A stretch of DNA of 64,000 nucleotides from Cenococcum geophilum (lineage: Eukaryota): positions 1,116,001 through 1,180,000 of the forward strand of contig CP158635.1 of NCBI GenBank assembly GCA_050273025.1, read 5' to 3'. Numbering within the stretch: the first letter of the stretch is position 1; each line of letters starts with the position of its first letter. Positions 1 through 64,000 of the stretch are shown here, in pieces. Made by a program: the position numbers and the translations under genes. The notes beneath the pieces were generated by a model, which worked only from the letters and a program-made list of their open reading frames with translations, did not search any database and was not told the origin of the DNA.

Positions 1-509
1 CTTTAGACCACTTATTTGCGATAAGTTCTTATTAGTTACAGTAGTTAAGTACTAACTAGATTTTAAATGTGGCGCCGCTATTATAGTTAGGGACCCTATA
101 TATTTATAAGCGGGTAAAAGCTTAATATAGAATAGTATAGAGTAACTTATAAAGACAGTAGAGCGGATAATATATTAGACAATTAGTAATAATACAATAA
201 GACAATCCTAACAGTTATGATAAGAAGGTATGCTAATAGTATTAACTTAAGATAATAGCAGATGCTAACGAGAGCGATTTAAAAGCGATATAAGAAATAA
301 AACGGAATATAAGTCTTAATATAAGAAGTAGGATAAGATGCAAGCTTTAATATAGGTAGTAGAATAAAATATAAGACTTAGAGTAAGAAACGGAACAAAA
401 GGTATATAGCGAGACGAGATATAAGATTTGCGCTGCTAACTAAGTAAATAACAATAAGAGAGCTGATAATTTTATTCTTCGTGTTATAACTAGTCAGTAA
501 AGCAGCTCT

Positions 510-860
510 AAAGAGGTAGGGAAATAAGTTTAGGACAATCTAAGACATTAAAAAATGTCCAAGATTGTATGAAAAAGTAAAATATAATATAGCATTTTAT
601 TCCGCAAGTATAAGGTAAGGCAAAATACATAGTAGAGAGAGGTAGGGGGATAATCCAAGACATTATAAAAGGTCTAAGATTGTATAAAAAAAAGTGAAAT
701 ATAATATGGTATTTTATCCCATAAGCGTAAGATAAGGTAAAGTACATAGTAGAGAGAGGTAGGGGGATAATCTAAGACATTATAAAAAGTCTAAGATTGT
801 ATAAAACAAAGTAAAATATAATATAGTATTTTATCCTACAAGCGCAAGATAAGGCTTTGG
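510..860. repeat. ~117-bp tandem repeat, about 3 copies
   Basis: The unit AGAGAGGTAGGGGGATAATC(C/T)AAGACATTATAAAA...TATTTTATCC...AGATAAGG recurs at ~511, ~634 and ~751. Confidence 0.85.
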
Positions 861-2899
861 GATACCCTTTCACCCAAAGTATAACCTATTTTTAAGCTAT
901 ATCACTAATAAAGCAACTTTTTTTTAGGTAAGCTGTTACGTCTACTATATAGGCAACCTAAAACTAGTATCCTAGATCCCACTTATGGCTACTACGCCTT
1001 ATATTAAAGATATTCGCTAGACTTATTTATATATAGGTCCCATAGTCCAAATTGTATATTAAGCTATCTATAACACAGCTATTATTACTCTAGCCCTATA
1101 ACACCGTACTCTTATTTATACGCCTTTTTCTTCTATTTCCTGCTATTATCCGCTTAATCTTTTAAACTTCTATAGCCGCCTAAACTAATACTATAGCCTC
1201 TTTGTCTTTAAAAATATAACTACATTAAGCTTAGCTTAGCCTTAATTTCTCTTTAAAAATATAGCTACGTTAAGCTTACCTCGGCCTCAATTTCTCTAAA
1301 CGTATACTACCTAGAAATATATCCCGCCTTATATAACTATTATAAACTCTACCTATAATATAGCGTCTAGTGCCCTAGCGTAGAGCGGGCTCTTTTAAAA
1401 GCCGCATTATAATGCCTTCCAAAGACTAGACACCTAAAGCTTCTTTAGCCGCTATGAATAAGGGAGATGCCAATATACAGATTAACAGTAGCATACTAGG
1501 TAGAGATGGCCCTAATCTTCACAAGCTAGGGTAGGATATTAAGGTTAAGCTGGCTGATCTATAGACTAACCCAAATAACCCGTTCTTTTCTGCTAAATTA
1601 TTTAAAGAGCTCTAACTATATTTTAGCTCTCCGTACCCTAGTAATATATAGGCTCGTGCTAATATATCTGTTTAATAGGAAACCGGAGGTGTTAAAAGGA
1701 ATTCTAGAAATAAACTTTTAAAAGCCGTTAAAGATAAGCAGTTAGCCTATAAGATATAGGCTTTCTATTTAGTTACTTTACGGGCTTTAAATCATCTATA
1801 TTATTGCTAATACCTATTATCCAGCCTAACCCTTTAGCGTTACTCTAATAATAAATATAAGACTTCCGGGCAGCAGCTTAAGTTAGATATTGGTTAGAAC
1901 TCTATATACCTAAAACCAGATATTATAGTTCTAAGTACTAACTTATTCAGTTATCTCAACTTAACTAGCACTACCCTTAATCCTCCCTTTTTTCTTATTA
2001 CGGCTTATATAGAAATAACGGAATCACAAGTCCGGATAGCTAACATTATTAGGCTCTGTAATATTAGTAGTAAATAATATCTTCGCCGTAGCTATAGTCC
2101 TATAGCTATTGCCTAAGAATACTATATATTGTTATTTAGACGGATAAAGGTTTTTTAGGTACCATTAAGTCTTTAATTCACAGTTTGGCTGCTTTAGACT
2201 CTTTTAAGTCCTTAAACTTGGTATTAAGCTTAGTATTAAGCTGGTTACACTTACGCTTTAATATCTAGTTTGGTTACCTTGGACTCTTAAGTCCTTAAAT
2301 TTAGTATTAAGCTAGTTATACTTACGCTTTAGTATAACTAGTTCTAGTAAGAAAATAAGAGGTATACTCTTAGCAGCTACAAAGCTAAGCCACTTAGATT
2401 AAATACTAGCAATTAACCGTTAGTACTATAACACGCACTCTTTACACCTAGAAATAATACCACATTATTTAATATATAATTAGCGACAATGTAGCGGAGC
2501 TATCTATGGTGTTCTTATACCCCTAAGAGTTACGGCGGCTTTTACTAATACCTACGGTGCTATAAAAGGCGGCTGCCTAGCCACTAACACGTCTATAAAA
2601 AAACACGCGAAGAGAGATATAACACTCGCACGTTTATTACGGCCTAACTACTTATAATTTATAATTAATTTTACTACTCTAACTAGTTAAATAACGCGTA
2701 ATTATAACTAGATAGTATAAACACGGATACTAATAAGTACGCTCCGGTGGCGGTAGAATATAAGCAGAATGCCCACCCGGTGCCTCTATACGGTATACCA
2801 CATTAGAAAAGCGTCCTATCGTTATTATTATTACTTAGAGTAGAGATATTTAAAGCAACTAAGAATATAAAGGCGGGTAAACTAATTTTGTGCGAGACC

Positions 2900-5640
2900 G
2901 ATAATAATATATAGTAAGTTAACCAGACAATTTTAGATATTACTATATAATAACACAATAATAGCTAAAGTATACTATACAATCCTTTTTATTTAGAGTT
3001 TAATTACGCCTTTTTAATATAGCTGCACCGCATTTGCTATATAAAGGGAGACGTTAACGTACTGCTTAAAGACACCCGCCTTAGCCCACTTTATAGCCTG
3101 CTCAGCTTCTAATTTGCAAATTAATAAGAGAAACTAATCACCGCTATTCTATTTAGTATATAAGATAAATAATAGCTCCAATTAAAGTATAAGGTGGAAT
3201 CGAATATTAAAGGCTCTAAGCAGAGGAAATACTATATTCTTTACTAGGATATTATAAATATAATTACCTTTCTAATTAGCCATTAACCCTTTAAAGATGC
3301 ACTAATATATACACTAAAGAGACTCTACAATGCCGACAACCACTAAGTCTACAATAAGCTATATAGCGGTAACTAGTAGTAGGAGATATAAGGCAAGGTT
3401 CCTAGCGGTACTACAGTAGTTCCTATACTTATAGCAGTCAATAAGACCTAGCTAATAATACACTATAGCAATAAATTGGCCTAGCCGGTATATCTTACCA
3501 TCGGTAATCTTAACTAACAAGTTTAACGCTAATAGATATCCCCCGTAAATATTCTTGTCGGTTTTATGCCAGTTATTAAAGAAAAGAATAATAATATAAA
3601 AAGTAAAGCATATTATAAGGCGATAAGAACTATACTTAAATATAAGTCCTGCTTTAGTATTCTAACGCTATATTCCATAAACTAAAATATAATAGTAATT
3701 AAGTATCTTATAGAAAGCGGCATAGACCTTTAATATGCGGATAATTTTATATAACGATATTATCCAATTATATATGGAATAATAGTAGACTATAAAGAAC
3801 AAGTACTGCTTATAAGTGTTAAAAGCCAATAGCACTACACTATATACTAGGTCCCCCCTTTAAAGCGCGAGAACTTAACTAAAAAATAATACCCGCCACG
3901 CACCTATAAGGAGACGAGAAGATAGATTAAACACCAGCAACTAAAGAACATTCTTCCATCCTTAGACAACTGGGTATACCCGGTAGAATATTTCGCATAG
4001 CACTATCGCCTATTTAATATCCATAAGGGCATAATAGTAGATATTCTACATTAGCTTCTAAAGGGTATCATTATATAACTTATTAAATAGGTATAGAAAC
4101 TGGTAGGCGATATCGTCTAGCCAAAAAAAAAGAGAAGAGGGACGAAGATAACCACAATAAATATATCTACGGAGGCTTAGCTTAATTAGCGTTTTAAATA
4201 AGTCCTGGCTTTTACGGAACTAAAACGGTTTAATAATCTATCATTTAGTAAAGTTACTTAATAGACAGGTAATAAATAAAAAGCCATAGTTCGTTAACTT
4301 GTTGCTATGCTAGCCCCACTGCTGTCATCCAGGGAACTATATGCTATGCATTTTATAAGAGCTGTATACAACTTCGTTATTATAGCTTAGTATTACACCC
4401 ATAATAAGGAGACACTACGATATATACACCACGCCCTATATTAAATTGATATGCTTAAAGGCGTATTTTAAAGTTTCCGTCTAAAGGTAAAGGATTCTAA
4501 TACGGGCCATTTTAATATACTAAAATTCCATGCCCTTATACATTTTAAGGAAAATATCCGCCTATATGGATGCGCAGATAGGTACTACACTGGCGCAAAT
4601 AGCGAAGCTGGACACTGTTATATTATTAAGGCGTTTTATAACTTAATAAATAAACGGGATTTGCTATCTTAAATCTGCTCTTATAATTTAAGATAGGTAG
4701 CAGTACTAGCAATGGAAGACGAAATAGCTTTCACGAATAGTAATTCTGTACTATAGTCTTCCTAATATCTAGAGGTATAGGTTACTTAACCAATATAGTA
4801 TTTGGCAGTTATAAAGCTTTAGTGGCCTTTAGAAGACATAAATAGGGCAACAGATCTTGTCCAAAGGCGTCTTGGGTTAAAGACGTGGCTTTATATATCT
4901 TATATAGCAAACTGCTACAAAATCCTAGGGTTTCTAGATGGTATTGTGGTATTTGTCTAAGAATACAGGCAAAAACTATAAGGCGAACGTGCCTAGAACT
5001 CCAATATAGACTAGAAAGAAAAGGATTCTTTATAGGTTAAGCGCCTACTTATTAAAATATATCCATCTATCCGCTATTAGAAACGAGACGGAAAAAATGC
5101 AACTAACCTTAAGGCCCAAATTAGTGAGGTAGTACGTTGCGCACCAGATTGGCAATATTCTAACTAGTAGAGGCGTAATTATGTATAGGTTCAAAAGTAT
5201 ATAGATAACGACAACCGTATTAGAAAGGGCCGCACACTATTAGGTAGAAGACTTATAGGCCAGCTTTAGCTAATTGTTACTATTCTAGATATTAAAAGGT
5301 TAGATAAGTATGGTGTATACATATAGTATACTAGAGCTATAGTAGAGCTGCTTCAGCCATTAAATCATAGACTACCGCATCTAACATACGGCATAGTTAA
5401 GGTAAAAAGGTGGCCGCGCTTAAGCGTAAATACTAGGCAAGTACTTAGAGGTAGTCGCTTTTATTTAATGCCATCTATTCTATAAAGCGCGCATATTGTT
5501 CTAGCCGCTACTTCTTGTCTAGATTTATACTATATTAATAATTATATTAATTAGGACCAATATAATACTCTATACTTAGACAACTTTCTTAAAGAAGGAA
5601 CCCGTATCGCGTTATTATATAGAAGCTAGAACAAATAGTA
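2900..5640 (+). pseudogene. Plavaka-family (CMC/EnSpm-related) transposase, RIP-inactivated
   Basis: De-RIPed translation at ~3320-3540 reads ERLYNADNHRVYNELYSGDWWWEMQGKVPSGTTVVPILIAVDKTQL..HHGDKLAWPVYLTIGNL. Later motifs are DYEEQVLL, VDILHQLLKG, HFNILKFHAL.HF.ENIRLYG and YYINNYIDWDQYN. The 5' boundary is approximate. Confidence 0.85.
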
Positions 5641-5664
5641 AAAGTAGCTAAGCTAGTATAGAAC

Positions 5665-5740
5665 CTATATAAGACTATATAGGACTATATAAGATTGTAT
5701 AAGATTATATAAGATTATATAAGATTATATAAAATTATTT
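5665..5740. repeat. 10-bp tandem repeat (AAGATTATAT)n
   Basis: aagactatat aggactatat aagattgtat aagattatat aagattatat aagattatat. Confidence 0.85.
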
Positions 5741-5819
5741 TGATTTTAATATATATTATAAGCTAGCATACTATAGGCTAAGAAAATAGTAAAAATTCAT
5801 TTGCGTAATTGGCATACAA

Positions 5820-6170
5820 CTTTAAAATAATATATTATATTACCTTAATTGCATATCAAGGAATGTGCAGTTAGCTTTTAAAGTTGTTAAGTTAGTTAAC
5901 TGCGTATTATTTAAATTTTAAGTTAGTTAATTGCATATCAAAGAATATGCAGTTAGCTTTTAAAGTTATTAAGTAGGTCAACTGCGTGTTATTTAACTTT
6001 TAAATATGTTAAGTTGGTTAATTGCGTATTAAGTTAGTTAAGTTGCATATTAAGTTGGTTAATTACGTGTTAAGTTGGTTAAGTTATATATCAAGTTAGT
6101 CAATTGCGTGTTAAGTTAGTCAATTACGTGTCGAGTTGGTTAAATTACATGTCAATTACGCGAAACGCGA
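5820..6170. repeat. Subterminal repeat array, ~20-bp unit (AATTGCGTRTYAAGTTGGTY-like)
   Basis: More than 10 degenerate copies lie downstream of the Plavaka transposase, including a ~95-bp higher-order duplication at 5846-6010. Confidence 0.8.
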
Positions 6171-9100
6171 AAAATAAAGTCTACTTGAATCTCATCCTGC
6201 GAATATTTTCCCAATATACTAAGATTAAGAAGTAGGAAGACTTTAAGGATCCACTTATAAGACGCGAAAGAAAAGAAACTATAGAGGAATTTAGAGCAAG
6301 AATTACCTTATAGCAAGAATAGAAACTAGATAAGAGATCTAGTATATTAGAACGTATAAAGGACAAAATACTAGTATAAAGAATTACTAATAGGCCTAGG
6401 GCAGGCACACTAAGAGCTAAGTAGCTTACTAAACTGGAAAATAAAGAGGATCTAGGGATCCCTATTAGGTTTAAAGAATAATATATAAAGGGCTGTTATA
6501 ATATAATAATAAGAAGATACTTCCTTACGGACGAACCGTATACACTCTAGTAGTTATACTAAAAGTGGTATAGACAAAGGTACAACGACGAGTAGGAAGA
6601 TTTCTATATATAGTTAGACGAAAAAGGTATCTAAGACTACCCAATTACAGAGAAGGCTATAAATTATATTAAAGGAGCCTTAATTATAATATTAAAGGAT
6701 CTAAAGGAATGCTTAGAGGACTAGAGAAGCGAGAGACGCATCTTAGTACCCGCGAATAAAGTTATAACGTTTAGATTAATATAGCAGAGGTTTAAACTTA
6801 AGGATAAAGACGAGCTAAGAGTTAACCTAAGACACTAAGTATATTATACACTAGTATAGATTATATGCGTAGATAATATATATAATATACACAGAGCACC
6901 TAAAGATAAGTATAAGAAATATCCTATAAGAATATATTAGATAATAGAAGAACGGAAATATTAAAACGCTAAGTATATGTATAGCTGGCATCTAGTAAAA
7001 GTTTAGGAGTTAGGAGACTTAATACTTTAGCTAAAAAGATTCCTTACGGAAGAATACCTAGATGGATAATAGTAGTGGGAATGCCTAGAGAATACGTGTC
7101 TATAGTATATTAAAGATAAAAAGCGAACTAAGTATTAGCTTAAGTTAGACTAAGTATAAACAGGATTAAGTAGCTAATAGTTAGGAAAAGTAGAGGCCTA
7201 TAGGACTAGAGGGAGCTAGTAGTAGAGCCTTAAACCCTTAAAGGAATTTAAGGATAATACCTAAATTTATAAGTAAAATAGCAAGATTAATAGTTTAAAG
7301 CGCTAATAGATAGTGGAGTAATACAAAACCATATTTTATTAGTAGCAGTTAAAAGAATAGGGCTATCTTATAGACGGAAGGAGCAACCTTACCTATTAGT
7401 AATAATTTTAGGAGATCTAATAGCCTACGGAGGAGGTATTATTAACCTTAAAATAGGACCTATTTAGTTAACTATTAAAGGAAGATAAACTAAAGATGTC
7501 TTTTAATATATTACTATTAGGGAATAATAAGGCAGTACTAGGAATGCCTTAGTTACAGGAATACAATCTAAAGATCGATTGGGTTATAGGTTAGGTTAAT
7601 ATTAGGGATACTTAACGCTATAAGATGCGATAATAAGCTAAGTTAGTATAGTACTAAGTAGGAGTAACCTATAAAGAAATAGAAAAAGGACTAAGTTATG
7701 TACTAAAGAGATACTATAAGTATAGTAAGAAACTATAGTCACTAGAAAGTAAGAAGCTATTAGAGTATGCAGTATAGGATTATAAGATAGAATTGGAACT
7801 AGGAATAAGTCTAAGGTTCTTTCTAATTTATAAGCTTACTGAAGAAGAAGGTAGAGTATTAAAGGAGTTTATTTAGGAAAACCTATAAAAGGGATATATT
7901 AGACTATTACAGTTATTAGTAGGTTATCCAGTACTATTCGTACTAAAGAAAAATGGTAAACTAAGGCTATGTATTAACTATAGATAGTTAAATAGCATTA
8001 CTAGGAAGGATAGGTATTCTTTACTCTTAATTAGCGAAATCTAAGACAGGATAGGTAACGCGTAAATCTTTATAAAGATAGATTTAAGATAGGCGTTCTA
8101 TTAGATTAGAATTAAGGAAGGTAACAAATAAAAGGCAGCCTTTAGATTAAAGGAAGGACTATATAAACTATTAGTTATGCAATTTAGGCTTATAAATATA
8201 CTAGCAACGTTTTAAAAGCGTATTAATAATGTATTAGGAGAATACTTAGATAAATTTGTTATGGTATACCTTAACGACATTATTATCTACTTAATAAGTA
8301 AGGAAGAGTACGGGGAATATGTTAAATAGGTCTTAAAGAGACTATAAGAAGAATAGATGCTAGTAGTAATTAAGAAATGCGAGTTCTTTACTAGGAAGAC
8401 CGATTTTATTAGATTTATTATTAAACTAGGCCAACTTAGTATAGACCTAAAGAAGATTAAGGCTATAGTAAATTGGTAGGAACTAGAGAACATTATATAG
8501 TTAAGATTATTTTTAGGGTTTTGCAATTACTATAAAAGGTTTATAGCGCAATGGTTAAAGGATATTAAGCCACTTATATAATTAACGAAGAAAGAAGAAC
8601 TATAGGCATAGGGAGAGAAGTAAAGGGAACTCTTTAAAAAAGTTAAAGAGTTATTTACCTAGGAGCTAGTTCTTAAAATTTATTAACTAGGACTAGAAAC
8701 AGTTATAGAAACGGATGCATTAGACTATATACTAGAGGCGTGCTTTATATAAAAACATTAAAATAAATAGCACCTAGTAGTATACTATAGTCGGAAGATA
8801 ACACTATTAGAGTTAAACTATAACATCTATAATAAGGAGTTATTAGGTATAGTTATAGTACTAAAGAAATAGAGAGCATTCTTATAAGGTATAAAGAAAC
8901 TATTTATAGTTAAAACGGATTATAAAAACCTAATAGGATTCCTAATAATAAAGGAACTTAACTAAAGATAGGTTAAATAGGTAGAGATGCTTATAGAATA
9001 CCATTTTAAGATTTAGTATATTAAGGGTACGGATAATACGTAAGCAGACACTTTAAGTTAAAAAGCTAAACTATAAAACGATAAAAAGCTATTAGGGGCT

Positions 9101-10599
9101 TTACTGCGAAAAGATATAGACAGATTAATTAGGTATAATTATCTAAAAATTATAGTAACTTAAGAGAAACTAGAAAAAGTTTATAAGTTATTAGAAAGCT
9201 TTTAGGTATAAAGAATTCCAAAAGTATAGCTAGAAGATCTATAAACGAATATATATAAAAATTAAGAAGTAAAGTATATCCTAAAAAGCATAGCAGAATA
9301 ATTTGTAGAAGAATTCTATAAAGGATTAACTTAAGGACATAATGGAGCTATAGGCTTAGTGTTAAGAATCTAAGAGGAGTATATTATTAATAGAATTTAA
9401 AGCTTAGCGTGAAAGATTACTAAAGAATATCTAGATTGCTAGAGGAATAAACTAATAAGGTATAAGCCGTATAGAGGGCTATAATCTGCTAAAATACTAG
9501 AAAGACTATAGGAAGTTATATTATAGGACTTTATTATTAAGTTATTAAAGTTAAGAGACCTTATTACCGGATAAGATTATAATATAATCTTAGTAATAGT
9601 AGACAAGCTTATAAAGTGGGGATACTTTATAGCATATACAGAAGAAATATTAGTAGAAGACGTCGCTAGAATCTATATTAAGGAAGTATTTATAAGATAT
9701 AAAGTACTAAGTAAGATTATATTAGATAGAGATCTAAGATTTATAGCAGCATTTTAAAAGGTATTCTTAGCGGAATAAGAAGTTAGAGTAGTAACTTTTA
9801 CTATATATTATCCGCAAACGGATAGATAAATAAAAAGATTAAACTAGATACTAAAACAGTATCTAAGATATTATATTAATTACGCATAGAATAATTGGGT
9901 ATTACTATTACTAGTTATATAATTCGCATATAATATAATACTTTAAGAAGGAATAGGTATATTACTATTTAAGGCAAACTATAGATATAAGCTAAGAATA
10001 TTGTTATTATTATAATAAGTAAAGAAAACAAGTAATATAGCTAAAGAAAGAATAAAGACGTTAATAAATCTTTATATAGACCTTATGGAATTAATAAAGG
10101 GAGTATAAAAAAGAATAAAAAAGTACTATAATACTAAGAGATCTAAGGGACCAGATCTTAAGGAGGGAGATAAAGTATGGCTACTATATAAAAATTTCAA
10201 AAGCTAACAATTAAGTAAAAAGTTAGATTACGTTAAACTAGGACCTTTTAAAATTAAGTAAAGGATTTTACTAGTTACGTTTAAGTTAAACCTACTAGCT
10301 AAAATAAAGATCTACCCTATATAGTATATTGCGATACTAGAGCTAGTATACGGGAATATTAAGCCACTAGTTTACGAAGTAGACATATATAGAGGGCAAG
10401 AGGAAGATAAATAGTAAGTTTTAAAGATCGTTAGCTATAAAGATATTAACGATAAAATATAGTATAAAGTAAAGTAGATAGGCTATAATAAGACTACCTA
10501 GGAACTACTAGAGAATTTAAAGAATATTATAGGAAAGGTATAGGAGTATTAGAAGAAATTAGGTTAGGTAGTATTAATAAAAAAGGATTATAAAAAAAT

Positions 10600-11199
10600 A
10601 AGTTACCTAAGGGGGACCTAAGAAGAGTAGTTGCTAAACTACTTAGATCTGTTTCCTTTTTGGCTAAAAGAGAATCCGTTCTTTTATTACTAAGTTCCTA
10701 TAAACCCTATTCTATAAGTTTTTACTCCTTAAAATGGACCTTCTTACGCACCTTTTTAAGACGAATTAACTAAGCAGACGCTATAAGACGAGACTTAAGG
10801 GCCTATTACTAAGCATTAGTAGCCTCTTATTCTGCGTTATAGGAACGGCGTAACTCCGCTAGAGTAATAGATAGTTTATTATCTAGCCGTATAGTAGTAG
10901 ATTAAATATAAAACCCTAAGACAAATTAATTAGGGAACTAGATAACTATTAAGAGTAATAGGTTATATATATTTAGTATTAGAGATAGAGTAAACATTAC
11001 AGGACAAATAAATATTCGCTTTAGTGCACTTTAAATAAGAGGACGGTTATTACGAAGATAGACTCGCTAACGTAATATAAACTAACCCCTTTTTTAAATA
11101 ACGAGAATATGGAGACGGTATAATCTTACTAAGAGATAATATCGCAATAATAGTGCGAGCACGACGAGCAGTTAAGGAAGAAGAAATTGCTTTAGGTAT
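10600..11199 (-). pseudogene. Antisense extra ORF in Gypsy A 3' region: Zn2Cys6-like cluster plus coiled-coil, RIP'd, probably with one intron
   Basis: Minus strand de-RIPed reads MPKAISSSSTARRARTIIAILSLGEIMPSP-CSRC-LKKGLV-C-x13-CxxC-x8-C, then RLDDKLSVTLAELRRS...ARLIRLEKVRKKV. Four of the six Cys codons are now TAT. Confidence 0.7.
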
Positions 11200-11307
11200 A
11201 ATAAGTAAAGATATTAACTAAATTAATTAGATGGATATTATACCTCTAATAAATAACTTAAAGATATTAGGAATCTTTAAAGATAAAGATAAAGAGGAGG
11301 GAGATAG

Positions 11308-11731
11308 TGTTACGGACGCTTTAAGTACAATATTATAACTACTAGGAGAGGAGTTAGAAGAAGCTAATTAGTTAATTTAGGCATAGTCTAGGATAGAGCC
11401 GATAGAGCTATATAATAAGGAATAGTAACTAAGGTTATATAACGTAATTTATATAATTTATATAATCTGCGTAATCTATAATAGAGTAAATAGAGTATAC
11501 GTATATTACGTATAAGAAGGATTTTATAGGAGTACGGTTGTGTATTTAAGGACCCTTAATCCCTACCTAGATAGTTCCTTCTTTATAGTAATTCTCAGAA
11601 TATAATTAGAGTTAATCTATTAGGCAACTACTCCACTAGTTGTTATTACGTTATTAACTTTAATTTGTATTACCTATACACTTAGCCTAATAAAGAGCCT
11701 ATCGTAGTTCCTGCTATAAGGTTCCGTTACA
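11308..11731 (+). repeat. 3' LTR of Gypsy A
   Basis: TGTTACGG...CCGTTACA termini directly after the PPT. Confidence 0.85.
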
Positions 11732-14700
11732 ACTAAGAAATTCCCCCTACGATATCTCCGCTCCCCTATTATACTATTAATAACTACTAACTATTCCTTA
11801 CATATCTATAAGACGATATAGTATTTTAGCGCGTAGCATTTTATAAAGTGTAGAACCTCTAAAATTACTAAGCCTTACCTCTAGCCTAGGACCTCTTAGA
11901 GTTTAAGGGTGTTCCCTATTAGAGCTATAGCTCTCCACCTAGTATATCCTAGGCATCCCTATTCTAAAACTCCTCCTATTTACTACTCCCTTCTTTTTAC
12001 TCTCTATCCCTAAGCTTACTTTACGCTATATTTAAATATAAAGTATTTCTGCTAACTATTAAGTTAAAATAGCTACCTTTCTACCTCTTTTATAATATCC
12101 CTAGACTAAGTTTCTAAGCCGCTATCTTCTAAAGATCCCCTAGGTTTTAGGCGTGGATATAGGAGAAATATTTTTAGTGCTGTTAGTGCATTTAGGGTTA
12201 ATTCTATATCCTAAAGATGTAATTATTTTTAAGGGACCTTGAATTTTACTACTAGTATTATTATGGCGAGAAGAAATTATCTAAGAGTTATAAAATCTAT
12301 AATAACACCTTTAAAACTTAAAAACCTTTAAATAACTCTAAATTATTATAGGCGGCACTTAGAGTTGCTATAAGGGCATTTTTAAGCAGTTGTATTATCG
12401 CAGAGCTACTTATCCCTAAGCGATTTTAAGGCGATTAAAGTTTTAGATCTTAGGATTTTAAAAAACTACTTAGTCTAAAGGTCGATACCTAGGAGCGTCC
12501 GAAGCCTTAAGGGTCCCTACTATATATCTTAAGTCGCGCATATCTCTATTCCTAGAAACGTGCCTATATAATAGTTCCCTAACTCTATTCTAGTGTAACG
12601 GGACTAGCCTAGTTATAGTAGGAATATCTTGGTAAAACACTTAATAGATAAATTCCGACGCTTTGACCAAATTCTGCTAAATTTTATTAGCTTAATTAAC
12701 TTCTGCCAAATTCTACTAGATTAATTAAATTCTACTAAAGTTTGTTAAAGACTGTGTATATATATATGCACGTATTGACCACTAAGCCCCTAACTATTTA
12801 ATTATATAATTCTCTTATTATTCCCTTCTCTTCTTTATATAACGTCTTATTCTTAGTAAGAGCTATATACCCTTAGATTTAGATAGAATTTATATTATTT
12901 CTTTAAATCTTCCCTAAAGTCTTTCCGCGCCCCTTATATTATATTACGTTAATACTAATACCCTTAAAATAGCAAATAAACTTAAATCCGCTACAATAAC
13001 TATTATAACCCTAGTTAGGGAATAAATAACTATAATATAACAGTCCTTTATAGATGCCTTGGCCTAGTAACAAACTATACTAAAAACTTAGTATTAATAA
13101 TTAATTAAAGTAATACGCAAAGAACTCTATAACGCTAAAGTACTTATATTAGAGACCCTAACAGCAACACCTATAAATAAAATTAAAATAACTATATATA
13201 AACCTAACCTATTAAATACAAACCCTAAACTAGTAATAATAGCTTAACCTATACCTATAATAAACCTAGTACCTACTACAAAATCTAAAAAGCCCCCTAA
13301 CTCTTTAATGTTTAATAGAAATTAAAATAACCTATATCTCTTTATAACTAAGCTTCGTCTTAAACTTTTAATAAACTATAACTAATACCCTACTAAAGCT
13401 AGCAAAATTAGCTATAGAATATCTTATTTAAGTAAAAATACTGTATAAACTATAGACCTATTCTTCCATAACAGCACCTTTATTAATTTTAAAATCTTTA
13501 TCTCTCTACTAAAACAAATATATAATAACGCTAGCCGCAAATATACAGCTATTATTAAACTTAAAAACCTATAATAACGGAACTAAGACTTTACCAGCTT
13601 TTTTTCGGAATTTTAAGCCTTATTAGTAAACTAGATTGGAATAAAGCCGCTAGAGTTACTGCCCTCCATTAAGCTATTTTGGATAAAATTAGAGTATAGT
13701 TAGTAGGCAAAGAACTACTAAAGGACTTACCTAAATTTACTATAATATATTAATAAATTAATAAGGACCTTTAATATAATAAATAGACTTATTCCCTAAA
13801 GCTAACTATACCTTATATTTAAAATTTTACGAAACTAATATATACCTTAAAGCGCGATCCGTCGCTAAGACCTAAAAGCCCTATATATAACCCTATAGAC
13901 CTTAATACTACCTAATTCTATACACCCTTAGAAACTAATAAATAAAGAATATAAGCCGCAAATAAAGAATGCTTTAGATATGGTAAAAAGGGATATATTT
14001 AAAGAAATTATTAAACGTACCTTTTTAAAAAGGTCCGCCGTAGCTCCTCTTAGTCCTTAAGTCATACTTATTTTATAAATTATACTTAGTTATTATAAAG
14101 TATCTCGCCTTTAGTTAACTTAGAAAACGAATTATTCTAGGGCTAAGTTGCGCCTTAAGATAAGAAGTAGAAGAGTATAAGTATTTAAGCTCTTCTAGCG
14201 CTAATATATAATATAACTCCCTTAATATACTTAGCAAAATTTAAATACTTAAAAAATAGAAAGAAGTATAAATTCTTATAGATAGCGGAGCTACTAGTAT
14301 AGGCTTTATTAATATAAACTATATAAAAACTTAACGCTTAAATTTAAAGAAACTTAATAAGCTCTAAGGCCTATAAGGCTTTAATAGCAAGCCTTTAATA
14401 TATAGCGAACTAACGCACTATGCTTTTATAAAGATATAAATAGGCAAATACCTTAAATATATTTCCCTATTTATAACACCCTTAAAGTATTATAAAATAA
14501 TACTTAGATATAGATAGCTAAAACAACATAACCCTTAAATTAGCTAGGTTAAAGAAATACTAAAATTCCGTATAACCTACTGCTAAAGTTATTACTTAAA
14601 ATACTACTTGCCCTATAAACACGTATACGACTATTTAAATTTAATATAATATAAATTGCCCTTACTATAAACCTTAAACTAATATAATAAAGTTATAACT

Positions 14701-15462
14701 GCTAATTACGATAAAGAATGTAAAGACGATATATTAAAACCCCTTAAATTTTATATAGTATAAGCCGTACCCTTTTATTTATTAGTAAGAAAATAAAACT
14801 ATAAGATCTTTACTATAATACTAGAAGATATTAAAAAGGCGTTGGAACTAAAGCAATATATTAACCCCCAACCTCTTATACCTAAAGAATATTATAATCT
14901 AATTAATATATTTAAGAAATAATTCGTAAACTAACTACCCCTATATTAAAATAAGTATAATTTTAAGATAGAACTTAAACCTAGTATAACGCTAAAGTTT
15001 AGCCCATTATACGGTATGTTATAAGAAGAGCTACTTATAATATAATAATACCTTAAAAAGCACCTAGAGAAAGAATTTATTCGCCCTGGTTAATTACTAT
15101 TTATTTTACCTATACTATTTATTAAGAAACCTAAAGAAGGCTTAAGGTTCTATATTAATTATTAAGCCCTAAATACAATTACGATTTAAAACTAATATCC
15201 GATTTCTTTACTTTAAGAAACGCTTAACTATTTAGCGAAAGTATAATACTTTATAAAGCTTAACGTAGTTACTACCTTTAATTAAATCCGTGTTTATAAA
15301 GGAGATAAAAAGTATATAGCTTTCTATACGTGATAGGGACTTTTTAAATATCTAGTAATACTATTTAGTATAAAAAACGGTCCTAGTACGTTTTAATAAT
15401 ATATTAATAATACGCTTCACGAATTCCTTAATATGTTTATTACCGCGTATATTAATAATATC

Positions 15463-18400
15463 TGTTCGTACTAACTTAATAGTATAAGTGAGTTATACCC
15501 CGGGGCACGAAATACGTATAGTATTGTATACTCTTTAGGATAGTGGTAACTGTTAATTATATAAAGCAGACTACGTGGTCTATATACTAATGCGCCTCCC
15601 CCTTAATTAGTTAGTGCTTTATAAGTGCACTAGACGCGTAAGTAAGTAGTCGGTGCACTAAACGCGTAAATGCGTACCTAGTGTACCGAACGCGTAAGCA
15701 CGCAGTTAGTATAATAGGTGCTGTAATTATACACTAGCGGTACTTAAAAAATGAAACCACCTATATACAGCCTCCGTAATTGCTTTAATAAAACCATAAA
15801 ATATAAAGGAAAATATATAGGAAATCTCCCCCAAGGTGCCGTCTAGGCTACCTTCTAAATTATACTTCAAGCTAGTCGTAAGTCCTACTTACGGTCCGTA
15901 AAATAAACCATACGGTCTTTCGACGGGTAGTAGACAAGCCATAAGTTAGATCTTAAGGGCCGCTAAGACGCTAGTGCTAAGCAAGCTAATGGCGATTTTC
16001 CATCCCGGGGATAGAAAATCGTAATTAGTTAATTTAACTACCGTGGCAGAATAATAGGCCGTATAAGCCGTACGGCCTTTTAACGGGCCGTAGAGGTACC
16101 GTAGGTGCTCCGTTAGTCTTATTTTACCTATTCCATAACTTCTAGGTTAAGCTTATTTGTGTTAATTAGGGTTTTAAGGGCTTAATACGGCTTTACCTTA
16201 GTTATGGCGTCTACTAGGTTATTTCCGCCGCTAATCTATTTAACCTCTGTAATCTCGCGTTGTTTATAGGCCTAACGTAAGCACATTAGGTTAACCATAA
16301 GCCTCTTCTCTTATATTATACCTAGTTTAACTAGGCAGTTATAGAGGGACTTTAAATCGGTGTATAAAACTAGGGGTAACTGCTCTAGTTGTAGAATCTT
16401 CTGGACCGTTAATTTAATTGCGGCTACTATATTAAATCCATAAGCTAGTGTATATAGTTTAGAAGCTAGTACACTGCGGGTTACTTATTTATATTTAATT
16501 AAAGACTAGTATAGGATATTTGCGTCCTAATTACGGTCTATAAGTACAAGTATAAAGCCGATTTGTAATAATAGGTCCCTATTATTAGCAAAGGAGGCAT
16601 CCGTAAATGCTAGTAAGCTAAGGGAACTTAGGTCCAGTGGTATAAAAGTAAGTCCCCTTACTGCATTATCAATTTGCCACTAAATGCGCTTATTAAGCTG
16701 CTTAATATTTTCTTTTTATGGATTTACTGCCTAGGTCGCAAAGGATAAGTTATAGGCAGATTTAGGTTAACAGACTATAGCAATATAGGCGCCTCTTACA
16801 CGCTATGCAGCGTATTAGTCCTTTATATTTACGGTCTTATAGGTCTTTCCGTAGGAACTAGTAAGGTCCGTAGGCTTTACTATAATAGGCTTTAGGTTTT
16901 AAGTTTGGCGTTCCTAAGTTAGCTTAATTAGGTTACCCTTTTATGTAATTAAGCCTCCGTTAAACTTAATTAGAGTTTACTTAGTTAACTACTCTCGCGG
17001 CTTTACTAAGAACTTTGCCTTTTATAGTTTAGTTTCTTTAGCGTCCGCAAAGGTTTAGTCTGCTAAGAAGAGGGTATTATTAGTTTAGAGTCTAATAATA
17101 CTAAGGCCGTTTAATTAGGTGTATAGAAGGCAGGGGTTGTAGGTTAACTATTCTGTTTTAACTTTACTAACGTGGTGCTGGTAATATATCTTAAACCAAT
17201 GGTTTCTAGCTTTCGGTACTCTGTAGAGAGGTTTTATAACCCATAAAATTATTCCCAGTTATAGGTTAAGCTTATAAGGTAGTCGTATAAAGATATCCCT
17301 ACTTAGGTAGATATTAGACTATATATAGGCTTATAAGATATCCCATAAGTATAGGGCTACGGGCTTAGTTTGCTATAGTCTAGGCGTAAGCGCAAGTATA
17401 ATCCGTTAACTAACTCGTTAAATTATAAGCAATTGCATAAAGACTAGGTTCTTTCCCTAGTCGTTATAAGCTTATACGATAAGCCTTAATTTCTTAAAGG
17501 CTTTATTAGTACTAGGGTGCTTAATCTTGTTAATAAAGCGTAAGTTAAATATACAGACGCCTTGCGGAATGTCTCTCTCTATTATAACCGCAAAGGCGCC
17601 CTTTTTAAGTAGTCCGTTAATCTCTTTACGTCGTAAGTCCGTAAAAGGGGTTTCCTATACTAGAACTAATATATCTATAGGCGGAGATTGCCTTACGGAT
17701 ATACCTACAAAGGTTAAGTAATTCTCCATTATAGGGTTCTTATGGAGGCGTCCTCGGCTACACTTTATAGCAGGTTTAATAGGTTTAGTAGGTTTCTAGA
17801 GGACCTCTAGGGTAGGCAAGGGTGCTTTTAGTTTATCTAATTCGGCGGGTGCTTCTAGTTTATCTAATTTGGTAGGTGCTTCTGGTTCGTCTAGCTTAAC
17901 ATTATAGGTGTTTTTAGGCCGAAAGTAGGGTTTTACGGACGTGCTTCTAAAGCTAGTTGGCCCGCTAGGAAGCTATATACAGCATATCTCGTTTTTTACG
18001 GCCAGTAGACAATAGGGTCCATTCTAGCTGCCGCTTTTACGCTATATAAGGACTTTAGAGTTAAGCGGGAGGTTGTATACTAAGGTTATATTAGGTCCGT
18101 TACAGTAGTATAGGGCGTTATTAACAGTTTATTTGGCCTGTAATTTAACTATTTCAGCTATTGCCTTCCGTATTATAGCTGCTCGTTTTATAATAGACGG
18201 GGTAGGAGGGGCCTAGGTTACTTATCCTTAGGTAGGCTCTATAAACTAAAAGGGTGGGTACTAGTCTGTCAGGGCCAGCGGTGTTGCTAATAGCTTTTAC
18301 GGCCATCTATAAAGCTAGTTCCTTTTAAATGTCCTTATACTTATCTATAATAATCTAATAGGCTCTCCGTAGAGCTAGGTAAGCTCGCTTAATAAGCCTA

Positions 18401-21400
18401 ATAGACTAATACACCTTAACTAGAACAGCTTTTGTTAGTGTGGCTATAGCCGTAATATACTACTAGAATTCCTTACTAATAAAGTTCCTACTAGCGTTAT
18501 AGGTAATATACTTAGGAGGTCCAACGTATGTGTTAATCTAGCAGGTCCGTAAAATGTCCTAAGTATATTTTATGGATATATTTTGCAACTAACGGGCGGC
18601 TTAATAGCGGGTTACCTTATTAATTATATATAATACTGGGCTGCCGTTAATATATATAATATCTACGTACACTAAGTGGTTAAAATTAAGATCTTTATAA
18701 AGAGTAAACTTAAATCGGCCTAGGGAACGTCCGTATTTCTAGTAAAAGAAGCAATATTTAGTTAGGTGGTTAACTGCCTTTTTATTAACGTCGTCATGTC
18801 CAGAGCGTTTAAGGACTCTATACAGCTTTTCGGCTAACGGGTGGCCGAAACGGTAGTATAGGTAGTGGATTTCCGTACTAGTAAGGTAGCACGGGTTATA
18901 GTTAAAAGATTCCTAAATGTAGGTCTGTAAAGTCTCTCTCTATATAAGAAACGGGTGTCTAAATTATTATATAATTAGTAAAGTAATATACTTACTTCCT
19001 AGGGTAGTTATAGGGCTAATTAGAGTGTCCGTAACATTATTATAGTATACCTATAACCTATCTATATCTGTAAGACAGAGTAGGAAGGGGTATCCACTTT
19101 TACTATGTGGAAGTTAACTAGGCTAATTGGAGTCTTAACTTTAACTAATCTAATTAATATAGTTAAGCCGATGCCGAATTAGACGTTTACGGCCCCAGTT
19201 TGCGTAATATTAATGTCCATATTATTATTTATAGTAGTCCTATATGCGAGGTATTGTCCGTAACCTGTAGTAGACTTCTTAGAGGCACCTATATCAATTA
19301 TAACGCCATAGAATTCTTTAGGGGTGTAGCGTTCTATGGTAATATATACAAATAGGTCCTATTTATGGTCCGTAACGTCCATAACGGGTCTAATAGGTGT
19401 GCTTACGGGCCAGTTTTTAGGTGCAATTAAGTATGTAAAGGAGCGGTCAGCTAATACGGTCGTAATATTAAAGGCTTAGCTGTCTATAAAAGGTCTAAAA
19501 GTAGTTAAGAACGTTTCTAAGGTCTCCTATTCCTAAGTATTTGAGTTAAAGTTAATTATAAGGGCTTCCATTAACTCGTTAAGAGACTCTTCTACTTCCT
19601 CTCCTTTATAGTCTAAGATAAACTAGTTAATCCGTCTATTAAATCTCTTCTTAGACTTATCGCGTTCTTCCTAGGTATACCTTATAGACTAATATCCTTC
19701 CTTGCCGCATATAAAGCACTTCTAGCTGGTCCGTCTATAAGGGTATACTTTTATACAGGAGTTATAGGTGGGGTTACAGGTGGGGCCTGGTCGATGCGGG
19801 TGCTGCTAGTAGTAGCGGCGGTCCATAAAGTAGGCATCTAAGTTAGTTTACGGATTTTGTAGGTCCGTAATAAAGGCTTAAGTACTACCTAGCGGGTTTG
19901 TAAGCTTTGCAGTGTGTGGGAATTAAACGAGCAACTTGATTGTAAATCTATGGAAATCAGGTGAACTATATACACAAATGTAGAGTCTTGACCGTAGGGT
20001 CTATGACTTGATCTATGACTTATTTGAGCCATATACGAGGTATGCGAGATATACGAGGGTAGTGCCAATGCTGTCTTGGAGCCTTCCAGGCTACAGCCTT
20101 GTGTCTCGGCACAGCACCGGTAGTCGGTTACAGGGTTTAAGGCTTCGTACGTTGTAATAGAGGACCATAAATCGTTAATAAGGCTAACTATAGTGTCTGC
20201 GGGCTTACAATAGGCGTATTTACAGGGTTCTATTTCCTGGTAAGCCGTAATAAGTTTATTATACAGGAAGTCGTCCGTTTGAAGTTTAATATTAAGGCTA
20301 TACTATAGGTGGTGGAGGTTTTTAATAAGGATTTGCAGGTACTCTATAGTTAATTTTTTAGTATCCTTATCTATTACGGTCCGCAACTTAGTCGCATTCC
20401 ATTGGGTAAGGATATTATACTTATATTCCGGTTCTTTAAAGTAGTTACGTGTGGCTTTATATAGCTTATTAAAGGGAACACCAAGGGGGTTACTCTTAAG
20501 GTTGGTATAGTTGTAGTTAAGTACTAGGCCGTGTAGTATAGTAGAGTAGGCTTAGCTAAACTCCTATTTAGAAATATTAGCCTTTTAACAGAGGTCCGTA
20601 AAGATGGTTAGTTTAAAGTTAAAATTATTATTTTTACCGCTGTATTTAGACTTATCGGTATAGAGCTTAGCCAGGTTAGCTAGCTCCTTGCTATAGGTCT
20701 TTAGTTAAGTAGGTTATAGATCTATAACTTACGGATCTATGGTTTATAGATCTGTAGCTTGCGGATATATAGCTTATAGATCTGTGACTTAAATAACGGA
20801 AGGGGTTTAGTCCGTAATTTAATTTATAGGGGTATTACAGTCTGTAACTTAAGTACTAGGTATACTTTAGCCCGCAAAATCAATTCTAAGATCGCTTAGG
20901 TTTGTAGGACGAATTTAGTAAAATAGGTTAGGTATAAGGCCAGCGATTATATTAAGTTTGGAAGAAGCAAAGAGTTCCTTAGTTTCTTAGAACTGGTCTA
21001 GGATTTCCTCTTTAGTCCATTCCATTTAGTCCTTCTTATGTATTATATTGTATAAGGACTACGCAATAGTGACTTATTTATTCCTTTTAACCCATACACC
21101 TTAGTTATGTAAGAGGGTCCGTAGGTTATAGATAGTAGTAAGGTTATATGCTTTAAAGATAGCTTCCGTAAAGTCTACGAAGTCTTCCTAGTATTACTCC
21201 TATAGGTCGACGTTTATAAGTTTAAAATATTCATATTTAAGAACTTTAAATTTAATGTAGTTGTTAACATCAGGTATGGACGTGAGGTTGGCTCCCTACC
21301 TCTACTTTTCCTAGCCTTTATCGACTTGCTTCCTTAGGTCTGCTATACTATATAGTATAGTATAGTACGTAGTGGGTAGAAGAGGTCTTATAGTGGTCCG

Positions 21401-22142
21401 TAAAGGCGGTTAATGTCCGTAATAGTTTATAAAAGGGTAAGGGGTTTCCGTAAGGTCTTATAACGGTCCGTAGAGGTAATTAATAGGTCTGTAGTAGTTC
21501 GCAGAGGGGTAAAATGTCTCCGTAATGGTCCGTAAAGGTAATTAACAAGTCCGTAACAGTTTGTAAAAGGGTGGAAGGTCTCTATAAGGGGTCTAAAAAA
21601 ACATCAGAGGTATTAAAAGAGGGTGTAGTAGGAATAGGGGTTTAAGGTTTAAGGGTAGGGGGTTCCGTATAGGTCTGTATTCGCGTCTATTATACTTTTA
21701 GTAAACCGTACTAAGACTTAAATAAGTATATAGAGTTGGTAATAAGTACGTAATCCCTAACTTCTAACCTTTTAGTAGGTCGTACTAGGAGTCTAAACAG
21801 GTGGTTGCTGTTAAGTATTGCTTAGGGGGAGGTATCGAGTGATTACTAATCTGTACGCGCTCACTAATTAGTATTTATACTAACTTAATAGCACGAGTAA
21901 GTTATATCCCGGGGCACGAAATACGTATAGTATTATATGCTCTTTAGGATAGTGGTGACTGTTAATTATATAAAGCAGACTACGTGGTCTATATACTGAT
22001 GCGCCTCCCCCTTAATTAGTTAGTGCTTTATAAGTGCACCAGACGCGTAAGCAAGTAGTTGGTGTACTAAACGCGTAAACACGTACCTGGTGTACTAAAC
22101 GCGTAAGCACGCAGTCGGTATAATAGGTGCTGTAATTATACA
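15463..22142 (-). mobile_element. Ty1/Copia element, family 1 copy a, full length, RIP'd
   Basis: 271-bp LTRs at 15463-15733 and 21872-22142; TSD ATATC. Minus-strand RT motifs DISQAYMQS and KPLYGVPEAGNHWF; PR IDIGAS; knuckle CFICGKEG. Confidence 0.95.
19899..20132. mobile_element. Solo LTR (234 bp) of an unrelated family, inserted in Copia-1a gag
   Basis: TGTAA...TTACA termini and TSD GGGTT. The equivalent site in Copia-1b (~51265) is empty. Confidence 0.9.
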
Positions 22143-23957
22143 ATATCTTAATCTATTTATTTTTACTTTTTAAGTATTAGAAACACGTCTAAATAGTTCT
22201 TAAACGCCTATAAGACGCGGGCTTATAATGTAATATTAAGAAATATAAGTTCTATACGTTTAAAGTTATATACTTAGGCTTAATTATATCCCGTAATGAA
22301 ATTAAAATAAACCCTAAGAAAATCGCTGTAATTATAAACTAGGAAAGTCCTAGTAGTGTATAAGATATTTAAGGATTTCTAAAATTCGCAAATTTCTACC
22401 ATTAATTTATTAATCACTTTTTAAAAATTATTTAGCTATTAGTAAACTTAATAAGGAAGAATATAAGATTTAAATAGACTACTAAATATAAATAAGCTTT
22501 TAACGACCTAAAATATTATTTTTATAACTACTTTAATTCTTACCCACTTTAATCCGGACCTTAAATGTATTATTAAAACAGACTTATCTAATTATGTACT
22601 AAAAGGAGTATTATTGCAATATAATAAAAACGGCGAGCTGCGCTTAGTAGCCTTTCTCTCCTAGAAACTTACCCCCGCTAAATTAAACTATAAGATATAT
22701 AATAAGGAACTACTTATAATTATTAGATGCTTTAAATAATAGCGTCCAAAACTTAAAGGATTATTATTTCTAATACGCGTATTAATAGACTATAAAACCT
22801 ATAGTACTTTATAACTATAAAGCAATTAACGCAGCGCCAAATTCGTTAGGCCAAATACCTCTTATAATTTAACTTTAAGATTACGTACCGACCTAGCAAA
22901 CTTAATTAGAAGCCTAACTTATTAATATAACGATTATAAAACTTACCTATTAACGCCTCTAACGAATGGATTATAAATTAATTATAAATTCTACTACCCC
23001 CTAAACACTTTAAGAAACTACGTCTTATATTTTTAGATATGGAGCTTAATAGAAATAAATTGGAAATTAATAAGTAGGATATAAAAATTAATAAATTAAT
23101 AAAGCACAAATATAAGAATAACCCCTAAATAGTAAATATAATAAAAGCAATTTAAATAGGCAAACGGCAATATAAGGATATTATACTCACTAAATATAAA
23201 ATCCGTAATAATCGGTTATACTATTAATAAAAGATAGTAGTTCTAAATTCCGAACCCTTATAATTTAAAATACTTAAATTTATACACGCTTCCCCTATAG
23301 TAGGGTACCCTAGCTATATAAAGACCTATAAGATTATCTAATAAGTATATTACTGGCCTATAATATATAACTATATATAAAAATATGTTTAAGTATATAA
23401 AATATGCATGCGTAGGAAAACCTCTTATATAAAGAAGTAAGGAGTATTTTAACTATTGCCAATTCTAATATAAAGATAGTAAGATATCTTAATTAACTTT
23501 ATAGTTAACCTGCCTAATAGTAATAGGTTTATAAATATTATAGTAATTATTAACCATTTTATAAAAATGCGATATATGATTCCTATAGACTTAATTAATG
23601 CAATATTAGTAGCCGAATATTTTATTAAGTATGTTTTTAAGCTATACGGACTTCCTAATTTGATAATATCTAACCGTGGAAGCTAGTTCGGTTTAGACTT
23701 CTAGTAAGCCCTATATAAACAATTAAGTATATAAATATAACTCTTAACTATATTTTATCCGGAAATAAATAGCTAAACTAAAATTGTAAACGCGATTATG
23801 GAATAATACCTATCCCTTCGACCGCTGAGTTGGGTCCAACGTTATTGATAAGGATCTAGCCAATCAGAGACTCTTGTTTGAGCTTCTGTGATGAGAACTG
23901 CAACGACCGTGAGGTTATTTAAATATATTATTTCCGTGTATATATCTATCTATAGAG

Positions 23958-25937
23958 CTAGTCCTTAGTGTTCAGCTTATTGTAGTGCGACGCCTAGTAC
24001 TCGCCGGTGCTGCAGAACGGAATCTCGCACGTAGAATAGCCAAATAGAGTCCTCGGAGCCCTCCTTCGGCGCTTCCAATCCTTGCTGTATATAGATTTCC
24101 TTGTGGTGTTAATTGAGAGGTCCGCCAGCGGCTTCCTGGCCCCTCTATACGCCTTTTCCTTTGTAGACTTCCGGCCAGCCTTAATGCAAGCGGAGTAGTT
24201 CTTTGGCTTCGTCCATAGCTTTATTAGGTTATGCTCCTCCAGAGGCTTCTAGGTGACGTCATCTATCTGCTTCCTGCCCGCCTGCGGCTCTCGTGTTATT
24301 ATAAGCTGGTTGGAGGCCTTAAGAAGGGCATGGCGGAGGGCACGACGGAATGCGGCATGGCTATTAGCGCGTAGATAGCTAGCAGCAGCGTTATAAGAGG
24401 AGAGTTTATAGCAGTTGCCGATAATAGTATCAAAGAGAAAGTGGAATAGCGGTTTCCAGGTCTTTAGATGGATTCTCTGGGTGGTATAGTAGGACCTAAG
24501 CTGATTGGCTACGTCAACACCACACATATAAAGATTGTACTGGTTTATGAACTCCGGAATATCCATTTCTTTAACCGGTAGGTCGCCGAAGGGCTTGCGC
24601 TTAATAGCCGCGTTGGTAGAGGTCTTCGCAGGTCGCCTGCGGCGCCGAAGGACGTAGGATTGACCTAGCGATGTATGACGTCAGCGGCAGAGAATGCTCG
24701 GTGTTGAAGACGTCTACTTACCATTGTGGACTGTAGACATAAAAAGAACAATCTGAGCGTCTGCCTAGGCAAACTCCATAACCGTACGATCTTTAGAAAG
24801 CTTAGCGTATAGCGTACCCCACGGAATCTGGGCAGTATGTACTAATTTAAGGTCGGTAAGTAATGGAGAGAATCCCTCTGCCGGCACCTTCTTTTTGCGC
24901 TTCTTTCTACCCTTCTGTTCTTCCACAATATTAGCCTCCTGCTCGCCATCCTCCTCCCGCTTTGTTTTTGTAGTTCGTACGGTTCCTGCTGCCCCAATGC
25001 TTAGGCCACGAAGCCGTTCAAAGAGCTTAATGCTATAGAACAGATTATCAAGCCAAACAATATGCTTGCCGGGCGGGTAGAGGACAGCATTTGTCTGAGG
25101 GTCTCGCTGTGTAAGTAGGTTAAGGACAACGGCCTAAGTTTTAGTAAAGCCCTCCTCCTTTGTAAATACCGTGTTAAGATCTACCGGGCCCTTATTATCT
25201 CCCTTTGCATGCTACATCCAATCCAGTACGTAGCCCTGATTAGCCAACACCCAGATCTTAAAGCCCTCAGGCGTAGGCTTTGTAGGTATATTTATAATCT
25301 CGGGTGCGCGTCCCATAAAGCGTTTAATAGTCTTATTAACAGCTAGGTGGGCGCTAGGACTATAATATTTCCGGCAGAGCAATCTTAGGTGCTTAGAGAG
25401 GGCGTCTACGCGGTCGAATGTAGCCTCGTAGGCACTGCGAGATGGCGATAGGCGAATGTAGCGGTCCAGCTGCTTATACCGATTTTTGCTGATGTATCTC
25501 TTTACAATATGCTCAACACCATGGTCCTCTAGGCTGCCCCAGTAGCACTTAAGGCGCGGCTCTACAACCAGGCCTGTATGCAACACCACGCCGAAATACG
25601 CGTATAGCTCCTCTCTTGATGTTGGCTGCCATGGCCGCTGCCGCCCGCGCGCTGTTTGAGTAGGCTGGTGTTGCTCTGCGTACGCGTTTGTCCACGCCGT
25701 AATGTTGTCCATTATCTCGTCGGTAAAGAACAGCCGGAAGAGGGCTAGAGGATCGCTATTATCGACATTAGGAGGGAGGTTAGGCGCTCCTTAGAGCTGG
25801 AAGTCGTTAATCTGTAGTGGTTCGAAGACAGGTAGAATCCAAGGCTCGGGCGCAGGCTGCTTAGCTTTTTTCCCGGGAGGAACGGTGTACTAAGTCGGGC
25901 GCACGAGATTAATATCATTTGAGAATGCTTGCGGCAT
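23958..25937 (-). pseudogene. piggyBac transposase (PGBD/DDE_Tnp_1_7-like) with C-terminal Cys-rich domain, lightly RIP'd, probable intron ~24665-24722
   Basis: MPQAFS...FRLFFTDEIMDNITAWTNAYA; LAV(D>N)(E>K)T; PTKPTPEGFKIWVLA; WLDNLF; YNLYMCGVDVA(D>N)QLRSYY; W.PLFHFLFD; terminal CxxC...CEIPFC. A few TAG/TAA stops. Confidence 0.9.
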
Positions 25938-25993
25938 TATAGGTACGTGGATTGCTATATAAAATTGGTTGTGTTTACATGTACTTCTATGTA

Positions 25994-28900
25994 TGTTGGA
26001 ATTATAAGGTCATAAGGTCACAGCGGAGGTGTCTTGAGGGTCTAATTGATGATAGAGATGACGCAGACGATGAATTTTGATTGATTCGTGATGCAGTAGA
26101 TGCGGTTGATGTCTATCTAGATTGTATGCAGAGCTTGACCTCGCAAGGTGTCTAGAGCTTAGTCAGCACCTTATCGCTAATTTCTGACACTCCCCCATGC
26201 TGATGACGCTCTCCTCGTCTGTCCCAAATAGGCAATAATGAAGCTATTCCCAAATACCTTGCAAGTGCCATTCGGCCTACGTATAGAGGGAAAACCTAGT
26301 AGGCGAAAAACCTCTGTTACCTGCTCCGTTAGTTACTGATTCCTAGCGTTACATAGTGCTTCGTAAATTGGTCGATTGGTAGCTGCTTTATAAGCATGTC
26401 TCCTAGCTAATCTTTGCCTGGTATATATACTACTTTAAGTTAATCTTACTAAACCATGTCGTTTCGTATGAAGAGGTATTAAATCTTGATATACTTGGCT
26501 TTCTGGTAGTGTCTCGTGTCGTATAAAAGGTCAACTATACCCTTATTATTACAGTAGAGCGTAGGGACAAAAGGGTCGTCGTTGTCTCTCTCCCCTAGAT
26601 CTCTCGTCAGCTTCTTAAGCTATACTATTAACCTTGCTCCTTCTAATGCTGCCATAATCTCTACTTCTATTAAGCTTAATGCCGTCAACCTTTGTCTTTA
26701 AGCCATCTAGATTACCGCTCCCCTATAGCGCATAACTGCTATACCTTAGAATAATATCCGATCGTGTTCTGTTCCCTATGTAGCGTCGATAAAGATACTA
26801 TAGCTAGCAGGCAGGTTGGTTAACGTAAGCTTATATAGAGGTAGGTAAATCTCTTAATTTAAGTAGGTAATTCCTGTTTTAAGAGTGCCGTTTAGATATT
26901 GTAGTAGTTGCTTGCTTAAGCGGTAGTGCGATTCTTTTAGTGCTGCTATGAACCTAGCTAGCTAACTAATAGTATAGCTAGTATTAGGACGCGTGTAGTT
27001 TAAGAGGTAGATTATAGAGCTAATAATCTGTTAGTATACCGTTGCATTGTTATACTTAAGGGGACTTTTAATATTAGGTTTTAGAACAGTACCAGCTAGT
27101 ATTAGTAGCTTAGCTGGATTACAGTTATCTATTTTCAACCGTTTAAGTAGCTTCTTAGTGTATATTGTCTAATATAGCTTAAGGGTTTAGTTTGTACGGT
27201 CTTAATAGATTTAGAAGCCTATAAATACTTCTATAGGACCTAGGTCTTTGTATCTCTATTCTTTTAAAATTCTTACCTTTATAATATTAAGGTGTTTACG
27301 CTTTCCTGCGATTAGTATATTGTTAACGAATAATAAGATATACACTTTATTTCCTATAAAGAGATTAGGGTCAGCGTTAGCTAATATTAAACCTATACTC
27401 TTAAAGAACTTCTTAACCATATAAAACCATTCTCTTAGTGCCTGCTTTAGGCCGTAAAGTGACTTATTTAGCTTTAAGTAAGCGTCTTTTACCTCCTTAA
27501 GGTTAGGCTTAAAGTCTCTTAATAGGTTAGGAATCTATATATAAACCTACTCTTACAACGGCGGGTTTAAGAACGCTGTTTTGACGTCAACGTGGTTAAG
27601 TTTAAGGTCTTTAGCTGCTACCTTTACTATTAGGAACCTAAAGGTGTTATATTATATAACAGACGTAAATGTCTTAAAATAATCGATGTTAGGGGTCTGC
27701 TTGTCTCCCTAAATACATAGTCTTGCCTTTTTATAAATTACTTCTCCCTTAGTATTATACTTGTGCTTTAGTACTAGCTTGCTTAAGAGTAACGACCTTC
27801 CTTCTAGTACTTTCCCCCTTATAATAGTATAGGTGTGCATTCTCTTTAGGGAGAGAAATTCTTTAAAGATAGCTTTTATCTAGCTAGGAGCGTCCTCCCT
27901 TAAGGCCTAATCTAACTTAATAGCGTTAAAAGGTGCTATAGGTGCTCCTATAGAGGTAGTGTTCTTAGCTTCTAGGTAGACAGCTTTTATAACTATTACT
28001 AACTAAACCACCATATTATTAAAAACTCTTATATTTGGTAACCTTCTAGACCTTATTCTCTGCGTATAAGGAATGTGTATTAATATACTTTATACGGGCG
28101 TCCCACCCTTTATATTACCTTAATTTAAGCGTCCCACTTAATCTTAACCTAGGCTTCCCACTTAATTTAAGCGGCCCACTCGGTCTTGACCTAGGCTTCC
28201 CACTTAGCTTAAGCGGCCCACTCGGTCACTATCTAGCCTACTTTTAATTCTCGCAACTAGAGTCTTTATCGGCGCGTTTAAGGTAGTAGGGGGAGGTCTA
28301 GGTTAGTTTAGAGCTTAGCTTATAGCTTGTACCTAAGGTGCTCTATAAGGGAACCTGTATTTATTTACTTTAGCATTTCTAAAGAGCTTAATTGCTTGCG
28401 TATATAGGTTTATTATTTTAAATTAACTACTGCCTTTTAACCCTATGAAAATGTAGTTAGGTCTTATTCTTAAATTATACTTCCTAGGGTGTTTCTTAAG
28501 CATATTAATTGGGTTAGCATAGCACCTAAAGATGACTAGATTTTTAAGGTTAGGGACTTAATAGGTGTATGCCTCGTAGGGTGTAATAGTACTACTATAC
28601 TCGTTATTAAATGGGAGAGCTAAGGTCGGTACTTAATTCTTAATCTAGATAGTATGTTTAACTGCGTAGCACTAGAGTTTAACTAGTATATTTCCTTAAA
28701 ATAGAAGTGACCTTGTCTTACAGTTAACTATATAGATTGCGCGCTTGATCGCGCTATTGTATAAGTGCTTATATAGCGAACAAGGCTTAAAATTAATGCC
28801 TTAGGGTATTAATTTGTCTTAAAATCTATAGCCGAATTCCCCCTTTCTATTGTCTACTCGAATCTAGATAGCTCTATTACTAGTAAATCTCTTTACTCTT

Positions 28901-30911
28901 GCAATAATCTCTTTAATATACAGCAGTACTTCTTTAGTTTAGAGGGTTTTAAGAGGAATGACCTAGGTATAGCGTGTGGCGTTATCTAGGGCTAGGAGGT
29001 AGTAGTTATAACCTCTAATTAATATACCGATTCGTCCCGTAGTATTAAGGTGTAGCCCTTAACTAGGTACCTTCTCGCGCCTAGTTATCTTCTTGCTTAG
29101 TATTTCTCGTATCTTCCCTACTAGGCAAGCTTCGCATGTGCTCTTACCAATTAGTACTACTCTTTTCTTAAGCCTTATGCCTAGTAAGGAATGCTATAGC
29201 TTAAATAGGTTGCTGTAATTTGTATATTTAGTTCAGCGGTGCTATAGCTTAGCATCTGTTTTACTAACGTTTAGTTATAAATTGTGTGCTTTTACTATCG
29301 CATTAAATACTTTCTAATGCTCTTGTAGTATATAGAGGTTATTTCTTATAATAGCCTTAAATATTACACCTAATCTATGCTTGCTAGTAGCTTAATTGTC
29401 CGTATTAAAAGTAATTAAGTAGCCTTTCTAAGTGAGAGTCCTTACTAAGATTAGCTTGATTGTCTTAAACGAAGGTATAAGCTAGACGTCTTTTAGCTTT
29501 AGGGTACCGATTTAAACTTGACCGTAGCCTATAGCAGGTATAATAGTCCTATTTGCAGTGCGGACCTATTATGGCATATTCTATCTCTTTAAGTATATTA
29601 GGTCTGATTGGTTACTAGTAAAGTGCTTAGTTGCTCCTAAGTCAAGAGCCTAAGCTAAAGACGTCGTTATAAGTATAGCACGTTTAGGGTTAGGGTTAAG
29701 GTAGATTAAATTGCTGTTAAATTCTTCCTTAGCTATTGCTATATTCCCTACTTCCTCTGCCTTAGGAGTACCTTAATCTATCTTCTTAGCGTTATTAAGT
29801 CGGAATTGTCTAAGTAGAGGACAGTCCTTCTAGTAGTGACCTTTCTAATAATATATTCTACACTCGTCTCTTTTTAGTCGTCTTGGCTCTTTACTTACTT
29901 AAGATGACGAGCTATGGCGATTACGTAAGGAATGGTTGAATCTACTAGTATGACCTTTGCCCCTTGTTCGACCTTGACCTCGGTTTCCCCTTTTCCCCCT
30001 AGGTTCGTCTTTCCTCTTATGTGTGAGTGTAGTAGTTTATATAGGGAGAGCAGTCTCTTGCTTCTAAAGAAGGGTAATGCAGCTCTTAAGGTCTCGTTTA
30101 TCTCGTAGGCACTAGGTCTTTATATTCTGCTATATAACATTGCTTAGTAGGGCTAGAAGGAGTTATTCTTTAATATTGTCGTTAGTTAGTACTTGAGATG
30201 TTAAGGCTAGATTAATCTTAAATTAATTTAGTATAGTTAGGAACTTGACGATTTATATCTTTATAGGGTTAAATATAGTGCTATAGAACTCTCTATAAAG
30301 TCTAGAGATATAGACCTTGTTATTAACCTTATTAAACTTCTTTATTTCTTCCCACATTCCTTAAATATTATACGCCTTTATTATTATACGCATCTCTTCC
30401 TAACGGTTGTCTCTTATCGAATTATAGATGATCTTATTTGCTTCCCCTTATCTTCTTCTCCTATCGGCTGAATTAATTTAAGCTGGGTCTTCTGTACTAG
30501 TGACGAAATCCCATTCTTCTGCTATGATTAGGGCTGCCTTATAGGTGCGCTCCTAGTCTGCAAAGTTGTCTCTATTGAAAATGATAATTTTGCCTGCCTT
30601 GTGATCGTACGTAGGTGTCGTTGAGGTTGAGGTAGAAGAGGTCATTTTTGGGGGTCGATTTTTGAGTTAGGAGGTGTTGCTACCCGGGAGAGATTTGCTA
30701 CCCGGGCTTATAACCTGTTGGAATTATAAGGTTATAAGGTTATAGCGGAGGTGTCTTGAGGGTTTAATTGATGATAGAGATAACGCAGACGATGAATTTT
30801 GATTGATTCGTGATGTAGTAGATGCGGTTAATGTCTATCTAGATTGCATGTAGAGCTTGACCTCGCAAGGTGTCCAGAGCTTAGTTAGCACCTCATCACT
30901 AATTTCTGACA
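25994..30911 (-). mobile_element. Ty1/Copia element, family 2, full length, RIP'd
   Basis: 196-bp LTRs at 25994-26189 and 30716-30911; TSD ATGTA. PBS GGTTAT(A/G)AGCCC (half-tRNAiMet type) and PPT GGGGGAG. Gag ATG at ~30645; knuckle CRICHQKGHYQKDC; PR WALDSGATEH; RT KSLYGLKQA and FVDD. Confidence 0.95.
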
Positions 30912-32361
30912 ATGTAGCTGCTATCACGGTGTTGCTGTCCGTGCGGCCTTGGCGTTGGACCCTAGCGGTCAAAGGGATAAATATACTACTTCTACCTACA
31001 AGATAACTGGGAAAAGTGGCTACCTTTAGCTAAGTTTACTATAAATAATATAAGAATTAAATTAATAGGCGTAACACTGTTCTATATAACCTACGGATAA
31101 AACCCTTAACTTAGATTTAAATTATAATTTAAAATTAATACAACAGGACCTATAATTAAGAGGATTTAACTAATTAACGTGTATAACTTTGCTAATTAAA
31201 TAAAGTAGTTAACGGAACTATTATAAAGTAAATTAGCGTATACTTAAACAGTATAGAAATAGTATATAAATAAAGGATAAGCTTCTGTATAGGACTTTAA
31301 GGAAGGTAATATAGTTTACCTAAATATACAAAACCTAAAGACTTAACGACCCTTAAAGAAACTAGACTGGAAGTTTGCAGGCCTATACTAAATTAAGAAG
31401 AAACTAAGCCTATACACTTATAAGCTTAAACTGCTAACTAAGATAAAAATACATCTAATGCTTTACGTAAACTTACTATAACCTTTAAAAGGTAAACCTT
31501 TAACTTACGAAGTGCCGCTACTGCCTCCTATAATTGTTAATAATAGTAATAGTTTTTACTTTATTAACTTAATTAATAATATATAATAGAAAACACGATC
31601 TAAATAATTTAAACTTCTTATTAAGTAGGAAGGATATAAAATATAAACCTAGGAAACCTATAACCAGATTAAGGCCAATATGCCTTAGTAAAAGAATTCT
31701 ATAAGGACTATCCTTTGCGGCCTACTTTAGCTAGATAAATATAATATAAAGGTAAATAACTGCTACCTAATATAAATATATAAAATATAATAGCAGGAAG
31801 CTTAAAATTAAAAAGAACTTAAAATATATTATGACGTTTATAATACAATTATATAACATATAAGATATTAAAGAACTTTAACCAGCAGTTAAAGTTGTCT
31901 AATTAGTTAGATTTGCCTTACTAAGACCCTATAAAGATATTAGTTTAGCTTACTACCTTAACTAAGCTAATAGCAATTTTCTATATTAGCCATAGAAAAT
32001 CCTAATTAGCCTATTTAATAATTAGAACCGGTAAAACCTTATACCGCTACCTAATGCGAAAATATAACACGCGATAAGTTATAAGTCTTAACCAAAATTA
32101 AATTATTTAGACTTTTAGCTAAAAGGGGGGGTACCATAACGGGACTAGCCTAGTTATAGTAGGAATGTCTTAGTAAAACACTTAATAGATAAATTCCGAC
32201 GCTTTAACCAAATTTTACTAAATTCTGCTAGCTTAATCGACTTCTACTAAATTTTATTAGATTAATTGAATTTTACTAAAGTCCGTTAAAGACCGCGTGC
32301 GTATATGCGCACGTATTAACCACCAAGCCCCTAACTATTTAATTATATAATTCTCTTAGAA

Positions 32362-35300
32362 TCTAATATAATAATAATAATAATAATAATTCATTGCTTA
32401 ACGTCCGATTTAGATCCCTATTAGGCCCACGCGGACTACTCCTTATTTATATATAGGGAGAAAACTCTATTTAAGAAAAATGAGAAAACCCTATAATCCA
32501 TCTCCCCGCCTTTTGGGACTCGCCTACTTAGCGCCTATAAGTCGCCTATAGTGCTCTACTACCTTACTATTTAACCTCCTTAGGAACTACTGCTGCCGTA
32601 ATAAGCCTACGGACGCGCTAGTATTATAAACTATTACTCTACTACTATAGAGTTACTAGGGGGCACCTACTGCTCGCCCCCTTGCCTTCTATTACTATTT
32701 CCCTTGCAACCCGGAACTAATTTAGCACATTTTAACTAATAAGCCACTGGGTAACCGCCTTAAGGCCTTTTTATATTGAGAGTAGTGTATTATAGTTCTC
32801 TATGCCAGCTACTAAGAGCATTATTTCTTAATTAGTGCGTAGGGGGCATAGCAGTATTACGTGTTTTGGTGTCTGTCTTAGCTAGCTATATTTATATCTC
32901 GGGCTACTTACTAGGATACCTACCTAGTAAAGCTAATCTTTTAGTCCTATTATTCCTGTTCTTAAGAGTATTGCTATTATATTTTCTGCCTTTATTAGGC
33001 CTTCTTGGAGCCCTTAGGTATTTACCCCCTATGGCGTTAACTATGCTATAGCTTAGGTTTGTCTTACCTAAGTTAGCCTCTGTACCTTCGACTCCTATTT
33101 ACCTTTTTAGCGTTGGTCTAACTAGTATTATATTACGGTAGATAGTTTCCTAGCATTCTTGCGTGTTTTACTTTAGCTCCTTTCTCTGTCTTGCTATTAT
33201 CTTTGCTAACCTCTTATATGTCTTCCTTCCTTCTCTATATAGGCCTGGGCCCTAAAGCGGCACTATTCTTCTTCTGCTTTCTTTACCTGTTTCTCTAATA
33301 TCTCTTCCCTATTTTAGAGTTGTTGGTTTATTCTCCTATAGGGCACCCTAGGGTCCCTCCATAGTTTACTTAGGCGTGTCTTAATGTACTTTATAATATT
33401 AGAGTTATGTTTATTTTACGTCCTTTATATTGCAGCGGCTTTAATATGTAACTATAGGGGGGGAATATTAGATTCCTTTTTAAGCAGTGCTGTGGCCGTT
33501 TGCTTGTACCCGCCTATAATACTTTAAAGGCAGGTAGTTTGGACCTTTTAAAGTAGTTTAAGGAGTAATTTAGGGGGGCCCTTTTTAGTTTCTCTAATGG
33601 CCCAAATACTGGATCTATATATTATGGTTGGCCGGACAACTGCTATATATAGTAGGCGTGACCTCTAGAAGCATAGACCCTATATAGAGTTAACAATCCT
33701 AGATAAAGCGATAAACTATACTTAGCCTTTATGGGCCGCTTACGCCGTATATACGCTCCACCGGAGCTTGCTGTCTACCTATACTTTTAATACCCTTAGG
33801 CCCTAAACTGGTTAACCCCTAAAGCCTTAAATGCGAATTATATGCTAAAGATCTGTAGATTGGTTACGTTTTCTTATAAAATGGATTAGCTAGTATTTCT
33901 CTAGTAAGAATTGGACTCTATAACGTTTTGCCTATTCTATATAAGTATTATAAGCTTTCTCTAGTGTTCTGTAATTCTTTGCGGCTGTTGGCCCGTATAT
34001 AATTAGGTTTATATTGTTAACAAAGCCTATCCCCTAGGTCGCCCCTTTCTTAAAGGAGTTAAGTAGGTTGCTTATAAAGAAAAGGAAGAGTATAGGCGAG
34101 AGGGGTGATCTTTATAGTATTTCTATTATAACTGCGATAGGGGGGCTTTAGTATCCGCTAAAGACTAGTAAAGTTTCTTTCTGGCCTATAAACCCTTAGA
34201 CAAATTATATAATCCATTTTAGGAAGCCCTTTGCCCTAAGGATATATAGGAGACGCTCGTAGGGTATATTGTTGTAGGCACCACTAATGTCTAGGCTAAG
34301 CATTAATACTATAAAGTCCTTTCGTATCGCCTATGTAGATTTAATAGTAGCAGCAAGTAGCGTAAGTGCTAATAGTATTAAGCGGTTCTTTCTTGCCCCT
34401 ATTTGGCTTTGTGGTAATAGGGCGTGTTCCTTTACTATATCTGCTATGCGTTTCGCTATTACCCTTTCTAAGATCTTGCTAAGGGTGTTTTTTAAGGCAA
34501 TAGGGCGGTAGCTTCCTGGGATTAAGTAATCTACTTTACCTTCTTTTTGTAGGACAACTGTTGTTATAGATCTTCCGAGTTACGGGTAGTAGCCTATAGT
34601 AAAGTATACTCTAGCTATATCTGCAAGCTAAGGTGCTATAAGTGGCCTATAGGTTTTTAGGGCCTTATTTAGAATCCTATCTAGTTCTAGTACTATATTG
34701 TTTAAAAGGCGGCTAATAGTTCTAGCTATTTCCTCTATTGTTATATTGCTGTCGACCCGTAGGCAAGTCACTGGTGTTTTGCCTGTAATATTACTGAGGT
34801 CTACTAGAGCTGGTTAGGGGAAGAACCTTTCTATAAGGATCTTTGCCTTCTTATTGTTGTTATTTATGGCCTATAATTCTCCTGCTCTTCGTAGGGGTGG
34901 TAGGTGTAGGTCTTCTGCTAGGCGCCCTGCCTTTTTTTTTTACCTATTTTACTATAGCCTAAAGGCCCTTATTATAGGGGAGGCTCGAGTTAGAAGTATG
35001 CTTATTTATAAACCGTCTCTAGTTATTCCTTACTTCTTTTTTTAGGGTATTCTTTAACTAGTTTCTTATGTCTTTATATTATCTCTTATCTTTAGGGTTG
35101 TAGCTACTTATATATTTCCTTTTTACTTATTATTAGCTGGTAACTAGAACTGCGTATTATATAGACTATATATGTCGCGTATAGGGGCCCGGTTTTAAGA
35201 TTGGGCAGTGCTCTTTTAGCCTATTTTTAATTACTGCCTAGATCCTTTCTAGTCTTCGGTTGATTTTCTTAGGAGTGGCTAATAAGCCTTGCTTATTTGG

Positions 35301-38160
35301 TATTGGGTAGATTTCTTCTAGGTTTTAGAGTTGTTATTTAACTATATTAAGGAAACTGTCTATCTTAAGCTTCCTTATTACGTATCTTTTTCTATTTAGT
35401 TGCGCTTTAGTATCTAGGTCTAGCTATATCTGGATAGGGATATAGTCTAGGGTAAGTGCCTATTCTTCTTCGGGGTTATACCTTTTAAGTCTTTAGTATA
35501 GGCCTTCGTTTATAAATGTAAGGTTAATTATACTTCTGGTAGTGCCTCGTTGCTATATAATTACTTCTAGGGGGGTGGCTAGCTTAAGGCCCCAGATATC
35601 TATAGCTCTTAGTAGGTACTCTGACTATTAATCTGCAGCAATATAGATACCCCTCTACCGTGGGTAGTAGAGGTTTATATCTTCTAATAGGATAGACTCT
35701 ATACCTTTGGTTTCTAGTAAGCTTATTACTAATATAATATTCTCTGTTTATAGGACCCCTTTAACCCTAGGGTTATATATATTAATAATTTGTACCAGTC
35801 CCCTATATATTTAGATTATTATAACTATAATATCTAGGTTAACTGCCTGCCATAACTATAAGGATAGGCTAATAGCCTTGCTAATCATAAAGCATACATA
35901 TATAGCTGCTTTTGGTTCGTATAGGAGCTGGAATCCTTAGGGGCAGTATATTAATTATATAAAGGTATTGTAATATAGTTCTTATATAGTAAGGATATAG
36001 TATTTCTCTAGGTCTAGACTATCTAGTAGGGGCCTTGCAAGGTGGTGGTTTATATTGCCGTAGTTATACTATATAATGGATAGGTAGCGGACCCCCGGCA
36101 AAGGTCCTTTAACTCTCCTTTATTCCTTACTTCTTTTATTTCTACTTTCTCTAGGATATTTAGAGCTTCTATCTCTTATATCTACACCCTAGTTACTACT
36201 TATTTTATATAAAGCTTTCCATTCCCATATTTTATATTTCTATTAGCGCTTCTATATCTAAATCTATTATTATTACCGGTTCTTCCCCTATTCTTACTGG
36301 TCGGCTATATACCCTTTATAGGTCGGCTGCGAATGTTATATTTGCCGCATTAAGTCTAATTCTTAATTATCCTGGTCTTAAGCCTACTATTACTGTCTAT
36401 AGGGGTCTTCCTACGGGGCGTCCTCTTCCTTATATCCCCTATAACCCTTATATCCCTAATTAGTCTAGTGATATCGCACGGCGTCGCTTCTAGCCCGTTA
36501 AGGCTTAGGTAGGTAGTTATATATTAGCTAGTAATATAGTAGAGTTTAATATACCTATTTATTTAGGCCTCTACCCCAGTTTTCTAGTGCTTTGGTCCTA
36601 AACTATAAGCAATTAGCTGCCACTACTAATTGCGGGGAATTTTACCAGTTCTTTTAGATATCTTATAACGGTATTACCCAAGTACCAGTCTACCCCCCAG
36701 TAGTTTGTATAAGAGTTTCCTCCTAAAGTTAGTACGCTTTTATACGGCTTAGGAGCCTTCTATAGCCTCTAGTTTTACGCCTTCTTTATTATTTCCGCCG
36801 GTATAGGTATAAGCTGCTGTTTCTAGGGGTTGTAACTCCTATCTTCGCGCCTACTAACGTAATCCTACGGAGGCGTCGTAGCTGCATCCTGTAATATAGT
36901 TAGGTATACCTTCTACGGACGAGGCTAAGCCACTGCCTCTCCCACCTAAGTAACTCCTATTTGCTTCTTAAGTATATCTTACTAGTAAGCCGCCCTAAAG
37001 GCGAACGGTTCCGTCTATTAATATACTAATACGCGTATCCGTTCTCTTAAGCTATATAATAGTCTCTCCGGCTAGGGTATAATCCTACCTACCTACTAGG
37101 TGTACTAAAGGTTAGAGCCTAGTTAAGGAATAAGGTCCTTAGAGCTAGTAGTAGCTACTACGTACTACGCCCTATAGGAAGCTAGTAGTAATATAGGGGC
37201 GTAATACCCTATATACTACTAGTTCCCGTTTCGCGTTACCTATAAGAGTTTCCTTATAATAGGCCGACTATATCTTATAGGAGGGGGGCTATAGAGACCA
37301 GGTCCCGCACCAGGCGACCTACTTTCCCCCCTCCTACTAACTAAGCTTATATCCCCCCTTTTTATAAGCTGGCCTATATCTCTAACTATTAAGTCCTTAT
37401 CTAACTGGCCTATATTTCCCCTATAGCCTCCCCCATATATATACATTAGGTTACGTATACCACGCCTATTAAGACCCTCCTATAAGTCGCCTTATGCATA
37501 TACACATTAGGTTACGTACATTACACCTATTAAAACCCTCCTATAAGTCGCCTATAAGTCAACCGTGAGTTAACTATAAGTCGACTATAAGTTAAACGCT
37601 ATAGGGCCATTAAAGCTAGCCTGTGTTTCCGCTGCCTAGAGCTTTACCTATATTTCCACCTCGTTAAGCCATCTGGTCGCCGTCCGGTCGCCGTCGCGTT
37701 GCCATTACGTCGCTAGCGCGTCGCCATCATCTAGGTCGCGCGTACTACGCCTATTAAGACCCTCTTCTAAGTCACTTAGGTATACTAGATACTAAATAGG
37801 CCCTTATAAAGGGGCCTTAATAAGTTCTTTAGGTAGGGCCTTAATAAGTTCTTTATGGTGGCCTTGGGGCCTTAATAAGTTTTATATAAAGTATTTATAA
37901 CGTATTAACCTTAACAAGTTCTTATAAAAAGAGGTTCCCTATACCCTCGCCGTATCCTCTTGGTCTTAGAGCTAGTGTAAGCCTAAGGGTGTCCTATCGT
38001 ACGCCTAGGGCGCGTTTATGTTAACTAGCTAAATAAGGCTAGTTTCGGGCCTGGCTGTAAGCCAGGTAGTTATACGTCGGGCGGTTTTTATATCCTAGTT
38101 TCCCTTAATAGCCCCCCTAGATGGTATAGCAGGAGCCCTAAGCGGGGGCAGTAGGACTCC
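32362..38160 (-). mobile_element. Tad1-like LINE (ORF1 gag with zinc knuckles; ORF2 APE-RT-CCHC), RIP'd
   Basis: (TAA)n tail at ~32364-32390. RT motifs SGAYDNV at ~34275, QGSPLSPILF at ~34100 and GFVDD at ~34020. APE at 35300-36090; C-terminal CxC...H...C at ~32850. The 5' limit is approximate. Confidence 0.88.
37241..37926. repeat. Repeat-rich insertion in LINE ORF1 (possible RIP'd solo LTR)
   Basis: TATAAGA...TCTTATA termini (RIP'd TG...CA?). Contains a ~60-bp duplication at 37441-37560 and GGGCCTTAATAAGTT x3 at 37812-37880. No TSD found. Confidence 0.45.
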
Positions 38161-38399
38161 TAGTGTTATTAAGGGCGATATACGCGTCGCAGGCTCAACA
38201 CCACAGAGTCGCAACACCAGCGCGCTGCGCGCGCTGCGACGGCTCTCCTCTATTACCTCTGCACTTAGCCATCATAAGGAATGATTTCCCGATAATGTTT
38301 CCACCCGCGGTAACGTGGACGCGTGTAGTAGGGCTTTGCGGGCAAGAATCTAATATAAAGGGGCAGGCTTATTTTAAAAGGAATACTCTTCTTTAAAGG

Positions 38400-41250
38400 A
38401 CCTTCTAGGGCTTATTAAAGATATTAGCTAGCTCTACTAACTACCTAATACTCTAAATACTTTAAAGAAGAGGATATAGGAGTAAATACCTTTTCTAAAA
38501 ATGCGGAAAATAGAGCTTATAGTAAACCGCCCTAAGCTCCTAACCAGATTAAGGCCAACAGAAACTATAGTGTTTTTTAATACTATTCACCTTATAAAAA
38601 CAATGCTTATAATTTTAGATCTCTTAAATAAAATATATTAAGGAATAATGCATTTTATAGATAAACCTACTAAGCTTTACTATTCTTTAGCTTAGGGTTT
38701 CTTGGTAAAAATAATATCTAAAGAGTTTATAAAATATGCTAACGGTCTACCAATTCTACCTTCTAACTTTATTTATTTTAAATGTTTAGAGATAGATTGC
38801 CTATATTATACCGCGAATTTAAATCATATGGGCCGTGTTCTTTGTATTGGACGGAATTATACTAGCTATAGTTCTCTATACCGGAAAGGAGAGATTCTTA
38901 TTTTTATATAATAGGTACTAAAAAGAAAAGAGCTTCCCTCCTAATACCTTAATACAGTATTATCTCTAAATGCACCTCTTTAATCCATTAAGTTGTTCCT
39001 TATTAAAAAAGGTAATATTTTATTATAAGAGGACTAGGTGTAAGCTATTAAACCTAATATTTACCTAGACTACGACTATTCTGCTACTAGAGCTTAGTAT
39101 ATTACTAAGCGGCCTAAAATCTTTCTTATTAGGAATATTATTAATTTATAAACTAATATAATGCAATCGCTAAACTTATCTACGCCTATTCGCGGTAAAC
39201 TAGAAATTAAGCATTTTAGATAATAGCATTTAATTTAAAATTTCTAGAAAGGCTAGACTATTTCTGTACCGTTTCTTTATTTTATTAATATATTTAGGCT
39301 ATTTAGGAATATATACCGCTTGCTACTAGGGATATATATTACTCCTACCAGTATAAACACCCGTAAAAGAACCTACCGTTAAAACATATTCCTAATCACT
39401 CTTAGATTATTTAGAAGCTTTTTTTGCCGATATTATTAGTGCGCTTTATTACCTTAGCCGTCTTAACTATAACGTCTATCTAGAAATTAACGGCACTAAA
39501 AAAATTCGTTTATGGGTTTATAATGGCGTTTACTAGAGATATGGCAGCCTTTTAAGGATTTAAAGGCTTAATATCTGCCATAGCTAATTACGGCTATAGG
39601 TTTTGCCTTACTTATAAGAGCCAGCGTGCAAATCTAGACTTTAATATTATTAAAAACGGCTAGTACCATTACTAGATAATAAACCTTTAATAGTAGGGCA
39701 AAATGCTCTCTAATAAGAGTTAAAGACTAAAGTTTTTCTAGAAAATTGGCATGGCACCGTAACAGACTCCTCTTATTAAGATTGCACCTTACCTAGATAT
39801 TATTCGCTTACGCCCAGGCAACGCCGCTTATTTTAAATATACTAGGCTTATAAAGCAGGCATAATTATTGCTATTCTTAACAAGAAGGGACAAGAGGCTT
39901 ATATTAAAGAGCTTTAGTTATAACCGCTCCCTCCTAGCTAGGCTTACCTTTAAAGTCCGATATATTACCTTAAGAGTTACCAAATATTTAAATATGTACG
40001 AATTTCGGTCCTAATATTACTAATATTAAGAAGATAGCTAAGGGAAGGTTTTATAGAAGCTAATTACCTTTAAGCTATATATATTACTCTTACGCTACCC
40101 CCCATTAATGCTATTATAAAATACTTTACGCTTATAACCTAAAGCAGCGCTATAATCCTCTTACTATTAATAGCTGGAGAAAACCGGGATTAAATGCATT
40201 ATATTATTAAGAGGGAAAGAAAGGCGTTTTAAGATCTTTTCTATTATGCGTTACTCGCCATAGCGCGGGATAAACAGCGTGGTACTATTCCTGCTAATAA
40301 TAGCATCGCTTTAAGCTAGGCTAGTAGCATTCTAAATATTAAGGAGGATAATAATAGCGAAAGAGTTAAGGGATTAAAAAAAGAAAAGGGTTTTAAGGCC
40401 TTCCTATTCTACCTAAATGTCCACACTAGCCTGCATTACTAGGAGGTTGCCTATAAATATACTACTCCTTAAAATGTTACTACGTTTATAGGTAAAGACG
40501 TTTACCAGTATATATTTCTAGTTCTTCCGCTTATTTAGAAAGCCGCAACCTAATATATATTATCTCTCTAGCGGATTTAAAAAGGATATAACATTTACAA
40601 ATTTTTAATAAGTTTGCGAGGTATTACTGCTCTAGAAGAATATCTGCTAAATAATACAGTTTTTGGTTTTTAGTGCTTTTAAAGATTCCCATCTAGAATC
40701 TACCAGAATGGTGCAGTACCTAAACGCTAAATACCTAACCCTACTAGCCCGTATCTTACCGAAATCTAAGTAGACAGACACCGACTTAAATAAGTTTAAT
40801 CTATTTAGAGTTGCAAGCAACAAATCTTATATTTATACTACGGTTTATAATAGAATTTATAAAGACGTTTGCGATAGGAATAAAGAGATATACTCTAGTC
40901 TAAAGAAGCTAGCCCTAATATACCTTTTTATAGTACTGCTAAGAGCTACCTATACTTATAATTATAACTTAATAGATCTAGTTCGGTTAGGAAAGATAGT
41001 ATTTGTCTAGGTTTAGTAATTATTGTTTACAGATCTATAGGTTATTTTTTTTATTCTTATTACTATTTCTTTCTTAGGAATACCAACTTATTGTTTATTT
41101 TAGATTAACCAAGCACTGCCTAGGTTTTTAACCTAGGAATTTCGTTATAGTGTAAGGGGAAAGGATTGGTTTAGTAAAACATATTTTTATTTATAAGCTT
41201 TTAAATTAGTAGCGCGCTTTTATAGTTTTAGATATAATAGATAATTAATA
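38400..41250 (+). pseudogene. CMC/EnSpm-like (family unassigned) fungal transposase, RIP'd
   Basis: De-RIPed motifs FID.FGLFRNMYRxLLGMY (~39280), AFTGDM...ANYGCRFC (~39525-39607), DIIR.RPGDAAHSEY (~39800), LPPGWA.LQSP.HHLKSY (~39930) and PNVHTGLHY (~40415). Confidence 0.65.
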
Positions 41251-44200
41251 GTCTAAGGAGGATAAGATACTTAGACTTCCTATTCTTTATCTTTTGCATT
41301 TATCCCTTATTATTAGCTTACCTACTCTTAGGGTAAGGCAGTTATTTATTACGCCTTTATTCTTAAAGCGTTTAATCAATTGCTACTAGGATAGTATTTA
41401 GTTTATATAGCCGGGACTAGGGTTATAGTTACAGTTACGGCTTTGTGTTAGGCGTTTACTTATAGACCGCTTTAAGCACTATAGTTTTGGCATTTATAGG
41501 TTTGCATCTTATAATTATTAAAAGTGCGTAAAATATATACTTAAAGTTATTTAAGCTTTACTTTTATTTATTTCTAAGGTTTTAATATAAGTATATCTTA
41601 CTTTACTTTAATTTATTTTTATACCATTAAATTAAGTTTATTTTAGGGCTAGCCAGCTTACTTAAGATGCTATTTAAAGTGTTGTAAAAGAGTAATGGAG
41701 CGACCGCAATAACTAGGAGAGGTAGGGTAGTAAATATAATTATAAAGGTTTCTTTTTATCGCGATTACTTAATATACATAAATTCCTACTTTAATCTATT
41801 ATCTTGTGCCGTAAGGATAATTATTACTTATATTTTATAGTTCCTAAAAATAAGCAGCTATATTTTATAACGTCTATCTTAGAAAAGGAAGGCATTGTAG
41901 AAGCTATCTTCCCTAACTCCCTAAAACCTTATTATAATACCACCACATCCTTTATATACATGCCACCACTATCCTATAACTCCGCAAGCGTTTGCGACAT
42001 TAGCGTAGCTAAAAGCTTAGTACCTAGAGCTTTATAAAGCCGCCTATACTATCTAGGACCTAGAGCTAATCCCTAGGAATATTACAATAGGGTAACCGCT
42101 TTACACCGCATCCTAGATTACAGCCTTACTTCTCCCATCCCCTATTCTCCTCCTCCTTCTTATATACTCCTTTTTCTTTACTATTAGGGCTACTAAGAGG
42201 ATAGTCCTCTTTCTAATAAGCATTATAATTAAATTAGGCCCTAAACCTATTCCTTTTATTAATATTTCCTAGCTATTCCAAAGCTGTTTCTATCTTTTCC
42301 TGGTATTACATCTCTTCTAGACATCTAATCTCTATTTAAAAAATTTCCTCTTAAAATACTACCAAATCTTAAAAACCTATATACCCCTAGAAGTTAGTTT
42401 TTTAATAGTAGTTAGATTCTTACCTTAGCTTTTCCAAATATTGCCAAATTTATCACGATAGCAATGTTAATACTAGAATAAAAAAACCTTAATTATACAG
42501 TACTAAAAGGCTTTATTTTCTATGGCGGAATAGTAGTCTTAAATACTAAAGCACTGGTGCGGGAGATAGGTACTATGCTATAGATCTCCGTTTTAAAGTT
42601 AAGATTTTCTATAGAGGATTTAAGCTCCAAGGGGGTACCCTTTAAAGACCCGTTTCCCTATACATTTTGGCTAAACTTCCATTATAGGATTGTCCCAGGG
42701 TTAATACCTATCCACTATACTACTCTCCTAATCTTACCCCTCTCTCCTAGGCCTATAGCCCTACCTATTCCAGCTCCAATTCTAATCTTATACCCGCACT
42801 CCTATTCTTATACTCCTCCGATATAATATCTCCTCTTATACTCATCTTAACCTTTATATTTTAGATCTATCTCGGACTCTCCTCCTAATAATACCCTTTT
42901 CTTATCCCTAACCCCACTTATGTTCTCTTTTTTTATAATAAAGTACTATCCATAAAGCCTTTCTTTCCATGCTACTACTTTAGGATTAGGTTAGTTAAGC
43001 TTAGGCGTTTAATATACACGGCTTATAAGGGCTCTATAACTACTACTAAGACAACTTAAACAGGCGAGGAGATAGGGATAACTGTAATAGGTAGAAGGCC
43101 TAAAGAGGAACCCCTAAGGAGAGAAAATCCGAAACTATTAGGGAGAGAAAGATCTTAGGAGTTAAGTCTTAAGGGCCGATGCTAATTATTATAGCTAATG
43201 CCCTAAATAAGCGTATAAATAAGTGCTTAGATAAGTTGCAGCTTTAATAACTAGTTAATAAGAGAATATCTAGATATGTAAAATAATATAAGGTGAGGCG
43301 CCATATCTAAAGGGGCAATATCTCACTAATAAGTAATATAACCAGCTACGCTTCGCTTAAAGAGACCTAAGTATTATAATACCTCGCTTTCCTAAGCTCT
43401 TTAAGTTAGGTAACCTAACTTTTTAGTTCCGGTTAGTTATAGTAAGTATTCCCTTAGACTCCTAGTCTAAATTATCGCATTAGGCTACTTAACTATACCT
43501 CCTTATTACTATAGCCTTAAGCTTATCTTTTTTGCGCCTTCTACGTTAAGCCTAGAACACTTAATATTTAGGTAGAAAATAGGCATCTAAGCGCCTTAAC
43601 GGGATAGGATTAAGGAGGCGGATTACAGTTAGATGGTATCATAGAGATAATAGTAGAAGTAAAGAGTTTAGAGGATTATATAATATAGTACAAAGTATTA
43701 CGCTAGAGTTTTTAACTAAAGAGACATTTTAATATTAATTAAGTTGTATTTATAATATGCCCTTATTTATAGCAGAGTTTTAAAACAAAATTAATGCGAT
43801 CTTAAAAGTCCCTAACTCTAAAAGTAACTTAATAAAAATATCCCGTTTCCATACTCTTTATAAAAGCAGTTAGCTAAGTTTAGGATCCTCCTAGCCTTAA
43901 ACATTATTAGGATAGTATTTATTAAATTAAATAATGCTTTATTAAAACTTAAATACTAATAAGAATTAAAGTTAGTATTATGTTTATAACGGAAAATAAT
44001 AGTATAAGAAAATACCAATCGGATATAGAACCTGCGTTAAAGTAATACACTATTTTCTTTTTAGAAATACTTTCTATTTTCTAAAATGCTCTCCTATTAG
44101 AGATAGTGCATTTTATAAGATTTATTTAATCCCAACAGAGCTTTCGGCTTAATAGGTTTTATAGTTAATTACATGCCGTCTATAAGTGTATTTTTTTTAA

Positions 44201-44633
44201 CTTTAAAACTTTTTTTTATTAAACTAGCTACTTTTATAGACACGATATATGCCAGCCTACTTAGCGAGACTCAATTTTTGACTCAAATAAAGAACAACAG
44301 CTTAGTAATAGATTTTTCGCTTACTCGCGAGCCATGCTAAGGTAACCCCACTCTCAATTAGGCTCTTTTACCTTTAACGAATTAGCTACCCAAACGAGAC
44401 AGCTACCTATTTGAGATAGTGTACGGACTCTCGCCAAAATTAAGATTAATTTAATATTAAAATCAACAACCTAAATCTACCCTATTACATAAATACACTA
44501 TAATCCATTAGTAGTTCCTTCCAAACCTTCTTTATAAAGGTAACAACTCCTTATAATATAGCCCTCCTTTCCTTTACTATAGCCTCTTCCTGTTCCTTTT
44601 AAAGCTTTTTCTTATTCTTCTTTTAAGCCTTAG

Positions 44634-44850
44634 TGTAAGGGATATTATTGTGAACACCTTGGGTTGCCCTTAAGGCAACCCCTAAACGCCCCTTAGATAG
44701 TCGCTAGTTACGTGCCGGAGGCACGTACCTATAGTATATAGTCTCCACGATCCCAAAGGCCTTACCTTCTTAAGGATTCGTCTCTCTTACCAATCTATCC
44801 TATTCTACAATCGTGTCCTTATAGCCCCCTATCTACAAAGTCCCCTTATA
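44634..44850. mobile_element. Solo LTR (217 bp)
   Basis: TGTAAGGG...CCCTTATA termini. Flanks CTTAG/TTTAA differ only by RIP-type transitions, consistent with a degraded TSD. Confidence 0.7.
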
Positions 44851-46965
44851 TTTAAATCCTTCCTACTTCTTTTTAAAAAGGTAGCTGGCTTAAGGACCAA
44901 ATTGTGTATTTATATCTTTTATTTATAACTACTATTTTCCCTTAAAATTTTATAATAACCTAAACGGAAACTCTATAGGTGTTACGGCTTATATAAATAC
45001 CTCTAAACCAAAGCTTGTAGAATGCTATATTATAAAGATACTAAGCTAAAGAGAAGGAAAAGGGGTCGCTAGGACCGATATAAACAAATATATAGGGTAA
45101 GCCGCCAAGGCGCTAGCTTTGGGCGGGCCAATTATAGGTCGGTAAAATATGGCAGAATTTGGCAGGTAATATGCGATAGTGCCGTTACATCACCCCCTTC
45201 TTTAAAAGAAAAGCTTGCCCTTAGGCTTAGTTAAAAATAGGGTAGTACTAGGCTTATAAACGTAGGATTATAAAATATAAGATAAGGAGATAAAGGGGAT
45301 ATAAGTACGTCCAGACTAAGTATAAAGGGCAATTATAGGCTAAGTAGAAGCACTAGGCTAGAAAGAGTAACCGCTAAAAGTCTTAGCACGGATCTAACTA
45401 ATTAGACAACTTTAACCAGCGGTTAAAGTTCCTAAATATCTGAAATTTTATAGTACTAGCAGAAAACGGCAGAATATAGCAGAATTTAGTAGATAGCTAT
45501 ATTAGGGCTTTAGGGCGTTTTTATCCCTATATTCTTCCGGTAATTTATTATCTTTATTATACTAGCATTCCATCTATTTATTTAGGTACTTTAGGGGTCT
45601 AGGCGTATTAGGGTATTAGTTATAGAATTTTTTAAGCTTTTGGGGGTAGCTTATAAAGTTCTATATAGGGTACCAAGTTAGGTTAGAATTATAGCCCTTC
45701 TATTAGATATGGTATTTTAGCGTTCCCCATACTATCTTATAGGCCAGTATTTTATTAACCTCCTATTTATTATTACCGTTTACTTAAACTGGTAGGGGAG
45801 GCTTATTCTTTTATTTAGGCAATAGGTTGTTTATAGCTTTCCGTAACTTATCTAGTAAAAAGATAGGGTAAACCCTAATTAAATCTAGGAGCTTTATCTT
45901 ATATAAGTTGCCTATCTTTTTAAGAACCTTATATAGTTCTACTATTTAGTAGTCTAGCTTACGGCTAGGTTATTTAGTCTTTTAATTCCTTATTATAACC
46001 TAGACTATATTGCTAGGGGCAAAATTAGGCTCTTAACGGTGTTTATTCGCCTACTATTTTATTAACCTCTAAGCTTTTTCTAAGTTCTCGCGGGCTACCG
46101 TCTAGGCTTCCTCTAATTATTTAGTATACTATTGGGCCTTAGTATAGGATAGCTTCTCTTATATAGTCTAGGGTTTTTCTAGCCTTTTTTAGTCAAAGCT
46201 TATGCGGGGTAAGTATCCTATTTCTAGCTAAATTGGGGTAAACCCTATAGAGTTATAGGGTAGGGTTGCTTACGCGTAGTCTATTAAGGGTAGTAGTTTA
46301 GACTAGTTATTCTAAAAATAGTTAATAAAGGGCCTAAGCCTCTAGTCTAGGTACTAATTTACAATCTCTGTCTAACTATCTATCTGGGGGTAATAAGCTG
46401 TAGAAAGCTTTAGCTTAATACCTAAAATTTAGGTAAACTTATTCTAGAAGGCCGATATAAACTATAGCCTATAATTAAACACAATAGTATCTAGTGGTCT
46501 GTAGATTTGGTAGACGTAATAAATAAATAGCTAGGCTACCTCTTTAGTATTAATATTCTTATAATAGGGAATTAAAAACGGGCGTTTACTAAAGCGGTTA
46601 ACTATAACTATAACTATATTATATCCGTTACGGTCCCTAAGTAGTTTATAAAGTCTATAAAGATATACTACTAAGGGCGCTTTAGTATTAGGAGTAGCTT
46701 AAGTAGTCCTAGGGTCTTATCCCGTGGGATTATAGCTCTCTAGCAGTCTTTGCAGTTCTATATATATTAATTAATATCCATAACTATTCTCGGCTAGTAG
46801 TAGCGGCAGTTAATAATTTTATAGGTCTTATTCTTGCTAGGGTATACTATAGAGATTTAGCAATAAGCTTCGCGGATTAGTTTAGTCTATAGATATTAAC
46901 GTTAGGGACTATAAGCCACTCCTAGTATAGGAGTAATTTTTTCTCTATTTTAAAATTAGGGTCTC

Positions 46966-49900
46966 TGTTTGTACTAATTTAATAACACGAGTAAGTTGTA
47001 TCCCAGGGCACAAAATACGTATAGTATCGTATGCTCTTTAGGATGGTGGTAACTGTCGATTCTATTAAGGTAGACTACGTGGTTTATATACTAACGCGCC
47101 TCCCCCCTAATTAGTTAGCATGTAGGTGGTTGGTACACAAACGCGTATTTACGCGTTCGTATACTAGGTGCTATAATTATACACTAGCGGTACTTGGAAA
47201 ATGAAACCGCTTATATATAGCCTCTGTAATTGCCTTAATAGAACCATAAGACACATAAGAAAATATATAGGAAATCCCTCCTAAGGTGCCTTCTAGGTTG
47301 CCTTCCAAATGGTGCTCTAAGCTAGCCGTAAGTCCTGCTTACGGTCCGTAAAATAAACTGTACAGCCTTTTAACGGGCCGTAAATGCACCATACGGCCTT
47401 CTGACGGGCCGTAACTAAACCATAAATGCTCCGTTAGTCTCGCTCTACCCATTCTATAACCTTTAGGTTGAGCTTGTTCGTATTAATTAGGGTTTTAAAA
47501 GCTTAACACGGCTTTGCCTTAGTTATAGCGTCTACTAGGTTGTCTCCGCTGCTAATCCATTTGACCTCTGTAATCTTACGTCGTTTATAGGCCTGATATA
47601 AGCACATTAGGTTAACTATAAGCCTCTTCTCTTATGTCGTACCTAGTTTAACTAGGCAGTCGTAAAGGGACTTTAAATCGGTGTATAAAACCAGGGGTAA
47701 CTACTTTAGTTATAGAATCTTCTAGACCGTTAATTTGATTACGGCTGCTATATTAAATCTATAAGCTAGTATATATAGCTTAGAAGCTAGTATACTACGG
47801 GTTACTTATTTACACTTAATTAAAGACTAATATAGTATATTTGCGTCCTAATTGCGGTCCGTAAGTACAATTATAAAGCCGATTTGTGATAATAGGTCTT
47901 TATTATTAGTAAAAGATATATCCGTAAATACTAATAGGCTAAGGGAATTTAGGTCTAGTGGTATAAAAGTAAGTCCCCTTACTGCATTGTTAATTTGCCA
48001 CTGGATGCGCTTATTAAGCTGCTTAATATTTTCTTCTTATAGGTCTACTGCCTGGGCCGTAAAGGATAGATTGTAGGTAGATTTAGGTTAACAGACTGTG
48101 GCAATATAGGCGCCTCTTGTACGCTGTGCAGCGTATTAGTCCTTTATATTTACGGTTTTATAAGTCTCTCCGTGGGAACTAGTAAGGTCTATAGGTTTTG
48201 CTATAATAGGCTTTAGGTTTTAAGCTTGGCGTTCCTAAGTCAGCTTAATTAGGTTGCCCTTTTATATAATTAAGCCTCTATTAAACTTAATTGGAGTCTG
48301 TTTAGTTAACTACTCTCACAGCTTTACTAAGAACTTTACCTTTTATAGTTTAGTTTCTTTAGCATCTATAAAGGTTTGGTCTGCTAGGAAGAGGGTATTA
48401 TTAGTTTAGAGTCCAATAATGCTAAGGCCGTTTAATAGGGTGTATAAGAGGCAGGGGTTATAGGTTAACTATTCCATTTTAAGTTTACTAATATAATGCT
48501 AGTGGTACGTTTTAAATTAATGGCTTCTAGCTTCTAGTACTCCGTAAAGAGGTTTTATAACCCATAAAATTGTTCCTAGTTATAGGTTAAGCTCGCGGGG
48601 TGGTCATATAAAGATATCTCTGCTTAGGTAGGTATTAGACTGCATATAGGCTTACGAGATATCCCGTAAGTAGAGGGCTATAGGTTTAATTTGCTGTAAT
48701 CTAGGCGTAAGTATAAGTATAATCCATTAACTAACTTATTAAATTGTAGGCGATTGCGTAAGGACTAAATCCTTTCCCTAGTCGTTATAAGCTTATATAA
48801 TGAGCCTTAACTTTTTAAAGGCTTTATTAGTACTAGGGTGCTTAATTTCGTTAATAAAGCGTAAGTTAAATATACGGACGCCTTGCGGAACGTCTTTCTC
48901 TATTATAACCGCAAAGACGCCCTTCTTAAGTAATCCGTTAATCTCTTTGCGTTATAAGTCCGTAAAAGGGGTTTCCTATACTAAAACTAATATATCTATA
49001 GGCGGAGATTGCCTTGCAAATATTCCTGCGGAGGTTAAGTAATTTTTTATTACGGTGTTTTTAGTTACGGGGTGCTTTTGGGGGCGTCCTTAACCACGTT
49101 TTACGGTAGGTTTAGTAGGTTTCTAAGGGACTTCTAAGGTAGGTAAGGGTGCTTCTAGTTTATCTAGTTCAGCGGGTGCTTTTAGTTTGTCTGGTTTAAT
49201 AGGTGCTTTTAGTTCGTCTAGCTTGGCGGGTGCTTCCGGTTCGTTTAGTTTAATAGGTACTTCTAGTTTATCTAGCTTAACGTTATGGTTATCTTTAGGC
49301 CAAAAGTAGGGTTTTACGGACGCGCTTCTAAAGCTAGTTAGCCCGCTAGGAAGTTATACGCAGCACGTCTTATTTTCTACGGTTAGTAGATAATAAGGTC
49401 CAGTCTACTTACCGCTTTTACGCCATATAAGGACTTTAGAGTTAAGCGGGAGGTCGTGTACTAAGGTTATGTTAGGTTCGTTACGGTAGTATAGGGCGTT
49501 ATTAATAGCTTGCTTGGCCCGTAGCTTAACTATTTCAGTTATTGCCTTCTGTATTATAGCTGCTCGTTCTATAATAAACGGGGTAGAAGGGTCTAGTTTG
49601 CTTATCCTTAGGTAGGCTCTATAGATTAAAAGGGTGGGTACTAGTCTATCTAGGCCAGTAGTGTCGTTAATAGCTTTTACGGCTATCTGTAGAGCTAGTT
49701 CCTTTTAAATGTCCTTATATTTGTCCATAATAATCTAGTAAGCTCTCTATAAGGCTAGGTAAGCTCGCTTAATAAGCCTAATAGACTAATATATCTTAAC
49801 TGGGACAGCTTTTATTAATATAGCTATGGCCGTAGTATACTGCTAGAATTCCTTGCTGATAAAGTTCCTACTAGCGTTGTAGGTAATATACTTAGGGGGT

Positions 49901-52900
49901 CTAACGTATGTGTTAATCTAGTAGGTCCGTAAAATATCCTAAGTATGTTTTATGGATATATTTTACAACTAACGGGCGGCTTAGTAGCGGGTTGCCTCAT
50001 TAATTATATATAATACTAGGCTGCCGTTAATATATATAATGTCTACGTATACTAAGTGGTTGAAGTTAAGGTCCTTATAAAGGGTGAACTTAAATCAGCC
50101 TAGGGAACGTCCGTATTTTTAGCAGAAGGAGCAGTATTTGGTTAGGTGGTTAATTGCCTTCTTATTAACGTCGTCGTATCTAAAGCGTTTAAGGACTCTA
50201 TATAGCTTTTCGGCTAACGGGTGGCCGAAACGGCAGTATAGGCGGTGGATTTTAGTACTAGTAAGGTAATATAGGTTATAGTTAAAAGATTCCTAAATAT
50301 AGGTCCGTAGAGTCTCTCTCTATATAAGGAACGGGTGTCCAAATCGTTGTATAATTGGTAGGGTAATATGCTTACTTCTTAGGGCAGTTACGGGGCCAAT
50401 TAAGGTGTCCGTAACGTTGTTATAGTAAACCTATAACCTATCTATGTCCGTAAAGTAAAGTAGGAAAGGGGTATCCGCTTTTACTATATAGAAGTTAACT
50501 AGGCTAATTAGAGTCTTAACTTTAACTAATCTAATTAATACGGTTAAGCCGATACCGAATTAGACGTTTACGGCCCTAGTTTACGTAATATTAATGTCCG
50601 TATTGTTATTTGTGGTGGTCCTATATATAAGGTATTGTCTATAGCCTATAGTAGACTTCTTAGAGGCACCTATGTTAATTATAACACCATAGAATTCCTT
50701 AGGGGTATAGCGTTCTATGGTGATATATATAAATAGGTCCTGCTTATAATTTATAACGTCCGTAACGGGGGTACTTACGGAATAGTTTTTAGGCGTAACT
50801 AAGTGTATAAAGGAACGGTTAGCTAATATAGTCGTAATATTAAAGGCTTAGCTGTCCGTAAAAGGTCTGAAAGTAGTTAGAAATATCTCTAAGGTTTCTT
50901 ATTCCTAAGTATCTAAGTTAAAGTTAACTATAAGGGCTTCTATTAACTTATCAGGGGGCTCTCTACTTCCTCTCCTTTGTATTTTAAAATAAACTAGTTA
51001 ATACGACTATTAAGTCTTTTCCTGGACTTATTACGTTCTTCCTAGGTATACCTTATAGACTAATATTCTTCCTTACTACATATAAAGCACTTCTGGCTGG
51101 TTTATCTATAGGGGTATATTTTTATACGGGGGTTGCTATAGGGGTTATAGGTGGGACTTAGTCGGTATAGGTGCTGCTAGCGGTAGCGGCGGTTCATAAA
51201 GCAGACGTCTAAGTCTGTTTACGGATATTAAATATCTGTAATAAAGGCTTAAGTGCTGCCTAGTAGGTTTAAGACTTCGTACATTATAATAAAGGAGCGT
51301 AGATCATTAATAAGGCTAGCTAAGGTATTTGTAGGCTTATAGTAGGCGTACTTATAAGGCTCTACTTCCTAGTAGGCCGTAATAAGTTTATTATGCAGGA
51401 AGTCGTCTGTTTAAAGCTTAGTGTTAAGGCCGTACTATAGGTGCTGGAGGTCTTTAATAAGAATTTGCAGGCACTCTATAGTCGATTTTTTAGTGTTCTT
51501 ATTAATTACGGTCTATAGCTTGGTCGTATTCTATTAGGTAAGGATATTACGTTTATATTCTGGTCCTTTAAAGTAGTTGCGGGTAGCTTCGCATAGCTTA
51601 TTAAAGGGAATACTAAGGGGGTTGCTCTTAAGGTTGGTGTAGTAGTAGTTAAGTGCTAGGCCGCGCAGCATAGTAGAGTAGGCTTGGCTAAATTCCTGTT
51701 TAGGAATATTAGCCTTCTGGTAGAGGTCCGTAAAGATAGTTAGTTTGAAGTTAAAGTTATCGTTTTTACCGCTGTACTTAGATTTGTCGGTATAGAGCTT
51801 AGCTAGGTTTACTAGCTCCTTGCCGTAGGTCTTTACTTAGGTAGATTGCGGATCTATAACTTGCGGATATATGGCTTATAAATATATAGTTTGCGGATAT
51901 ATAGCTTACGGATCTATAACTTAAATAATAGAAGGGGTTTAGTCCGTATTTTGGTTTACGGGGGTATTATAGTCTATAATTTGGGTTGTGGGGGTATTAC
52001 GGTCCATAACTTAAGTACTAGGTATACTTTAGCTAGTAAGATTAATTCTAAGACTGCTTAGGTTTGTAGGACGAATTTAGTTAAGTAGGTTAGGTATAAG
52101 GCTAGCAATTATATTAAGTTTAGAAGAAATAAAGAGTTCCTTAGTTTCTTAGAACTGGTCTAGGATTTCCTCTTTAGTCTATTCCGTTTGGTCCTTCTTA
52201 TGTATTATATTATATAAGGACTATACAACAGTAACTCGTTTATTCCTTTTAACCTATACACCTTAGTTATATAAGAGGGTCCGTAGGTTACGGATGGTAG
52301 TAGGGTTGCATACTTTAAAGATAGCTTTTATAAAGTCCGCGAAGTCTTCCTAGTATTGCTCCCATAGGTCGACGTTTATAAGCTTAAAATATTTATATTT
52401 AAGAACTTTGAATTTAATGTAGTTGTTAACGTTAGGTATGGACGTAAGGTCAACTCCCTACCTCTACTTTTCCTAACCTTTATTAACTTGCTTTTTTAGG
52501 TCTGCTATACTGTATTGTATAGTGTAGTATATAGTAGGTGGTAGAGGTCTTATAGGGTTTGTAAAAGCGGTTGGCGGGTCCGTAACGGTTCGTAGGAGGG
52601 TAAGGGGTTTCCGTAAGGGGTCTTGATAGGTCTATAGTAGTTCGTAAAAAGGTAGGGGGTCTCCATAAGGGGTCTAAAAAGACGTTAAAGGTATTAAAAG
52701 AGGGTATAGTAAGAATAGGGGTTTAAGGTTCGAAGGTAGGTTAAGGGTAGGGGTTCCGTATAGGTCTATATTCGCGTCTATAAACTTCCGGTAAACTATA
52801 CTAAGACTTAAATAAATATATAGAGTTAGAGATAAGTCTATAATCCCCGACTTCCGACCTTCTAGTAGGTTATACTAGGAGTCTAAACAGGTAGTTACTA

Positions 52901-53179
52901 TCGAGTATCGCTCGGGGGGAGGTATCGAGTAATTGCTAATCTATACGCGCTTACTGATTAGTGTTCGTACTAATTTAATAGCACGAGTGAGTTGTATCCC
53001 GGGGCACAAAATACGTATAGTATTGTATACTCTTTGGGATGGTGGTGACTGTCGATTCTATTAAGGTAGACTACGTAGTCTATATACTAACACGCCTCCC
53101 CCCTAATTAGTCAGCACGTAGGTGGTTAGTACACGAACGCGTATTTACGCGTTTATATACTAGGTGCTGTAATTATATA
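46966..53179 (-). mobile_element. Ty1/Copia element, family 1 copy b, full length, RIP'd
   Basis: 218-bp LTRs at 46966-47183 and 52962-53179; TSD GTCTC. Colinear with 15463-22142. Confidence 0.95.
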
Positions 53180-55107
53180 GTCTCCTTTTACAGCTTATTT
53201 GCGGAGGGCCCTTAAGGCGTTAACCGTGCGGTTTATAATTAGAAGGCAGTTAATTAGCCCTATTAGCTTATCTAAGGACTCCTCTATTAGTGCTAGCTTG
53301 TTTTACTAGGAGTCTAGCTCCTTAAGGATCTGTAGGTTAAGCTGTTCTAAATAAAGGAGGGCGCGCGTCTAATATTGGGTCTTTAGCTTATCCTAGGGTC
53401 CTATATCTTATTCTCTTTAGGTTAGGGTATTAGCTTTAGAGTTTTACTTGCTAGAATAATATATAATTATAAAGAAGAATTAAGAGAATATTTTAGCCTA
53501 CTAGGCTTATTATCTAGTAAGCTGCTTTATAGTTATAAAGTACTTTAGGGCTTTATAATCTGTATATATTTTAATCCAGAATTTCGTACCTTTAAGCTCT
53601 ACGCACTATTAAAAAAGTAATTAAATAATAGCTAGTATTTCTTTATTGTGTACTTTATAGTTATATTTAGCTAGGTCTATTATTTTTAAGAAGAAAGCTA
53701 TAGGGTACTATTTACCGTTTAGATATAACTGTAATAGGATTCCTATTATAACCCTATTAGAGGCATCCGTTTCTAGCATTAATTTAAGGTCTAGGTTATA
53801 GTAATAAAGAATTAGGGAAGAGATAAGCCGATCCTTTATCTCTTTAAAGGCTTCTATATAGCTATTATTAAAGATAAAAGGTATATCCTTCCTAGTTAGT
53901 TATATAAGAGGTTTTACTATAATTCTATAGTTATAAATAAACTAGTAGTAGAAGTTATAAAAACTAAGAAAGGATTAGATTTCTTTTACTATATAAGGGG
54001 GCTTCTAGTTACGGATTACCTTTACCTTCTTAGGGTTAACCTTAATTCCTTCTATAGTTATAATAAACCTAAGGTATTTTATACGTTTTACCCTAAACTC
54101 GCATTTCTTAATATTAACTTATAAGCCCGCGTTCTGTAGTTTCTCTAGGACCTTCTTAATATAAACTTAATACTTAAGTTCGTTATCTAAGTATATAAAA
54201 ATGTCGTCTAGGTATACCATACAGAATTCGTCAAGGTAATTAAAAAGAACGTTATTTATATACCTTTAGTACGTAGCCGGTCCATTTATTAGTCTAAAAG
54301 GAAGAACTTTATATTTATAGGAACTATAATAGGTACGGAATGTTGTTAAATCTTTAGATATAGAGTTTATCCTAATTTAGTAAAAAGCTTAGCGGATATT
54401 AAGTTTAGTAAAGATCTTTACCTAGCTTAGATATATAAGGGTCTTATTAATTAAAGGAATAGGATACCGGTTCTTTTAAGTAATAGCGTTTAGCTTTTAA
54501 TAGTCAATATAAAAACAAAGGCCTCTATTTAGCTTTTTTATAAATAGAATAGGGGAAGTAAAAGGGGCTTAACTTAGCTTGATAAACCCTTTATCTAGGT
54601 TATTAATTAAGTACTACTTTATTACTTTTAGCTTATCCATTAATTAATAGTAGAGGGGGCTATAGCTTAGCGAGTTATTAGCTTTTAATTAAATCTTATA
54701 ATTATATATCCGGTAGGGGGGTAACTTATCTAAGGCTGCCTTTAAGAATGCATCCTTATAGTCTATATAAATAGTAGGAAGAAGGCGTTTAACTAATTCC
54801 TTATTAGTTTCCTTAGCTAGCCTTTCCTCTCTATTATTAATAATTCGGTTAATCTTATATAGGCTTATTATAAAGACCTTATTGTCCTTCCGGTATATAT
54901 TAAAGTGGAACACTATAGCGCTAATTACGGCAATATTTATAGTAGGGGGGTTGCCTAATAATAGGTGCGTATATAACTTTAGGGACTTCTAGGGTACTAG
55001 TGTTATTATTACTCCTTTTAGCTCCTATTATATCTTTTAAAGGTTATCCCTTATATCCTATTAATATATTCTTTTCTATACCGGTTAAATCTATACAATT
55101 TAGATGT

Positions 55108-55246
55108 TATCTATATTACTATCTATCCTACTTCTGTATATAGAGTCCTCTTTAAATATAGCGCTTTAGGAGAGTATCTATATTACTATCTATCCTACTT
55201 CTGTATATAGAGTCCTCTTTAAATATAGCGCTTTAGGAGAGTATCT
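55108..55246. repeat. 67-bp tandem duplication in Gypsy C pol
   Basis: TATCTATATTACTATCTATCCTACTTCTGTATATAGAGTCCTCTTTAAATATAGCGCTTTAGGAGAG occurs at 55108 and 55175. Confidence 0.9.
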
Positions 55247-58200
55247 TTATTAGTATAAAGTTCTTTCTAGCTTTATAGCGGGCGTCTTCTTAGATAAAGG
55301 CTAGGTTATAGGCTCAGACATCCTACTAGTAGGTAGGGTTAGCCCTTACGGCTAGTGTCTTATAGTTAGTTTAGATCTTCCTAATAAAGGAGGGCAACCT
55401 CGGTCTATCCTCTAGCTAGATAACCCGTCTTTATTACACGTTTAACTAAATATTAAAATAGGATATCTATTTTCGTCTAAGGATTATATTATAGGACTCT
55501 AGGTTTAGGATATAAAAGGGGATACTATATTAGTATTATCCGTTAAGAGCGATATATAACTTTAAGATGTAGGTAATAGGCTGACTGGCTTGGCTATTAT
55601 AGCCTTTTACCTAAATAGGCTTCTCTAGTTGGATGGCTTCTATATTTAGAAACTTGGCAACATTATTTATATAGGTAGTATTTATAAAGGTAAAGCTATT
55701 TGCTCTAGTGTTAATAAAGGCAGTTATATTAACTCTATATCTATTTTAAAATACTATATATAGAACTATAAAATGCTTTCCACCTATTAACTAACTAAGA
55801 TTAATCTCTTTAAGATTAATAGGGTACCCTAGGGGGGAGTCTTTTCTTAGGGTTTTTTTTCCTAACTTATTAGACGTCTCTCCTTCCTCTATCTCCTTAA
55901 TATTACCTATATCTTTTAGCTCTAGGTAGGACAAGATAAAGTAACCCTATTTATTATAGTTGTAGTATATAGCTAAGGTAGGGTTAATTAGAGTATTGTA
56001 GTAAATACTAGTTAATAGCGTAGTACGTAACTAGTTGGGTAAGGCTTGCTAGTATATAGTTATAACCGCCTTTAGTATAAGAGTAGTTATAACTTATCTT
56101 CTTACTCTAGCTTTTATAGGTATAGCTAGTAAGTTCTAATTATTATGGAGTTGCTTCTACTAATTAAGGTAGGCGTTAATCCGCTTTAGTTTTAAGTCTA
56201 ATAATAGGTAATAAGCTGTAAGTCTTTTATGGGTTAGTAGGTTATCTAAGGTTATAGTAATCTTTTCTTATAGCTAGATTGTTAGCTTATTATATAGGTC
56301 TAATTAGTAGTTCTTAAGGGGAACCTAGCCTTCTCCTATAAGGTATAGGAATTAAGTTTAAAATTTAGTAAAGGGTTAGTTTAGTTTTATTATTAGGCGA
56401 TTATAGTTATAATGGGCATCTTATACTTTATTTAGGTTAATATAGATAGCCGCTAGGTACCGTATTATCTTATTAATAGATATAAATTAGATAGGGGAGT
56501 CGTCCTTAAACTTAGCTTAAAGGTGCCGTTAGGCGTCCCTAGTAGTTCAACTAAAGAGGTAAAGTATTTTAGCTTTTTTAAAAAGGAAATAGTTATAGTT
56601 AACGCAGAGCTTTCCTTATACTTAAATCCTCTAATTCTTAAAGGTAGGGTCTATCCCATTAGATAGTAGTAGGGGGTTAAAGAGCTTAATGGACTTTAAC
56701 TACTTTATTATTATATCCGTACTCTCTAGTATATTATATTTAGTAGAGTAAATAGGTCAGCTAGGGCTTTAAAAAGGGGAAGTTAGGCTATTTTATAGGG
56801 CCGCGAGGCTTTTTAGGATCTCTTATAGGGTTTCTTATATATTTCTCACTTTAAGACAATTAGCTTCCTAGCTAGCTATAAGGGCGTAAATCTACTCGCG
56901 TATATTTACGATATTATTATTATCTTCAATTTCTAATCCTAATTAGATCTTAGGTTCTTCTTAGGTAAAGGCAGCTCTCTTAAATAAGCTTACTTTAAGT
57001 GCCATCATTAGCTTCCTAAGGTTCGTCGGTATTATATGCTTTAGTTTTAATTCCGGGGGTATAGGTCTAGTCCTATCTAGCTTATAAGGTGGGATATTAT
57101 CTAGGCCTTCCCAGGTAATATAGAGTTGTTTTAGTGTCTAAGTATAGTGCGTTAATGCGTCGTTGTAGACGAAGTTTCTTTAGGGTGGGATATTATTAAG
57201 GCCTTCCCAGGCGAGGTAGGGTAAGCTTAGTATAATGTTATAGCTCGTATAAATGCCTCTAAACCAAAGCTTATAGAATGCTGTATTATAAAGATACTAA
57301 GCTAAAAAGAAGGAAAAGGGGTCGCTAGGACTGATGTAAACAAATATATAGGGTAAGCCGCTAAGGCGCTAGCTTTGGGCGGGCCAATCGCAGGTCGGCA
57401 GAATATAGCAGAATTTGGCAGGTAACGTGCGATAGCGCCGTTACAATAGGCACCTTATAGAAAGCCGTCGCGCTAGGGTAGGAAGGTCCCTTTAATAGTA
57501 AAAGATTACGATAATATAAACCTTTAGGTAAAATAGCTAAATAAGCCCTAATACCTAAATGCTCTAAAAGCTTAAAGACTCTTATATACCTATAGTTACA
57601 GCTAAGGAAAATATAGACACCCTCTATAACGGTTATAATACTACTAAAAAGTAACTAGAACCCCTTTAGCCCCACCTAAGCCAATTAGAAGATTAAGCGC
57701 TAGAGGTAACTTTAAGATCTTCCCCTAAGCTAGAAATGCTAGAGAAATATACTAATATATTTAACTAGGGACCTAACTAAAACCCTCCCAAAAGACCACT
57801 ATCCTATAATTAGTATAATAAAAGGACACTATATATAAGCATAGCTTTTTGCGCAGACTTATAAGCACTAGGTTTAAAATCTATAATGGCTATTTATAAA
57901 TTACTTAGTTTGGTCTATATTGATTGGCTCGTTATAGAGAAAATAGGTCGGTAAGTTGGAGAGTTAATGTAAGAGTACATATATTAGATCCCGCCGCGCT
58001 TGCGATTAATATCGCAAGCACTCCGTGTCTTTTTGGCCGAATGGCGACGTTAGGGCGGGAAACGTTACAGTTGATTTTAGTGTGGTGACCGAGTTCGGGA
58101 GGCGATCGAGTTCCGGGGGTCCGAGCTTATACGAGCCGCGGCTCTCTTATATAGCGACGCGTTTTACTAAATTTATTAACATTAAGCCTTTATTTTTTTT

Positions 58201-58789
58201 ATATCCATTATATTATACTATATATAATACTACGTATATAGCCTCTAAGCTATAGCGCTATAGTTCTATATATATAAATCCTTTCTAGGCAGCTTAATAT
58301 ATATTAGTAGCTATATCTTAATATTTATAATTCCTTAGTAAAATACTAAGTTACTATAACTACTAGGTAGTAGGAAAACGGTAGAAAAAACTATAAGAAA
58401 TCCTAATACCTATCCCTATTCTTTTGCAATTTATTTCTATTTTTTTACTCTTTTACTAATATCCTAGTAGGAGTTACCTCCTTCTAAAATCCTATTTGTT
58501 TTATTTATTCTTCTATAAAACCTTCTATGCTAGTACTACGTACCAGTTTAGCTGCTTTAAGAGTCTCGCAGTCTTTACTATTAGCAAAGTGTTTTTCTTT
58601 ACAATTAATGTAAAGAGAGGTAGTATGCTTATAAGGCTTGCCCATTGTTATATAGGTAGGACAGGCGTTATCTTTAGCCTTTATTGGTTATACTAGATTT
58701 CGATTACCGTCAAAGCTTTAAAACCAATCCAGATAGAGCTAATCAAGTTGGATAAACCGGATCTACTTTAGATTTTGGTTTGTCCGAAC

Positions 58790-60143
58790 CAACCGAGATA
58801 GATCCAATCCAATTGCGTCACTGGCTGCGCGCAGGCCGCATCCAATGGCTTTGAGTATGTGTGGATAGACACGTGCTGCGTTGACGAATCTAGTAGCGCG
58901 GAGCTCTCGGAAGCCATCAACTCCATGTACCGCTGGTACCGGAATGCGGCCATACGCTATGCTTACCTATCGGACGTGCCAGCGCACGACGCAGAAATAG
59001 ACCCCCCCCCCCAAAAAAAAGCCAGTGGTTCACAAGATGGTGCCCACTGCAGGAACTCCTTGCGCCTGAGTACATCGTATTCTACGGCGCGGGATGGGCG
59101 GAGATCGGGACGAAAGCGAGTTTAAAGGAGACTATCTCCCAGATCACGGACATCCAGATTTCTGCTCTATTGCTGGGTCGGGGGACGACCAATTCAGTAT
59201 AGCACAGAAAATGTCCTGGGCCTTTAAGAGGAAAACGACTAGAGTTGAGGACATGGCCTACTCCCTTATTGGTATTTTCGGAGTAAATATCCCACTGCTG
59301 TACGGCGAAGGGGAGAAGGCTTTCAATAGACTGCGGCTCGAGATTCTCAGCTCGTCGCAAGACACGGCCACCTTTGCGTGGACCGCGCGCGGCACTTCCG
59401 ATTCCGCGTTTGAGGGGAGAAGGTCCTGTAAGGCTGATAGGGGCTTGCTCGCCCATTCACCTGTAGAATTCTCTGAATGTCGTGATATCATATGGGTTGG
59501 TGGTGAAAGTAGCGGTGGAAAGCTAGCTTCAATGACCGCTATGGGATTGCGGTTAGAGATGTGCCTTGCAGAAGAAAAATCTACGGGGACGTCTGTTGGG
59601 GAACGAAAAGTTCCGGATGCAGGCCTCCGTCTCGCAGTCACACCGGAGAGGCTAAGCGGGAATCGGTATTGCAGAGTCGATTACGAGACTGTCCGAACAG
59701 TACAACTCGACTGCATAGCGGATTCTGCGGAATCATTAACAAAGCCGGACTACAAGAGAATTGTGTTAGCGGACGGCTCCACTATGCCTATCGAAAAGAT
59801 AATTATTTTTGTCAGAGAAGCAAGTAGTTAGAAGAGAATGTCGGTGAAATTAGACTTTACAGTCACAAAGGTCTTATCGCGGAAACCGATTTTTCAGACA
59901 GACATCCACCCTGTGGATTACTGGCGCTTCGGGGACGGGTCTAACTTCGACACCTACGCTCACCAGATGGGCCAGCCACGGATGAGGTCTGGTCTTAGAA
60001 CGCGCCATGGAGGAGCCGTAATATATCAAAACAGCAACAGAAGCTTTCGTACTTATTCTGAGGCGTATCTACACGAACGTAAAGGACGTGGCTTTAACAC
60101 GCAACTTTCAGTACTCTCTCATCGCGGCGCAGATTATAGCTGA
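58790..60143 (+). pseudogene. HET-domain (heterokaryon incompatibility, HET-E-1-like N-terminus) gene, 5'-eroded and frameshifted
   Basis: Three frames in turn: YVWIDTCCVDESSSAELSEAINSMYRWY...YAYLSDV; then QWFTRWCPLQELLAP; then SIAQKMSWA.KRKTTRVEDMAYSLIGIFGVNIPLLYGEGEKAF.RL. Frameshifts fall at the C10/A8 run (~59002-59020) and at ~59180. Stop at 59831; the 3' extent is uncertain. Confidence 0.85.
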
Positions 60144-60627
60144 ACCTGATTGTGTGGATTAGATTTGCGTTTGCTTGCTGGGGGGAAAGTCGGTGTGTGG
60201 CCATGAAAAGAGAACGTGTTGCAGGCGACCTGATCTATGCCGTAGAAATCTCAGTGGTATGACAACAGCGGAAGATGAGATATTAATAAAGCTTGGAACA
60301 CTAATGCCCAAATTTCTTCCGGTTTATTTGCTGGGTTCCCCGTACATAGAATTAGCTGGACAATTCCTGCTAGGGAGAAAAAGGGACCGAAGGGTATTCC
60401 AAGTTATATGGCTGTTAATTCCCTTACGCTAGCTTTACTTTTGGATTCGTACTTCTGTCTGGTTGCAGTACAACCTTGAACCAGATCCGTCCCAACAGTT
60501 TTTGGTCAACGCGTTCCTAAGGCACGATCTCCGCATGATGTAACAACTCACTTATGGTCACGTCTCCTCATCTCTAGCAGCATACAGCTCATGAAAAGTT
60601 CATGATTTTAGCAGGTAGCGTTCGCTA

Positions 60628-62918
60628 TCACATAACCATGCCCTTCAAGCTGGCCATATCCCCTTCTTTGGTGGTAATTTCGAAATAGCTGTAGATGATT
60701 CTAGGATCGAATTGTTAGTAACTTTCGGGGTCCAGAAGTCCTTTAGGGTGATTCTAGAATTTTGAACGACTTACGTCACAGCCATCAGAATGCCTGTGCC
60801 ACTTCCCAAAGCACCTAGTAGGTCGCTGGTTACGGAAAGTGCTCCGATGCAAGCTCCACCAAACGCCGCCGCAGTAGGGATGACCCTCTTGAGCTCTTTA
60901 TACATGCTCTCTTCACGGTGGCCCGCTATGACTAGACCTTGTTCTTTAAGCTGCTTCGCGACATCTCGAGGGGATGATCCAGACACCTCTATCCACGTCT
61001 TTGAGAACATAGCACAAGCAACAAGCATGAAGGTAAAGTAGGCAGCAGTGTGAAGAGGTTGAAGCAGAGCGTCACTGAAAGATAGTGGCGGTGACATGTA
61101 GTAGGCAATCCCGGAGGCAGCGTGTAGTTGGCCGGAACCTTCCGTAATTTCCCACACACCAAGTAGGCGGACAAGGACGTTGTCGGAGAAGCGGGAGAAC
61201 AGCGCTTGGGAAATCATGAAAATATTTGATGAGAGAGCACTTTGGAGCATAATGGGCCTGAGGAGGATTAGCATATGCACATCAAGGTGATTTAGGAACA
61301 TGCATTTTTTAGAAAATCGCCGAAACTCACATATTGGATGTGTAAAACAGGCGGACCGGGTAAGAACCCCGCATGCCACGCTGACGGGATGACTTGACCG
61401 GGCTAATCACGATTAGTGCGTTTTATCAACAATATATGATGCACCTTACATTTCGACGCGGAATCCTTGAAGGTAGATGACAATAGCAAAGACCAGGACA
61501 GTGCTCATCAGCTGCATAATGTTTGGCAGGTTTTGTCGATAAAATGCTTCGCGGAGTGCGATTTGTTTGTTGGGCCAAGTCAAGAGGAGATGGACCAGCG
61601 CGACAATGGCTCCTTCGAACTCTGGAAAATGTTAGGGGATGGCAGGATAAGAGGAACGGAATAGCCTACCCGGCCCTCGTCCTGTGTTGATGGTGGTGGG
61701 ACTGAAAGCTTTCCATACGATTGACTCACAGATATTTGTGGCAACTACAAAAATGTCAGTGTCTTGCATCCCGAAATTAGAATAATTACGAAAGACTTAC
61801 TGAATAAAGAAATACCACTGCCAAGACCATAACCCTTTTGAAGTCTACAGATAGGAGATATATTAGAAATACTGCTTCTCCGAAAACAGTTCAAATACAG
61901 CTCACAATTCATCGAGTAAAATTACGATCAAACCCGCAATCATCAATTGGACGACGAGCAAAACACAGACACCCGCACCTAGTTCGGTAGGGCGTCCATA
62001 TGTGCCTAGGGGAGCCGTTAATAAATGCGGAAGCAACAGAAGTAGATTCTTGCTACCTGTTATTACCATGACAGAAGCTTGGCCGAAAGATATAACCAGG
62101 CTGAGGAGCTAATAACACTGAGTAAGGTGCAACACGGACAGGAGATAAGCGCAAGTGGCAAACCTTTTGGGCAGTTTGATAAAGCTCACGGTCCGTTTTT
62201 AGCTATTGCAGGTGTCAGAAATGCCATGTAAAGCTGAGGTCGCTCGTAGCCTACGTCCAAGTTGACATCGATCGAGTGTGTACCGGCCAGGAGCTGGAGT
62301 GCATTAATTCTGACTATCGCCAAGCATGGCGTTGAATGTTACCTGGAAAACCATGCCTGACGAAATAATGGGTGTAATACCAAGCTCCATCAATGTCCCT
62401 CGGTTACTAGCCATCATCATTCTTGGAATATTATTAATTCGATGCCACGCTACTTAAGTCTAAGCAGGTGTGCTTGCCTTAGCCACATTACCGGATCCGA
62501 TGAGTCTGAGTGAGCATGGTCAGTCTCCCAAATGCTTGTGTAGCACATCGCCTTCACTTGCCTGAGGACACAATGCCATAGAGGGGCATTTGGCTCATGA
62601 CTAAGAAAATCAATAGTGTCAAAGCCGTCCACATCAACTTCTGATTGAATACAATCTTTGTTTCGGGAGCAGCGACCTAGTGGGGTGTCAATGCGTGGAC
62701 ATGGATGCGACTGGAGTTCGACGTACCTCGGGGAGGAAAGGCGTGAAGGCTTGCAAATGGTATTTAGTTCCTAGTCGCAATAGTGTTGGGTATGCGTGGA
62801 GTGCACTCACGCTTGACGATATCGAGAAATCGGACTAAAGATAGAAGAGGGTATCAGCATATAGTTTAATTGAGTTTCGGAGCAGTAAAGATATTAATAA
62901 AAACTTACAGCCGCTCAT
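60628..62918 (-). CDS. SEC61: Protein transport protein Sec61 subunit alpha, 16 exons, 475 aa
   Basis: Exons 62918-62909, 62834-62811, 62749-62727, 62676-62562, 62505-62478, 62421-62343, 62293-62255, 62202-62164, 62108-62057, 62005-61906, 61844-61801, 61744-61670, 61621-61450, 61402-61331, 61257-60775 and 60700-60628 sum to 1428 nt in frame. Translation: MSGFRFLDIVKPF...[15 protein letters not shown]...[20 protein letters not shown]...[15 protein letters not shown]...[18 protein letters not shown]. Confidence 0.97.
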
Positions 62919-63165
62919 GATTGCGATATTGTGCGAATTGAAAGATCCCTTGAAAAAGAATTCAGAAGGATTCTAGTAGTGAGAGTTAAAGCATGAAGGA
63001 AGAAGATTACAAGGAGTATCGTAAGTGCAGCAAAGAGCAGTGGTAGTGGTGTGTAGAGTCAGCGGCTGCCTAGGTGGATGGAGCTGTTGACACAATATGC
63101 AGACGATTCTGGGTACGACTCCTCCGTGTCCCGCTAGCTATCATTCTCCCAGGGTCTGCCCGCCT

Positions 63166-63174
63166 TCACGTGAC
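63166..63174. promoter_or_regulatory. Cbf1-type E-box (GTCACGTGA) in the SEC61/MET10 divergent promoter
   Basis: TCACGTGAC matches RTCACGTG on the minus strand, ~480 bp upstream of a sulfur-assimilation gene. Confidence 0.4.
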
Positions 63175-63648
63175 TTTTGCGGAGGAATGATAATGCGGAG
63201 GAGCCCCAGACTCCGGGGTTTCTTTTTGCCGAAGCGAGGGATTTCTTTATGCCGGGGATGCGGATTGCGATGGATTGCGTGCTCGACTCTGCACCCAAGG
63301 TTTTCGAGGCGATTGCCTGTCGTCGCTGCCACCACCTGCAGAGCTAATATGGAGCCCCAAACTTTTGCCCATAAGGCCCAATGGCCGTCTTTGATTAAGA
63401 ATCCGCGTCTAGAACTTTGCGATTTTATCTATTATTACCTCTTGGTCCCCGACATCACCCTGTCATACCTTCAACCGTCAAATTATTCCCTCTTCCTTTT
63501 CCCTCCTCCTTTCCTTCACTCCTCCCTTCCTACGCCAAATAGTGTAGAGCGTTTGCGAGCTCTCATCACTACCGCTTCTGCGGACTGCCACCATCTGCGC
63601 ATTCCCTAAATCGTTCTCGTTGCGTCTTCCATTCCCCCATTTTCCGCC

Positions 63649-64000
63649 ATGCATCTGCAGCAATCCCAATCCGCGGGACCTGGCGTTACCGAGGATGCCG
63701 TGAAACCTCCCAAGCAGTTCGCGGAGCAGTCCTCGAGCTTGCCGTTCGGCCAGGAGCTCTCTCTGTCCTCAATTAGCGGGCCTACCTACTTGACTGCTCA
63801 GGCTCTTGTCCAACAAGTCGCCTATACGCTTTCCGACAGGATATTTACATATTCGTTGGAATCATTCGATCTGGATGCCGCTGCCAAGCTTTGGGTCTCA
63901 AGGAAAGAGAAGAATGCTTTCGGATATAGAACTGGTGTGTCATTTATGGAGACGCGAACTGGTGCAGCTTCAATTGCTCTTGGGTACATGTTTTCTAAGG
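63649..64000 (+). CDS. MET10: Sulfite reductase [NADPH] flavoprotein (alpha) subunit, 5' part; runs off the window
   Basis: MHLQQSQ...LPFGQELSLSSISGPTYLTAQALVQQVAYTLSDRIFTYSLESFDLD...METRTGAASIALGYMFSK resembles the N-terminus of filamentous-fungal Met10 orthologues. The frame is open to the window end. Confidence 0.8.
   Translation, partial: MHLQQSQSAGPGVTEDAVKPPKQFAEQSSSLPFGQELSLSSISGPTYLTAQALVQQVAYTLSDRIFTYSLESFDLDAAAKLWVSRKEKNAFGYRTGVSFMETRTGAASIALGYMFSK

Follow-up and report, generated by a model that had tools for sequence, protein, structure and literature searches.

The window, the whole 64,000-nucleotide stretch of Cenococcum geophilum DNA that was analyzed, carried a minus-strand gene for a SEC61 alpha paralog, here called copy B, with 16 exons encoding 475 amino acids (Table 1). 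The spliced product was identical, letter for letter, to C. geophilum protein P0121. All 15 introns were found as joints in the RNA contigs of X13 and 14 of the 15 in those of X15, which indicate the presence of a transcript and not its level; a splicing artefact was rejected, since the introns are present in the RNA contigs. The protein matched PF00344 (SecY, 255.8 bits) and PF10559 (Plug_translocon, 56.9 bits) over the full length, and its predicted structure (pLDDT 71) showed a ten-helix translocon fold with 9i78 as the best Foldseek match (E 1.6e-47, TM 0.89). Copy B shared a gene island of about 9 kb, surrounded by AT-rich DNA, with a HET-domain-like gene and a sulfite reductase flavoprotein gene, which we take to be MET10-like from its domain set. 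The frame of the HET-like gene is split close to a poly-C/poly-A tract (about 59003-59020) and has several small indels in another sample, so this gene is probably decaying. Positions 1-58000 of the window showed a GC content of 0.27-0.49 per 2 kb, high TpA/ApT, and hardly any long frames, that is, repeat DNA with a RIP-like signature. The X10 DNA run, from another sample, covered 60234-62788 with 41 differing letters and no listed indel in the exons, and half or more of the words were present in 20 of 24 listed runs, four of which were possibly the source. In X21 raw RNA reads of a divergent strain, with approximately 12% of the run read, there were zero reads on copy B and a depth of 50-80 on the MET10-like neighbour; silence, deletion, or divergence would each fit this result.

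Table 1. Features of the copy B locus (window coordinates). Counts are comparison rows having the same residue, among 85 full-length Pezizomycotina-like rows and, where a second count is given, among 253 further stored proteins that contain the TM3 motif.
Feature	Position	Strand	Basis or count
HET-domain-like gene, at least 2 frames, no shown part in the system	58802..59831	+	PF06985, E 3e-8 on 58802-59122
SEC61 alpha paralog (copy B), ATG at 62918, stop at 60628	60628..62918	-	Gene model, RNA contig joints, Pfam, fold match
Copy B exons 1-8	62918-62909, 62834-62811, 62749-62727, 62676-62562, 62505-62478, 62421-62343, 62293-62255, 62202-62164	-	
Copy B exons 9-16	62108-62057, 62005-61906, 61844-61801, 61744-61670, 61621-61450, 61402-61331, 61257-60775, 60700-60628	-	
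Two GC-AG introns flanking the 28-nt exon with the plug changes	62422..62561 (62561-62506, 62477-62422)	-	CT..GC-ended joints in X13 and X15
Plug codons Val63 and Met64 (human F62, Y63; fungal consensus Leu, Tyr)	62486..62491	-	V63 0/85, M64 1/85
Met133, TM3 (human Y131, apratoxin-resistance position; published allele His, not Met)	62067..62069	-	0/85, 0/253
Thr138, lumenal end of TM3 (human M136; residue as in cotransin-resistance allele M136T)	62001..62003	-	1/85, 3/253 (one cluster)
TM7 lumenal end: Met305 (also Mytilinidion/Lophium), Ala309 (Gloniaceae only)	61203..61217	-	Row comparison, model helices
TM8 region: Gln357, Phe365, Met374, fixed in 4 Gloniaceae rows	61008..61061	-	Row comparison, model helices
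Sulfite reductase flavoprotein gene start, divergent from SEC61, extending past the window	63649..64000	+	Domain set

The first-pass annotation had proposed a search of the genome for a second, canonical SEC61, and protein and family searches of the assembly (G000) located exactly two SEC61 loci, which rejected the idea that copy B is an allele of a sole copy. The other locus, copy A (P0180, 476 amino acids, 2 introns), is the canonical one; it lies on a different contig, C3, at about 9892829-9894414, adjoins a TRAPP subunit gene, and encodes a protein 84% identical to copy B (pN 0.12 and a saturated pS of 0.78). The two copies together are known from G000, and 15 of the 187 members of the copy A cluster were listed; the copy B cluster had 10 members, the named ones being from Cenococcum and Glonium stellatum. 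In a published expression table, a single Sec61 entry, 476 amino acids long, is 2.2-fold down in mycorrhiza (PMC5023957). This length matches copy A, and copy B would also fit if the stop was counted, so the entry was set aside.

In a 36-row tree, copy B was sister to the Mytilinidion/Lophium form (99/96), which keeps L, Y, Y, and L at positions 63, 64, 133, and 138, and copy A was sister to Pleosporales (100/99). A single clade of A and B was rejected (p-AU 0.0033), and with it a recent duplication within the lineage; a 76-row quick tree agreed. The separate clades of the two copies indicated that the duplication is old; the pocket changes probably came later and arose in the Gloniaceae line, as far as can be judged from extant rows. 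A retrocopy was also rejected, because copy B has 15 introns, copy A having 2, and some of their positions, absent from copy A, are common to other fungi: 279 (28 of 81 loci), 1355 (60), and 172 (4). Ten copy B intron positions were absent among the 81 fungal loci in a comparison that may overlook small exons, and the intron richness reflects either heavy intron gain or unusual retention. A long-branch Sec61 was also seen in the P0092 cluster (Xylaria, Nemania, and Ustulina; 76% identity to copy A), which keeps Y133/L138 and is without gate clustering; other Xylaria proteins belong to the canonical cluster P0030, so the P0092 form is probably a separate duplication.

As first annotated, the RNA-supported spliced model read DPVMWLR in the plug and [27 protein letters not shown] in TM3/loop. 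Alignment with mammalian Sec61 alpha chains matched fungal positions 63/64 to F62/Y63, 129 to Q127, 133 to Y131, 138 to M136, and 302 to N300. The equivalence to human M136T that had been claimed was correct in that Thr occupies the M136 position, but the fungal wild type there is Leu (81 of 85 full-length Pezizomycotina-like rows), so the change is from Leu to Thr. These 85 rows, defined as those at least 77.5% identical to copy A among 134 full-length rows, had the consensus L, Y, Y, L at the four positions, and none of the copy B residues occurred in more than one of them. At position 133, the 253 further stored proteins containing the TM3 motif had Tyr (206), Phe (43), His (4), and no Met, and at position 138 they had Leu (219), Met (30), Thr (3, all in one cluster), and Asn (1), row sets being drawn from 90% clusters and their listed members with uneven species sampling. 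In the metagenome loci with the TM3 motif found (77 of 80), Thr138 was present in two and Met133 in none. The substitutions were thus rare among fungi, beyond ordinary variation. All of V63, M64, M133, and T138 were present in the four full-length Gloniaceae rows (mutually 94-99% identical), and codons 64, 133, and 138 of copy B each differed from copy A in all three bases. A search for the VM/M/T set beyond the copy B cluster gave no relative above 87% over residues 45-175; the metagenome exon P0277 (a cluster of 2) had four of nine large-exon B markers in common, and this exon excludes the gate codons. Copy B kept the fungal consensus at I82, I86, I181, I185, M294, Q129, and N302, with the five pore-ring positions mapped with certainty, and R67 was retained. 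In yeast Sec61 the residues are Val133 and Asn138, in agreement with the earlier caveat that these positions vary there.

Lone changes at these positions were seen elsewhere, namely Met63/Met64 in P0020 (Polycauliona MAG), Asn138 in P0046 (Elasticomyces), and Ala64 with several plug changes in P0060 (Verruconis). Thr138 was found independently in a Sordariomycete-like SEC61 (L027:10001-11317, and L028). From a reading of frames, the neighbours of the L027 gene were homoaconitase-like, tRNA isopentenyltransferase-like, and ABC transporter frames, and no NRPS/PKS motif was found around it. Thr138 was rejected as a general cluster marker, since this sole other lineage sits among housekeeping genes.

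Twelve fixed rare residues were restricted to Gloniaceae (positions 63, 64, 100, 124, 131, 133, 138, 309, 318, 357, 365, and 374). Eight of them lay in gate helices (113 sites), none in the other helices (142 sites), and four in loops (176 sites; Fisher p=0.0013), where the helix limits are those of the AlphaFold model with pLDDT 71, and the gate set (plug, TM2b, 3, 7, and 8) follows published papers but was chosen with the residues already known. Background variability was equal across the three site classes (0.107 in gate helices vs 0.109 in other helices), and the four B rows, which are not independent of each other, ranked 1-4 among 35 rows put through the same test. With hand-set zones, 13 of the 22 rare residues of P0121 were in the plug and gate helices, against an expectation of 5.5 (p=5e-4), and 3 of 79 other rows matched that fraction; 7 of the 22 were in the lumenal pocket, against an expectation of 2.6 (p=0.008). 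The earlier statement that divergence clusters at the plug and lateral gate while the rest is conserved therefore stood for the clustering and was too strong for the remainder, 9 of the 22 rare residues being outside the gate zones. At 15 published resistance sites (11 from Table 1 of PMC8585047, P83 and V102 from PMC11695074, and E78 and N300 from preprint 10.1101/2022.08.11.503542), copy B was changed in two and unchanged in 13, a borderline excess (p 0.03-0.06, weighted draw).

The absence of a biosynthetic gene from the window, as first noted, extended to the 194 kb around copy B, where reading for long frames gave the HET-like gene, the MET10-like gene, one membrane-protein-like frame, and repeats only. 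Domain searches found no NRPS/PKS within 0.79 Mb; on C1 the nearest condensation domain was at 10.2 Mb and the nearest ketosynthase at 0.38 Mb, approximately 0.79 Mb from copy B. No linked NRPS or PKS cluster was thus found near copy B. The NRPS check that had been proposed did reveal an unlinked, N-methylating 11-module NRPS on contig C7 (456450-503414, minus strand, loci L015-L020), a different contig from those of both SEC61 copies. It was a single open frame of 15,655 amino acids with eight methyltransferase domains, in modules 2, 4, 5, 6, 8, 9, 10, and 11, in which many modules are near-identical and the correctness of the assembly is uncertain. In its first A domain Gly replaced the usual Asp, which, by comparison with enniatin-type synthetases, presumably indicates a hydroxy acid. 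A six-module sister NRPS with three methyltransferase modules faced it (421111-445701, plus strand, L012-L014); the first modules of the two were 96% identical, and the sister gene had a TAA at 441280-441282 in its fifth full condensation domain. An amidase gene at about 507171-508992 adjoined the 11-module NRPS. The amidase of the KK-1 cluster has a Cenococcum amidase, possibly this one, as its best match (PMC10512319), and the adjoining gene ties this NRPS loosely to a KK-1 type cluster and not to a Sec61 blocker. Among the published NRPS rows covered, for 19 of 21 places (PMC5023957), there was no protein as long as the 11-module NRPS.

The M136T and Y131H resistance alleles cited in the first-pass annotation were confirmed in the literature. 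Human M136T was selected as a heterozygous, dominant cotransin-resistance allele with lowered cotransin binding (PMC3913039), and Y131H gives apratoxin resistance with cross-resistance to cotransin (PMC11695074); a listing of resistance sites gives M136 for decatransin and mycolactone as well, and Y131 for apratoxin (PMC8585047). A plug-gate pocket binds all seven inhibitors studied and coincides with the signal-sequence site and path (preprint 10.1101/2022.08.11.503542).

Copy B is intact, spliced, and conserved beside a canonical copy, and its changes are clustered. The reading that we tentatively prefer, while holding it somewhat short of probable, is that copy B may be an inhibitor-tolerant second translocon. 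On this reading, an old duplication among Dothideomycetes gave rise to a second functional Sec61 alpha subunit, whose plug and lumenal lateral gate were reshaped in the Cenococcum/Glonium line (L63V, Y64M, Y133M, L138T, M309A, and others) with retention of the pore ring, Q129, N302, and R67. The loss of two tyrosines and the Thr at 138 might make the plug-gate pocket a poorer binding site for blockers of the cotransin/decatransin type and, because M136T is dominant over the sensitive allele in human cells, a second tolerant copy could be enough for secretion. Copy B might then act as a spare translocon in certain conditions, protecting against blockers released by competitors or made by an unlinked cluster of the fungus itself. 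Several observations count against tolerance. Cotransin, decatransin, and ipomoeassin F still inhibit the growth of yeast, whose Sec61 has Val133 and Asn138, with a lower affinity suggested and other blockers poorly effective (preprint 10.1101/2022.08.11.503542); Thr138 is also present in the apparently housekeeping SEC61 of L027; the resistance allele described at Y131 has His, a residue that 4 of 253 ordinary rows also have at position 133; and most listed resistance sites are unchanged, with no linked producer gene.

Inhibitors and signal sequences use the same pocket, so resistance and client choice would both account for the clustering. Copy B may instead be a client-specialized translocon that takes a different clientele of signal peptides or membrane segments, a role like that of Ssh1 alongside Sec61 in yeast, with any drug tolerance as a side effect, which we consider possible with appreciable doubt. 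The changed helices form the signal-sequence path (preprint 10.1101/2022.08.11.503542), the resistance positions are mostly also prl gating positions (PMC7427319), and the clients of yeast Sec61 and Ssh1 differ by signal-peptide hydrophobicity (PMC10233368). The duplicate is older than the VM/M/T changes and is retained without them in Mytilinidion/Lophium, and the presence of its transcript varies between X21 and the X13 and X15 samples, also as client specialization would allow. However, client choice does not predict exactly Thr at 138, and copy B is far closer to copy A than Ssh1 is to the copy B model (30%), with the pore ring and polar cluster kept. Relaxed selection on a dispensable duplicate, matching resistance sites by chance, would suit the difference of A and B at 16% of residues, the small gene island amid AT-rich repeats, the lack of X21 reads, and the borderline excess at resistance sites. 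It appears unlikely against an intact gene conserved across Cenococcum and Glonium, the low pN beside a saturated pS, and changes that avoid the other six helices.

Within the preferred reading of an inhibitor-tolerant translocon lies a narrower proposal, namely that copy B evolved resistance that shields the fungus from its own candidate Sec61 blocker, an N-methylated cyclodepsipeptide of the unlinked C7 synthetase. The Sec61 blockers known from fungi are NRPS products of the cyclic depsipeptide type (PMC5897483, PMC12502043), and the 11 modules, eight methyltransferase domains, and hydroxy-acid-type first A domain would be in keeping with such a product. However, 11 modules do not match the known blockers, which have 7 or 10 residues, the NRPS shares a contig with neither SEC61 copy, and the neighbouring amidase points loosely to a KK-1 type cluster (PMC10512319), which makes the proposal quite improbable. 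The self-resistance paralog in the usual sense, as first suggested, was not borne out, because there is no linked backbone gene and the duplication is old and common to a saprotrophic relative.

Copy B belongs to an ordinary family and has an unusual anatomy: it is a second Sec61 alpha that has been retained, with a selectively rebuilt plug and gate. To our knowledge, filamentous ascomycetes are usually taken to carry one Sec61 alpha. In the literature covered, which leaves most subscription journals outside, no account was found of Cenococcum Sec61, a Dothideomycete Sec61 duplication, or a SEC61 self-resistance copy. The gene offers a natural experiment on a pocket that serves all the studied Sec61 blockers and is also the signal-peptide path. 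If copy B is resistant, Sec61 blockers would matter ecologically and it would be a marker for producer genomes; if it is client-specific, a pair as close as 84% would allow the determinants of client choice to be mapped. If the fungus does make its own blocker, a widespread root symbiont would produce a compound capable of stopping secretion by rivals or by the host root, and additional copies of SEC61 that carry this residue set would point to new Sec61 inhibitors.

In comparison with known systems, copy B is a member of the Sec61 alpha family, and is neither Ssh1 nor a cluster-embedded resistance gene. It nested in Dothideomycete Sec61, in a tree that did not include Ssh1, and showed 30% identity to Ssh1 chain 2ww9 against 59-61% to yeast Sec61 chains. 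Like yeast Ssh1, it is a second Sec61-family pore beside an essential one, and a client split is possible. Fungal biosynthetic clusters may embed self-resistance copies of housekeeping targets. Copy B likewise is an extra target with binding-pocket changes at inhibitor sites (2 of 15; clustering p=0.0013) while the normal copy is kept elsewhere, but it has no nearby backbone gene, and it represents an old duplication retained across two families, not one travelling with a cluster. The lab-selected human SEC61A1 alleles M136T and Y131H resemble it in having Thr at the M136 position and a non-Tyr residue at the Y131 position, whereas copy B is natural and fixed, has Leu138 as its fungal background and Met, not His, at 133, and is only a putative resistance form. 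Canonical Pezizomycotina Sec61 alpha (P0180, Thermomyces lanuginosus 7kak, and Chaetomium thermophilum 9i78) is like copy B in Pfam domains, fold, pore ring, Q129, N302, and R67, and the copy B family differs from it by the 12 Gloniaceae-only fixed rare residues, eight of them in the plug and gate helices.
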